From the human T2T-CHM13v2.0 reference genome, Homo sapiens, in the NCBI RefSeq assembly GCF_009914755.1, contig NC_060934.1: DNA of 64,000 bases. One strand, 5' to 3'. Below, piece by piece: positions 1 to 64,000 of the stretch; the stretch's first letter is position 1; each line of letters begins with the position of its first letter. The position numbers were made by a program, and so were the translations under genes. The notes under the pieces were generated by a model that made no database searches, had not been told where the DNA came from, and was given only the letters and a program-made list of their open reading frames with translations.

Positions 1-173
1 GTACTCAGCGTGATTATTGAGACAAGAGGAAGACAAAGTGAGAAGACAGAGCCAGTTAAAAGAGCCTTTAAGAAAGGATGTCAGTTTCACAGGAGAAATA
101 CACGTTTTAAGAGAAATTTGCTTTTAGGTCCTCATGTAAGAGGTGCTGAACATTTTATAAAATACGGAAATAG

Positions 174-510
174 GGCTGGGCATGGTGGCTCACGCCTGTA
201 ATCCCAGCACTTTGGGAGGCCGAGGGGGTCGGATTATCTGAGATCAGGAGTTTGAGACCAGCCTGGCCAACATGGGGAAATCCCGCCTTTACTAAAAAAA
301 AACAAAAAACAAAAAAACAAAAATTAGCTGGGCATAGTGGCGTGTGCCTGTAATCCCAGCTGCCTCAGGAGTCTGAGGCAGGAGAATCAATTGAACCTGG
401 GAGGCAGAAGTTGCAGTAAGCCGAGATCGCACCACTGCACTCCAGCGTGGGCGACAGAGCAAGACTCCATCTCAAAAAAAAAAAAAAAAAAAAAAAGAAA
501 AAGAAAAGAA
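174..510 (+). mobile_element. Alu SINE (AluS-like), full length
   Basis: GGCTGGGCATGGTGGCTCACGCCTGTAATCCCAGC start, dimeric structure with A-rich linker, long A tail. Confidence 0.97.
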
Positions 511-599
511 ATCGGCATCATTTGAATGCTTCCCTATCTGTGCCTGCTGTGAGTGCTGATGGCAAAATATCTATTAGATTATTGAGGGTCTGGAAGGGT

Positions 600-603
<4 letters not shown>

Positions 604-648
<45 letters not shown>

Positions 649-652
649 TGTG
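604..652. repeat. (TG)n microsatellite
   Basis: ~21 uninterrupted TG units plus degenerate tail. Confidence 0.98.
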
Positions 653-1189
653 TGTATTTGTGATGTCAGGGAGAAGAAGCACAGTTTCCCAAAGTGTTAT
701 TTCACTGTGATGGTAAAAAACAAGAAACAAAAAACAAAACAAAACAAAAAACCGGAAAGAAGACTTATTTGGGTGACATTTAGTGTAATCTCATGGATAA
801 CTTACAGTATACAGTTTGCTTTCTCCAGTTGTTTTTAACAGGGACAGAAGCCCTGGTGAGAAAATGCATTCCCAGTGGGCATTTGTTGCCGACCCTATGG
901 GGACTGTGTGAGAGCTAATCCTCACTCTCAACCTGCCTTTCCCAGCTGAAGTAGGTATTATGTCAGCAAGGGAAATGGAAGCCCCCTTTAACCTTTGTCC
1001 TTTCTTTTAAATTCCAAATTGATATGGGACAGCTCCTATCTTATAGGAAGACAAAGAATTTGATGATGATGACATGATGATGGTAATAATAATGATATAA
1101 TAACAAGTACTATGAGGCTGTGGAGGCAAGCTCCATGGAAGAGGATTCTTCCATGAAGAAGGGTTCTTACCATGAAGCCCCTTCCATGT

Positions 1190-2690
1190 TGAATACTGTG
1201 GCAGAGGACACATTCCAGGCTTAAGGAATATAGTAAGAAAGTTCATGGAGGTGGGGCAAGTACATGGAGCTTTGGATACCATTCTAAGAAGTTTGGATTT
1301 TATAAAAATGGTAGGTCATTGAAAAATTTTGAGGAGGGCAATTCATGATATAATCTTCCTTATGTTTTAAGAGGCTATTTCTGTCAACAGTGTGGAGCTG
1401 TGTTGTTTAAAACAGTAGCCACTAGTCACATGTGGTTATGAAATGTGGTAGTGAAAAAATGTGGGTGGTCTGAACGGAAATGTGCTGTAAGTATAAAATA
1501 CACACTGGATTTTGAAGACTTGGTACAAAAATATGTAAAAATACATCAATAATTTTTATGTTGATTACAAATTGAAACTATTTTTGGTATCTTCAGTTCA
1601 ATAAAAATTAAAGTTAATTTCATTGGTTCCTTTTTATTTCAATAAAGCTACTAGAAAGTTTAAAATTTCCTGTGTGGCTTACATTACATTTCTATTTGAA
1701 GGTGCCAGTGTGGAGGCTGGCTAGGAGAAGGAAAGAACCGAAGACCAGGAGAAGAGAGGAAACTATTGCAAAACCTTAGGCAAGAGATGTTGAGGGTCAG
1801 ATATAAGGCAGTGACTCTAGGAATGAACAGGAGAGGAGTGGTAAAAAAAAAAAAAGGCTTTTTAAAATAGGACGAGACAAGAGTTTTTATGGGTGTGGGG
1901 ATCCAAAAGAGGGAGTCAAGCTTGCAAGTCAAGTGTCTAGTCTAGGTGACTAAGAAGATGTTGGGGTGATGGTTTTAGGTTTTGCTGCATATGGGTTTCA
2001 AGGTGAACACATAACACGTATGAAGCAATGAGGAAGTCAGGTGTGAAGCTCAAGAGGGGATGTGGTGAAGTTGTAGATCCAGGAGTCAACACCAGGAAAT
2101 GGTAGTAGAAGGACAGAAATGGGCCTGATCTCCGGGCTCATTCAGACAAGGAGAAAGGGAAAACAGAATGAGAGCCAAGCACGGAGAATTGGGGAAAATG
2201 ATGGAGGCTGGGGCTCAGAATTTAAGATGTGGATAAAAGAGGACAAGCTTGACTGAGGCTGGCCAGGGAGGACCCAGAAGATCCTAGTACCATGTAGATC
2301 AAAGGAGACCTTTTCAGATGGGACAAGTTTACACATGCGGGAAGAAGAGGTTGTTGAGTGAGGCTGTCAGGTGTGTTGGGGTAGGCCTTTGACTGAGTCG
2401 CCTAAAAGCAGATGTCAAATTGCAAAAAGTCCAGGAGTGAGGAAGAGGATACTGTGGGTTCAGGTGAGAACTACTGGGAGAAGTTTGGGCACTAGAGAAG
2501 GCTAATGGGGACTCGGAAGCAGGGGGTTGGAGGCAGGGGGCTGGGGGTGGGGGCAGGGGCAGCTCAGGGCTGAGGGCAAGGATTTTCAGGCAAAGGGTGA
2601 AGGAGGGAGAGGCTGCAGGTGGAAGAAGACTATAATTGATGGGAGCAAGGCCAAGAAAACGAACTGGTGCAGGAGGCATGTGAAAATGTC
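1190..2690 (-). mobile_element. Degraded L2 LINE, interrupted by MER33
   Basis: Purine-rich sequence resembling antisense L2 (AAGTTTGGATTTTAT, GGCAAGAGATG, CAAGTGTCTAGTCTAGGTGACT); boundaries approximate. Confidence 0.65.
1398..1707 (-). mobile_element. MER33 hAT-Charlie DNA transposon
   Basis: Matches reverse of MER33 consensus (GTAGCCACTAGTCACATGTGG...TGTGCTGTAAGTATAAAATACACACTGGATTTTGAAGACT); perfect 8-bp TSD GTGTGGAG at 1390-1397 and 1708-1715. Confidence 0.88.
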
Positions 2691-3389
2691 ACACTTGCGG
2701 GAGTCTTTCCTTTTTTGTTTGTTTTCAAACAAAAGCTTTTAAGCTACATCTCCTCAAGCCCATCCCAAGGATCCAACTCTGCCCGGGTTCCATCTGGTAG
2801 GGCCTTCTTCAGACAGGAGAGACAGAAGGAGGCCCCTCTCAGAGCGTCTGCCTCTTTTGCACCCGACTGCTCCTGCTCAGAGGCCGCGGGAAGCTGCGGG
2901 GACTGGATGGTGCACCTCCCCAGTGCGCATAGGACTTGGGAGACCACACTCCTCCGGGCTGTGTGAGCCTCGGGTCCGCCCAGATCTCTTATACTGTGGC
3001 ACCTCCGCCCAGAGCCTGAAGAGAAGAGCAGCACCGCGTCCCTCCCGAACCCCGAGCTTCGGCTCGGGCTGCAGCGCCGGGCCTCCTCCGGCAGGGGCGC
3101 TGGGAACTCGCGGATGGCCGGCTCTCGTCCAGCGCCCGATCCCGCGCCCACCTGGGCCTGCGGCGCTGGAACTTTTCTTAGGAATACCCGCTACTCCCTG
3201 TCTTTGGAAACCCACAGATGCCAGGACCCGCACCATTCTGGGCCGGACGTTGTCGCTGGCTTGGTTCTTTGGCCCAGCCTCCCCCGCTGCTAATTGCCAT
3301 TTTGGCACCGGGTGGAAAGGCAAGTTCAAGAGGGCGGGGGCTCTCGGGAATCGCTGGATGTCTTCTTCCTTGGCCAGCTTAGATTCTCA

Positions 3390-3740
3390 GTCGCCTCTTC
3401 TGCCTCCTCCATCCCTCTTGGCTCTTACCTGGCGCCCTTTCGCCTCCTCTTCTATCTCCCTCTTCCTTTTGCACCATTCTCTCGCCCCTTTTCTCCTTCA
3501 TCTTGTCTTTCCTCTCTCCCCTTTTCCCTCTATTTTCTCCTTCATTCCTTCCTCTCACCTTTCTTTCCTCTCCGCGCATTCCCCTCCCTCTCGCTCCACT
3601 TTAACCATCTTCTAGAGAGGAGGAACTCTATCTACTCCCGAAGGGGAGGAGCAGGGCTGGAGGCTGTCTCTCTCTCCCTAAGCCTCCTCCCTCCTGCCTG
3701 CTCCTTTCTTAATAGCTCCTCCTCTAGCTCCTCTAGTCTC
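3390..3740. repeat. CT-rich polypyrimidine low-complexity tract
   Basis: Almost purely C/T on + strand, especially 3440-3600. Confidence 0.85.
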
Positions 3741-4379
3741 AGACTTTTCAACCCCTAGAATCCCAGGGGCTTCTCGGAGGCGGCGAGCTACACCACATGT
3801 CCTGGGGCCTGTAAACCGCAGCTCGAGGTCGTCTGTGGGTTTAGCTCATTTCCCTTCAGCCCACCTGAAGTCTCCTTCTTCCTACGGTCACGAAGGATCT
3901 CAGCTGCACCAAGCGCGCAGGCTACACTCCTGCAGTAGCGGATTGGGGACCAGATAAGCCCACGCGGCTCCCGCCTGAGTACCCTCTTAACTGGCGGCCG
4001 ACACTTTGAAACAATTGAGTCCGTTCAGAAACGGACTGGGGAGAGTGAGGGCACGACCTCAAAATCCTAGGCAGCAAAATGAGGTCTGGATCCTCCCTGG
4101 AAGAACAGACATCTCGACTACTCTCTCGCCCCACCTCTGGCCGGGAGGTCGGGGCAAGGAGAATCCCTCAACCGAGAAGATCTGGCAAGTCCCCGATCCC
4201 ACCGGGGCCTTCCGCCTCTTTTCCCTCATCCCCTAGGAGGCTTTATCAGGTTCTAACCGCTTGTAGTGGGGGCCGTGGGTGCTCGGGGCGCCAAGAGGAG
4301 GGGGCTGCCGAGAGCGGCCTGCCTAGTTCTCAGCATTGCCTCTTTGACCACTCGCAGGCTCCTGGAAATGCAAACACAG

Positions 4380-5402
4380 CCCGTGCGTGATCCGCACGCG
4401 ACCAAAAGCCGAGCGCACACCTCCCGCCCCCGCCCCACTTGCCATCGCTCACACTAACGTGCACACATGCTCGTGCAAACGCGCACGCACGGAACCGCGC
4501 GCCCCCTCACACCCAGCCGCGCTCCCGGCCCGGCTCAGCCAGGTGCCCCCACGCGGCAGCGCCCGGTCTGCCCGCCGGCCCCCTGCGAACCCCTCGCCTC
4601 ACGCCCGCCTGCCTGCGCGCACGCACGCGCACGCACGCATTCCCCACGCCCCCGCGCGGGGGCGCAGGCCTTGGGTGGCGGGGTTTGGCCGGGAGCCGGC
4701 CGGGCCAGGGAGCGGCGAGCAGAGTCCAGGGTGCATCCCGCGCTTGGCTTCCGTGCGCAGCCTCCCCGCGCGGAGGCACCTGGCTCCCTCTCGGCTCTAG
4801 AACGCGAACAGTTGGCGTTGAGCACACAACTCCTCCTCCTTCTCCCCCGAGACCCCTGTACCCTCCCCGCGCGCCATCTCCCGCCCCTCATAACAGGCCC
4901 GAAGAGTAAACCCCCAAACGCGTCCAGAAGCGGCTCCCAACTCTTCGCCGGGAGCACTTTGGAGGCTGGATTTCGGAGAGACTCGGGATTGGGGTCTATT
5001 GCCGGCCTCTCCTGGATCCGGCTTGATTTTCATATTTTAAGAAGATTTTCTTATTACCTTTGATTACTCCTTTTTACCAAATTTCTGGAGGAGCTCAGTG
5101 GGGAGGATTGGGGGGAATCTGATTTTAAGAAAGAAAGCACCGAAGGGGCAATTATTAATTTTCCTCGGGTTTGGAATCACCCTCTGGACAAGAGAACGGG
5201 CGAGCGGGAGCTAGGAGGGAAGAGTGGAGAGGACCGGCGAGGCGCGCCAGCCGGAGCCACCTCCTTCCCGGCCGCCCCCTCCCCACTCCCCCTACACACA
5301 CACGCTCGCTCGCTCGCCGGCGCGCGCACACCCCCCGCGCCGGACCCGCACCTCGGCGGGCGCCACACACTCGGCAGCCCGAGCCGCGGTAGCCGCAGCG
5401 GG
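4380..5402 (+). promoter_or_regulatory. SORCS3 GC-rich promoter / 5' UTR
   Basis: GC boxes (CCCGCCCCCGCCCC ~4423-4437), NRF1-like GCGCACGC repeats, directly upstream of an ATG in strong Kozak context; TSS cannot be fixed from sequence. Confidence 0.75.
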
Positions 5403-6029
5403 ATGGAGGCGGCGCGCACGGAGCGCCCCGCAGGCAGGCCGGGGGCGCCGCTTGTCCGGACGGGGCTCCTACTCTTGTCGACGTGGGTCCTGGCCGGCGC
5501 CGAGATCACTTGGGACGCGACAGGCGGTCCCGGACGCCCGGCGGCCCCGGCTTCGCGGCCACCGGCGTTGTCTCCACTCTCGCCGCGGGCAGTGGCCAGC
5601 CAGTGGCCGGAGGAGCTGGCGTCGGCGCGGAGAGCCGCCGTGCTGGGGCGCCGGGCCGGACCAGAGCTGCTGCCCCAGCAGGGCGGCGGCAGAGGCGGTG
5701 AGATGCAGGTGGAAGCCGGAGGGACATCACCGGCAGGCGAGCGGCGGGGCCGGGGCATCCCAGCTCCTGCCAAGCTTGGCGGCGCGAGGAGGAGTCGCCG
5801 GGCGCAGCCCCCAATCACCCAGGAACGCGGGGACGCCTGGGCCACTGCTCCGGCCGATGGTTCCAGAGGAAGCCGTCCCCTTGCTAAGGGTTCCCGGGAG
5901 GAGGTGAAGGCGCCGCGGGCTGGGGGGTCGGCGGCTGAAGACCTCCGGCTGCCCAGCACCTCCTTCGCGCTGACCGGGGACTCGGCCCACAACCAAGCCA
6001 TGGTGCACTGGTCGGGACACAACAGCAGC
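5403..6029 (+). CDS. SORCS3: Sortilin-related VPS10 domain-containing receptor 3, coding exon 1 (aa 1-209)
   Basis: Translation MEAARTERPAGRPGAPLVRTGLLLLSTWVLAGA...STSFALTGDSAHNQAMVHWSGHNSS recognised as SORCS3 N-terminus; hydrophobic signal peptide; furin motif RRSRR (5787-5801); SorCS motif AHNQAMVHWSG; Kozak GGG-ATG-G; phase-0 donor AGC|GTGAGT (the ORF track reads into the intron to 6068). Confidence 0.97.
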
Positions 6030-6035
6030 GTGAGT
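6027..6035 (+). other. SORCS3: 5' splice donor of SORCS3 intron 1
   Basis: AGC|GTGAGT, GT at 6030-6031. Confidence 0.95.
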
Positions 6036-7784
6036 ACCCACCCGGCGGCGGGTCCGCCTGTTTCCTGACACCGAAGGGGAATGGGGGGGTGGGTGGGAGC
6101 GAGGGACAGATAGTTGCTCGGGGGTCGAGGCGGGGGACGCCTCGACTTTTCGAGATAACAGGTTTGTCCGATTCCCCCCACGCCCCCAACAGGTTAACGG
6201 AGTTTGTTGTTAGACGCTGTGTGTGTTTGTTTACTGGAGACCCTAGGCTTCGGCCGCCGGGAGGGGAGTGGAGGAAGGGGCTTCTTAAAGATGAGTGGGG
6301 GAGGGATCTGTGCTCACTTTCTCCAATACTTGGCTTGGAGGGTCAGTTTTCCTGTTTGCGGGGTGCTTGAATTCTTGGATGAGAAAAAGGGCTGACTTGG
6401 GGCGGGAGCCGCTGAACAGACCGATTCCTGCGGCTGCCGGGCTCCCCCTACCCCCACCCCACCCCCACCCCCCCTCCCGTCACGCGAAAGGGAACCCGGA
6501 AGGCCATTCGGACTCCCAGCCTCCTGCTCGCCTCGGGGTCGCTGCTATCCGCTCCAGGCGCGCAGTCCTCCAGCCCAAGAGGGAGGCTCGGCCAAGTCGG
6601 CCCCCAGCCTTGGCCTTCAGGTAACCCCGGTTCCTCCTTCAAAGTCCAGGGAGCGGCCCTGGAAAGCCGTAGCAGAGGCCGTAAAAAAAAGTTTAAAGCG
6701 TGAAGCGAAATTCCACACCCATCCAGCGCTCATGCCACACCGCTCGCCCTCACGCACGCACAGGCACACGGAAGTCGCTCAGCAGAAAACTCTCGACTTC
6801 ACCATTGCGTCCTGCGCCACAAACGGCTCCCTGAGCGGAGTTGGGTGCCTGAGCTTCCTGCACACCTCTCCACCCGCTTTTCCCCGCCACCGGGTTCTCC
6901 TGGACAAGGATGTACCGAGAGGTGGCGTCGTTGAGCCCGGTCTGGCCTACTCCGGCATTCCGAACTGGGCGCCCGACTGAGCATCGCGCCTGCCTGGCAG
7001 CTGCAGCGGCCCGCAGCGCGTGCCCGGAGGGGCTCCCCCTACCTCGCCGGCACCCAGCGCTGTGCAGCCAAGCAAAGAAAAGGCGGGGGACAGGTTCCCA
7101 CCATCTCCCCGACTTCCCTCCCTCCCGCGGTCCCTACTTGAGCCAGATTTGGAAAATCCTTTCCTCTTCTCTGGCTCCATGGTTCAGATCAGAACCTGGC
7201 GTTGGGTAGGGTGCACGCTCCAGGCGGAGGATGACGGGTGTCTGTACAAGCAGCCTTGGGGAACTGATTTGATAGGAACTCACCCCGCAACTCCCTGCCG
7301 TTTTGTATTTCTCTTCATGACCGGTGTTTGACAAAATTTCTCTGGGAAATTTTTGCCTTATTTTAACAGAGCCTGGGATGTCCAGGATTGGGTATCTAAT
7401 AAGAGGAAAGCGAGGGGTCCGCAGAAGGTAGCACATAAGCAATACCAAAGTGCAGATTTCTTGGTTTCTAATGATGCATAGCGCGGGCAGCCCAGCCTGG
7501 GTAGCCCATGCTGGTCTTGAAGGACTAGTGAAGTCCAGCTTCGCAGCAGCGCGATGGCGGGCTTCATCTGCCTGGGATGAAGACCCCCGTAGCCTCGGGC
7601 TGACAGCTCTGGCGAGAGGGGTGGACAATGTGTGCCTTTGCAGGGCTGGGTGATTGAAGACTTCCAAGTCCCTTCCAAGAGGACTTGGATATGTGTGTGC
7701 TGGGGGGAGATTCTCTGACCTCAGGGTTGATTCTCTGACAGCAGGGGTTGTGAATCCCAACTTCATTTTAGTTTGATAATTAGG

Positions 7785-7786
<2 letters not shown>

Positions 7787-7820
<34 letters not shown>
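7787..7820. repeat. (GT)n microsatellite
   Basis: ~17 GT units at the CpG island shore. Confidence 0.98.
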
Positions 7821-7821
<1 letters not shown>

Positions 7822-10800
7822 GGGGTTCTTACTTGGTGAGGAGGATGGATGGATGGATAGGATGTGTGGAAGTAAATATATCCTAGGAAGAGGAGGATGT
7901 AATGTCTTTACATCTGTGGCTTCCCTACTGCCACATTAGGACAATATAAATTCACCCTCCCTGAAGAGTTTTTCTGTGTCTCTGCTTTTATTTTAAGGAT
8001 TATTTTTGAGTATTTACAAAGCCTCTGAAGATGGGACTTTAGAGAAAATGCTTCCTGCAAATAGCAGTTAACTGTGCATGGCCTTCTTTGCTCATCTTCA
8101 AAGCAGTTGTGCAGCAGAAGAGGTGAGGGGCAGGTCTGGCCCGTGCTCCCTGGGGAAATGACTCTTCAGTCAAATGACGGCCAAAGGGGCTTGGGGACTG
8201 GAGCAGTTGGGCTTGGAGACCTTGGTGACAGCAATGAGATTGGACAATGTATGAACAGCCCACAGGGACTTATTGGTTGTGCTCTTGGCCAGCCTTACTG
8301 CCCATGCAAGAGCACCACAGGTGGATGTAGGGCCACGCACTGTCCTCTCTCTCCAATCTGGGGAATAACTGCCTCTTTAGCCCCTAGGCTGGACCTGTCT
8401 CTTCTGACCACATTTTGTAGGCAATACGAGAGAGAGATCCTTGATTATCAGGTCTGTGAGCCTGTGTAAAGAAGATGGAGAAGCATACTCACATGGCCCT
8501 GTCTTTGAGACTTTAAGGAAATCTCCTGGAGAGTCACTGGGAAACCAGTTTCAGCAACATTGACCCAGCTGGTTTTTCTCCTGTCCCCCTTTCCTGATGG
8601 CAGGAAAAGAAGGTGTTGTAAATAAAAGCCAGGGTGAAGAGTGATGGGGATGAGGACACTTTGGGAAGATTCCTTCATCATTGGTTTCAAAGTGGAGGGA
8701 GATGTCCGTAAAACAGAGAACATGGGGCCTAGCTCCAGGCTCTTATGACGTGGAAAGAGAATTTTATCTTTTATTCTGGCTTCTGGAGTATTAGACATGT
8801 CCTTATTCAGGAGGCCACCAGTTTAATTTTTAACACAATGAGGGTTTCCTTGCTCTTCTTCCAAGTGTCTCTGATGCACCTGATTGCTTGATATGAGTTC
8901 CCTTTTGGGGAGCGTTTTCAGTAACCCTATGAAATTGAAAATTGAACTCCATTCTGACTGAGTTTACAGTCAGGGATGCAGGGTGGGACATGAAGGAGAA
9001 GGGCCTTCAGCCCACCCCATTGGTCCAGTGTGTGCCCCAGGTGGTTGAGGGTGCAGGAGGAGACCCTTGACCAAGGCTTGGGCTGGGTATTTGCCTTGGT
9101 CCCAGGACTGAGAAGAGATGGCTTTGGGGGCAAAGGAGAAGGAGTGCAACTGGCTTTGGGCAAAGGAATCAGGAGGGCATGGGATCTGGGTACCACCTCT
9201 TGACCATGTTGCCTGCCAGGTGCTCTGGCTGGAAAGTGAGTGGACTTGGCCTTGGACCCTTTACTCTGGAGGAGCGATTTGCTATTTTTTCTCTCCAGTT
9301 GCCTCCAGCTGGAATCCTGGTGATTAATGGGTTAGAGAGTGTTTCAAAAACACCCAGAGGGAGCCCAGTCCCCGTGGCTTACAGGGAAACAGAAAAACAC
9401 ATTATTCTGTCCTTTTCCTTCAAATGAAAGAAGAAGCCTCCCTGCTTGCTCAGTGAGTTGGCAAATGGCTCTGGAGAGTGGAAAGTTGTGAAGGCACAGT
9501 CCACTTCTCCACACCCCCTCCTTCTTGGATTAACCCTTCATGGGGCCCCCATTCCTGGTGCCAAGGTGAAAACACTGCATCTGCCCTCACATTGGTCTTC
9601 ATTTCCTTCCAGCAGCGCACTCGAAGTGGCAGCGATTTGCAGGCTGCTGCCCCTGCAGTGTATCTGCTTGGAATACTTGCCAGGTAGTTCTCAATTAATG
9701 GGCCCAACACTGCATCTTGGTGAAGAGAAATGGGGAGATGCTGATATTTCTAGGCCCTCCCAGATCACCCTGCCCTGAGCGTACTAGTAGGTGTAACACA
9801 GATTCTCCCAGGCAGGATTTCCTACCCTTAACTAATTCAGCTGGACTGTGTTCTAAAATATTTACTCCTAATGTGCAAAATAGTGACAGATTTGATCAGA
9901 TTAATTGTATTTCACTCACTGGATCATCTAATTGTGGCTCCCAAACAGATTTTTCAAATAGCTTTTGGCTGGATTGCTTGTCTTCATCCTCCCTGCTCAC
10001 AGTTCCTGTGTCACAATATCTTAATGCATTCTGCCTTTTTGGAGGCTTAATAAAGAAGCTTGCCACAGAAGCCATTCTTCAGGGTTTTGCCAAAAAAATT
10101 GTTTTCAATTAGTATTACAAGGGGAAACCATCTCAGTTGAGATGTAGCTGGGAAATGCATGGGGACATAACGGTACTAATTGCTCCTGGTCATTGTTGGT
10201 CTGAGGGGCCGTAGGGAGAGGAGGAGCTGGGCACAGCCTATTTATCTGCTCTGTGATTTCTCTGATGGCTGGATTACAGGATGTGATTTCCTTCTCAGAT
10301 CCTTCAGTGATTTCCAAGGTGAGCAGAAGTTGCAGATTCCTTAATTGGGAGGCCTGATTTAATGATTACAGAAATGCAGTGGCTGGAACTTGCTTTGTAG
10401 CTGGCAAAGAAGGAATGCCCGGGAGTGGCTTCTCCAGTGGTGTTGGATTTAAGGGAAAGGGAGGGTGACTTCAGTGGCAGGAAGGCTCAGTGGACAGAAG
10501 GGAAAATTGCTTTTTCTTTGGGCTGTGTAAATCTATTGTCAGTGAAGGAATCCTGGAACTGGATGATCTGTGGGCCCTGAATCATCTCATAAGGAGCAGA
10601 GAGGTGCAACAAAGCAGACACTCTGTGATAGAAAGATTTGGCTGGAGACTAGTGGTTTATCCAAGGCTAGGTATAGATTGGCTAAGTCACTTAAGGCCTG
10701 TGGCTTGACCTACCTGTTGATTTCCCGCTTTCTGCCTTCTTTTGGCCTCTTGGCTGGTTTGAGACACTTCCCTTACAGGGAGAAAATGTCAAAGGAGGAT

Positions 10801-13289
10801 TCTGCAGTAAGTTTGAAGGAGAAAAGAGGCCTTGTGGAGGAGGAGGTGGGAGATATAGAATGTGAGTGCCTAGTGGGTCACTAGGCAGTTCTGGTAAGCA
10901 GAACTGGCTCTGTGGGATGGATCGAATTTGGCTAACCAAGTTTATTCTCCTGGTGTTGTGGGTAACTGAGAAAAGGCTCTGGATAGGGCTCTGACTTTGT
11001 TGGTAGTCAGTGGAGATGAGGGAGCTTTGCCTTACACATGGTTGGCACTTGATAATGTTTGACTGAGTGAATGAAAGACAGTCTCAAGTCTCATCAAGCA
11101 GAGGCTATAAAGGAATTAGAAATTGTTGTTGCCTGGGATAGCAATGATTTCAGAACTTGACAGCTACCATAGCCAGGAGTGTTTCATCCAGTGTGTCTAC
11201 ATTCTGGCTTGAGGAACTTCGGTTTCTTAAATTCAGATCCAGAGTCCATTAGCCTGGCATTCAAGGCTATGTATGTCCCGGGTCTACTTCTCCAACTTTG
11301 GATTTGACTCTTCCCTGATTGACTCCTGCATTCTGGCCAGGGCAGCGTCTTCATTGTCCCAAGCATCTTGAGGTCTGTTCCACTTGGGGTACCCTTCTTT
11401 CTTGATGAAAGGGCACCTGTTATTCATAGCTCAGTTCAACATTCAGACTCAGTGGCTCTGTGAAACTTTCCTTAGAAGCATTTATTTCTCTTTTCCCCTA
11501 CTTGTTTATAGAATTTGCAGAGTGCACCACACATTTTGTCATATTTAGTTTAGTACTTACTTTAGTCTTATATTATTTGGTGAGTGATTTGAGGGTAAGA
11601 GCTGAAATAATTAAAACAGCACCCCTTCCCTCCAATCACCATCAAGTGCGAGTTCTGTTCTTCTCATCCGTGCCTGGCAGCATGTGCCGTAGGGTAGTAC
11701 ATAGCTCAGTAATACTGAACTCACCTGGGGAGTTGGACTGTGCCTTAGCTGCAGGGTAAGAGGACAGGAAAGAAGATCATTTTGCCCTAAGATAACTAAC
11801 AGGTTAACACTGTCTCTTAATAACACTGAGTTTAGACAACTGGTGTATTATTTCATGTATGAATGTTAACATAAGATTCAGAGGGGTCTCTACACTACTT
11901 AGTAAGAGGATAGAAATAAGGACTAGTTAACAATCCTGGCTTCTCATGGACTTCAGAGATCAGATGGACACCCCCATAAGACATTCATCCATTTTCTGAG
12001 TGTTTCCTGTGTATGTGGCATTGTCCTAGAAACTGTGGGGTTGGTAGAAGTGTGATAGAGAGGAGACAAAGAAGGATAAGACAGCATTTGCCTCATGGTC
12101 CTGCCGACATGCTTTGGATGTGAGACTGCTCTTCTGTAAAGTTAAATAACACATGACAACAAGACAGATGCCATGGGGTGATATGTGGTTAATTGTCAAG
12201 TGATCGTTTCAGGCTATGAGCTCACAGAAGAGAGGATCCCTGTGGGACATACTACAGGAATTTGAGACTTGCAGAATGTCAAGACTGGAAGTGCACTTGG
12301 GAATTGTCTTCATCAAATCACTCATGATAGAGATGAGGATATGAGGCTCAGACAGAAACATGGCAGCCTGCCTTGGACCCTGCTTATTTTTTTTTCTCTT
12401 GGAAGAGCCATCCCCTCTTCACACCCATTTTTCTCCTTTCTTCTCAGGTTAACAGAGCATTTTCCTTCTAAGAGGATTTGTGTGTTTTCACTCTGATGAG
12501 GTGCCCATTTTATAGGTAGGATAGATTGAGGCCCCAGGATGGGTATCATATGAGGCTAGTTAGAGAGATTTAGGAATAGATTCTTTCCTTCTGTTCTGGG
12601 GCCATACTCTATAGTCAACCTGCCCACCCACCGCGGTGGCTGCAGACAATGAATAACAAGCTAGTTAATGTTGGACAAGCTGTATCTTACTAACCATTGT
12701 TAATGGGGGCCTCTTGTGAGTCACTTTGTAATTTGAGTTAGTGAGTGAATCAAGCCTGGTTACATCACAACCAGGAATATTTTGCTCATTTATTTTGATC
12801 AGTGTAGTTTGGATTTAATTATTTATAGAAATACTGTTGTTTATAGTACACTAATAAATGTTCTATAGTAAATTTGGAAAAAATAATGGAGTCTAAGAAC
12901 CTCAGGATTGCACAGATTGTTTTCTGCTATTGAGTGCATGCAGGGAATCAGAGGAAGCCATCCCTGCTTGGTTGAGATGAGAGGGACCTGCAGCAGAGTG
13001 GGGCCAGCAGGGTTCTTGGTCAGTAAAACTGTGCCCTTGGCTAAGTAGGGGACTGTTACTTGGCATGCACTGGAAAGAGAAAAAACCTTCTTTAGGGGAA
13101 AAACTGGAAATAAAGCTATGTAGGATAATCAAGGATTATATTGGGTTGTGGGATTATTTAGTATGGGTATATGGTACAACTTGTGTGAATTCATATTTGT
13201 GGAGAGATTTCATCATGAATGCAATCCTCTTCTGGATTTGTTGAGAACAGATAGACTGGGAACCTGAAACAGGCCACATACTAAATAAG

Positions 13290-13530
13290 ATCATGGATTT
13301 TGCAGCCAGGTGCCTGGGTTCAAGTCCTGCCTCTGTTTCTTAATAGCTGTGTGACATTGGGCAAGTTGTTACCCTCTCTGCTGTTTCTTCATCTGAAAAA
13401 AGGGAGTGATGATATAGTATCTCTACCTTGGGCTGTTGTAAGAATTAAGTGAGACTGTACAGGGCAGAGTGCTTAAAAGAAGTGCCTGACCCATTTGTAG
13501 CAAGCACTCAAGATACTTTAGTTTAGTTGT
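13290..13530 (+). mobile_element. MIR SINE
   Basis: Core CCTGGGTTCAAGTCCTGCCTCTG...AGCTGTGTGACATTGGGCAAGTT...TCATCTGAAAA. Confidence 0.88.
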
Positions 13531-13554
13531 TATTTTTATATCTGGAAGGGGCCT

Positions 13555-13685
13555 TCCCTTAATTTTCAGATGGAAATGTTGAAGCAGAGGAAGGAGGCAC
13601 TTGCTCAAGGTTTCCCAGTGAGCTGATGGCAAGGCCTTGGCTAGAACCCAGTTCTCATCAAGATGCTCATTTCAACCACCTCCCA
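13555..13685 (-). mobile_element. MIR SINE fragment
   Basis: TTTTCAGATGGAAATGTTGAAGCAGAG...CTTGCTCAAGGT...CTAGAACCCAG. Confidence 0.7.
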
Positions 13686-15344
13686 TAGTTCATGTCCCCA
13701 GTCAATGAGTCTTTGCCATGTCTATCTTTTATGTCGTGCTAAAGTAGACATTGAAAAGGATCTAGAAGTGAATGACTGGGGACCTGTATTCTTGAAATTC
13801 ATACTCAGAATTTGTAGTAGAAACAGAATAATATTCATTAGATGATTACACTAATAAGCTGTGAATAAATTTAACATTATTTCGGGGCTTTTATTGCATG
13901 GAGAGTTAAGGGATCCAGAAAGATGAAGAGTAGCTTCTCTCAGAATTGGCATCCATGATACAACTCACAGCTAATCAAGGGAGACTTCTTGAGGGAAGTG
14001 AGTAAAGTGTGTAGCTACTAGAACATTGGAGAACACTGGGTTGCTGGGGCTGGTTGACAAGCAGATCCCATTGTGCCAAAGACTCATGTATGCCAAAGTC
14101 ATGGGCTAGACCTCAATGTTACATTTTTCCTTTCCTCTTCTGTATTTGTGCCTGTTGTGAAATGGGCATATCACATGGATTGGAGCTATCTGTAGAATAT
14201 CTGCAGCCTGTTCCCCAGAATTATCACACTGGTACAATCCACTACTTTGTGGTGATCTATACCCATAGAGTTGTAGGCTTGAGTTCCCTTTTTGCCTTCA
14301 CCCTGTGTACCAAGAGTGGAACCTGAGAGCCCTACATAGACACTAGAGGGAGTGTTGCCCTGGGAAAGAAGTGAAAATAAATAGGATGAAATAACAAGAC
14401 AATGCTGTACCAGGAATTGTTCCGAAGGAGGGAAGATGAAAAGTAGACTGTAAGTGAATTGTGTAGGGGTTGTATGATGATCCATAGATGAATAATCATT
14501 TGGCAGCAGGACAGTTTTCAATCCTGGGGGGGGCTGATCATTCAGCCTCTTCCTACAGAAAAAAGGGGAATAGATACAAACACGTTCATTCAGCAGTTAG
14601 ATACTCAGACCATTAATGACCAAACTAACACTCTACAAATAGATTCAGCTGGAAGTGATGCTTAGGCTAGGTTCTCCCATTGCTTCTGTATTTCCTTCCT
14701 TTTTGCTTCCTTGCTCTCTTGTATCTGGTGGTTAAGTCAATAGGTGCTTATTGAGTTGAACAGAATAAATACTTGCTTAAATACTTAAAAGTGCCTGGGT
14801 AAAGAACAAGTGTCTTGGGGATGGAGTAGTGTCTGGCCTGCTGTTGCTGGCCTGGGATCTGCACTCTGGGACATTGCGGCTGTCTCTCACAGGCTCTCAG
14901 GTCCCACGTGCCTGACATCCTCCCAGAAGCCTTTTTGACATCTATGGTGAGGTAGGCAGTTTCTCATTCAGATGGTTAGAATCAGGTTACAGATTACACT
15001 GCTGCATAAGAAATAAACTTTTTCTTTTAAAAATCTGTTCTCAGTGGGAGATGAAGAACAATGACTGAGTTGAACATTTTCAAGACTAGAAAAATAGCTC
15101 AAGCTGCCATATCTGAATGTGATTACACATAGTGGGGGAACTTGTCTACAATAAGAGTTCTGAGACAATGAAGCTGGTGACACAGATAAACTTGTTTTCC
15201 AGAGTGGTGGTGGAAGAGGAGGGTATCCTTAGTGGTGAAAGAGTTGCTTATCTCACTGTGTTGCTTTCAGTGTTATTCATGCTTGAAAGCAAACTTTTGT
15301 TTGAAAGATTTCTCAAAACTCTAAAGCGTCTTTTCTGTCATGAG

Positions 15345-15490
15345 AAGGTCCCTAAGCCACAGCAATCTTGAACAAGTCTCTAAGCCTTAGTTTCACTGGC
15401 TGTAAAATGATGATAATACTGGAATTGCAGGATTGTTGTGAATCTTAGAGATGATGCCTATAAAGGGCCTAGCATAATAGGCTATTTTAA
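15345..15490 (+). mobile_element. MIR SINE fragment
   Basis: GCCTTAGTTTC...CTGTAAAATG...GGATTGTTGTGAA. Confidence 0.7.
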
Positions 15491-15506
15491 CATAAGAATG
15501 TTAATT

Positions 15507-15793
15507 TTTGTAATTCCAGTACTTTGGGAGGCTGAGGCGGGCAGATCACTTGAGGTCAGGAGTTCGAGACCAGCCTGGCCAACATAGTGAAACCTCCGGG
15601 CTCTACTAAAAAAAAAAAAAAAAAAAAAAAATACAAAAATTAGCTGGTGGCACATGCCTTTAATCCCAGCTACACGGGAGGCTGAGGCTGGAGAATCTCT
15701 TGAACGCAGGAGGCAGGGGTTGCAGTGAGCCAAGATGGTGCCACTGCATTCCCCAGCCTGGGTGACAGAGTGAGACTCCGTCTCAAAAAAAAA
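15507..15793 (+). mobile_element. AluS, slightly 5'-truncated, expanded middle A-tract
   Basis: Alu body; TSD AAGAATGTTAATT at 15494-15506 and 15794-15806; ~24-nt A linker. Confidence 0.96.
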
Positions 15794-15819
15794 AAGAATG
15801 TTAATTCTCATTTGGAGAT

Positions 15820-16120
15820 CTGTTGGTACTCTACCCGTATTCCCGGGGTGTTCCTTTGCTCTGCATGCTGGCCTGATTTCCAACCACCAGCACCAGGGAC
15901 CAGCTTTCCCTGATCACTGTAGCTTGCTTTGATCACACAAGGTACAGGCTGGAAGAGTCAAGGAATTAATGCCTGTGAGGGAGCAGAGAGCAGCCACTAC
16001 CAATGACTGGTAGGAGTTGATGGATAAATATCTAGCCCCCTTGACTACTGGGGTTGGCTAACTCTGAGACATGTTTCTTTCATGGTTTCCCAGAGCTCCC
16101 TGTGGGATTAAACCCCAGTT
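15820..16120 (+). mobile_element. LTR16-family (ERVL) LTR fragment
   Basis: CCAATGACTGGTAGGGAGTTGATGGATAAATA...TAACTCTGAG...TTCCCAGAGCTCCC...GGGATT resembles LTR16A/C. Confidence 0.7.
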
Positions 16121-16135
16121 TTAAATATATTTTAA

Positions 16136-16136
<1 letters not shown>

Positions 16137-16167
<31 letters not shown>
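16137..16167. repeat. (TG)n microsatellite
   Basis: ~15 TG units. Confidence 0.97.
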
Positions 16168-16170
<3 letters not shown>

Positions 16171-17724
16171 AAATGGGTGCATTATTAGTAAGGAGAGAGC
16201 CTGCAAGTATGATTTAAAAAAATGGAAAATGCTTCTTTCAAGCATGCCTAGATTTGGTCTTACTTCAAGCAGATATATTTTCATTCATTCTTTCGCTCAT
16301 TCATTCAATAATTTGTTTGCTTAGTATGATGCCAGTTAAGTTATTTGAATTTTCTGGGATTCAGTTTCGTCACCTATAAAATGAAAAAGTTGCAAAAATT
16401 GGTGCAGCCCATCTCACCACAAAGTAGATGTGATATTAGGTCAGTCATTTCTTGATGGGTAAAATGGGCACAATCCTGTTTACTCCCTTTATGTCACAGT
16501 TAAAAAATGAGATGGTGCACATGGAAGCATTTTGAAAAGAATAGGGGGTGATATGAACTCAAGTTGTTAGTTTACCTCACCTCTCCTTCATTCCTTAAGG
16601 AGCTAGAGACCCTTTGACAACAGATTTGAGACCAGATGCAGCTCTTGCCTTCTTCTGCCTTCTCTCAGTACAAATGAACACTTCCATTAACACGCATACC
16701 ATGGTAGTAAAAACCCCAAGATTCTTATTCCAGGCGTGATGTACAATTTTTTTCAAGTCACGTCTGATAATAATAAAATTCTCAGATGGGAGTGTAATTT
16801 GGATGTTTTAACAAAACATTTGCCCCAGGTTGTGACCTGTATTGATTGCTCTGCCTTACTCTTTTCAGATCATGTGAAGTGTTTCAGAGCACCTAGTATA
16901 TGCCTAGTGAGGCAGCATGTGCAAAAAAATCTATGTGATGCAGACTGGACACCCAAGAAAACTTACAATTTTGTGTGTGGTAAACATATGTTGGACAGAT
17001 ATTGCAGAGAACAGTGTGAGATAGCATAAGACATGTGCTAATTGGAGCATGCTTAGGAAATAACTTGAACATAATCAAGACCACAGTGAATGAAAATTAA
17101 TGAAATTATTAAAAAATTCTGGTTGTTTTTATTATCTGCAACAAAATCTACTAGCACAATAAGAAATAGATGCTATCACCAAACCTGGGTCACTTGACAA
17201 GGAGTGTCCTGAGCTTTGAGGTCAAATAGATTACCTGTTGTTCTGACAATTGTTCAGAATTCTGCCATGTCAGTGTGGTGTATAAATTGCTTACAGAGAA
17301 CTCTGTTTTACCGTGTGTTTCTACTTGTTTTATTTTCTTTATAGGAAGATAAAGAATATGCTATTTCACCATAGTACTATGATATTCCAACTTTTTAGTT
17401 GTATTATTATTAGATATTCTAATTTGTACTGATTTCTTTCTTTCTAGGCCTGTTTCCCTTCTGTCATCTTGAGATTTCTATTTATTTTACTCTTGGATTA
17501 GTGCCTCTGTTTTTTGGATCCCATTCCTCTGTTGTGGGCTGCTTTTCATTTTTCTGTGGCATATCCTCAAGTAATCTTTTTCAGAGAATGCATGGGAATG
17601 TCTTGGTTTATACCTCTTGTCCTGATAGAATATGAATAGATGTATTTTGACTCTCAAAAGATCCAGGCTTAGATGATGAATCATATGGTCACCCAGTGCT
17701 TGGGAGATATTAATGCTTTAAAAA

Positions 17725-18628
17725 TTTTTAATTTAAAAATTTTTTTGTGGGTACATAGTAGGCGTATATATTTATGCGATACGTGAGATGTTTTGGTACA
17801 GATATGCATTGCATAATAATCACATCATGGAAGATGGGATATCTATCCATTCAAGCAGTTATCATTTGTGTTACAAATAATCCAGATTATACTCTTTTAG
17901 TTATTTTAAAATGTACAATTAAAATTATTATTGACTCTAGTCACCCTTTTGTGCTATCAAATACTTGGCCTTATTCATTCATTTTATTTTTTGTACCCAT
18001 TAATAATCCCCACCTCCCCCTCTCCCCCACTACCCTTCCTGCCTCTGGTAATCATTCTTCTACTCTATGCGCATGGGTTCAGTTGTTTTCATTTTTAGAC
18101 GCCACAAATAAGTGAGAATATGCCATGTGTGTCTTTTGGTGCCTGGCTTATTTCACTTAACATAATGACCTCTACTTCCATCCATGTTTTTGCAAATGAC
18201 TGAATCTCATTCGTTTTTATGGCTGAATAATACTCCATTGTGTATATGTACCACGTTTTCTTTATCCATTCATCTGTTGATGGACAGTCAGGTTGCTTCC
18301 AAATCTTGGCTATTGTGAATAGTGCTGCAGCAAACATGGGAGTGCAGATATCTCTTTGATATATTGATTTCCTTTCTTTTGAGTATATAACCAGCAGCGG
18401 GATTGCTGGATTGTATGATACCTCTATTTTTAGTTTTTTGAGAAACCTCCAAACTGTTCTCCATAGTAGTTGCACTAATTTACATTCCCACCAACAGTGT
18501 ACAAGGGTTCCCTTTTCTCCATGTCCTCACCAGCATTTGTTATTGCCTGTCTTTTGGATATAAGCCATTTTAACTGGGGTGAGATGATATGTTATTGTAG
18601 TTTTGATGTGCATTTCTCTGATGATCAG
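17725..18628 (-). mobile_element. L1 3' end (L1MA-type), 5'-truncated
   Basis: L1 3'UTR plus ORF2 C-terminal remnant (ORF 18095-18475: PAIPLL..CTPMFAAALFTIAKIWKQP.CPSTDEWIKK). Confidence 0.93.
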
Positions 18629-19024
18629 GAGATCCACTTTTAAAAAAGATTCTTGGCATGTCTAAAATTTTGTTTTGCTCTCACATTGGCTTGGTGGTTC
18701 CTCTGGACATAGAAATCTAGGGTCAAAAAAGTTTTTCTTGGATTTGGGAAGTACTTAGGTTACTTGATGCTTTTGTATCATGTGCTATTTGGCATTATAT
18801 GTGTCTCCCCTTCTACTCATGGACTGATGAAGGTGGGAAAAGGAGGTACATAACATAAGATACCTCTGACTTTGTTCAAATTAGTGATGTGCAACCCTTG
18901 AGGAAGCCTGATGCATTAAAACTGGATTTACACAAAATCGGTAGTATAAGGTGGGGGATTAAACACTCTGCAGAGCCATTTGCTATTTACACTCATTATC
19001 CAAATACCTTCAATGTAAAACTCA

Positions 19025-19336
<312 letters not shown>

Positions 19337-19347
19337 GGAGTAGTTTT

Positions 19348-19590
19348 ATTTATTTAATTTTAGCTTCGGGGGTACATGTGAAGGTTTGTTATGTAGGTAA
19401 ACTCATTTCATGGGGGCTTGTTGTACAGATTATTTTGTCATGCAGGTATTTAAGCCTAGTACTCAATAGTTATTTTTTCTGCTCCTGCAGAAAAAATAGC
19501 CAGCATTGTCTGTTGTTCCTTCCTTTGTGTTCATGAGTTCTCATCATTTAGCTCCCACTTGTAAGTGAGAACATGTGGTATTTGGTTTCT
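19348..19590 (-). mobile_element. L1PA (older primate) 3' end fragment
   Basis: GGGGTACATGTGAAGGTTTGTTATGTAGGTAAACT...CATTTAGCTCCCACTTGTAAGTGAGAACATGTGGTATTTGGTT. Confidence 0.9.
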
Positions 19591-19642
19591 TTTTCTTTAA
19601 AAAAATTTAAAATCATTTTTAAAAACCACAGCAATAGCCAAT

Positions 19643-20066
19643 TAATATGGTTTGGAACTGTGTTCTTGCCCAAATCTCATGTTAAATTGTAATCCCCATT
19701 GTTGGAGGTGGGGCTTGGTGGGAGGTGATTGGATCATGGAGACAGATTTCTCATGAATGGTTTAGCACCATCCTCTTGGTACTGTCCTTGTGACAGTGAG
19801 TGAGTTCTCATAAGATCTGGTTGGTTAAAAGTGTGCAGTGCCTCCTGCCCCCACTCCGCCTTGCTCCTGCTTCTTCCGTGTAAGACATCTGCTCCCCCTT
19901 TGCCTTCTGCCATGATTGGAAGTTTCCTGAGGTCTCCCCAGAAGCAGAAGCCAATGTGTTTCCTGTACAGCCTGCAGAACCATGAGCCAATTAAACTTCT
20001 TTTATTAAATATAAAATACACAGTCCTAGATGTTTCTTTATAGCAATGTGAGAATGGACTAACACA
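19643..20066 (+). mobile_element. MST (MSTA-like) ERVL-MaLR solo LTR
   Basis: Starts TAATATGGTTTGG..CCAAATCTCATG, ends GGACTAACACA; near-perfect 5-bp TSD CCAAT/TCAAT. Confidence 0.92.
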
Positions 20067-20975
20067 TCAATATTCAATACATATTTGTGGAGTCCCCTCT
20101 ATGTGCCAGGTGCTGCTGGATTCTGAGTCTGTAATAGTGAGCAGTGCTCTGATTGAGAGGTACATGACAACACTAGGGACATTTAACTTAGGAAGGGCAG
20201 AGAGGGAGATGCAGATGAGTGGAGATTGCAAAGATGTGCAGGGTGGATTAGGTGCAGAGGTGAGGGCATAGTGTTCTGGGCATATGGCTTCTGTGGCAGG
20301 GAGGAGCAAGGTATTTGAAGGGGAAAGGAAGGACAGTGTGGCTGGAGCAGAGGGGCTGGGGGATGGTGAGAGATGAGATGAAGCTAGACAGGCAGGCATG
20401 GGCAGGACTAAGCAAGGGTTTAGTTCTTTATCCCAACAGCAAAGGGGTGGCCTGGCCTGGTGGCTTATGCGTGCAATTCTAGCACTTTGGGAGGCTGAGG
20501 AAGGGAGATCCCCTGAGCCCAGGAGTTTGAGAGGCAACATGGAGAAACTCTGTCTCTGCAAAAAATACACACACAAACAAAATTAGCTGGGCATGGTGGA
20601 ATGCACTTGTGGTCCCAGCTACTCAGGTGGCTGAGGCTGAGGTGGGAGGATCACTTGAGCCCAGGAGGTTGAGGCTGCAGTGAGCTGTGATCATGCCACT
20701 GCACTCTAACCTGGATGACAGAGTGAGACCTTGTTAAAAAAAAACAAAAAGAAAAAGAAAAAAAGTAAAGAGGTGAGCCATGAAAAGGTTTATAGTAGGA
20801 GAGTGATAAAATGATAAAATTAAATGTACATTAAAAAATCACTCTGATCACCCTGTGGGTTAGAGGGAAAAAAGGATGAATGCTAAGAGGATGTAGCTGG
20901 AGAGGTTGATGGCTTGGATGGTGGTAGTGGGGGTAGATAAGAAGGAGTCCACTGAAGAAATATTTGGCAGATGTA
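20067..20975 (-). mobile_element. L2 3' region, interrupted by AluJ
   Basis: ATTCAATACATATTTG...CTATGTGCCAGG antisense L2 tail; resumes after the Alu. Confidence 0.7.
20449..20764 (+). mobile_element. AluJ
   Basis: Diagnostic GAGCCCAGGAGGTTGAGGCTGCAGTGAGCTGTGAT; A tail. Confidence 0.95.
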
Positions 20976-21466
20976 GTTGATTGTGTCATTAGCTCCAATT
21001 GTTCACTTCTCTTTATAACTCCCTTTGTATGGGACCTTTGCAGTGCCCTCTCTCTGAATGGGACCTTCTTCCCCATCTTCTAACTTTTGGTTTGGCCTTG
21101 TGACTTGCTTTGGCCAATAGAGAGTTGGAAGTGATAGTGTGCCAGTTCTAAGCTCAGTTATCAAGAAGCATGTGTGTTTCTACCTGTTTTTTTGTGCCTT
21201 TGGGGTGGCCATGAGAAAAACATAGCCTATTGGTCTCAGGAGGAGGATGAGAGACAACTAGTACATAGCCATTCCCAGCCAAGCCCACGCTAGATCAGCC
21301 CAGCCCAGTCCAGCTAGAACCACGTAGCTGAGCCCAGTTATGATCAGCCAACCCCAAGCTGCCCTGAATATTTCTGAGAATAAAGTGATTGATTGTTGTG
21401 AGAATAAGTGATTGAGATTTAGGTGGTTTATTTTGCAGCGTTTTTGCAGCAGGTAAAATCAATAGA
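20975..21466 (+). mobile_element. MLT1-family MaLR LTR
   Basis: GGCCTTGTGACTTGCTTTGGCCAATAG...TGTGCCAGTTCTAAGC...GCCATGAGAA...AATAAA. Confidence 0.8.
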
Positions 21467-22511
21467 ACTTGAGAGATTGGATGTAGCAAATGTGTGGGAA
21501 CATAATTACGGTATAAAGTGAGGCTCACCTGTATTTCGAGATCATTAGCCTGCTACATACATGCTCAGGGATGGACTTAGGAGTGTTTTTTTCGTGGTTG
21601 CCTGCCCCTTGCCTCTCTTTACAATTCATGGTTTCTTTTTCTGGAGCTGAATGCGGTAGGCCAGATTTATAGTCCAAAAGAATTAATTGTCTACTCTTTT
21701 TCCTTCTCACTCTCCTTCTGGCAGGCTAATCAGATTCCAGCAGAGCCTGAGAGCTGAGTAATCCTCAGTTCCCTCAATAGGGGCCTTCAGACTCTAACAT
21801 TTAGTGTATTCTTGTTGGAGTTGAAATCAATTTTAGCTCTGACTGTGAAGATAGAATTTCACTTGAAGGGGTGAGAAATACAGGGCCAGGGATTTTCTTG
21901 GTTTTGACTGATTATTTAAAATATATTAGTTCCGATAAAATATTTAGCTTTTAAACAACAAATTTAATATAGGGAATTGTACTTTATTTGTTAATGGAAG
22001 TTGCAGGGAGATTGGTAGGAGTTGTGCTAAAGTGCACTGTTGTGATTTTGCAAAGTATAGTAATTACTGTAATATTTTGTTGAATTATTAATATCTACTA
22101 TGCCTACAGGAACATAAGCTTTGCAGCTGAATTCATTTTAAAATTGCCTTTCTCCCTTCTGGTTTTGTTTTGTGTTTTCTTTCTTGTGCACTTACTAATT
22201 TTTAAAGAAATGGGGTAGGGCAGTGTTAATTATATTGTATGAAACACTGTTGTCACATGCTAACTGAATATATGCTTCTTCCAAACCGGTTTGCAGTGGC
22301 AGATTGAGGGATGCTGAAAGAATCATGTCTGGGGAGAAAGGGCTCATCCATGTGTTTTTTTCAGGAGCTGAGATGAGGAGAGAAAAATAGCAGAGAGGTC
22401 ACATGTATGCACATGAGTATTATGTCTGCATGCTTCTAAGCAGAGCTGGTCCTACCTGTAGATGAAATTGGTAGGTGTTTAGGCATGTGTGATGAAACAG
22501 CACAAGTCTCC

Positions 22512-22984
<473 letters not shown>

Positions 22985-23649
22985 TAGCCTTCACATGAAT
23001 ATCTGCCAGCTTTATGAAATGGTGTAAGTCGGTCAACATCTGAGACTCAAGTTTCCTCATCTGTTTAATAGTTGCAAGGATCAAAATGAAATCATGTATT
23101 TGAAAGGGCATTATAAACTATAAATGTACAGATATTTTTAAGGAAATATCACAACATGGTATTAAATTGTGGAAGAAGTTGCTCATACTCATGTTGTGAT
23201 TTTGAAGGGGAGCAAGGAGGACTTTTTTGCTTGATTTTATTTTTTCCTTTCCAGAATCTTCACAATTAGAGGACCATTTTTCATGTTGAACATTGTTCCC
23301 TCTAAGGTCCTCTTAAAATATAAATAATTCAGAGACAATATTTAGAGCTGGAAAGAACACATAATGACCTAACTACATCTTTTTCCTGACATAGAAAATG
23401 TGGGCAAGCGAGATTGTATAGTGCCCAAATTCATCCAGATAGTAGAAACTCCCACATCAATGTCCAGTTCTCTGACTTTTAGTCCAGTGCTCTTTCTGTA
23501 ACACTCTGATGCCCATTAGTATTCCATTAAGTTTTTAGTCCAGAGAATTTCCCCCCAGAATGTAGCCTTGGGAAGAATAAATAAATAGATGACTAGTGGG
23601 GAGATATCAGGTTTGGGATTCCTTTAGGTGGAAGAGTAGTGCTTGGATC

Positions 23650-23865
23650 GGAAGGACCTGATCTTGAATCTTAGCTCCACCCCTGACTAGGTAGCTGTGA
23701 CCTGGGCAAGTTACTTTTCTGAGACCTACTTCTCTCCTTTATAAAATCAGGATATAATCCCATTTTGCCTGGTCTTTGTGAGGATTTAGTGAGTTTAAAG
23801 GGCTTGCCAAGGCGCCTGCCCTGTGGTAGAAGATACTCTAAAATGAGTAGGAAATGGTTATTGTT
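23650..23865 (+). mobile_element. MIR SINE
   Basis: AGCTGTGACCTGGGCAAGTTACTT...GTGAGGATTTAGTGAG. Confidence 0.82.
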
Positions 23866-25750
23866 AGATAAGAGGTCCTGGAGATTAGCTTGATCTCCCT
23901 CACAGTTGGTCTGCCTTTTGCCAGCCATTCTTTCACTCTCCTGTGAGGGTGTGTATTTTTTAAGAGGAGAGGAAACTGCACCCTCCAACATTGCTGGTTC
24001 CCTTCCCCAGGATCGGGGAGGGAGGACTATGTGAAAGGCCCCTGCAGAGATGCCTGCACAGTGGGGGACACTCCTGCACTGGCCAGAGGATGAGCTGGGA
24101 CTTAGCAATAGCCCTTCCTTTCTCTTTTTTCTCACACAGCAGCAGCTCCAGCCCGATTTAAATTTCCTTTAAAGGAGCTGAGGATGATAGGAGGGTGGAG
24201 ATGTGCATCTTGAAAGAACGGCAGGTGACTCTAAAAATGAGACAAATCAAAGCTCCTGCATCTATAGCTGCACATCGCTGTGTCTTAGGTGGCTCTGCTT
24301 CTTATTTTAAGTTACCAAGGTGGCTTCCTGAAAAGTGGGTTTCAGTTTTTTAACTGAGAGTTTATTATCCTGCATCTAACTGTGCATCCTGCCGATCTGT
24401 GAGCTGGGTAGGACCTATTGTTTCTAGTGAACTTACAGCATGTAAAGCATGACCACCTATGGGTTAACATTTAGGTAGTGGAGGAACTTCTAGGGACAGA
24501 AGAAAACAGGAAACACCCCAGAGTCTGAGTCCCTTCTCAGGTATGGGGGCTGGGTCAGCCTTTACCTGAAATAAAATAAGAGCAAGGGATGCAGGGAAGT
24601 GAGCTCCTGTGGCCCTCACCCTCCCCTCTACCCAGCACCCTCCACTTTCCTTCTGACCTAGGGAAAATGGTCTAATACTGGTCCTTTGTGTCTTCACTTT
24701 TTTTTTCTGAGCCCTTCACATTTCAAATCTGATATCCTAATGGTGAATGAGTTGGGGATGGTTTGGGAAGGCGTTTTAGGGATGGTGACTCTTGAAATCA
24801 GAGCCTGTGCTATTTGCCTAATTTTTCCAATTTTTAGGGCTGGCATCAGGGAGAGGTAGGACAGTCCAGACATCTTTCTGGTCCAGAGATGCCTATTTCC
24901 TGTCTGACTCATGCCTGAGCCTCAAAAAGCTCCCATGAGAGGAGAGACATGGGCTCTGGCCAAAGACTGGCTCTTCTCTCTGTGTTGGTCAAGTACTTAC
25001 AATGATGGATTTTTCTTGGTTTAAGCGGAGGGGCAATTGGGGAGAGCTTTGCTCTGTACCTTTTTTCCTTTTTAAATTTTATTTATTTATTTAAAATACA
25101 TATGACATAAAATTTGCCATTAGAATCATTTTTACTGCTACAACTCAGTGCCTATTAATGAAGAACCACTTAAACAGTGACTTCCTCTTGCTCTGTTCTT
25201 TACACAATTAAATTATCTTCTTCAGCATCTGAGCAAATATGGGGATTTCTAGTTTATTCCCCTCTTCTGCCTTCTCCTGTTCCGTCTCTAACCATTTTCT
25301 CTTCTTTCTTCCCAGAACAGGGGCCCATGGAGTTGGGAATGAGGACGAGTCTTGTAATATTCAGGGATAAGAAATAGGGGAGTATTTTTCATCTCCCCCT
25401 TGACAGCTATGTTATTTATTTATTTATAAAGATAATCATACCTGCTATCACCCAGAGAAAGATATGTATCTTGCTCCACCACCCTAACTTGTTCTCCTGA
25501 AGCAGGGATGGTAATGCCAAATTATCTGCTCCTTGACCATCATGGGCATCCTAGCAATCAGTGACATACCTCAACAGGCAAGCTGCCCTTGTCCAGTGCA
25601 GTCTTGACATTGTGACTTAGTCTTGGCTAAGCCTTTTTAAGAGGAGACTTGCTTGTACATAGCTGAGATCAAACACACTTCATAGTTGAGTTGTTATTAC
25701 CTATATATTTATTAATATCATTGTTATTTAAGGTAGTATGATTTGGGAAT

Positions 25751-25797
25751 ATAGATAGATAGATAGATAGATAGATAGACAGATAGATAGATAGATA
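25751..25797. repeat. (AGAT)n tetranucleotide STR
   Basis: ~11 AGAT units with one AGAC interruption. Confidence 0.97.
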
Positions 25798-26004
25798 CAT
25801 ATCATCCTGCAATAAATAGTTTTTAAAATATCTTGAACAAATTCCTAATTGCACTTCAGTACTGTGATCGATGATGAACAAGAAACAGTTCAGACTTGAT
25901 CTCGGCCTTCTGGGAACTTAAAATCTAAGAGAAGTATGTGTAGGTGGAAGGATGGAAATCCAAATCAATATTGGAATCAAAAGTGAAGCATCTGGGGATG
26001 GGAT

Positions 26005-26600
26005 CCAGCATTTACTGAAGGTTTGCTGTGTGCCGGGTGCCAGTTTTGGGTGCTTTATTTGTGTCAGTTCATTTTTCCCTCATAACTTTATGAGTTGGAG
26101 GTTATTACTATCTCTCTTTAACAGAAAACTGTGATGAAGAGAAGTTAGATTATCAAGCTCACATGGCTAATAAGCTTCAGAGTGGGTAATGAAATAGAGG
26201 AAAATACAGATGTAAGGTAGTTGAGTCTACTGTATTATTGATGTTGAAATCAGGATATTACAGAGTTTGTGAGTGCGGATAGGCTGAGAGTATCAGAGCA
26301 AAAGGGTGGGAGAAGGTAAAGACATCAGCTTTTATTTCATTTTAAAATGACATAATTTTGCAAAAATAATAGACCACAATTAGGATACTCTTACTGTGTG
26401 CCAAACATTGAGCTGTAACTTTTGCATTCAGCATCTTGTTTAATCTTCATGGTGACTCGATGAAGTTTCTACTATTATGAGCCACATTGTAAAGATGAGT
26501 AAATAAAAGCATGGTGGGGCTCAATACCTGACCCATGTCACAAAGCTGGTGAGTGACAGAGCTGCAAGTCCCACGTGGACCATCTGACTTGAGAGCTCCT
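26005..26600 (-). mobile_element. Two antisense MIR fragments (26005-26200, 26380-26600)
   Basis: TGTGTGCCGGGTGC...AACAGAAAACTG; TACTGTGTGCCAAACATTG...TAAAGATGAGTAAA...GTCACAAAGCTGGT. Confidence 0.7.
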
Positions 26601-28682
26601 TACTTGATGAGTTACAGAGCCCACTTCTCCAATTCATACCAGCCAGGGAAGCAAGGCCTCAGCAATGCAAGGTTGAACTGCTGACCCCATGAGGGCTAAG
26701 ATGGGTTTTCAGCTCCTGGGCCTTTTTGCAATTAGACTGGCATGTTCTTTTCTAGAAGCCTTCATTGAATATTTGTACTTAAGCTCTGGTGTTTCCAGGC
26801 AAAGAGCAAGATGAGTAAAGGCTTGGAGGTGAGAAGTAATAGGGTGTTTTTCGGAACTAGGAGAGTCAGGAAGAGATGGGTCCAGATCACACAGGCATTG
26901 CATAGCCCACTGGCAAACTTGCATGTTATTTTTATAGGCACTGGGAACTCTTAGTAATTTTAAACAAGGGAAACATGTAATTAGCAGTGGCATCAATTGT
27001 CCTCAAAACACCACAAAATCCATTCTCCCTACTTCATGGGAGGAAAAAGAAAGGCTCAGAGAGGCTGAGTTTTTGCCTGGAGTCAGTCAGCAACTTGTTA
27101 GTGGAAGGAGCAGCAGAAGCCCACACTGCCGTCTCTCCTTCCAGCTCTGGGAGCTGCCGGCTGCCTTCCTTTCACTCTGCCTGTTCCCTTCCCACCTCTT
27201 GCCCGCTCCCTCCTGGCACAGTGGAGTCCTCTCCATCATTACAGCAGCCAGTGGGGTTCTGTTGTAATTAAAGGAAGCCAACAGGGAGAAGCAAGGCAGA
27301 GCAAGGGAAAAAAGCAACCACCAACACCACACAAACTCCGTAACAACTGCTGTCTATCGCCTTTCATGGGCACTTGCTTGCTTTAAGTACAGCAGAGGGA
27401 AACCCCATAGGATGGTGTGGGAAAGCAGGTTATTAAGTTGCCTTCAGGCTGGCAGAGGGGGGATTTACTCCTTTTCTTGTACTCCCTACCCTGCAGTGCA
27501 AAACTGATCAAATATTAAAAGTTGAAAGAGACTTCGAAGGCCATTTAGTTCAACTTCTCCTCCAAGGCAGGGCTTCCTCCATTGCTTTCCTCTCTCCGCA
27601 TGGCATCTCTGATATGTTGTTATGTGGTGGCTCCCTCGCTCCCCAGCTCCCCACATTTTCTGGATCAAAGCTTAGGTAGGGATGGGAGACATTTTCACTA
27701 GCAAAATACTGGCCACACAAGCCTGTTGTCATTTACGGCAATGACTTCAGAAATGTTTAATTAATTCATTTATCCAATTAGCCTCTTGCTCTCTGAAATG
27801 CTTTTTCTAGGTTGCTGAGCAACTAGGACAGACTTTGAACACATGCATGCTGCTGCTGAATGAACCAGGAGCTTTTTCCTTCACACTGGCAGCCCCCCAC
27901 TCCTCTTTCTTCTTTTATTTTTCTGGTGCACAGTAAAGAAGAAGATCTCTATCATCCCCCATCCTTCTCGCCTTCCCCACCCCGGCCTCTCTGAATGTGC
28001 ATGCTGCCTGCCTTAACACATTTCCAAAGGTAACTTTTATGCCAAGCATTTGTCATGGACAAGGAGAATGACAGGATATATGGGCACACAGAGATGCCTC
28101 TGTAAAATAATGAAATTATCTGGGCTCAGGCATGACTTGGGAAGAGCTTTGCTGGTTGCTGGGGGAGGCGAGGGTGAGGGCTGGCTAAGGGTAGGCTCAG
28201 ATGCATTGGGGAAGAAGGTGCAGGCTGTCTTGGGGTGACGTTGCATTAAGTGCAGCTTGACTAGGCAGCAGTTCCATCTGTCTTTACAGTGTGTCCTTCA
28301 TGGGGGAATTGTCAGCCATCCCCAGTCTGGAGTGCATTGTGAGCAATAAACAGGAGCGGGGCTTAAGGTGAAAATGAAAGGAAAAATATCAACCCAGGAG
28401 GGCAGCAAAATGCCTTGAGGAATCATCCTTGACGTGTAACACATTTCCGTTTAAGGATGTGAAAATGCCACAGGCTGCTTCACTGAGTTAGAATGTTAGA
28501 GATGGACTTTGAGCTCAAATTGCCACCATTCTTCGTTTTTACAGATGAGAAAATCGAAGCTCAGGGAGGATAAACTGTTTGCTCAGTGTCTCACAGCCAT
28601 GTCCTGCTTATGTCACCACATTCCTCCTCTTAGATTTCATTAAGGGGCCCTTGTCCATAAAATTAGTCACTTGAGTCATCAA

Positions 28683-30100
28683 AGCTTACTTTTAAAATTT
28701 TGACTTTATTTTGGAGTAGTTGAAGTTGGCAGTGAAGATTTGCAGCGCTCAAGGATCTTGGCATCTATCTCCCCATTCACCTTGACATGTGTGTATTGCA
28801 GATGCTAGGGGCGTGTGCTTGGGCTCAGTATTCAAATATGAATGAGGAAGGGTCCCTTGTCTTCAAAGACCTCCCCCAAACCCCTCATGTGGTGGAAGAG
28901 ATGGACAGTAAAGGAGGAAGGAACTCCTTCTCAGAGACATTAAAGAAGCATTCAGAGAAGAGGAGCTGGGCAATTTGCTGGGCCCAGATCTTACAGTGAA
29001 GGGGGCTATGGGGATGGGATCGGGGTGGAGGACATTCCTGGTCAAGGAGACAGCATGGGCCCAGTAAGGAGGCATGAGAGATGGTGACATGTTTGAGGAC
29101 TGGAGAGTGGCCTGGGAATAGAGCCTTCCAGCTGTCTGGCTTTTCTCTGATGCATGGTGGATGGTTTGGTGCTGCCCACACCGACTTCTGGAAGACACCG
29201 CCTCTTGCTCTCTGGAATAATAAGAAAGCACAGTTATCTCTATGCATGTATCAGTATGAAAAAGCATATGCCAGGATTCCCGGATGGAAATGACTTCCCT
29301 TTGAAGTTAGTTCATAAATAATGATGAAGACCATAAAAGTACACATGCACTGCACACATTTAGCTACTGCTGTGGACTGTGCTTGCTGGGAGCAGAACCT
29401 TCAGGAAAACCAGCTGCCCAGAGAAAGAATGAGGGACTATACATTCGCTAAAGCACGGGCTCCCAGAGCCTCCTGTAGGACCAAGGGAGACCTTTTATGG
29501 AACAGGGTCTATTCCACGGCACTCACAATTGTAGTAATCACTTAGTCACTCTGAAATTCCAAGAGATAGTCAGAGAAAAAACATGGCCTGTGACAATGAT
29601 TGCCCTGACCAAGCCTTTCCAAGGCAGCAGATGCTTCTTTACTTCCAAGCATTGCCCGTCATGATCAAGTTCTTCCTCCAGCAGTGCAGCCACGTTTCCC
29701 TGGTGGCAGACATTCCTTTTCCAAGGTTGGGCTTGCTTTTAGAGGGCCCAGAGATGGCAAACAGCATTGTGTAGTGCTCCTTAGTATAAACTCTCCTCTG
29801 GGATTGTTCTTAACAAGGTGGTTTGAGTTTCTCTAGGAATTAAGCTGGGGCTGGCTATTATTTTTCTGGTAAGACTTGTTACTCTAAAATGCATATGGGG
29901 CCAAAATCACAATAGTCTTGTCTTTGGAGCAATCAGACGCACATGGCAATCTAAGGCTCTGGTAAGGAAGAGTCCGTGGGTTCTTATTCAATAAATATTT
30001 AATACATTGGGCTTTGATGGATGTAGACACTGTCTGCTTGGGTTTTCCTACACCAAAAGGTGAAGTCTCTGGTGGTCACTGCCTCTTGTTTGTTCCTTTG
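28683..30100 (-). ncRNA. Candidate antisense lncRNA interval (possibly SORCS3-AS1)
   Basis: Minus-strand AATAAA at 28705-28710 and minus-strand acceptor TGCTTTCTTATTATTCCAG (AG at 29213-29212); agrees with my unverified recollection of an antisense transcript ~23-25 kb into intron 1. Confidence 0.35.
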
Positions 30101-30690
30101 ATTTCCTTTGACGAAAAACAATTCTTGTCTTGGTGAGGTCTATTAAATCTGTTCTTTTCCAAAATGGGGCTGGTAGTGCATGTTGGACAGAACTGGAACT
30201 TTCCCTCTGGTCATTCCTTGCCATCCCCTGGGTGATTCGGTTTCCCATTTTCTGGGATGTGCTGATAGGGCTTGTCTCCCGCCCCCTCTTATATAAGGAG
30301 GCAGGGTGCATCTAGTGCCAGATTTTATTCAACCCTGTAACAATCCCCCCTTTATGACATCACTGCTCATCACCATGGAAACATTTCCTCCGAGTCACAG
30401 AGACTGGATTGTGGCATCATAGCATCAGGCAGGAGGAGGAGAAGAGGAAAGGGGAGAGGATTGAAACTGCCTGGAGGGATGAAATGCCAATAAAATAGGA
30501 CGCAGTCACAGAAATAGGATTTTTCTGTCCGGATCCTTGAATGGAGAATCTAACCATGAGCCACAGGAATAAACCTTATCTAGCATAAGGAGGAAGAGCT
30601 TTTGTGGAATGTAGACCTGGGACCTTTTGTTCCTGTGCAGTATTTCTTCAGGGAAATGGAATAATTTTAATGAGAGCTATCCTGTATTTT

Positions 30691-31026
<336 letters not shown>

Positions 31027-32469
31027 TAGGGGCATAAGATGTAAACTGTGTTCTCATGCAGCTTAGTGTTGGGAGAGAGAGAGAGAGAGGAGAGAGAAGA
31101 GAGAGAATATGTTGGAGACAATTATCAAGTTAATAACATATACATAGTTAAAATTGTGGTAGGTGTCATGAAGAGAACAGACATGATGCTTTCAGTGAGG
31201 AGATACTGGAGTGTGCATAGGAACTACTTATGTTTGTATGTTATTAAATTTGGGACAAGGCTCTGAACCTAGTTGGTATGGACTTAGACGTGCAAGGCAC
31301 TGTGCTCACATATGTACTGACTTTCCCGAGCTCACGTGCTGGGCCCCACAACCAATACCCTTCTCCTCAGCTGCTTTTCTCTGCCTATGCCCCATCTTTT
31401 TGCTTCTCCATTTGTCTTCTCCCTTCTCCTGAGATCTTCCTGCCTGCCCTCCTCTCTTGATCCTGTTTCTTCCTACTGATCTCTGATCTTCTCTTTCTCT
31501 AGACTATAAACTCCTCAAGAGAGAGAAAACTGTTCCCCTGTTTTATATCTTGGTTTACCCAAGGATCAGGCTCTAGCCTGATCTAGGACTGCTTCTATGG
31601 TCTGCTACAGAAATAAATGAGCAATGTCCCTTTTTAAAGAAAAAAAATGACTACATTTTTCACAGTTAAAAAATATTGTCTAGTAGACTTTTCTTAACAA
31701 ACGCTGGCTGATAAATGAATGAACAAGTAACAAGTGAGCATTAAAAGGGAACAAAACCCCAGAGTAAATGGCCAATCCTGTGTTGTTCTACAGCTTGTTT
31801 GTCGTTGTTTGCATAGGTTCATTATGATTGTGATTTCAAGTTGTATTCATGTGATCTGGCCACCTTTTCTCTTAATACAACTGGTCCAAGTCTGTAGGAT
31901 GGTGTCAGCTTAGTGCTTCACAGGGTTCTAAGAGCTGGGGGTGCTTTGCCATGGACCTCCTCTGGGAGCTGCTGTGCTGGTGCCCCATGTGGCAATAGAT
32001 GGATGTAAGGAGGCCTCATACTTTCCATTTGTGTCACCTTGCTGAGCTTTCCTTGATTCATCTGAGTTTCAGGAGTGTTTGCCACTTGAGTTCAAGGCGC
32101 CTTCGTGGCACTCCTAGGATTTAAAGTGGGCAGGTTGGTCTCAATTTGGTCTCCAGTGTCTGGGCTGCCCAACTCAGATGAGCACCTTGCTGGTTGGAGG
32201 TCTGCAATTAGACTTTATTGCAACAGCTGTGTGTGTGTGTGTGCGCGCATGTGTGTGCACGCGCAATAGTAAACCATATTAAGTGCCTTTACTATCCAAC
32301 CTTGTTCTTTCCAGGGCCTACAGTAACTTGATCTGACTTCTAAGGGGGCCCTTCTGGACCTGCTTTATGGATTCTATCAGAACCATTTATGACGGGCACA
32401 TGTAGAACTACTAAGTGCCTTTTTTTCCTCTTTTTCTTTGTTAAGTGTTACATGGGGAGTGAATAGTGA

Positions 32470-32665
32470 ATTAATTAAGACCACAGGGTTTGGAGTGAGA
32501 GAGACAAGAGTTTGATCCTGGTTTAGCCTCTTACTAGCTATATGGTCTTGGGCAAGTTACCTGTATTCCCTACATTTAAATGTCTTCATATACAAAATAG
32601 GCATGAATATATATTTGTACCTACTTCATAATGTTGATATTCAGATTCAGTGAGATACACTTGTA
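32470..32665 (+). mobile_element. MIR SINE
   Basis: TTACTAGCTATATGGTCTTGGGCAAGTTAC core. Confidence 0.75.
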
Positions 32666-35331
32666 TTGTCTTACCATGATGTCTGTCTCATCAAAATTAA
32701 CTGTGATTAAGTGGGTCAAATGTACCATTTGCATATTTTCCCCCAAAATTATGCAAATACTTTTTGAACTCAGAATAAAACTTGAACTATAGCACAGATC
32801 ATATCTAGACTTTTTCAAGTTTGAATTAGAAGGGTCAGAATAATTGGCATTTTAATTGTTCACCATTTACAGGCACCATAGGTGAAGGGAGTCTAGGAAG
32901 AATAACTCTTAGTTGGAACTAATTCCCGAGAGCCTTATCAGATATTAGAGATATTTTCCCCAAGTGCGATTCTGACATTAGGACTGTTAAAGCAAATTAA
33001 ACAGGTGCAGTCCCCTCCCTCTGAGAGCAAAGAGTTATCTTCCAGCGGGGAAGTTAGTTCAGCTGGACATGTGTCTGTGTTGATATGCACATACACTTCA
33101 GCAGAGAGAAGTGTTAAGAACAAGCACTGCCACTCAAAAGTGGCTCTGTGACTTTAGGAAGTCAGTTCATCTTTCTGGGCCTCCAAATCTTCAGTATAGA
33201 AGGGGAAAGGGTAGTAGCTACTATATGCTTTTTCCCTTCAGCATGTTTATTGATGTATAATATACATGTACTAGAGTGCACAGATTTAAAACATTTATTA
33301 TTTTTATTGTGGCAAAATACACATAACATAAAAGTTTACCATCTTAACCATTTTAAAGTGTATAGTTCAGTAGCATTAAGTACATTCATAATGTTGTACC
33401 AGCGTCACCGCCATTCATCTCTAGAACGCTTTTCATCTTGCAAAACAAACTCCATACCCATCAAATAATTACTCCCCATTCTACCCTACTTCCAGCCCTG
33501 ACAACCATCATTCTACTTTGTGTCTCTATGATGTTGATTACTCTAGCTACCTTAATAAATGGAATCATATAGCATTTGCCTTTGGAATATTTCACTTAGC
33601 ATGATGCCCTCAAGGTTCATCCATGTTGTAATATGCGTCAGAATGTCCTCCCTTTTTAAAGCTGAATAATATTCCATTGTATGTATTTACCATGTTTTGT
33701 TTATCCATTCGTCTGTTGATGAACACTTGGGTTGCTTTCATATTTCAGCTATTGGGAATAATGTTGCTATGAACATGGGTATATGGTATACCAGTATCTC
33801 TTTGAGATCCTGCTTTCACTTCTTTTGGGGAAATGCCCATAAGTGGAATTGCTATATTATATTGTAGTTCTACGTTTAGTTTTTTGAGGAACCATCACAC
33901 TGTTTTCAATAGTAGCTGTACCAATAGAACAGAAGTCTTCCAATTTCTCCACGTCCTCACCAACACTTTCTGTTTTTTTTTTTATAGTAGTCATCTGAAT
34001 GGAAGAAGTAGTAGCTCATTGTAGTTTTTATTTTTATTTCTCTAATGATTAGTGATATTGAACATCTTTTCATGTGCTTATTAGTCATTTGTATATCTCC
34101 TTTGGAGAAATGTCTATTCAAGTCCTTTGCCCATTTTTGAAATTGAGTTGCTTGTTTTGTTGTTGAGTTTTGGGAGTTCTCTATATATTCTGCATACCAA
34201 CCCCTTATCAGATGTATGATTTGCAAATATTTTCTTCCGTTCTGCAGGTTGCCTTTTTACTCTGCTGATGGCATCTTTTGATATATAAATTTTTTTAATT
34301 TTCACAAACTCCAATTTTTCTCTTTTGTTGGCTATGCCTTTGGTGTTGTATCTAAGAAATCCAATGTAGTGAAACTTTTCCCATAAATTTTCTTCTAAGA
34401 GCATTATGGTTTTAGGTCTTACATTTAGGTCTTTTATTCATTTTGAGTTAATTTTTATATACGGTGTGAGGTATTTAATTGTTTTCTATCAAGTTTTCTC
34501 AGCACCGTTTATTGAAAAGACTGTCCTTTCCCCATTGAATTGTCTTTGCACCTTTCTCAAAAATCATTTGACCATTTATATGAAGGTTTATTTCTGGGCT
34601 CTATTCTATTGGTTTATGTATCTGTCTTTTTGCTAGTGCCACACTGTTTTGATTACTGTAGCTTTGTAGTAAGATTTTATTCAGGAAGTATAAGTCTTCT
34701 AGATTTGTTTTGCTTTTTCAGGACCGTTTTAGCTATTCAGGCTCCCTTGAGATTCCATATGAATTTTAGGATGGGCCTTTCTATTTCTGCAAAAAACATC
34801 ATTGGGATTTTGATAGAGATTGCATTGGATCTGTAGATTGCTTTGGATAGTATTGACATTTTGACAATATTAAGTCTCTCGTTCATGAACATGGGGTTTG
34901 TCCATTTATGTCTTTAATTTCTTTCAGCAGTATTTTATAATTTTCATTGACAACTCTTTTCTGTCCTTTGATAATTCCTAAGTATTTTATTATTTTTACT
35001 GCTATTATAAATGAAATTGTTTTCATAATTTTCTTTTCCAATTGTTCCTTGTTAATGTAACGATATGCAATTGATTATTGTCTGTATCCTGCTACTTTGC
35101 TGAATTTATTAGTTCCAATCTTTTTTTAAACTTTAAGTGTTCTACATACTACATCATATCGTCTGTAAACAGAGATAATTTTACTTCTTTCTTTCCAATT
35201 CGTATGCCTTTTTTTTTTCTTGCCGAATTGCTCTGGTTAGAACTTTCAGTACTGTGTTGAACAGTATTAGTAAAAGCCAGCTTCCTTGACTTGTTCCTGA
35301 TCCTAGAGGAAAAGTTTTCAGTCTTTTATGA

Positions 35332-35732
<401 letters not shown>

Positions 35733-37508
35733 GGTAGTTTCCTTCTATTCCTAGTTTGTTGAGTGTTTTTATCATGAAAGGGTTGGTGGATTTTGTCAAA
35801 TGCTTTTTCTGCATCAACTAAGGTGATCGTGTGTTTTTTTCCGTTTCATTCTGTTAATGTGGTATACTGGTCAATTTTCATAAGTTGAACCATCCTTGTT
35901 TTCCAGGAATAAATACCACTTGTCATGGCGTATAATCCTGCTAAGATGCTGCCACATTTGGTTTACTAGTATTTTGTTGAGGATTTTTCCAGCTGTGTCA
36001 ATAAGGGATACTGGTCTATACTTTTCTTTTCTTATAGTGTCTTTGACTGGCTTTGGTATCAGGGTAATTAATGCTGGCTTCATAGAATGAGTTAAAGAGC
36101 TTCCCCTCCTCTTCAGTTTTTTGGAAAAGTTTAAGAAGGATTGGTGATAGTTCTTTAAATATTTGGTAGAATTCACTGGTGAAACCATCAGGTCCAGGGT
36201 TTTTATTTTTTGGAAGATTTTCGGCTACTTAATTTCCTTACTGTTATAGGTCTATTCTGATTATCTACTTCTTCATCATTTAGTGTTGGTAGGTTTTGTG
36301 TTTCTAGGAATTTGTCCATTTTATCTAAGTTTTCCAATTTGTTGGCATACAATTGTTCATAGTACTCATTTATAGTCCTTTTTGTTTCTGTAGAATCAAT
36401 AGTAATGTTTCCAGTTTCATTTTTTATTTTAGTGATTTGAGTCTTCTCTCTTTTTTTCTTAGTCTAGTGAGGTAAATATTTGTCAATCTCATTGATCTTT
36501 TCAAATAACCAACTTTTGGTTTCGTTGATTTTCTCTAGTGTTTTTCTGTTCTCTGATCGCTGTTCTGACCTTTATTTTTCCTGTCTGCTAGCTTTGGGTT
36601 TAGTTTTCTTCTTTTTCTAGATTCTTAAGTTAGGTTATTGATTTGAGATCTTTCCTGTTTTTTAATTGTAAGTGTTTATAGCTCTAAATTTCCCCCTTAG
36701 GACTGCTTTTGCTGCATCCCATAAGATTTGATATTTTGTGTTTTTGTTTTCATTCATCTCTAAGTATTTTCTAATTTCTGTTTTGATGTTTTCTTTGCTG
36801 CATTGTTTGTTTAAGAGTGTGTTGTTTAATTTTCATTGCTGCTGAATAGAATGTTCTGTATATGTTTATATCTAAGTGGATTATTGTATTAATTCTTTCA
36901 TTTCCTTATATTTGGTCTAGTTGTTTTATCCATTTTTTGAGGGTAAGGTATTAAAATCTTCAACTGTTATTATGAAGCTATTTCTCCCTTCAATTTTGTA
37001 ATGCTTTTACTTGATATATTTTCATGGTCTGTCATTAAGTATTCATAACTGTTGCATTTTCCTGCTGTTCTGAACCTTTTATTAATGTATATTGTCCTTC
37101 TTTGTCTCTTGTTTGCAACTTTTTTTGATTTAAAGTCGATTTTGTTAGATATTAGTATAGTCACCTTTGTTCGCTTTTGGTTAATGTTTGCATGGAATTT
37201 TTTTCTCATCTTTTGACTTCCAGTGTGTTTGCATGTTTGGATCTAAACTGAGTCTCTTATAGACAGCATATAATTGGATCATGTTTTAACAATCCATTCT
37301 TCCAATCTCTGCTTTTGATTGGAGAATTTATTCCATTTACATTTATAGTTAATTACTGATAAGGAGGTACTTACTTCTGACATGTTGATATTTGTTTTCT
37401 ATATATGCCTTACAGCTTTTTTGCCCCCCATTTCCTGCATTACTATTTTCTTTTGTGTGTGTTTAGTTGATATTTTTTGTAGTAAAAAAATGTAAGTTTA
37501 TTTCTTAT

Positions 37509-37512
<4 letters not shown>

Positions 37513-37540
<28 letters not shown>
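37513..37540. repeat. (GT)n microsatellite
   Basis: 14 GT units. Confidence 0.97.
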
Positions 37541-37554
37541 ATTTTTTGATGTTG

Positions 37555-37842
37555 TTGTTTGTTCATTTGTTTTTGAGGCAGAGTCTCACTCTGTTGCCCA
37601 GGCTGGAGTGCAGTGGTGTGATCATAGCTCACTGCAGCCTTGAATTCCTGGGGACAAGTGATCCTCCTGCCTCAACCTCCTAGGTGCATGCCACCATGCC
37701 CAGCTAATTTTTAAATTTTTTTTTGGTAGAGACAGGGTCTTGCTATGTTGCCCAGGCTGATCTCAAATTCCTGGGCTCAAGCAGTCCTCCTGCCTTGGCC
37801 TCCTATAGTGTTGAGACTACAGGCATGAGCCACTGCACCCAG
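37555..37842 (-). mobile_element. AluJ within L1MB
   Basis: GATCATAGCTCACTGCAGCCTTG...TCCTGGGCTCAAGC AluJ diagnostics. Confidence 0.94.
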
Positions 37843-38089
37843 TCTCCTTTTGTATATATTCTATAGCTATTTTCTTTGTGGTTACCATAGGGATTATATT
37901 TAACATCTTAAAGTTATAACAACTAACTTAAATTTATACCAGCCTAACTTCAATAACATAAAAAACTCTCCTCCTTTAGCAGCTCTATCTTCACCCCTTT
38001 TGGTTGGTGATGCCATAATTACATCTTTATACATCATGTGCCCAAAAATGTAAATTAATAATTCTTTGAAATACATTAGCTAGCTAGCA

Positions 38090-40490
38090 TACATTTTCGG
38101 TGTCCATTTCAATGAAGTTTCAACACCTGATTACGCTGATGTTACTCACCACCCAAACAAGATCAAGACATAGAACAATTTATAGCACCGCAGAAAGCTC
38201 CTTTATGTTTGCTGTAGACCAGAAGTCTCTCCCCCTGGGAATAATCAATGTTCTTTCTTCTATTAAGTTTTGTCTGTTCTTGAAAATCATATAAATGGAA
38301 TAAGATAGCATGGTAGATGGCCACTATATGCAGCTCTAATGTGGTTCTAACAGCCTTTGCCTTCTAATATTCCTATCCTTGTACAGACTCCTCCCCTGGG
38401 GTGTGGACTGGACTCAGTAACTTGCTTGTAGTGAATAGTATTTGGCAAAAATGATGGGGTATCACTTCTGAGATTAGGTTACAAAAGACTTTGGCTTTCA
38501 TTTTGATTTTGTGGTCTCTGGCTCTCCTCATTTGCTCTGATGAAAAGCCTTTGTGTTTTTAGCTGCCTTATTGGCAACAACCAATGAAGAATTAAGGCCC
38601 TTGGCCCTATATCCATAGTGAGTGAGGGAAGCAAATCTTCCCTCAGTTGAGCCTTGAGATTACGGTAGCCTGGCTGACATCTTTCGTAATGCCTTGTGAA
38701 AAATTGTGAGCTGGAAGACCCAGGTAAGATGTACCTGCATTCCTGACCCACAAAAATTGTGAGACAATAAATATCTGTTGTTTTAAACTGTTCAGTTTTG
38801 GAATAATTTGTTACACAGCAATAGATAGCTAATATGTATAATCCTTGTATTCTCTTTTTTGTTAAGGGTTTTTTTCAATTAACATTATGTCTGTGAGATT
38901 TAACCCTGTGGATATATATAACTTTAGTTTGTTCTTTTTATTTCTCCATAGTATAGGAATATATCCAAATTATCTATCTATTCTGTAATTCATGGACATC
39001 TGACTTGTTTCCAATTTTTGGCTATATGAACATTCCTGTACATTTTTTGGACATCTGTACTCATTTCTTTGGCATATATACCCAAGGGTAGACTAGCTGG
39101 GTCATAAAGTAGATTTTAGTAGATACCACCAAGTAATTTTCCAGAGTGGTTGTACCGATTCTACTCCCTCCAGCAATGGATGAGATTTCTAATCATTTCA
39201 CTTCCTTGCCAATGCCTAATTTTTTTTAACGTTTTTCATTTTAGTCATTCTGTTGGGTATGGTGATAAATCCCATTGTGGTTTTTAATTCAATTACTGAG
39301 ATGTTGAGCATTTTTCATATGCCTAATGGCCATTTGGATATATTCTTTAGTAAAATGCCTGTTCAAGTATTTTGTCCATTTTATATTGCATTGTCTATTT
39401 TTAAGTTAGATTTGTAAGTTCCTTATTTTCTGGACTTGACTTCTTTGTCAGATATATTTATTGTAGATATCTTCTTACAGTCTGTTCTTAATTTTAATGA
39501 AATACAATTGAGTGTTTTTTTCTTTTAAGGTTATAAAATCTTTGTCTATTCCAAGGTCAGGGAGATAGTCTCCTATGTTTTATTCTAGAAGTTTTATTGT
39601 TTTAATGTTCACATTTAGGCTCGTGATTCTTCCAGAATTTGTTTTATGTGTTGAGTGTCTGATGTGACGAAGGGGGCCAATTTCATTTTCTTTTCTCATA
39701 TAGAACTCCAGATGGCCCAGCACCATTTACTGGAAAGATGTCTTTGTTGCAAATCAGGCGTCTTACTTGTGTGTCCATTTGTGAACTTTCTATTTGGTTC
39801 CATTGCTCTATTTTCCTATCCTAATACCAACATCACACTGTGTCAATACTGTAGCTTTATAATCAATCTTATTATTTGGTAATCTAAGTTTGCCAATCTT
39901 ATCTTTTTTTCCTTCATAATTGTCTTGGCTGTTTTGGACTGTTTGTGTTTTCATAAACATTTTAGAATCACTTGCCAATTTCCACAAAAAAATCCTGCTA
40001 GGATTTTAGGGTAGGATTATATCAGTCAGTAAGCTTGGGGAAGAGGAACCTTTTTAAATTTTCCTTAATTTCTCTCAGCAGTGTTTCATACTTTTCAGTT
40101 GAAAGGTCTTGCACATCTTTCAGTAGATTTATTCCCAGGGATCTGATGCTTTGTGATACCTTAAGTGGGAATTTAAAATTTTTCATTTTCTAATTTTTGT
40201 TCCTAGTATAATCTTTAAATTGGATTTTCATTATGTCATCTGTGAACAAAGGTGTTTTGTGTCTTCATATCTTTTATTTATACCTTTTATTTCATTTTCT
40301 TGCCTTATTGAACAGGTTATGACCTACCCACAGTGTTGAATAGAAGTGGTGGTAGACATAATTCTCTTGTTCCTGAGTTCAGGGGAAAAACATTCAATAT
40401 TTCCCTATGAATCATCATGTTTGCTATAGGTGGTTATGGATGCTTTTTACTAGGTTATGGATAAAAGCCTCTTTTTCAAGTCTAACTTTT
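38090..40490 (-). mobile_element. Older L1 (L1ME/L1MC-type); its 3' tip lies at ~33235-33290; split by L1MB and MLT1
   Basis: ACCACCCAAACAAGATCAAGACATAGAAC, TTTTCCAGAGTGGTTGTACC, GTGTTGAATAGAAGTGGT L1M motifs. Confidence 0.8.
38310..38837 (+). mobile_element. MLT1 (E/F-like) MaLR solo LTR
   Basis: TCACTTCTGAGATTAGGTTACAAAAGAC...TCCTGACCCACA...GTGAGACAATAAAT...TTGTTACACAGCAATAGATAGCTAAT. Confidence 0.88.
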
Positions 40491-43400
40491 GTTGACATCA
40501 TCTAATTGTATGGAAAAAAGGAAAAGCTAATATGTAGAAGGAATAATGATGATAACATGGGTAAGAACAAGAGAAGCAAGAGAGAAAATGAGGTAAAGGA
40601 GTATGTAAAATAGGAGAATAAAAGAATTTTTGGGGTGCCTCCTATGTTCCAGGTGCTCTGAGAGCCAAGTTAACTTGTGATAGGACATAGGGCTAGTGAG
40701 GACTGGAGGCTGGAGGAGAACCCAGATCTTCTGAGAATCAGAGCTTATTCTTTCTACTGCACTCAGAGGAAGAGTAAACAAAGGGGAAGATTTGTAAGGA
40801 AGAGAACAGTTACTCCCAAATCCTCCTGTAAGCCTAGGGCATTGTGTCTTTTTTCTGTCTCTTCCATCTCTTTTTTTTTCTGTTTCTTTCTCAGTCATGT
40901 GATTTCTAGGTCTTGGCCTTGATCTTGAATTTTAACTTGATTTCATTCTGTCTCCAGTGGTCGAATGGTAGTGTGTGCCTTCTCTCCACTTCCATCCAGA
41001 TCATATGAGGTTCTTGTGTTCTGAGACATCTCTTATTTTAATTCAGCTTTTGAGATACCCATTACATAATGCCAGTTCACCCTGGTCACTCAGATCACAA
41101 TGGCTGGGGCATGAGATTAATGGTCATGTCTTTGGTGTCATTGTCAGCACTCTGCAAATCATGGTTATCCAGTGGTCACTGGGACACACAGAATAAGCGG
41201 GTTGAGCAAGGTTCAGGCTGTAGTGAAGGCTGTAACTACCCCTGAGAAGTCCAACCTTTTGTGGTGACAGTCACATTTATCTCCTGTGGCTGTGGACTCC
41301 ATTTCAACCCCAATCTGGGCATGTTTGGGAGAGAGGCTGCTCCCCTGTTGCCTGAGCTTTTGGCAGCTGGGCCAGCTCCCCTGTCGGTTTGCTTTCTCTT
41401 TTGCAAAGTCTATCCTGAGGCTATTATTTGGTTTTCTAGCCTTGTCTGAATTAGGATGGTTCCATTTAAAGTGAAAACAATATAACACAACCTTAAAAAA
41501 GGACTGAAGAAGAAACAGAATAAAGAGAGGTTGAATGCAAATGTGTTTTGCAGTGTTTTAATGTATTCGGGATGTTCCTCTAACATTAGCCAGCCTGTCG
41601 CAGCCTGCCCAGGAACCTGGTGCATTTGTTGTGTGGCAGAAAACGTTGCTGAAGAAGAGGCTGAGGTTTGGGCTGAGAAGTTGCCTGAGGCCTCCTGAAC
41701 CATCATCTTCATTATTGAAACATTAAACACCCTTTGGTCCCCAGGGCTTGCTATCAGAGCAGTTGGCTCAGAGGACGAAATGTGGCAGGAATGAGGCCAT
41801 TATCTGCCATTATCCTGTTGTTCTGTAAGATATCCCTATATCCCACCTATATCCCACCCCAGTAGCCAGTTGTTTCTCAGTGTGACTTTCTGGAGAAAGT
41901 GTGGATAAATCAAGATCATCCATCTTCATTCCTGGAAACATAGGGGGTGAAGAGAGAGAGAGAGAGACTGACTGCATATGCTTAGCAAAGAGGACCAATC
42001 TCATTATTACATTTAAAATATTTGTTTCCTCCCTTTTGCAGTGTTTTAAAGTATGAAGGATGATGACCAGACATTTGTTTAAAGCAGGAGGCACACCCAC
42101 TTCCCAGGAGCTTGCATTCTAGTAATGACATAATCCATGTCAATGTTAGACACATGTGTGCATGGTCTGGCCTTCAAACAATTAAACAATTGTGAGGTTG
42201 CCGAAGTTAAATTTCTTACCTGGGCATAGACCCATTGAAGCAACAATAAAGGGAGTGTACTTTAAGAATACACATGGAAGACATCTTTAGGCTTTAGTAA
42301 TAAAAAGCCCTATTTGATCAAGGAGGTTCTCGTTATTTGGGATAGACTGGTTGGGTGAACTAGACCCAGTTCACACAAGTGACTTATAGAGAGTTCAGAG
42401 CTGAGAAAGCAGCTGTTAAGTGCGTTCCTATGTGTAAGCACGTACACATCCCTGGCACATAGTAAGTGTTCTGTCAATATTAGTGAATATGACTATTATT
42501 GATGAAACAGAAGTAAAGATTAAAAACCATCTGAGTCTGGTAACCAAATCCCTAGGTTCAGAGTTTCTTTCATTTAGGATAAAAGACACTGGCCAGTGCT
42601 GGAAAGTGAGTTAGACTGGATGTGTCCACATGTTTGTAAATGTTTTACCTGCCTCTTTGATGATTCTTCTTGGCCTAACCTAATAGGGCATGTGCTCAGG
42701 ACTTGCTGCCCCTACTGTTAGCCTCCTGAGGGCAGGGACCACATCTGTCCCAGTATTTCCTAGCCAGTAGAATATGATATGCTCAAAATATATTGTTGCA
42801 ATAATTGAATGATATTTTCAAAATGAGTCAGCAACATCTGTGGTATCCCTCAAAGTTGATACTATGGAGGTTTAAAGAAATAATAGGAACATGCCCATCA
42901 CAAAGCCCTGCTCTGTTTCCTCCCCTCCCAGTGTTATGTTCAGCTCTTGGAGCCCAAGCCAAACAAGAGAATCATTCACTGAGGGAAAGCAGGACAGGGA
43001 AGGATACTGGCACCCTATTGTAAAATAAACCATTACAAATATAGGTTCATTTACTCTGGAGGAGAGAAGACTTTGGGAATGAAAGTTCTAAACATTTGAA
43101 GGGCTTTTATACAGAAGAAGGATAAGAATTGTTCTCTGTGGCCTCAGAGGACAAAAGTTAGAATGTGGATGAGAAGTTGCAAGGAGGTAGAGTTTCTTGC
43201 ACCATAAAGAGGAACTATGCCATGGAGAGAAGTGGTTGGCAGAGTCCTGGGATCTGTTTGGGTACCTGCTGAGTGGTTAATGTGTGTGCAAGATTTTGGA
43301 ATCTACCTTCAGAATTTCTTATAAAGTAGAAATTAAATAAGATGAGAACTGGGGTCTCTTTCTTGTGGGGAGGGAAGTAAAAGCTGTTGTAGTGGCCCAG

Positions 43401-44569
43401 GTAGACCACTTAGGGCTGCTGAGAACGTTGTCTACCTTGAAAGAGAAATGAAGGGACCCACCAGTTACTATGAATCAGGAATATTACCAGATGCTTTCTT
43501 TACATAGAGTTACTTGTCTCATAACACTGGGAGGTTAGTATTGAAGGAAACATACTCACAGAGGTAGAGTAACCAGTCCAGGGCTCACTTTTCCTGTCTT
43601 AATCCTCTCCTGGAATACTGTGTTGTCAACTGGATCCCCTTTACACCAAATCTACTTTTTCTTCATCGAAATAAATGACTCTTGGGTAGAATATCCCTGC
43701 CTCAAACTGTTCTGGAACTTTCTTCAGGGACTTGGATGGCCTTCTAAGTACTGGATTTTGCCTTGTCAGTCAAGACCTTCTTCTCTTTCCTGCAGAGTCC
43801 TTGCCGAGGGCTCTTGATTGCAACATTCCATTTCTTTCCTTCTGCCTTGGTGGAGGGTTTCAGAGAGCCTTCTGTTGACCTTCTTTTAATTGCTAATAAT
43901 TATTCAATTTTATATAGCCCACAGTGATAAATATTCATGAAAAGCACAGTGTATCAAGATCCAACACTTTAAGCTATTGTGTTTTTTTAATTAAACTGAA
44001 ACATGGGATTAAATGCAATAAAACGAAAAAAAGAGAGAGCATATATTGTTATCTATTTCAGTCCTGCTGTGAGACTGCATGGGAGGCCGATAGGAAACCT
44101 TGACCTGGGTGCTGCAGTGTTCTGTCCTAAAGTATGTAAAGGAGACCTCTAAAACATCTGGACCGGCTGGATTCATTCATTCATTCACACATTTATTCAT
44201 TAATTCACTCAGCACACATTTACTGATTGCTACCATGAGCCTTCCTAGTGCCTCTCAGAGGGATACAAATAGACTAGAACAGGGACCCCAAGGAGCTCAC
44301 TGTTGAGTCCTAGATGAGGCAGCTGCATGAATCAGCCATGCCAGAGTTGCATAGTAAATACAAGCAAGCACATAAAACAGCATTCACACGGGGGCAGTGA
44401 GCAGCTGCCTGGGGTGGTAGATGTGGTGTTGTAGAGGTGGTGGTCCCCATCAGGACTTAATACTTTATTAGTCCTGCCTTCAGTGCATCTTTTCTCAACC
44501 TAGTGAGTCTCATCTCTAGGCGTGTGCCAGAAGCAGGCCACCGACCTTCTCCTCTTTCCCTGGAGAGGC

Positions 44570-44825
44570 TGTCCCCCGTGTGGACTCTGAAGTCAGGCTG
44601 CATGGGTTCAAATCCCAGCGCTGCCACTTCCCAACTGCATAACCGTGGGTGAGTCATTTGACCTCCCCATGCCTTAGTTTCCTTATCTGTAAAATGGGGA
44701 TAATTCATAGAACCTACTGTATAGGATTGTTGTGAGGGCTAAACTAGTAACTGCACGTGAGGGGCACAGACCAGTGTCTGGCACACTCGAAGTGCCAAAA
44801 TGCTGACACGCGTTATTATTATTTG
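44570..44825 (+). mobile_element. MIR SINE, well preserved
   Basis: GGGTTCAAATCCCAGC...GCCTTAGTTTCCTTATCTGTAAAATGGGGATAAT...GGATTGTTGTGAGG. Confidence 0.92.
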
Positions 44826-45029
44826 TGCCGAGGCCTTGGCCCATGACTTCCAGGTTCTCTGGAGGGCTCTTGTGAGGTTTTGCTCTGTAGGAAGCAGGCA
44901 AGCTGCAGGTGCGCCCTTGTGGAGAGTTCTGAATCGCTCCTGAGAGTTTCTCTCAAGCACCAGCAAGAAGGAGGCAACGAAAAGCCTTAGCAAATACCTC
45001 CCAGACCACCAGCCTTCAGAAGGAGCAGG

Positions 45030-45520
45030 AGGCCAGGCAGGCCCTGCGGGGAACAGAGAGCAGGAGGGACAGGCGCCAGGGCAGAGAGCAAACTCCCTAG
45101 GACCCCACCTTCCGCAGAGCTCCGCCTCGGTTCCCCTCTCTCCCGGGAAGAGGACCAGCTTGCGCATGCGCTTGGGCGTAACACATGCCGGTCTCCCTGC
45201 TTTCCCACTTTAAAACGGGAAATGTACGTTATTTATTTGCAGCGCAGGCATGGGGAGACGCTCATGAATCAGCATGGGGATTTTCTCCAAGTAAACAAAC
45301 CCACTTTCTGGAGAGGCGGTTGCTTTTTCCAGCCTGAGAGATGAGAGAGAGCTGGAGAGCGCAGCAGTGCCGCAGGCTTCCTGGCACCCTGGAGTCCTTT
45401 CCCGGGCCGACTCCGTCATCCTCCCCCGCCCCTGCCTGCAGTGTGGGGGCTGCTGAGCGAACCCAGGCCCCAGCCCTCCCACGGAACACCACCAGGCTCG
45501 TCTTTTTGCGTCAATTCACC
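45030..45520. promoter_or_regulatory. Orphan intronic CpG-rich element with NRF1 motif
   Basis: Local CpG enrichment; TGCGCATGCGC at 45161-45171; GC box CCCCGCCCC ~45424; CRE half-sites. Confidence 0.6.
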
Positions 45521-46345
45521 CAATAGCTGTTTGAAGTCCAAGATGGGCTTCCAGGGGCTGTGGGCTGAGGAAGAGGCTCTGGGGCAAGGCTTGGTGGGAT
45601 GAACAGTTCAGGTTGATTTTGCTTAGGGGCCTTGGTTTGCACTCTAGCCCTGTGTGGCTTTTAGGGAATCACCAGCCCTCTCTGAGCCTAGGTTCTTTCT
45701 CCATCACTAGGGGATTGATCAGAGTTGAAGCCAGAGTCTTTCCCATGGCCAGTTGCACCCTCACCTCATTCCTGTCTGCTCCTCTAGCTTCCTGGGTCCA
45801 TCTACACTAGCCTCTCTGTTCTCCAATACCCCAGTAAAGCTCCTGCCCCAGGGCCTTTGCATGGACGGCTCCCTTTCTCGGAATGCTCTGTCCCCTGATA
45901 GCTGCATGGTTCATTCTCTCCTCTTCTGGTTTTTACTTAAATGTGTCTTCTCAGTCCTGTCCTGGCCACCCAGTCTAATACTATGTTCCCCTCCACATAT
46001 TTCTCTTTTTTTTCCTGCCTTAGTTTTCCTCCTGTAAATGTCCTGCATATTGTATATTTTAATGATTTATCTATTGATTGCCTGTCCTCTGGTGGGAATG
46101 CAGTCTCCATGAAGACAGATTTTGTCTGTTTTGTTTCCAGGCTGCCATGTGATACTGTGAAGGGGCTGGTGGGGGGAGTATTATAGAGGTGGGGAAACTT
46201 AGCAAGGCAAGGTGGTAGAAACATTTTGTGATTGTGTGCTTTCTGGTTCTCTTTTATTTCCAGAGCTGTGAAATTTAGTGGCCTCTCCAGAAAGCAGTTT
46301 GTTTACTTGGAAAAAATCTTCATGCTAGTTCATGAGCATCTCACC
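45252..46345 (+). repeat. Long-range imperfect inverted repeat (arms 45252-45376 and 46225-46345)
   Basis: Hand alignment: 45260-45317 pairs with 46337-46281; 45338-45363 pairs with 46260-46235. Confidence 0.92.
45718..46145 (+). mobile_element. L2 3' fragment (inside the loop of the inverted repeat)
   Basis: CCCCAGGGCCTTTGCA...GAATGCTCT...CTCCATGAAGACAGATTTTGTCTGTTTTGTT. Confidence 0.82.
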
Positions 46346-46414
46346 TGGCACACCTGGCCCAAAGTAGGTGTCTAATAGTTGGTGAATGAATGAATATGAG
46401 GCCAGGTCCTGGGG

Positions 46415-46600
46415 CTGCATGGCCTGGACTCTTGCACGTATCACCTTTGTGAAGCTGGGCCAGTTTCTTAGCCTCTCTGGCTTTGGCTCCCTTTCCTGTA
46501 AAAAGGGGTTAATGATGTAACTACCTTGTAAGGTTGTTGGAGGACTCTGTGTGAATCTGAATAAGGCCTGAACCTTATAAGTCCTCAGCAGGTTAGCTTT
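46415..46600 (+). mobile_element. MIR SINE
   Basis: GGGCCAGTTTCTTAGCCTCTCTG...CTGTAAAAAGGGG...GGTTGTTG. Confidence 0.72.
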
Positions 46601-48798
46601 TATTTTTAAAAGTACTTTCAGCTCTAACATTCTAATTCCAGGCAGAGGGGTGCCTCCTATGGAACTTGGGTCAAGTCCTTAAGGAATAACTTATGTAGGC
46701 AATAGGATGGTTAATGCATCCTGCCTCCCAGGCTGCTCTGGAAGAGGTTGGGGGCTGCTGGTCAAATTGCAGGAGATGCAGCTTTCTCCAGCATATTTAT
46801 TTTGCTAAAATCATTGAAGAAACACAGCTAGGCAGAAAAGTATTCCAAAATGACACCTGCGTTAGGAAACTTGGAGGCTGTGGGTCTGGTACCAGGAGGA
46901 AGGTTGGGATGGAGGGGTCTGGCCCTGGCTCCTGAAGCAAACCATGAACTGCTCTTGAGGGCAGATGCAGCAGCCCCTGAAGCTCTCTGCTTTCTGCTCC
47001 TGAGTCTTGCTCAGGCCTGGTCCAGGATTTTATCTAGTTGTTCAGCTCTTCCCTGGCATCATGGCCATTGTGGGGGCCATTGGCTTTTAGCCAGTACTCT
47101 GGGATCTCTACCTACCCTTGACATCTAAGCATGCTTTGGCTCAGGGCCTCACAGACCACAGAAGCAGGCCCTAAATGTCCTAGGAGTAGGGACACTTGTC
47201 CTCAACCTGGTGCATCCCCAGCCAACTTTACAGTGGACCATTCAAGTCAAGGTAACATTGGACCTGGGTCATGAAGAGTCCAGGGAACAAAAGAAGACTT
47301 TGAGAAGGAGAAAGCCTTTTTAAATTTGGGGCACAGTACTCAAATAGGAAGTTTGAGTACAAGTCTGTGTTTGCCTCTTGGTCTTAGAGACAGGATACAC
47401 TTCTCAGGGCTAAAGTGCCCAAGACTCCACGTACTTTGGATTCAGATAGAGCAGATGCTTTGAAATGAATCCTCACTGCCCACTTCTGTTCCTCATAATT
47501 GTTCTTTATGGGGAAGATAAAAGAAGTGGCCAGCTAAGACCTATCTGGTGAGTCAGTATATCTTCCAGGATGATTTTTGCCCTCAGCATGAAGCCTTGAG
47601 TAAGAGAGGAGTGACCAGGAGAGAAAGGTATTTTTACCCTTTTGCCTTGATGCTATCATGATGGCTCATTGTATAGATGCTGTGGGTAATTTTTAGTGCC
47701 AGGTGGTATTTGTCACCTGATTTTTGTCCCAGCCAAACAGCAGCTTGGAGAGGGGAAGCTAGGTATGGGAGGGATTGGCCTTAGGACTTAGAAGTGACAG
47801 GCTCGCCAGTTGGCTCCCTGGCAGCACCAGTGGCTGGCAAGGTCTGGAATGGGTCCCTCCACATCTATGAAAAGTCTTATTGTCCAGCCAAACAAACAAT
47901 TTGCTTATTCCTGCTGCATGTGTTTGGTAAGCATCTTCTATATGCTGGGCTCAGGGCTCTATGCTGGGGATACAAGATAGTAAGACCAAGGCCCTCTCAT
48001 TGAGTTATAACCATCTCAGAGGAGAGCCTTAGAAAGCCTGCAAAGCTCTCTAATAGGGGTCTATAGAAAGCTCTATAGTAACAGAGAATGTTGTCTACAT
48101 TTACATGCTATCACCTCCACCAGGAGAGTTCACAGAAGTGACACAGTTACTGTATCTTGAAGTTTCCAGGAATCAAGGTGGTAATTCTGCTGTGGCTCAG
48201 GGATGGCTCTGGCACGAGGCACCCCTGGTCTTGACACTCTCCAGGGATGTGACCCTGGACTGGTAAAGGGCTGTGAGTCTCAGCTTCCTCAGCTGTAACC
48301 CAGGAAGCATGGTACCACCTTATAGGGTGGCTGCGAGGATTAAAGGAGGTGCCATTCATAAAGCATGCCTGGCATGTGGCAGGGAATGGAGCTGTTATCA
48401 TTCTGTAAGCACTATGGTGCTTTGCTTCATTTCTTATTCCTATCTTTAATTGGTGATTTGGTTGCATTCTCTGGAATAGTGACATACAGAATAGGGGAAG
48501 CCCATTCATTCATTCAGTTAATTCCTCCAATTTTTCAACATTTTTTGAGCACCCACTGTGTGCCCGGCACGGGAGCCACCCCTGGGACACAGATGTAGGT
48601 AAGGCTGACTCCTTGCCCTTGAACATTGGCAGGGGCTGCGGTGTGTTTGTGGCTCCTCAGTGGACCCTGCTGCTGCTCAGCCCTCTTCCACCACTGGCCA
48701 CTCGTGGGATCTGTGGGCAGTTTTTTTTCACTGCTTCTGTTCTTCAGATATCTCAACTGAAGAATGAGGATAATGATAATATCAATTTTATGATATAG

Positions 48799-49181
<383 letters not shown>

Positions 49182-49759
49182 TGAAAGTACTCAATAGATA
49201 TTGATGTTGATGAATAGCTGGAATATAGACAAATAAATAGATAGCAGACATGCAATGCAAAAAGCCCTGAAAGAAGACTGAACTAAGCATTGTAGGAGCA
49301 CAGAGGAAGCACAGACTCTGCCTACAAGGCAAAGAGAAAGGATGCTGCTCTGTGTCCAAGAATGAGCTCACTGGTCACCCTGGGTTGCTTCTAACACCCA
49401 GGCTGCTACTCCCTGGTTCCACTGGAATCCTACAGTGGGCAGGAGCTTCTGGGACCATCTACCAGTGTTCTTCTGGAGTGAGATCATGGGGCCATGAACC
49501 TGGGATCAGCTCTCCCTGCCCACCCAGGAGGAAGAGGCAGCAGCTGCAAAGGTTGCCTGCATGAGGTGCTCTAGCATATCCTGACCTAGGTCACATCCCT
49601 CCTGTCTGTTTGAACAGTTTCTAAACCCCTCAGCCAAGCAGTGCCTCTCCCAGTTTATTGAATTGCATTAGTTTTCTAGCCTAAGCCCTGGCCCACCTTC
49701 CCCATCTTTAAGCCCTTAAAAAAACTTACATATGCTTGGAAATAAGGCCCCGTTCTGTA

Positions 49760-49950
49760 TAGTGATTTCCAGTAGGAGCAACGATTAGTGTTTTGGGAAG
49801 GTAGAACATTCTTTGTGGTGCAGGACTATCATGTGCATTGTAGGACTTAGCAGCCCTAGTTCTACCCTTTAAATGTCATTGGTTCCCTCTTCCCTTTGTC
49901 CCCACAAATGTTTTCTAGGGAGTGGAACATCCCCTAGTGAGACCCAGTAG
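49760..49950. mobile_element. MER20-like hAT DNA transposon remnant
   Basis: ATTCTTTGTGGTGCAGGACTATCATGTGCATTGTAGGACTTAGCAGCCCT. Confidence 0.6.
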
Positions 49951-50892
49951 AACTGAGATAGGATAAGTTTTTGCTTCTATTCTGGGCTTCTTTGCTGACA
50001 TTCCTTCGACTTTGGGATTGCCCGGCTCCCTCTTGCCTGACCCTTTTGTCTGTGCCTTACTGGCAGTGAGATCCTGCAGCCCTGGGGTGGGAGAGAGGGA
50101 GCTCCTGGGAGGAATGGTGTGGTGGGGGAAGTGGATGAAGTGGAATGAAAGTAGGTAGCACAGGCATCTCTTTAGGGACATCTACTCTAATTTCTCTCGC
50201 AGGCCACCATCACTATCTCTGCGGTGGGAGAAGGTCAGGTTGGAGGGTATGGCCTGTTCTTTGGAAGTGAGGCTCTGAGCAGGGGCCTGGCTTTCCTTGA
50301 GGCAACCAGGGGCTCTGTGGGTATGTTCTCTGGTCTTGGTTTTGGGAGGGTGGTAATTTTTGTTGGGGGAGTGGGACAACAGGAGCAGTGGTGACCAGCT
50401 GGGGCATGGGGGCAGGAGCACAGGGAATGGTGGAAGGGAGTCACCAACTGCTGCAGGCTTAGACTGGAGTGACTTCAGCTTCCTGACTCACCCCTGCACC
50501 AGCCTCCTGGATAAATAAAGTAACAACCAATCGTCGTGAGCTCTGGACACCCACAGTTGGTAAATTGCAGAGATGAAAAGCCAGGTCCCTGTGAGACCAG
50601 TTCTACTCTGAGGTAATAGCCAGGAAGACTCAGGAACCCTGGGGGAGAGCCATTTGGATTCAGAAGGCCACACAAGTCTTCTCTCTCCCCCATTTTTTCC
50701 TCCTTTGTTCTTTCTCCTTATGCATTCCTATCTGTCCAGTACCCATCCTTCCCTCTTCCCTCCTTGTCATCAAAACCTCTCACTGCACATGATGGAAAAG
50801 ATCCAGGATCCTGGGAGGAGCCCTGTGTAGTTGGTGGTCCCTCTTAGAACCACAAACCCACCCCGTCTCAGGATCCTCATACATCTGTTTGT

Positions 50893-51226
50893 CCATGTAT
50901 CCATTCATTCATCCACCTACCCATCCATGCATCCATCTGTCAGTCCACCCATGCATCCATGCATCCGTCTTTCCATCTGTCAATCCATCTATCCATCCAT
51001 CCATCCATCTATGTATCCATGCATTCATCTTTCCATTCATCTATCCATCCATCCATGTACCCATCCTTCCATCTATCTATTCATCCATCCATGCATCCAT
51101 GCATGAATTCATCCATCCATGTATGCATCCATCCAGTCATCCATCCATGCATCCATGCATTCATCTTTCCATCCATTTATCCACCCATCCATACATCCAT
51201 GCATTCATCCATGCATCCATCCATTC
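50893..51226. repeat. (CCAT)n degenerate simple repeat
   Basis: ~330 bp of CATC/CATG/CATT units. Confidence 0.95.
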
Positions 51227-51809
51227 CAGCCCTGCCTTACATCCCCTGTCCACCAAGGTGGCCTTGTCTTTCCAACTGGACAGTAAGCTCCTTAGATGAG
51301 GGCTCATGACTCAGACTTTTAAAAAATCATCCAACCAATCTGGCTTGGAGAATGGGGTGCTGCCTAATATACTTTGATGCTTTCTGAGCTCCTTACCTCT
51401 TGCAGCTGCCTCCATGTAGAAGGCAACTGGATGAATGGAAAAACCCTTTCCTGATACCAAATACCAGTGGCTGAGCTTCCTTTAATGATGAGCAACATCT
51501 TTATTCTCTAAAATGAGACAACCCCACATTCAAATGCCTAGGAGAGGCCACCCCAAACATAAATACACACTAAGGTGTAAATGATCTATGTGAATTTCTT
51601 CCCTGAGTGTGTTTGTGCACTGGGGGTAGGGGTAGGGGATAGGAGACAGCCTGAAGTGTGAGTGGGTACCATGCAGGAGCAGGGCAGAAGAGAAGAAGCC
51701 CCCAGGTTTCAAGCTGAAGGGCAATAATTTGAGCATGAGAACTCTGTTGGACTGGTATGTCTGGATCCACTGCCTGTCAAGAGGGTGGTGGGGAGCGGAG
51801 GGCTGGAAG

Positions 51810-52030
51810 GCACAGGCTCTGGAGTCTGACTCTGGTAGTTCCAGTCTCAGTCCCTGCTTCCTAGCTGTGTGCCCTAAGTTCTAAGCCTCAACTTCTTCAT
51901 CTGTAAAGGGGGGACAATAATAGTACTGAAAACATATGGTTTTCATGAGGATTTGCTGAAATAAAGCCTGTGCTTTGCTTTCACAGTGCCTGGCACATAA
52001 CAGCCCAAGAATTTAGTGATCATCATCATC
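51810..52030 (+). mobile_element. MIR SINE
   Basis: GGCTCTGGAGTCTGAC...CTAGCTGTGTG...TCATCTGTAAAGGGGG...CAGTGCCTGGCACATA. Confidence 0.88.
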
Positions 52031-52101
52031 CACATCTCTAGCTTTGGGAAAAGGATTTGGAGCAAAAAGAAGAGGGATTTTCATACTTTGACCATAAATC
52101 A

Positions 52102-52204
52102 TAGCATTGTCAGATTTAGTAAATGAAAATACAAATACATTTATGTGTTGTTTATCTGAAATTCAAATTTAACTGGGTCTCCTGTACTTAGTATGGCAAC
52201 CCTA
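52102..52204. mobile_element. MER53 hAT element, internally deleted
   Basis: CAGATTTAGTAAATGAAAATACA...TTGTTTATCTGAAATTCAAATTTAACTGGG...GGCAACCCTA. Confidence 0.85.
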
Positions 52205-53149
52205 TTGAGTCTCCCAGAAGCGGGTCTGGATTGCCTCCTCCGTCTTGGTCCCAAACTAGAACAGTTGCAGGGTCAGGGAGGTCTCCAGTGAAGCAGGGTT
52301 GTGGGGGCAAGGAAGCCCTGCACCCTGACTGGCCACTCATCCAGCAGCCTGGAGGCTGAAAGCTCTGAAGGAGGGACGATTCGGGTGAAGGGAGCTGCCC
52401 AGGCAGAGGCTGCGTGTGTGGGGGGGCAGTTGGAGGGGGGGACCCAGCCGTGGTGCAGAAGCTTTGAGCTTAGTGGATGCAGAGGGCGTTGTGAATCAGA
52501 GCACGTTGACTCCAGCGCCTGCCAGCCAGCCGTGGGCAGAGAGTAGCAGCGTGTGTGGATACGTGCAGGAGTGCAGCGGTGGGGACCGCTTCTGTTTTCT
52601 TCTTGAAAGAAGCAGCCTGCGGAGCTCTGAGCGTTCTCACCCCTAATGGGTGGATTGTTCGGCCTCAACTCCAGTTTTCTCCCTTTCTTGTTCTTTTTCT
52701 CTACTCTCTTTCCTCTTTTCTTCCTCCCCTATCATTTTCTTCTCTTCTTTTCACCCTCTCTCTCAGATTCCCTCCACACCAGCCATTCAGGAAGTACCTC
52801 TGTGGGTGGGATTCTGACGCATCCTTAGTTACCTGCTGTTCCATACCCACAGACTCTATTCCCTCCACGTGCCAACTCCCAGGAACCTGCCCAACGTGGC
52901 CAGTTATTGGCAGCAAGTCCTTGAGTCCTCACTGACAAGGAGATGCCCAGGGCAGGTTCTGTGTGACCCATGGGAGATGAGCCCTGGCCCCTTCAGATGG
53001 GCATGCATGCCAAGGAAGTGAGAATGTGCCACCCAGAAGTGCCTGAGGTAGAGTATAGCTCAGAGTGGCCTCTTACTCAGTTAACACCCTGCTGCTCCAC
53101 CTACTTAGGGCACTCACACTTTGGCTCCTGTTCTTGCCTCGGCATATGA

Positions 53150-53850
53150 GGCCCTGCATGACTTGCCCTCTTTAGGCATTCTTGCTTCATTTTCCATCAC
53201 TCCTGTCCTCCCACCTGGAGCTCCAGGTAAATAAAACTGCTTGTAGTTCCAAGAAAGCTCTGTGCCCTTCACACCTCCAGGACTGTGTACCTTCTGTGTC
53301 TCTCCTGACTCAGCAAGATCCAGTCATCCTTCAGTGTTCAGCTCAGATACCTCTTCCTCCAGGAAGCCCTCCTGACAGCCACTGGCCAACTTGGCCTTCA
53401 GGACTCTTACTCTTAAGTTCTGCTTACGTTGCCCATGTTGCCATCCACATTCCACAATGTGTGGACTTGTGGTTGTTTGTTTGCGTGTCTGTCTCTTCAT
53501 GTAGACTGGAAGTTCCATGAATTATATCTTTTAATCATTCATGCCTCAGGGCCTTTGCACAAGCTGTTGGTTCTACTTGGGACACTTTCATCTTCTCACT
53601 GTTCATGAGATCTCAGCTTAAATGTCACCTTTTCAGAGTAGCCCTCCCTGACTCCCCTTACACTGGAAAACTACTTTATTTATATTAGCACCTGTTTTAT
53701 CTCTCAGTGGTTTATTACAACTTGACCTTTTTTTTCATTTTGTCAGTCTTCACCACTGGATGATAACATCTTGCAGGGCAGGTGGCTTATCAGCTGCTTC
53801 ACCATCATATACCCAACACCTGGCCCAGTGCCATTTGCTGATGGGCTGGA
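53150..53850 (+). mobile_element. L2 fragments
   Basis: CCTCCAGGAAGCCCTCCTGAC; GCCTCAGGGCCTTTGCAC; TCTCAGCTTAAATGTCACC. Confidence 0.75.
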
Positions 53851-55796
53851 CAGTGAGGCATGGAGAACAGAAACACCGAAGGCCTAGAGAAAAGGAATTC
53901 CAGCTCGGGATTTTCTGAATTTGCAGACTGATTTCTCTGTAAACCGTACCATCCCATCTTGTCTGTGGCTAACTGGTTAATTCCAGAGCAGGTACTTCCA
54001 TTGTGTAGCATCATCAGCCTCTCTTTTGGCATGCTTTAATCTTAATGTATGTTTATATTTGAAATTCTTCAGTTTGGTTGCTGTCCAACCAACAGGAGGG
54101 GTCATTTTCTGGAAGCATGAGGGATGTTTAAGGGAGAGTGGCTGCAGTGCCTGGGTCGGCTCTGGGTCTGGCTCACTGAGGAATTGAAGTTTCCTTTATC
54201 CCTTGCCTGTAGCTGGGAAGCTGGGAGACTCCCTTATGCATAGATCTGGCCTGCATGGCAGTACCTGCAAAGGCATAATTCTTGGGGTTGAAGCACTTCT
54301 CTGGACCCTGGGACTCCTCAAGGTGGGGGTGTGGGATGTGGATTTGACGGGTCAGTCCTCAGTAACCCATATTCTGCTGCCGTGCTCCTCTCAGGAGTGA
54401 TGACTCAGAAGTCCCCATCTCTGGAGTCTCCCACTGAGCGGTGAAGAATGTCAGTTTGGAAACAGCCTGGAGAGATGATCTTCTCAGAGTCCCATACTTT
54501 ACAGATGAGGAGACCAAGGCTCATGGAGAAGAAATGCTTTGCCCAAAGTCACAGGGTTGAGGCAAGACTGGAACCCAGGTTTCCTACCACTTCACCTGGA
54601 GTGCTTCACCCTCAGGCATAGGCAGACCTTCATGTAATCCAGAATGTAGATTCAGAGGTGTGGGCTTTTGTGTTGCAGGAACCTTTATATTTATATTCAC
54701 TGTACAAACAGAAGCCCTCTTTTTCACTTCCTACTTTTCCCTCCTTGTTCATCATCATGAGAACATTGAGTTGATGAGGACGAGGTCTTGGGTTTCAGGA
54801 TAGTGGACAACAGGCATTCTCCTATGGATCCGTGATCCAAAGAAGGTCTGCTGACCCCTGACTGTGCATCGAGGGACCAGGCAAGATAACTCAATGCTTC
54901 CTTTATGGAAGAGAGCCCCCATGTGTGTTCAGAGCACTTTGTGTTTGGATACAGATTTTACAAAGCTGTTTCTATGTGTTTGACCTTTTGAAGGGTCCAC
55001 TGGAAAACTCTTCTGCAGCTTGGCTTAGTTCAGGTGTGTGATTACAGCTGGCTCAGGCTCAGACCATTGCATACTTTAGGACAGTGTCCAGGGGGATGGG
55101 CTTTGCCAGCACCCGTGGGCAGCTTGTCCTGCAGTGCTGTTGCCCTCCTGACATGCAATAAAAGATGGGGAAGGAAGGATTCCATGGTAACAAGGCTGAA
55201 GAGCTCTAGCACCATGGTGTCATAGCAACCAAATGGAGGAATTCCATCCACATGGTGACAAGGAGACCCCTGGACCTATCAGACTCAGACCAGTCCACTG
55301 CATTAGCAACCAGGCTGGGCACCCTATGATGGGGGTGAGGGTGGGAGGAAAATGAAAAAGACTACAGTGGGAGTATTGGAAGAAGTTGTTTGTGTGGGTT
55401 TAGAAAACTAAAAAACAAAATTATTAAAAGAGACAGAAATAGAGAAGTCTTTGCTGGATTAGCACCAACTAAAGAGAAAAAAAATCAGGCCAAGCTTTAA
55501 ATCACCTCTTCTGGGAAGTGTTTCCGGATTCATTCGCCCAATGTGGGCCATTTAGTTTTCATCTTCCCTGTCTTGTCTGGACCATTTGACCCTGGCTCTG
55601 GGGACGACATTCACTTCCAGTTCTCCTCCTTTGTTTTTCTCTGTTCCTTTTGCTAACTCAAGACATGGAGCAGATGCTAAAATAATAATTGGCTGCCCTG
55701 TCCCTCCCTTACCATCTTATTATGTGGCATGTAATTGTTTATATGTCCATTTTGGTTAATTAAATGAACTATATAATGTGTGTTTGATTTCCTTTT

Positions 55797-56004
55797 TTCT
55801 TTTTGTTTTTTGAGGCAGGGTCTTGCTCTGCCACCCAGGCTGGAGTGCAGTGGTGTGATCATAGCTCACCATAACTTCAAACTCCTGGGCTCAAGTGATC
55901 CTCCCACCTCAGCCTCCTAAGTAGCTAGGACTATAGGTGTGGACCACCACACCTGGCTAATTTTTTGTTATTGTTGAGGTGAGATCTTGCTATGTTGTCC
56001 AAGC
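55797..56004 (-). mobile_element. 5'-truncated AluJ
   Basis: Right arm plus part of left arm; TSD TTGATTTCCTTTT at 55784-55796 and 56005-56017. Confidence 0.93.
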
Positions 56005-56902
56005 TTGATTTCCTTTTATACTTTACCTTCCACCCCAGACAAGGGTCTGTTTTTTTTTACCCTGCAATGTGGACACATACAGGTATTCATGAGCTGATCA
56101 GGACTTGATTTGGGGTTAGGTAACTGTCTATAGGCTCTTGTGGCTGGTGTCTGTCAGCAACCTGGCAGCCTTTCTGAGATGGGATCATCTCAACAAGGAT
56201 CTGGGGAAGGGATTGAGCCTTTTTCCTCCTTCCTTCTCAGTTGGGGAAGGGGAGTGGGGATGCAGAGTGTGGGAGGCCTTGGGGAGAAATAACAGAGGGA
56301 AGAATGGATGAGGGAGATCTGTGCCTGCAGCAGCAGAGGAAAGAAACTGACTGTCAGCCTTCTCGTCATGTGTCTGTGCCACAGTGCCTCAGTGGTCAAG
56401 GGCAGCTTTAGATGCAGAATGTCTCTGAGGCTTTGGGGCACAAGATGGACTGAGTTTTCTGTATGTACACAATCAGTTCCTACAAAGTTGGACCATGGCT
56501 TATATTACTTTCAATGGCAAAAACTGCAATTACTCTTGCACCAACCTAATACTTCTCTGTTCTCCATGGTGCCTGCACTGGGATGGGCATACAGTGGGTG
56601 CTCCATATTTGTTGAATGAGTCATCATTCTTGTCTTTGTCCAGCTTACACTCTAACTGGGAAAATGAAACATTTCTCCAAGGATCACCAAACTTCAGAGA
56701 CATTAATAGACTACACATTTTCAAGTGTTAAATAAGAATTTGTTGACCATTGAGTAAATATTTGGCAGTAGGGCTTGGGGTTGGGGAAGTTCAGAAACAA
56801 TTCATGGTAGCCAAGTCTGGTGGTCTAGGCTATAAAGAAAAAGCATGTCTCTCTTCTCTAAGCAGGGCTGTCATTGCAACCCAGTGAGAAAACTCTGTAT
56901 CT

Positions 56903-57078
56903 CTGGGGGCCTCAAACTTCAGTTGAATCAGAATCATCTGGAAATCTGTTTAAATCTGCAGCTGCTGAGGGCTGGCCCAAAGATCTGATTCAGCAGTCCT
57001 GGGAATCTGCATTTTTAACAAGCTACCCATTTACTTTTGATGGGAGTCCGTTGGGGACTATACACTTAGAAACACTAG
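56903..57078. mobile_element. MER5 hAT-Charlie element
   Basis: CTCAAACTT...ATCAGAATCATCTGG...GGAATCTGCATTTTTAACAAG...CACTTAGAAACACT. Confidence 0.85.
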
Positions 57079-57599
57079 TCTACCCCAGGGGCATTCCTCA
57101 TACAGTGAAGCCTCTTTGAGCCACATAAGCTTCAGGGATTGCAATTCTTAGGGGATTCACAAATAGTTTTAATAGCAGTAAGGTAGCCTCTGTGGGGCTG
57201 GCAGATCCAGGAACCTTGCTTTCCCCAGCAGAGGAGAAAGCATCAATCTAGTCTTTTGTTATCCTTCACTTGTGCAGCCAGGAGACAGATTGGCTGAGCT
57301 CCAGTGTATGGAATGGAAAGTGAGGATGCCCTCACGGATGTGTGAGGTTTACACACAGGTGATGAGGGTGAGCTGGCATTTCAGCAAGCCACACCATGGG
57401 AGCTGTGAAATGCACCAGAGGATAGAGAGTATCCGAGAGATGACTTGCCATGTTAGGGGATGTCTTTAAAGACAGAAAAGCAAAACTATTTATAAGCCAA
57501 CATACTTTGCAGAGAATTCAGAAAAACCCAACCAATATACTGCACTTTCTTTCATTCTGACTTTTCCTGCTGCATTTTGGCTCTTGGGTGGGTGTTGAG

Positions 57600-57820
57600 G
57601 ATTATGACCGCAACCTTGACAGTAATAACCCAGAGCTGACTCCATACGGACACAGTGCTAAGCCCTGAATACTCCTTGTCTCATCTAATCTTCGCAATGA
57701 CCCTGTGATGTCTGTGTACCACCACTCTCCATTTAACAATTGAGGAAACTGAGGCTTCAGGAATAACAGGTCCAGGGATCTATAGCTGGTAATTGATGGA
57801 TCCAAGATTTGCTGTCAGTC
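57600..57820 (-). mobile_element. MIR SINE
   Basis: CCATTTAACAATTGAGGAAACTGAGGCT. Confidence 0.8.
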
Positions 57821-58369
57821 CCTAGGTTGGAAACATTATCCAAGGAGGAGATTCTTTTATTTACCTTTCTTCTCTCTCTCTTGTTCTCTTCCCCCATGTG
57901 CCAAAATGTGCATTCCTCTCCCATCCAATTTATCCTATATAGCTTCTATTTTTGGTAATTTATTATAGGACATGGGGAGTGGAAATGTAATAGAAAATAG
58001 ATTTTTTTAAAGCATCCATTTGAAACCAAACCTCTCTTCAGCAAGACACACAGGATGAGTACAGGTTTCTACGCAGGACACTTGATAGCTGAAATCATTA
58101 CAGAAAAACAGAGCCTTGATTTGCGTAGTTGTTAGCAAAGCCCCTCTCCTGTGATTGTGACAGATGTCTTCTGCTTGATAGATTGCTTTCCACGTTAGAT
58201 TCAAGGATTCTTTTCTCCCCTTCTTCTTGGTGGGCAGAGGGACATGCTTACCAACATAAAATTCAGCCCAAGTTTTAAAGGTGAGATGCAGAGCCAGAAA
58301 CTGCCCTTCTCTGAGACAGGCCCCTGAGTGAGCTGTTGTTGGTTTGGGGAAGTGACAGGGTATTAGGGA

Positions 58370-58985
58370 AGGAGCTTTGGAAGCAGATGGTTCAAATCCT
58401 ACCTCTCCAGCTCACCTTGGACCAGTTACTTTATTTCTCTCAGTTGCTGTGTCCTGATTCCTAGAACATGGATATTAGGGTTTTGAAGGTAGTGGATGCT
58501 GAGGTACATCCCCAGGATCCCTTCCTCAGGACAAGCCTTCATTCCCCAGCTGCTTTAAGTATTGGCAGCTAAGCTTCTCCCTAGGAACTGCACTCAGATA
58601 TAAAGGATTGCATAGCTCAAAGTTATCCCACTCCCTGGGGGCAGCCTGTGTCCATGTCAAGGGTGAAAAGGCCTGGCCATCTTGTCTCAAGGAAGGATGG
58701 ATGCAGAGCTCCCCATAGGTGGGCATGTGCCTCTGTTATGGCTGCAGTATAGCTTAACTCCTGCCTAGCCTTCATTCCCACACAGGAGTTTGTCCTTCAG
58801 ATACTCCCACACTAATTTACCTCCTACATGCACATTTCTGTCTCAGAGTCCTGCATATGCAACTGAAGACACCTCACTTACAGGGTTTTGTGATGATTAT
58901 ATGAGATTATTGATATAAGTGCCTACTCTAGGTCTTGGAAAACAGTAGGTCCTCTGAAAATGTAGGCTGTATTTTATTAGTTTTA
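58370..58985 (+). mobile_element. MIR split by LTR16 insertion
   Basis: MIR 5' half 58370-58485 and 3' half 58871-58985. Confidence 0.7.
58488..58870 (+). mobile_element. LTR16-family (ERVL) solo LTR
   Basis: Starts GTAGTGGATGCTG..GGATCCC..TCAGG, ends TCTGTCTCAGAGTC...AAGACA. Confidence 0.75.
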
Positions 58986-59479
58986 AAATTTCCTAGAAAC
59001 TCTTAGACCAAACAGCTTTTCTGTATTTTGGAAAAGTATTGAGTATGCAGTCATGATCAGGGCTCGATAAATTTCAGCGAAAATAGGAATCCTTTGGAGC
59101 TATGAAGGAAGCCCTCGTGTCGATTCATGTCAAACTTCATTATCAGAAGTGGTTTGGGACAGTCAGATCAGCTTTGTGTAATGGAATTTTATTGTGGTGA
59201 TTTTTTTCTATTTTACAAGAAATCATATACTCTCTGAAGGAGAATCTTCCCAGAGATATTTTCACTTATAGGAAGAGATTAAGCAAACTAAATCTTTTAG
59301 TGAGGAATTAATGGGGAGAAGAAGTGTTGTAAATCCAGTAGCTGGGAGGGGTGTGTGTGTGTCCCTAAGGATGTATTGGTGGTTTGTTATTTGCTGGGGG
59401 GTTAGGAAACTTAGTCGATGGTTACCAGTGGGAATGGTCAGGATATTGGAGGCTCTGTGGAGGGAAGAGGATCTAGTAT

Positions 59480-59900
59480 ACCATTTAAAAAGAACATTTC
59501 TTGTAGGTGGTTATAAAAGAAGTAGAAAAGAAATGGGAAGAAATGCACATATTACTGAAATGGATAAGTTAAAAAAATGAAAGACCATTCTTTATCCCTG
59601 CCTCCCAACATGAGTTCCATTCCTCAGAGGTAACCACCCTCACAAGTTTAGTCCTTATCTCCCTCAGCTTTCCTCTCTACATGTGTGATCATATGCATGC
59701 AAATTTGTAATATGGGTATGTACATATTATCTTTTTGAAAATAAATGGGTTCCATCATGCATTCTACTGTGTAATTTGCTTTTTTTTCCACTCACTGTAT
59801 TGGATATTTTTCTAGATCCGTATATATAGATCGACTTCATCCTTTTTAATATTTGTGCATAATACTCCATTAAATAGCTGCACTAAAATTTATTTAAAAT
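59480..59900 (-). mobile_element. Old L1 (L1ME-like) 3' fragment; resumes ~61340-61440
   Basis: CAGAGGTAACCAC, TGTAATTTGCTTTTTTTCCACTCA, GTTGTTTCTAG...GTAAACAATGCTGCA. Confidence 0.65.
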
Positions 59901-59904
59901 GACC

Positions 59905-61337
59905 ACCATTGCATTAATTCACAATAGTCAAAATATTGAAACAGCTTAAGTGTCCAATGGTGGCTGAATGGATAAAGAAATTGTGATGTATATATATAAT
60001 ATATATATTATATACACATATAATATATATAATATGTATTATATACACACATATAATATATATAATATATATCATATACACATATAATATATAATATATA
60101 TCATATACACATATAATATATAATATATATCATATACACATATTATATATAATATATATCATATACACATATTATATATAATATATATACACATATAATA
60201 TATAATATATATCATATACACATATAATATATAATATATATCATATACACATATATAATATATATCATATACACATATAATATATGATATATATCATATA
60301 CACATATAATATATGATATATATCATATACACATATAATATATGATATATATCATATACACATATAATATATGATATATATCATATACACATATAATATA
60401 TGATATATATCATATACACATATAATATATGATATATATCATATACACATATAATATATGATATATATCATATACACATATAATATATATAATATATATC
60501 ATATATAGTATATAATATATATTATATAATATATAATATATAATATACAATATACAATATATATAATATATAATATAGAATATATATAATATATAATATA
60601 TAATATAGAATATATAATATATAGAATATAGAATATATAATATATAGAATATATAATATATAATATATAATATATAATATATATAATATATAATATATAA
60701 TATAGAATATATATTATATACATATATAATATAGAATATATAATATACGTATATATAATATATAATATATATTATATATACGTATATATTATATATAATA
60801 TATATTATATACGTATATATTATATATAATATATATTATATACGTATATATAATATATAATATATATTATATACGTATATATAATATATAACATATATAA
60901 TATATAATATATATTATATACGTATATATAATATATATAATATATATATATAATGGAATATTATTCAGCCATAAAATGGAAGGAAATCCTGCTATTTGTG
61001 ACAACATGGATAACCTGGAGGACATTATGCCAAGTGAAATAAGCCGGACACAGAAAGACAAATACTGCATAATCTCACTTACATGTGGAATCTAAAAAAG
61101 TTGAACTCATAGAAGCAGGGAGTACCAGGGACTGGCGGGTGGAGGATATGGCGATACGTTGTACAATGGATACAAAATTTCAGTTATAAGCTGAACCAGT
61201 TCTGGGGATCTAATGTCCAGCATGGGTGGTGATGGATGTATTAATTTGATTTTGGTAATCATCACATTGAACACCTTGAAAATATTCAATTTTTGTTTGA
61301 CAAGTATTTTAAAATAAATAGATGAATAAATAAATAA
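59905..61337 (+). mobile_element. L1MA-type 3' end containing expanded TA-rich VNTR
   Basis: GAATGGATAAAGAAATTGTG|TA-array|ATGGAATATTATTCAGCCATAAAA...GACAAATACTGCAT...(TAAA)n tail. Confidence 0.9.
59989..60952. repeat. TA-rich compound minisatellite/VNTR (~960 bp)
   Basis: 29-bp unit TCATATACACATATAATATATGATATATA tandemly repeated (starts 60265, 60294, 60323...), then AATATAT/AATATAG and TACGTATA-containing domains. Confidence 0.97.
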
Positions 61338-64000
61338 ACGATCCCTGATAGATATCCATGTTGTTTCTAGCTGTTTGATGTTGTAAACAATGCTGCAAGT
61401 GAATATCCTTGTTCACACATCCGTGATACCATTTAAACATATGACCGTGACTTCCATAGGGTTGGATGCACAGTAGGTGTGGAGTCAATAATTGTTAAAT
61501 TGGATTGAAGGCTATGTGCATGCAGCTTGCTGAGAGACCAAAGGGGCATAGCTCTGCTTAGCACACCACTAGAGGCTGATTTTTCAGGAGAGATTGGCTA
61601 TCATGTAGATTTGGACGAGGAAAGGGTCTGGTGCACTGAAGTTCTCCTGGGCGAGAAATTGCTTAGGTCTGATGGTGTATTTACTGGGTCTTCTTGTCAT
61701 TCTTCATGTCACAGAAAACCTTTTCTTTACATCAAAGTTAGCCTGTGCACTGATGCTAGGAGAGTTGGTGTTTTCTTCCTTTGTAGTTTTGGGGCATGGG
61801 CTTTGATCTGAGTGCATTTATGGATGATCACAGGGCTGTCACCCAAGCCTGTTAAAATGTTCACAGGTGCTTCTGGCTTTACATGACAAGGGGGCCTATT
61901 CAAAGATAACAGTTGGCCGGTGCTGAGCCTCCAACATGTAAATAAGCATTGAATGTGATCACTTACGAATAGTTAATTTTATGTTGCATCCAGAACATGC
62001 TCTATAACATAGTAGTTGATCCACAGACCCATTAATGCATCTAAGTGAGGGGTCTGGTTTAATGAGGCTATTCAGCATATTCATGGTCCTGCCTCTGGTT
62101 TAATTCTGTCACTCAGGAATCCAAGCAAGCCCAGCACCATGGATGCTGCCTGCACCTGTTGTGCTTTATCAAAGAGTGACTTTTAAGTTTTTTGTACTAT
62201 ATTACCAAATGTTCAGAGAAGGAAGTTTTCATGAGGGCCGTGAAATAATTGGAACAACTCTTTCTAGGAAGTCATGGACCATGTGAGTTCATTCTGTAGC
62301 ATTCTTATTTTTTCAAAGCACTCTGTCATTTCTTTTGTATTGCATTCTTGTGAAGTAAGGAAGGCAGGCATTCCCAGCCCCATTTTACAGATGTGGAATC
62401 TGAGAGTCTGAGTTTAGTGGCTTGTACAGAGTCACATGGGCCCTGAGACCCAAGGCCTGAGACCCAAGCCCTGATTTCCTGTTTTGTGGTCATTGCACTC
62501 TTTTTTGCAAATAACAACTCAATGGACATGTCAAAGTGGTGTACACAAAGACTGAGTACACTTACATATAGCACACTGAGCACACAATGAGTTTAATATG
62601 TGCAAATTCCTGAGTAAGAGTTGTTAGGATTTAGTTTTGATTTGATACTCAACAGCCCCTCTTTACTGCCACACCCGTGTTTCAACCTGTTGCTGACCAT
62701 TCTCTTTAACAGAGGCACACACACACAAATATGCATTTAAGGATGATCACACTGCTCCCACAAATTAAATAAAAAGTTATTTTGGAAGAAAGACGGATGA
62801 TGTCATTCATAATTAGACCCATTATTGAACAAATGGCTATCCTGTGTAACTCTAGGCTGGACATAGAGAAGGCCAGAACTTTGCAAAAGAATTGTCCCTA
62901 CCCTGAGAGGCTGGCATTGTAGTTGGGGAGATGAGAAGATGCAATTAGATAACACAGGGAAGTGTGTAATCAGTTGTCCATCATGAGCTATGAAAACCTT
63001 TATTTCCCTAGGATTTTGGGGAAAGTAGGGTCACTGTGGGATGGAGGAGTCAAGGAAGCAGCATGGGTCCTTAAATTCTCGTAACAAAGGATCTTAGGTG
63101 CTAGGTGGAATTTGGATGAAGGGAATGGGAAAAGGAAGACGATTCTATCACACTATAAGCTCCAAAAATTTGGGGTTCAGAGAGGAAACATCAGATAGCT
63201 GTAAAGAGAAGGGATCCATCGTCTTCTGATTATATTTGTTAGTTTCCAGAGGAACTTACAGAGTGCCCAAATCACTGATTCCTGGGACGTTTTGCAAATA
63301 AAAGTCCCAAGGGTTTAGGTATAAAAGGATAAAAGCCTGGACCACCAAATGTCTTGCAGACTCAATACTTTGGACTTTAGCTGTGGGTGTCCCAGATTTC
63401 CTAGTTGTCATTGCTATGTCATCACCATCATCATTATCCACATGTGACATGTTTGCAGAGCTCTTGATGGGGGAGGTTCTGTGGTATTAGAAAACTTGTT
63501 TCCCTGGAGTCTCCTTAAGAATATAAAACTGACCCTAAATATGAATCAGTATTTTACCAAGTAATTGCCAAACAGCAAACAAGTATGAGCTCAGAGGGAA
63601 GAGTTAACTTTGGGCTAAGATATCTAGGATGGTTTCAAAGATGAGATGGGACCCAACTGGCTCTTGACAAGTATGTGGGCTCAGCGTGTTAGATGAATGA
63701 GTAGAAGATGAATGGCAAGACCATTGCAGATCTTTGAAAAGACCTTAGAAAACTACCTTTGGAGATGTGTGGAAGTAGGAATATGATGGCATGTTTGGGA
63801 AAGAGTAGACCAGCTTTTTTGAAGAGCCGGGTCCTTGTGGGATATTAGGTAAAAGGAGGAGAAAGGGGCTATGATATGGGGTCTTTAATGTCAGTTTGAA
63901 ATGTCTAAGAATTTAGATACAAAGTATTATAAAACCACAAAGGTAATCAGGAAATTCTAGATTGTTGGAAAATCATAGGAGCTAATAGATTTTTTAAAAT

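What the first reader, a model, noticed from the sequence alone, without database searches (positions are those of the whole stretch)
45252..46345. Non-Alu ~120-bp long-range RNA duplex in SORCS3 intron 1 with sense-strand G-U bias and ADAR-type A:C mismatches
Seen in sequence, by hand alignment: 45260-45317 pairs with 46337-46281 (50 Watson-Crick pairs, 3 G-U, 2 A:C mismatches, one 3x2 loop, with perfect runs of 15 and 14 bp). 45338-45363 pairs with 46260-46235 for 26 of 26 positions (18 Watson-Crick, 8 G-U). The linker between these stems also pairs loosely. The ~850-nt loop contains an L2 fragment, and I do not recognise the arms as any repeat family. Neutral decay of a DNA inverted duplication should give about equal G-T and A-C mismatches; the two core stems show 11 versus 2. 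Inference: pairing is maintained in the + strand pre-mRNA. One A:C mismatch (A46327 opposite C45270) lies in a UAG triplet, the established preferred ADAR context; others are A46312 and A46338. This resembles an editing-complementary or editing-inducer structure in a neuronal gene.
Basis: partly seen in the sequence, partly recalled or inferred. Interest (0 to 1): 0.8.

Follow-up and report, generated by a model that had tools for sequence, protein, structure and literature searches.

The report
Old inverted duplication in SORCS3 intron
A ~193-base piece of a GC-rich regulatory block in SORCS3 intron 1 was long ago copied backwards into a nearby ancient repeat, so the intron RNA can fold into a long duplex, but nothing found here shows that the duplex is kept by selection.

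Summary
Both stems pair exactly as described (50 WC, 3 G-U, 2 A:C and a 3x2 loop; 26 of 26 with 8 G-U). The arms match only each other in the genome. The + strand duplex is stronger than the - strand one (-153 vs -124 kcal/mol).

The right copy splits an old dispersed repeat, whose profile runs from inside the loop to beyond the arm. The arms are therefore not the termini of one transposon. They are a local inverted duplication.

The 11:2 G-U excess came from counting only the best-paired blocks. Over the same span it is 16:7, and 24:11 over the whole unit. A stronger asymmetry is that the left copy carries G/C where the right carries A/T (28:7). The left copy keeps 8 CpGs and the right keeps none. 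Strand-symmetric neutral simulations give an equal or larger bias in 4-12% of runs.

No exon lies within 39 kb. Conservation and editing could not be tested here. Most likely this is a neutral relic that can incidentally form dsRNA.

The parts
45252..45444 (+). Left (probable source) copy of the duplicated unit, about 193 nt, G+C rich, with 8 CpGs.
   Evidence: The transition-tolerant local alignment covers L 45231-45444 and R 46369-46152, scoring 225 against a shuffle mean of 39 and maximum of 66. The outer 21 nt are not significant (187 of 500 shuffles). The inner extension alone is reached by 4 of 500 shuffles. CpG count.
46152..46345 (-). Right, inverted copy of the unit, about 194 nt, A+T richer, with 0 CpG. 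It holds the stem-1 arm (46281-46337) and the stem-2 arm (46235-46260). Boundaries are good to about 10 nt.
   Evidence: It lies in the 195-nt gap between the two halves of the dispersed-repeat profile.
45797..46151 (+). Body of an old dispersed repeat (L2 3' end; the name is recalled, not given by a tool) that forms most of the loop.
   Evidence: Ten other genomic copies match 45797-45972 at 71-86% identity. A profile built from five of them matches its positions 12-208 to 45946-46137, E = 9.2e-6.
46346..46399 (+). Tail of the same dispersed repeat, lying outside the right arm.
   Evidence: Profile positions 215-288 match 46333-46399, E = 6.8e-5, on the same strand. They are adjacent in the profile to the body match but 195 nt away in the window. 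The in-window copies at 53619-53832 and 48621-48503 are uninterrupted over the profile positions each spans (3-239 and 179-293), which include that junction.
45000..45600 (.). G+C-rich, CpG-retaining block that holds the left copy. It overlaps the RefSeq 'enhancer' 45146-45641 from the hub's table.
   Evidence: GC is 0.52-0.67 and CpG o/e 0.39-0.80 in the 200-nt windows starting between 45000 and 45400. From 45500 to 46799, CpG o/e is 0-0.18. The 500-nt GC profile peaks at 0.618 at 45000-45499 in a background of 0.39-0.47.

Best explanation
This is the relic of an old local inverted duplication. About 193 bp of a G+C-rich, CpG-retaining regulatory block (45252-45444) was copied in reverse orientation about 0.7 kb downstream, into the 3' end of an older dispersed repeat (46152-46345). 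The likely route is replication template switching or templated break repair. That step is inferred.

The two copies then diverged under different regimes. The left copy kept its G/C and CpGs. I infer that it is unmethylated in the germline or constrained as part of the enhancer. The right copy sits in ordinary A+T-rich intron and lost all its CpGs, drifting from G/C to A/T.

The + strand of the left arm is G-rich, especially in stem 2 (12 G, 3 C). C-to-T decay on the + strand of the right arm therefore leaves G-U wobbles rather than A:C mismatches. The known A->G over T->C excess on the sense strand of introns pushes the same way.

The result is that SORCS3 pre-mRNA can fold into a long-range imperfect duplex of about 112 nt. 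As an inference, this duplex is a plausible low-level, promiscuous ADAR substrate in neurons. The duplex is a by-product, not a maintained element.
For: The arms match only each other in the 3.1-Gb assembly. This holds for BLAST with each arm and with 45140-46480 at E <= 10. A 24-mer search allowing 3 mismatches gave 4 other hits against 4 for the reversed control, and none of the 4 shows flank similarity.

Homology is collinear over about 193 nt: 182 aligned columns, with 131 WC, 24 G-U, 11 A:C and 16 transversions.

The right copy fills a 195-nt gap between profile positions 208 and 215 of a dispersed repeat whose other copies are uninterrupted.

The polarity of transitions is left = G/C and right = A/T in 28 of 35 (p = 0.0005). 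In the inner part it is 12 of 12. The left unit has 8 CpGs and the right has none. At 5 of the 8 sites the right copy reads TpG, CpA or TpA.

Within the arms the share of G-U among left-G/C transitions is 11 of 16, against 0.61 expected from G/(G+C) (p = 0.37). Neutral strand-symmetric simulations give GU >= 16 of 23 in 9% of runs when only the right arm changes, and 3.7% when both change. They give the observed strand energy gap in 11.5% and 5%.

PMC2927911 (sections 3 and 5 read) reports [A->G]/[T->C] > 1 on the non-template strand along whole transcripts, and a G+T excess in mammalian introns.
Against: Over the whole unit, G-U still exceeds the compositional expectation (19 of 28 left-G/C transitions against 0.47, p = 0.02). 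The excess comes mostly from the inner extension (8 of 12 against 0.30, p = 0.009), where the left + strand is C-rich.

Stem 2 has 8 differences, all G-U-preserving transitions, with no transversion.

The 66-column core is significantly more alike than the rest: 56 of 66 against 75 of 116, Fisher p = 0.0035. By my own arithmetic on the composition counts, composition accounts for only about a 1.1-fold rate difference. Some constraint or gene conversion on the core is therefore possible.

No outgroup was available, so the direction of every change is inferred, not shown. Germline methylation of the two copies was not examined. The mechanism of the duplication is not shown, and the junctions are only resolved to about 10 nt.
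Confidence: 0.7

Rival explanations
1. The duplex is maintained by selection in the sense-strand pre-mRNA. It would act as an ADAR-binding or other dsRNA-protein element of a neuronal gene, and changes that keep pairing through G-U would be tolerated.
For: The + strand duplex is 24-29 kcal/mol more stable than the - strand one. G-U to A:C is 24:11 over the unit (p = 0.04), and 19 of 28 against an expected 0.47 (p = 0.02). Stem 2 is 26 of 26 paired, with all 8 differences being G-U. The core is better preserved than the rest (p = 0.0035). The MFE and the centroid keep the duplex.
Against: The bias lies within the neutral range once the arm polarity and composition are modelled (4-12% of simulations; p = 0.37 in the arms). 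The - strand also keeps the duplex. Seven A:C mismatches and six transversions sit inside the 112-nt arms. No exon lies within 39 kb, so there is no target for an editing-complementary or inducer role. The 28:7 G/C-to-A/T polarity and the loss of all CpGs in the right copy are what neutral decay predicts. RNA selection does not predict them.
Confidence: 0.1
2. The constraint is at the DNA level. The duplication copied an enhancer module, and the core of both copies is kept because it binds transcription factors. RNA pairing would then be a side effect of two conserved DNA copies.
For: The left copy lies wholly inside the RefSeq 'enhancer' 45146-45641 (hub table). The core is more alike than the rest. 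The 15-bp perfect run holds GTAAACAAA, which I recall as a forkhead-type site; this was not tested by any tool.
Against: The right copy sits in CpG-free, A+T-rich sequence with no annotated element. There is no evidence of any kind for activity of the right copy. The motif assignment is from recall only.
Confidence: 0.1
3. The two arms are independent insertions, in opposite orientations, of an ancient low-copy mobile element of about 190 bp. The family would be otherwise eroded beyond detection.
For: Both copies appear full length, and the right one is a clean insertion into another repeat. The left unit has a short possible terminal inverted repeat at its two ends, seen by eye and not tested against chance.
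Against: No third copy was found in the whole genome by BLAST at E <= 10 or by 24-mer search. Two sole survivors lying 0.7 kb apart is improbable. The core identity of 85% is high for independent copies of a family too old to detect.
Confidence: 0.07

Closest known systems
Local reverse-complement copies made by replication template switching or templated insertion (PMC5453318 and PMC8794818, abstracts read)
   Same: A reverse-complement copy of nearby sequence on the same chromosome creates a ready-made hairpin stem in one event, without selection. The copy here interrupts pre-existing sequence.
   Different: The published events are described as short mutation clusters. This copy is about 193 bp and lands about 0.7 kb away. 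Switch-point microhomology could not be resolved at this age.
Intronic inverted-repeat Alu pairs, the bulk ADAR substrates (general knowledge, not from a call)
   Same: Two inverted copies within one intron are predicted to form a long imperfect intramolecular dsRNA.
   Different: The arms are not Alu or any detectable family and are a unique pair. They are shorter (about 112 nt well paired) and much older (72-85% identity). Editing is unknown.
Editing inducer elements, EIE (PMC5654063; abstract and passages including part of Table 1 read)
   Same: A stable long intronic stem that could attract ADAR.
   Different: In the rows I saw, EIEs are hairpins of 64-149 nt lying 45-220 nt from a site-selectively edited exonic site, and they are conserved. 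This duplex has a loop of about 870 nt and no exon within 39 kb. Conservation was not tested.
Terminal inverted repeats of a DNA transposon or MITE
   Same: Two inverted arms bracket about 1.1 kb.
   Different: The interior and exterior are joined by one older repeat that the right arm interrupts. There are no other copies in the genome.

Membership tests
DNA transposon / MITE terminal inverted repeats | The two arms are the ends of one inserted element, so the sequence inside is foreign to the sequence outside | tested here: not met
   The profile of the dispersed repeat runs from inside (positions 12-208 = 45946-46137) to outside (215-288 = 46333-46399) across the right arm.
DNA transposon / MITE terminal inverted repeats | Other copies of the arms exist elsewhere in the genome | tested here: not met
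   Only the partner arm is found at E <= 10. The 24-mer search gave 4 other hits against 4 for the control, without flank similarity. The tool states that its counts are lower bounds.
DNA transposon / MITE terminal inverted repeats | Target-site duplication flanking the element | tested here: inconclusive
   No matching flanks by eye (8 bp or TA). The junctions are known only to about 10 nt.
Local inverted duplication by template switch / templated insertion | A reverse-complement copy of nearby sequence, inserted into pre-existing sequence | tested here: met
   193-nt collinear inverted homology. The right copy fills a 195-nt gap in an otherwise continuous repeat.
Local inverted duplication by template switch / templated insertion | Microhomology at the switch points | tested here: inconclusive
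   Short similar strings are visible at both junctions. They are not distinguishable from chance: the outer flank is reached by 187 of 500 shuffles.
Editing inducer element (EIE) | A stable long double-stranded stem | tested here: met
   -153.3 kcal/mol against -52 for shuffled partners. The duplex is kept in the MFE and the centroid.
Editing inducer element (EIE) | Lies next to a site-selectively edited site (45-220 nt in the table rows read, PMC5654063) | tested here: not met
   The hub gene table shows the only exon in the window at 5365-6029, 39 kb upstream, and none up to 64000. No edited site is known to me. A search for 'SORCS3' with 'RNA editing' found 11 papers holding both terms; none of the 10 listed is about editing of SORCS3, judged from titles and abstract starts.
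Editing inducer element (EIE) | Sequence and structure conserved between species; adenosines edited | not testable with these tools
   No vertebrate genomes other than this one and no RNA-seq or editing tables are held.
Editing-complementary sequence (ECS) | One strand of the duplex is the exon that carries the edited site | tested here: not met
   Both arms are deep in intron 1 (hub table).
Inverted-repeat Alu dsRNA | The arms are Alu elements | tested here: not met
   The arms have one partner each in the genome. No masked stretch of 100 bp or more lies in 45252-46345 (hub table).
Any curated RNA family (Rfam 15) | A match at or near the gathering score | tested here: not met
   44500-47000, both strands, E <= 1: only two sub-threshold miRNA-model hits at 44653-44738, outside the arms.

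The most novel reading that the evidence does not exclude
A unique, non-transposon inverted duplication, born by a single template-switch-type event about the age of the placental mammals or older, has since been kept as a sense-strand dsRNA in a neuronal gene's first intron. Wobble-preserving substitutions would be tolerated and it would serve as an ADAR or other dsRNA-protein landing pad. That would be a traceable example of a functional long-range RNA structure created in one mutational step.
Probability: 0.1. Interest if true: 0.6.

Novelty: new member of a known kind. Interest (0 to 1): 0.25.

Why it matters
If it is only a relic, its value is methodological. It shows that a G-U over A:C excess in an intronic inverted repeat is not on its own evidence of RNA-level selection. 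Three ordinary causes produce it together: choosing the paired blocks before counting, unequal decay of the two copies (one in a CpG-retaining block, one in bulk intron), and the purine richness of one strand. If the residual strand bias proved real in a mammalian alignment, this would be a rare dated case of a long-range intronic dsRNA outside Alu, in a psychiatric-GWAS gene (that status is recalled, not checked here).

Tried and rejected
1. Terminal repeats of one transposon: rejected, because the right arm interrupts an older repeat.
2. Member of a dispersed family: no third copy by BLAST or by 24-mer with 3 mismatches.
3. Stem 2 as chance pairing of a GA-rich stretch with a CT-rich stretch: rejected. 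It is collinear with stem 1 (20-nt linker on both sides), and 0 of 500 shuffles reach its score.
4. Homology extending outward beyond 45252/46345: not significant (187 of 500 shuffles).
5. Known RNA family: none.
6. Literature: 'SORCS3' with 'RNA editing' found 11 papers, of which 10 were listed. 'SORCS3' with 'intron 1' and 'enhancer' found 7 papers. None is about this locus, judged from titles and abstract starts only.
8. Composition as the cause of the better-preserved core: by my own arithmetic on the counts it explains only about a 1.1-fold rate difference, so the core's 85% against 65% remains partly unexplained.

Full report
**The observation**

Position-by-position counting gives the following:
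- 45260-45317 with 46337-46281: 50 Watson-Crick pairs, 3 G-U, 2 A:C and a 3x2 loop, with perfect runs of 15 and 14 bp.
- 45338-45363 with 46260-46235: 26 of 26 paired (18 Watson-Crick, 8 G-U).

The repeat finder reports the core as a 49-nt inverted repeat at 86% complementarity, with 996 nt between the arms. A local DNA alignment gives 66 columns at 85% identity. A46327 is in a TAG triplet opposite C45270.

This is not chance. The partner arm is found at E = 1.1e-10 against the whole 3.1-Gb assembly. The linker and stem-2 block scores 55, against a shuffle mean of 18.5 and maximum of 34, with 0 of 500 shuffles reaching it.

**RNA folding**

| Fold | Energy (kcal/mol) | Source |
|---|---|---|
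| Arms as a two-strand duplex, + strand | -153.3 | |
| Arms as a two-strand duplex, - strand | -124.0 | |
| + strand arm with shuffled partner arms | mean -52, sd 6 | |

The full 1141-nt stretch keeps the long-range duplex in both the minimum-energy and the centroid structures, on both strands.

**What the arms are**

Each arm finds only itself and its partner in the genome at E <= 10. A 1341-nt query over the whole structure finds, besides itself and the two arm-to-arm matches, 10 other places, all matching 45797-45972 at 71-86% identity. That part of the loop is therefore an old dispersed repeat.

A 24-mer from the best-kept part of the arm, with up to 3 mismatches, found 6 places. Two are the arms. 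The other four equal the reversed-pattern control (4) and share nothing with the arms beyond the 24-mer. The arms are a unique pair.

A transition-tolerant local alignment runs from L 45231-45444 to R 46369-46152, scoring 225 against a shuffle mean of 39 and maximum of 66.
- The outer 21 nt are not significant on their own (187 of 500 shuffles).
- The inner extension, 45364-45444 against 46152-46234, is significant (4 of 500) and is collinear.

The duplicated unit is therefore about 193 nt: 45252-45444 against 46345-46152. It has 182 aligned columns, with 131 identical (72%), 35 transitions and 16 transversions.

**The right copy is an insertion into the older repeat**

I fetched nine 1-kb regions around genomic copies of the loop repeat, aligned five of them and built a profile from those five. 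On the + strand the profile matches:
- positions 12-208 to 45946-46137 (E = 9.2e-6);
- positions 215-288 to 46333-46399 (E = 6.8e-5).

The two matches are adjacent in the profile but 195 nt apart in the window. Two other copies in the window (53619-53832 and 48621-48503) are uninterrupted over the profile positions each spans (3-239 and 179-293), which include that junction.

The gap coincides, to within about 10 nt, with the right copy of the unit. It also points to the left copy, in unique sequence, as the source. Alternatively, both copies could derive from a lost third copy.

I infer a local inverted duplication by template switching or templated repair. This class of event is known to create ready-made hairpins without selection (PMC5453318 and PMC8794818, abstracts read). 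Those papers describe short events, and the mechanism here is not shown.

**The G-U bias**

But blocks defined by continuous pairing exclude A:C mismatches by construction.

| Span | G-U | A:C | Two-sided p vs 0.5 |
|---|---|---|---|
| Continuous arms 45252-45363 | 16 | 7 | 0.09 |
| Whole unit 45252-45444 | 24 | 11 | 0.04 |

A stronger asymmetry is the polarity between the copies. The left copy has G/C where the right has A/T in 28 of 35 transitions (p = 0.0005), and in 12 of 12 in the inner part.

The two copies also sit in different surroundings:
- The left unit has 8 CpGs and lies in a block with GC 0.52-0.67 and CpG o/e 0.39-0.80.
- The right unit has no CpG and lies in sequence with CpG o/e of 0-0.18.
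- At 5 of the 8 CpG sites the right copy reads TpG, CpA or TpA.

Given that polarity, a G-U arises wherever the left + strand has G, and an A:C wherever it has C. In the arms the left + strand has 35 G and 22 C, and in stem 2 it has 12 G and 3 C. The observed 11 of 16 does not differ from the expected 0.61 (p = 0.37).

I ran strand-symmetric neutral simulations of the 112-nt arms, with 23 transitions, 6 transversions and G/C sites 2.2-fold more mutable (400 runs per model).

| Model | Runs with G-U >= 16 | Runs with + minus - energy gap of at least 24 kcal/mol |
|---|---|---|
| Only the right arm changes | 9% | 11.5% |
| Both arms change | 3.7% | 5% |

On the non-template strand A->G exceeds T->C along whole transcripts, and mammalian introns drift to a G+T excess (PMC2927911, sections 3 and 5 read). 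That favours G-U over A:C in sense RNA.

**What remains against the neutral reading**

- Over the whole unit, G-U among left-G/C transitions is 19 of 28 against an expected 0.47 (p = 0.02). This is driven by the inner extension (8 of 12 against 0.30, p = 0.009), where the alignment is least secure.
- Stem 2 has no transversion among its 8 differences.
- The 66-column core is more alike than the rest (56 of 66 against 75 of 116, p = 0.0035). Composition does not explain this.

The core result fits constraint on the left core as part of the enhancer, with only the right copy drifting. It also fits gene conversion, DNA-level constraint on both cores, or RNA-level constraint. Without an outgroup these cannot be separated.

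**Comparison with known systems**

- It works like any intronic inverted repeat that can form dsRNA.
- It is not an Alu pair.
- It is not an editing-complementary sequence, because both arms are intronic.
- It does not meet the positional criterion of an editing inducer element. In the rows I read, those lie 45-220 nt from an edited exonic site (PMC5654063). Here the nearest annotated exon is 39 kb away (hub table).
- Rfam has nothing in the arms.
- Literature searches for SORCS3 with RNA editing (11 papers found, 10 listed) and with intron 1 and enhancer (7 papers) showed nothing on this locus in titles or abstract starts.
- Editing, duplex reads, conservation and covariation could not be tested. 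No other vertebrate genome and no RNA data are held here.

**Verdict**

The structure is real, correctly described and previously unnamed. Its origin is now clearer, but it is most likely a neutral relic (0.7). The selected-RNA reading keeps about 0.1.

Noticed in passing
window 45162-45171: The perfect palindrome GCGCATGCGC occurs once in 64 kb, with 0 of 100 shuffles giving any match. It lies in the CpG-richest 200 nt (o/e 0.80), 80 nt upstream of the left copy. I recall this as the NRF1 site typical of CpG-island promoters, which raises the possibility of an unannotated promoter rather than only an enhancer.
   Followed up: partly
window 45286-45300 and 46297-46311: The 15-bp run that is perfect in both copies contains GTAAACAAA. 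I recall this as a forkhead-type binding motif; no motif tool was available.
   Followed up: no
window 44671-44704 and 46480-46513: A direct repeat pair of 34 nt at 76% identity (D1). Two sub-threshold Rfam miRNA-model hits (mir-302_2, mir-633) lie at 44653-44738. They look like cores of another ancient SINE (MIR, by recall), not miRNA genes.
   Followed up: no
window 46343-46362: At the right junction a 9-nt string appears twice in tandem with two differences (read). It may be a small duplication made at the insertion, or chance.
   Followed up: no
window 59958-61121: A dense cluster of self-complementary repeats, with many overlapping inverted pairs of 80-200 nt at 71-90%, some with 0-1 nt between the arms. 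The hub table lists it as masked. It is probably a palindromic tandem or simple repeat.
   Followed up: no
window 19040-19174 and 22598-22732: Another inverted pair, 135 nt at 77% complementarity, 3.4 kb apart. The left arm lies in a masked stretch, so these are probably two copies of a common repeat.
   Followed up: no
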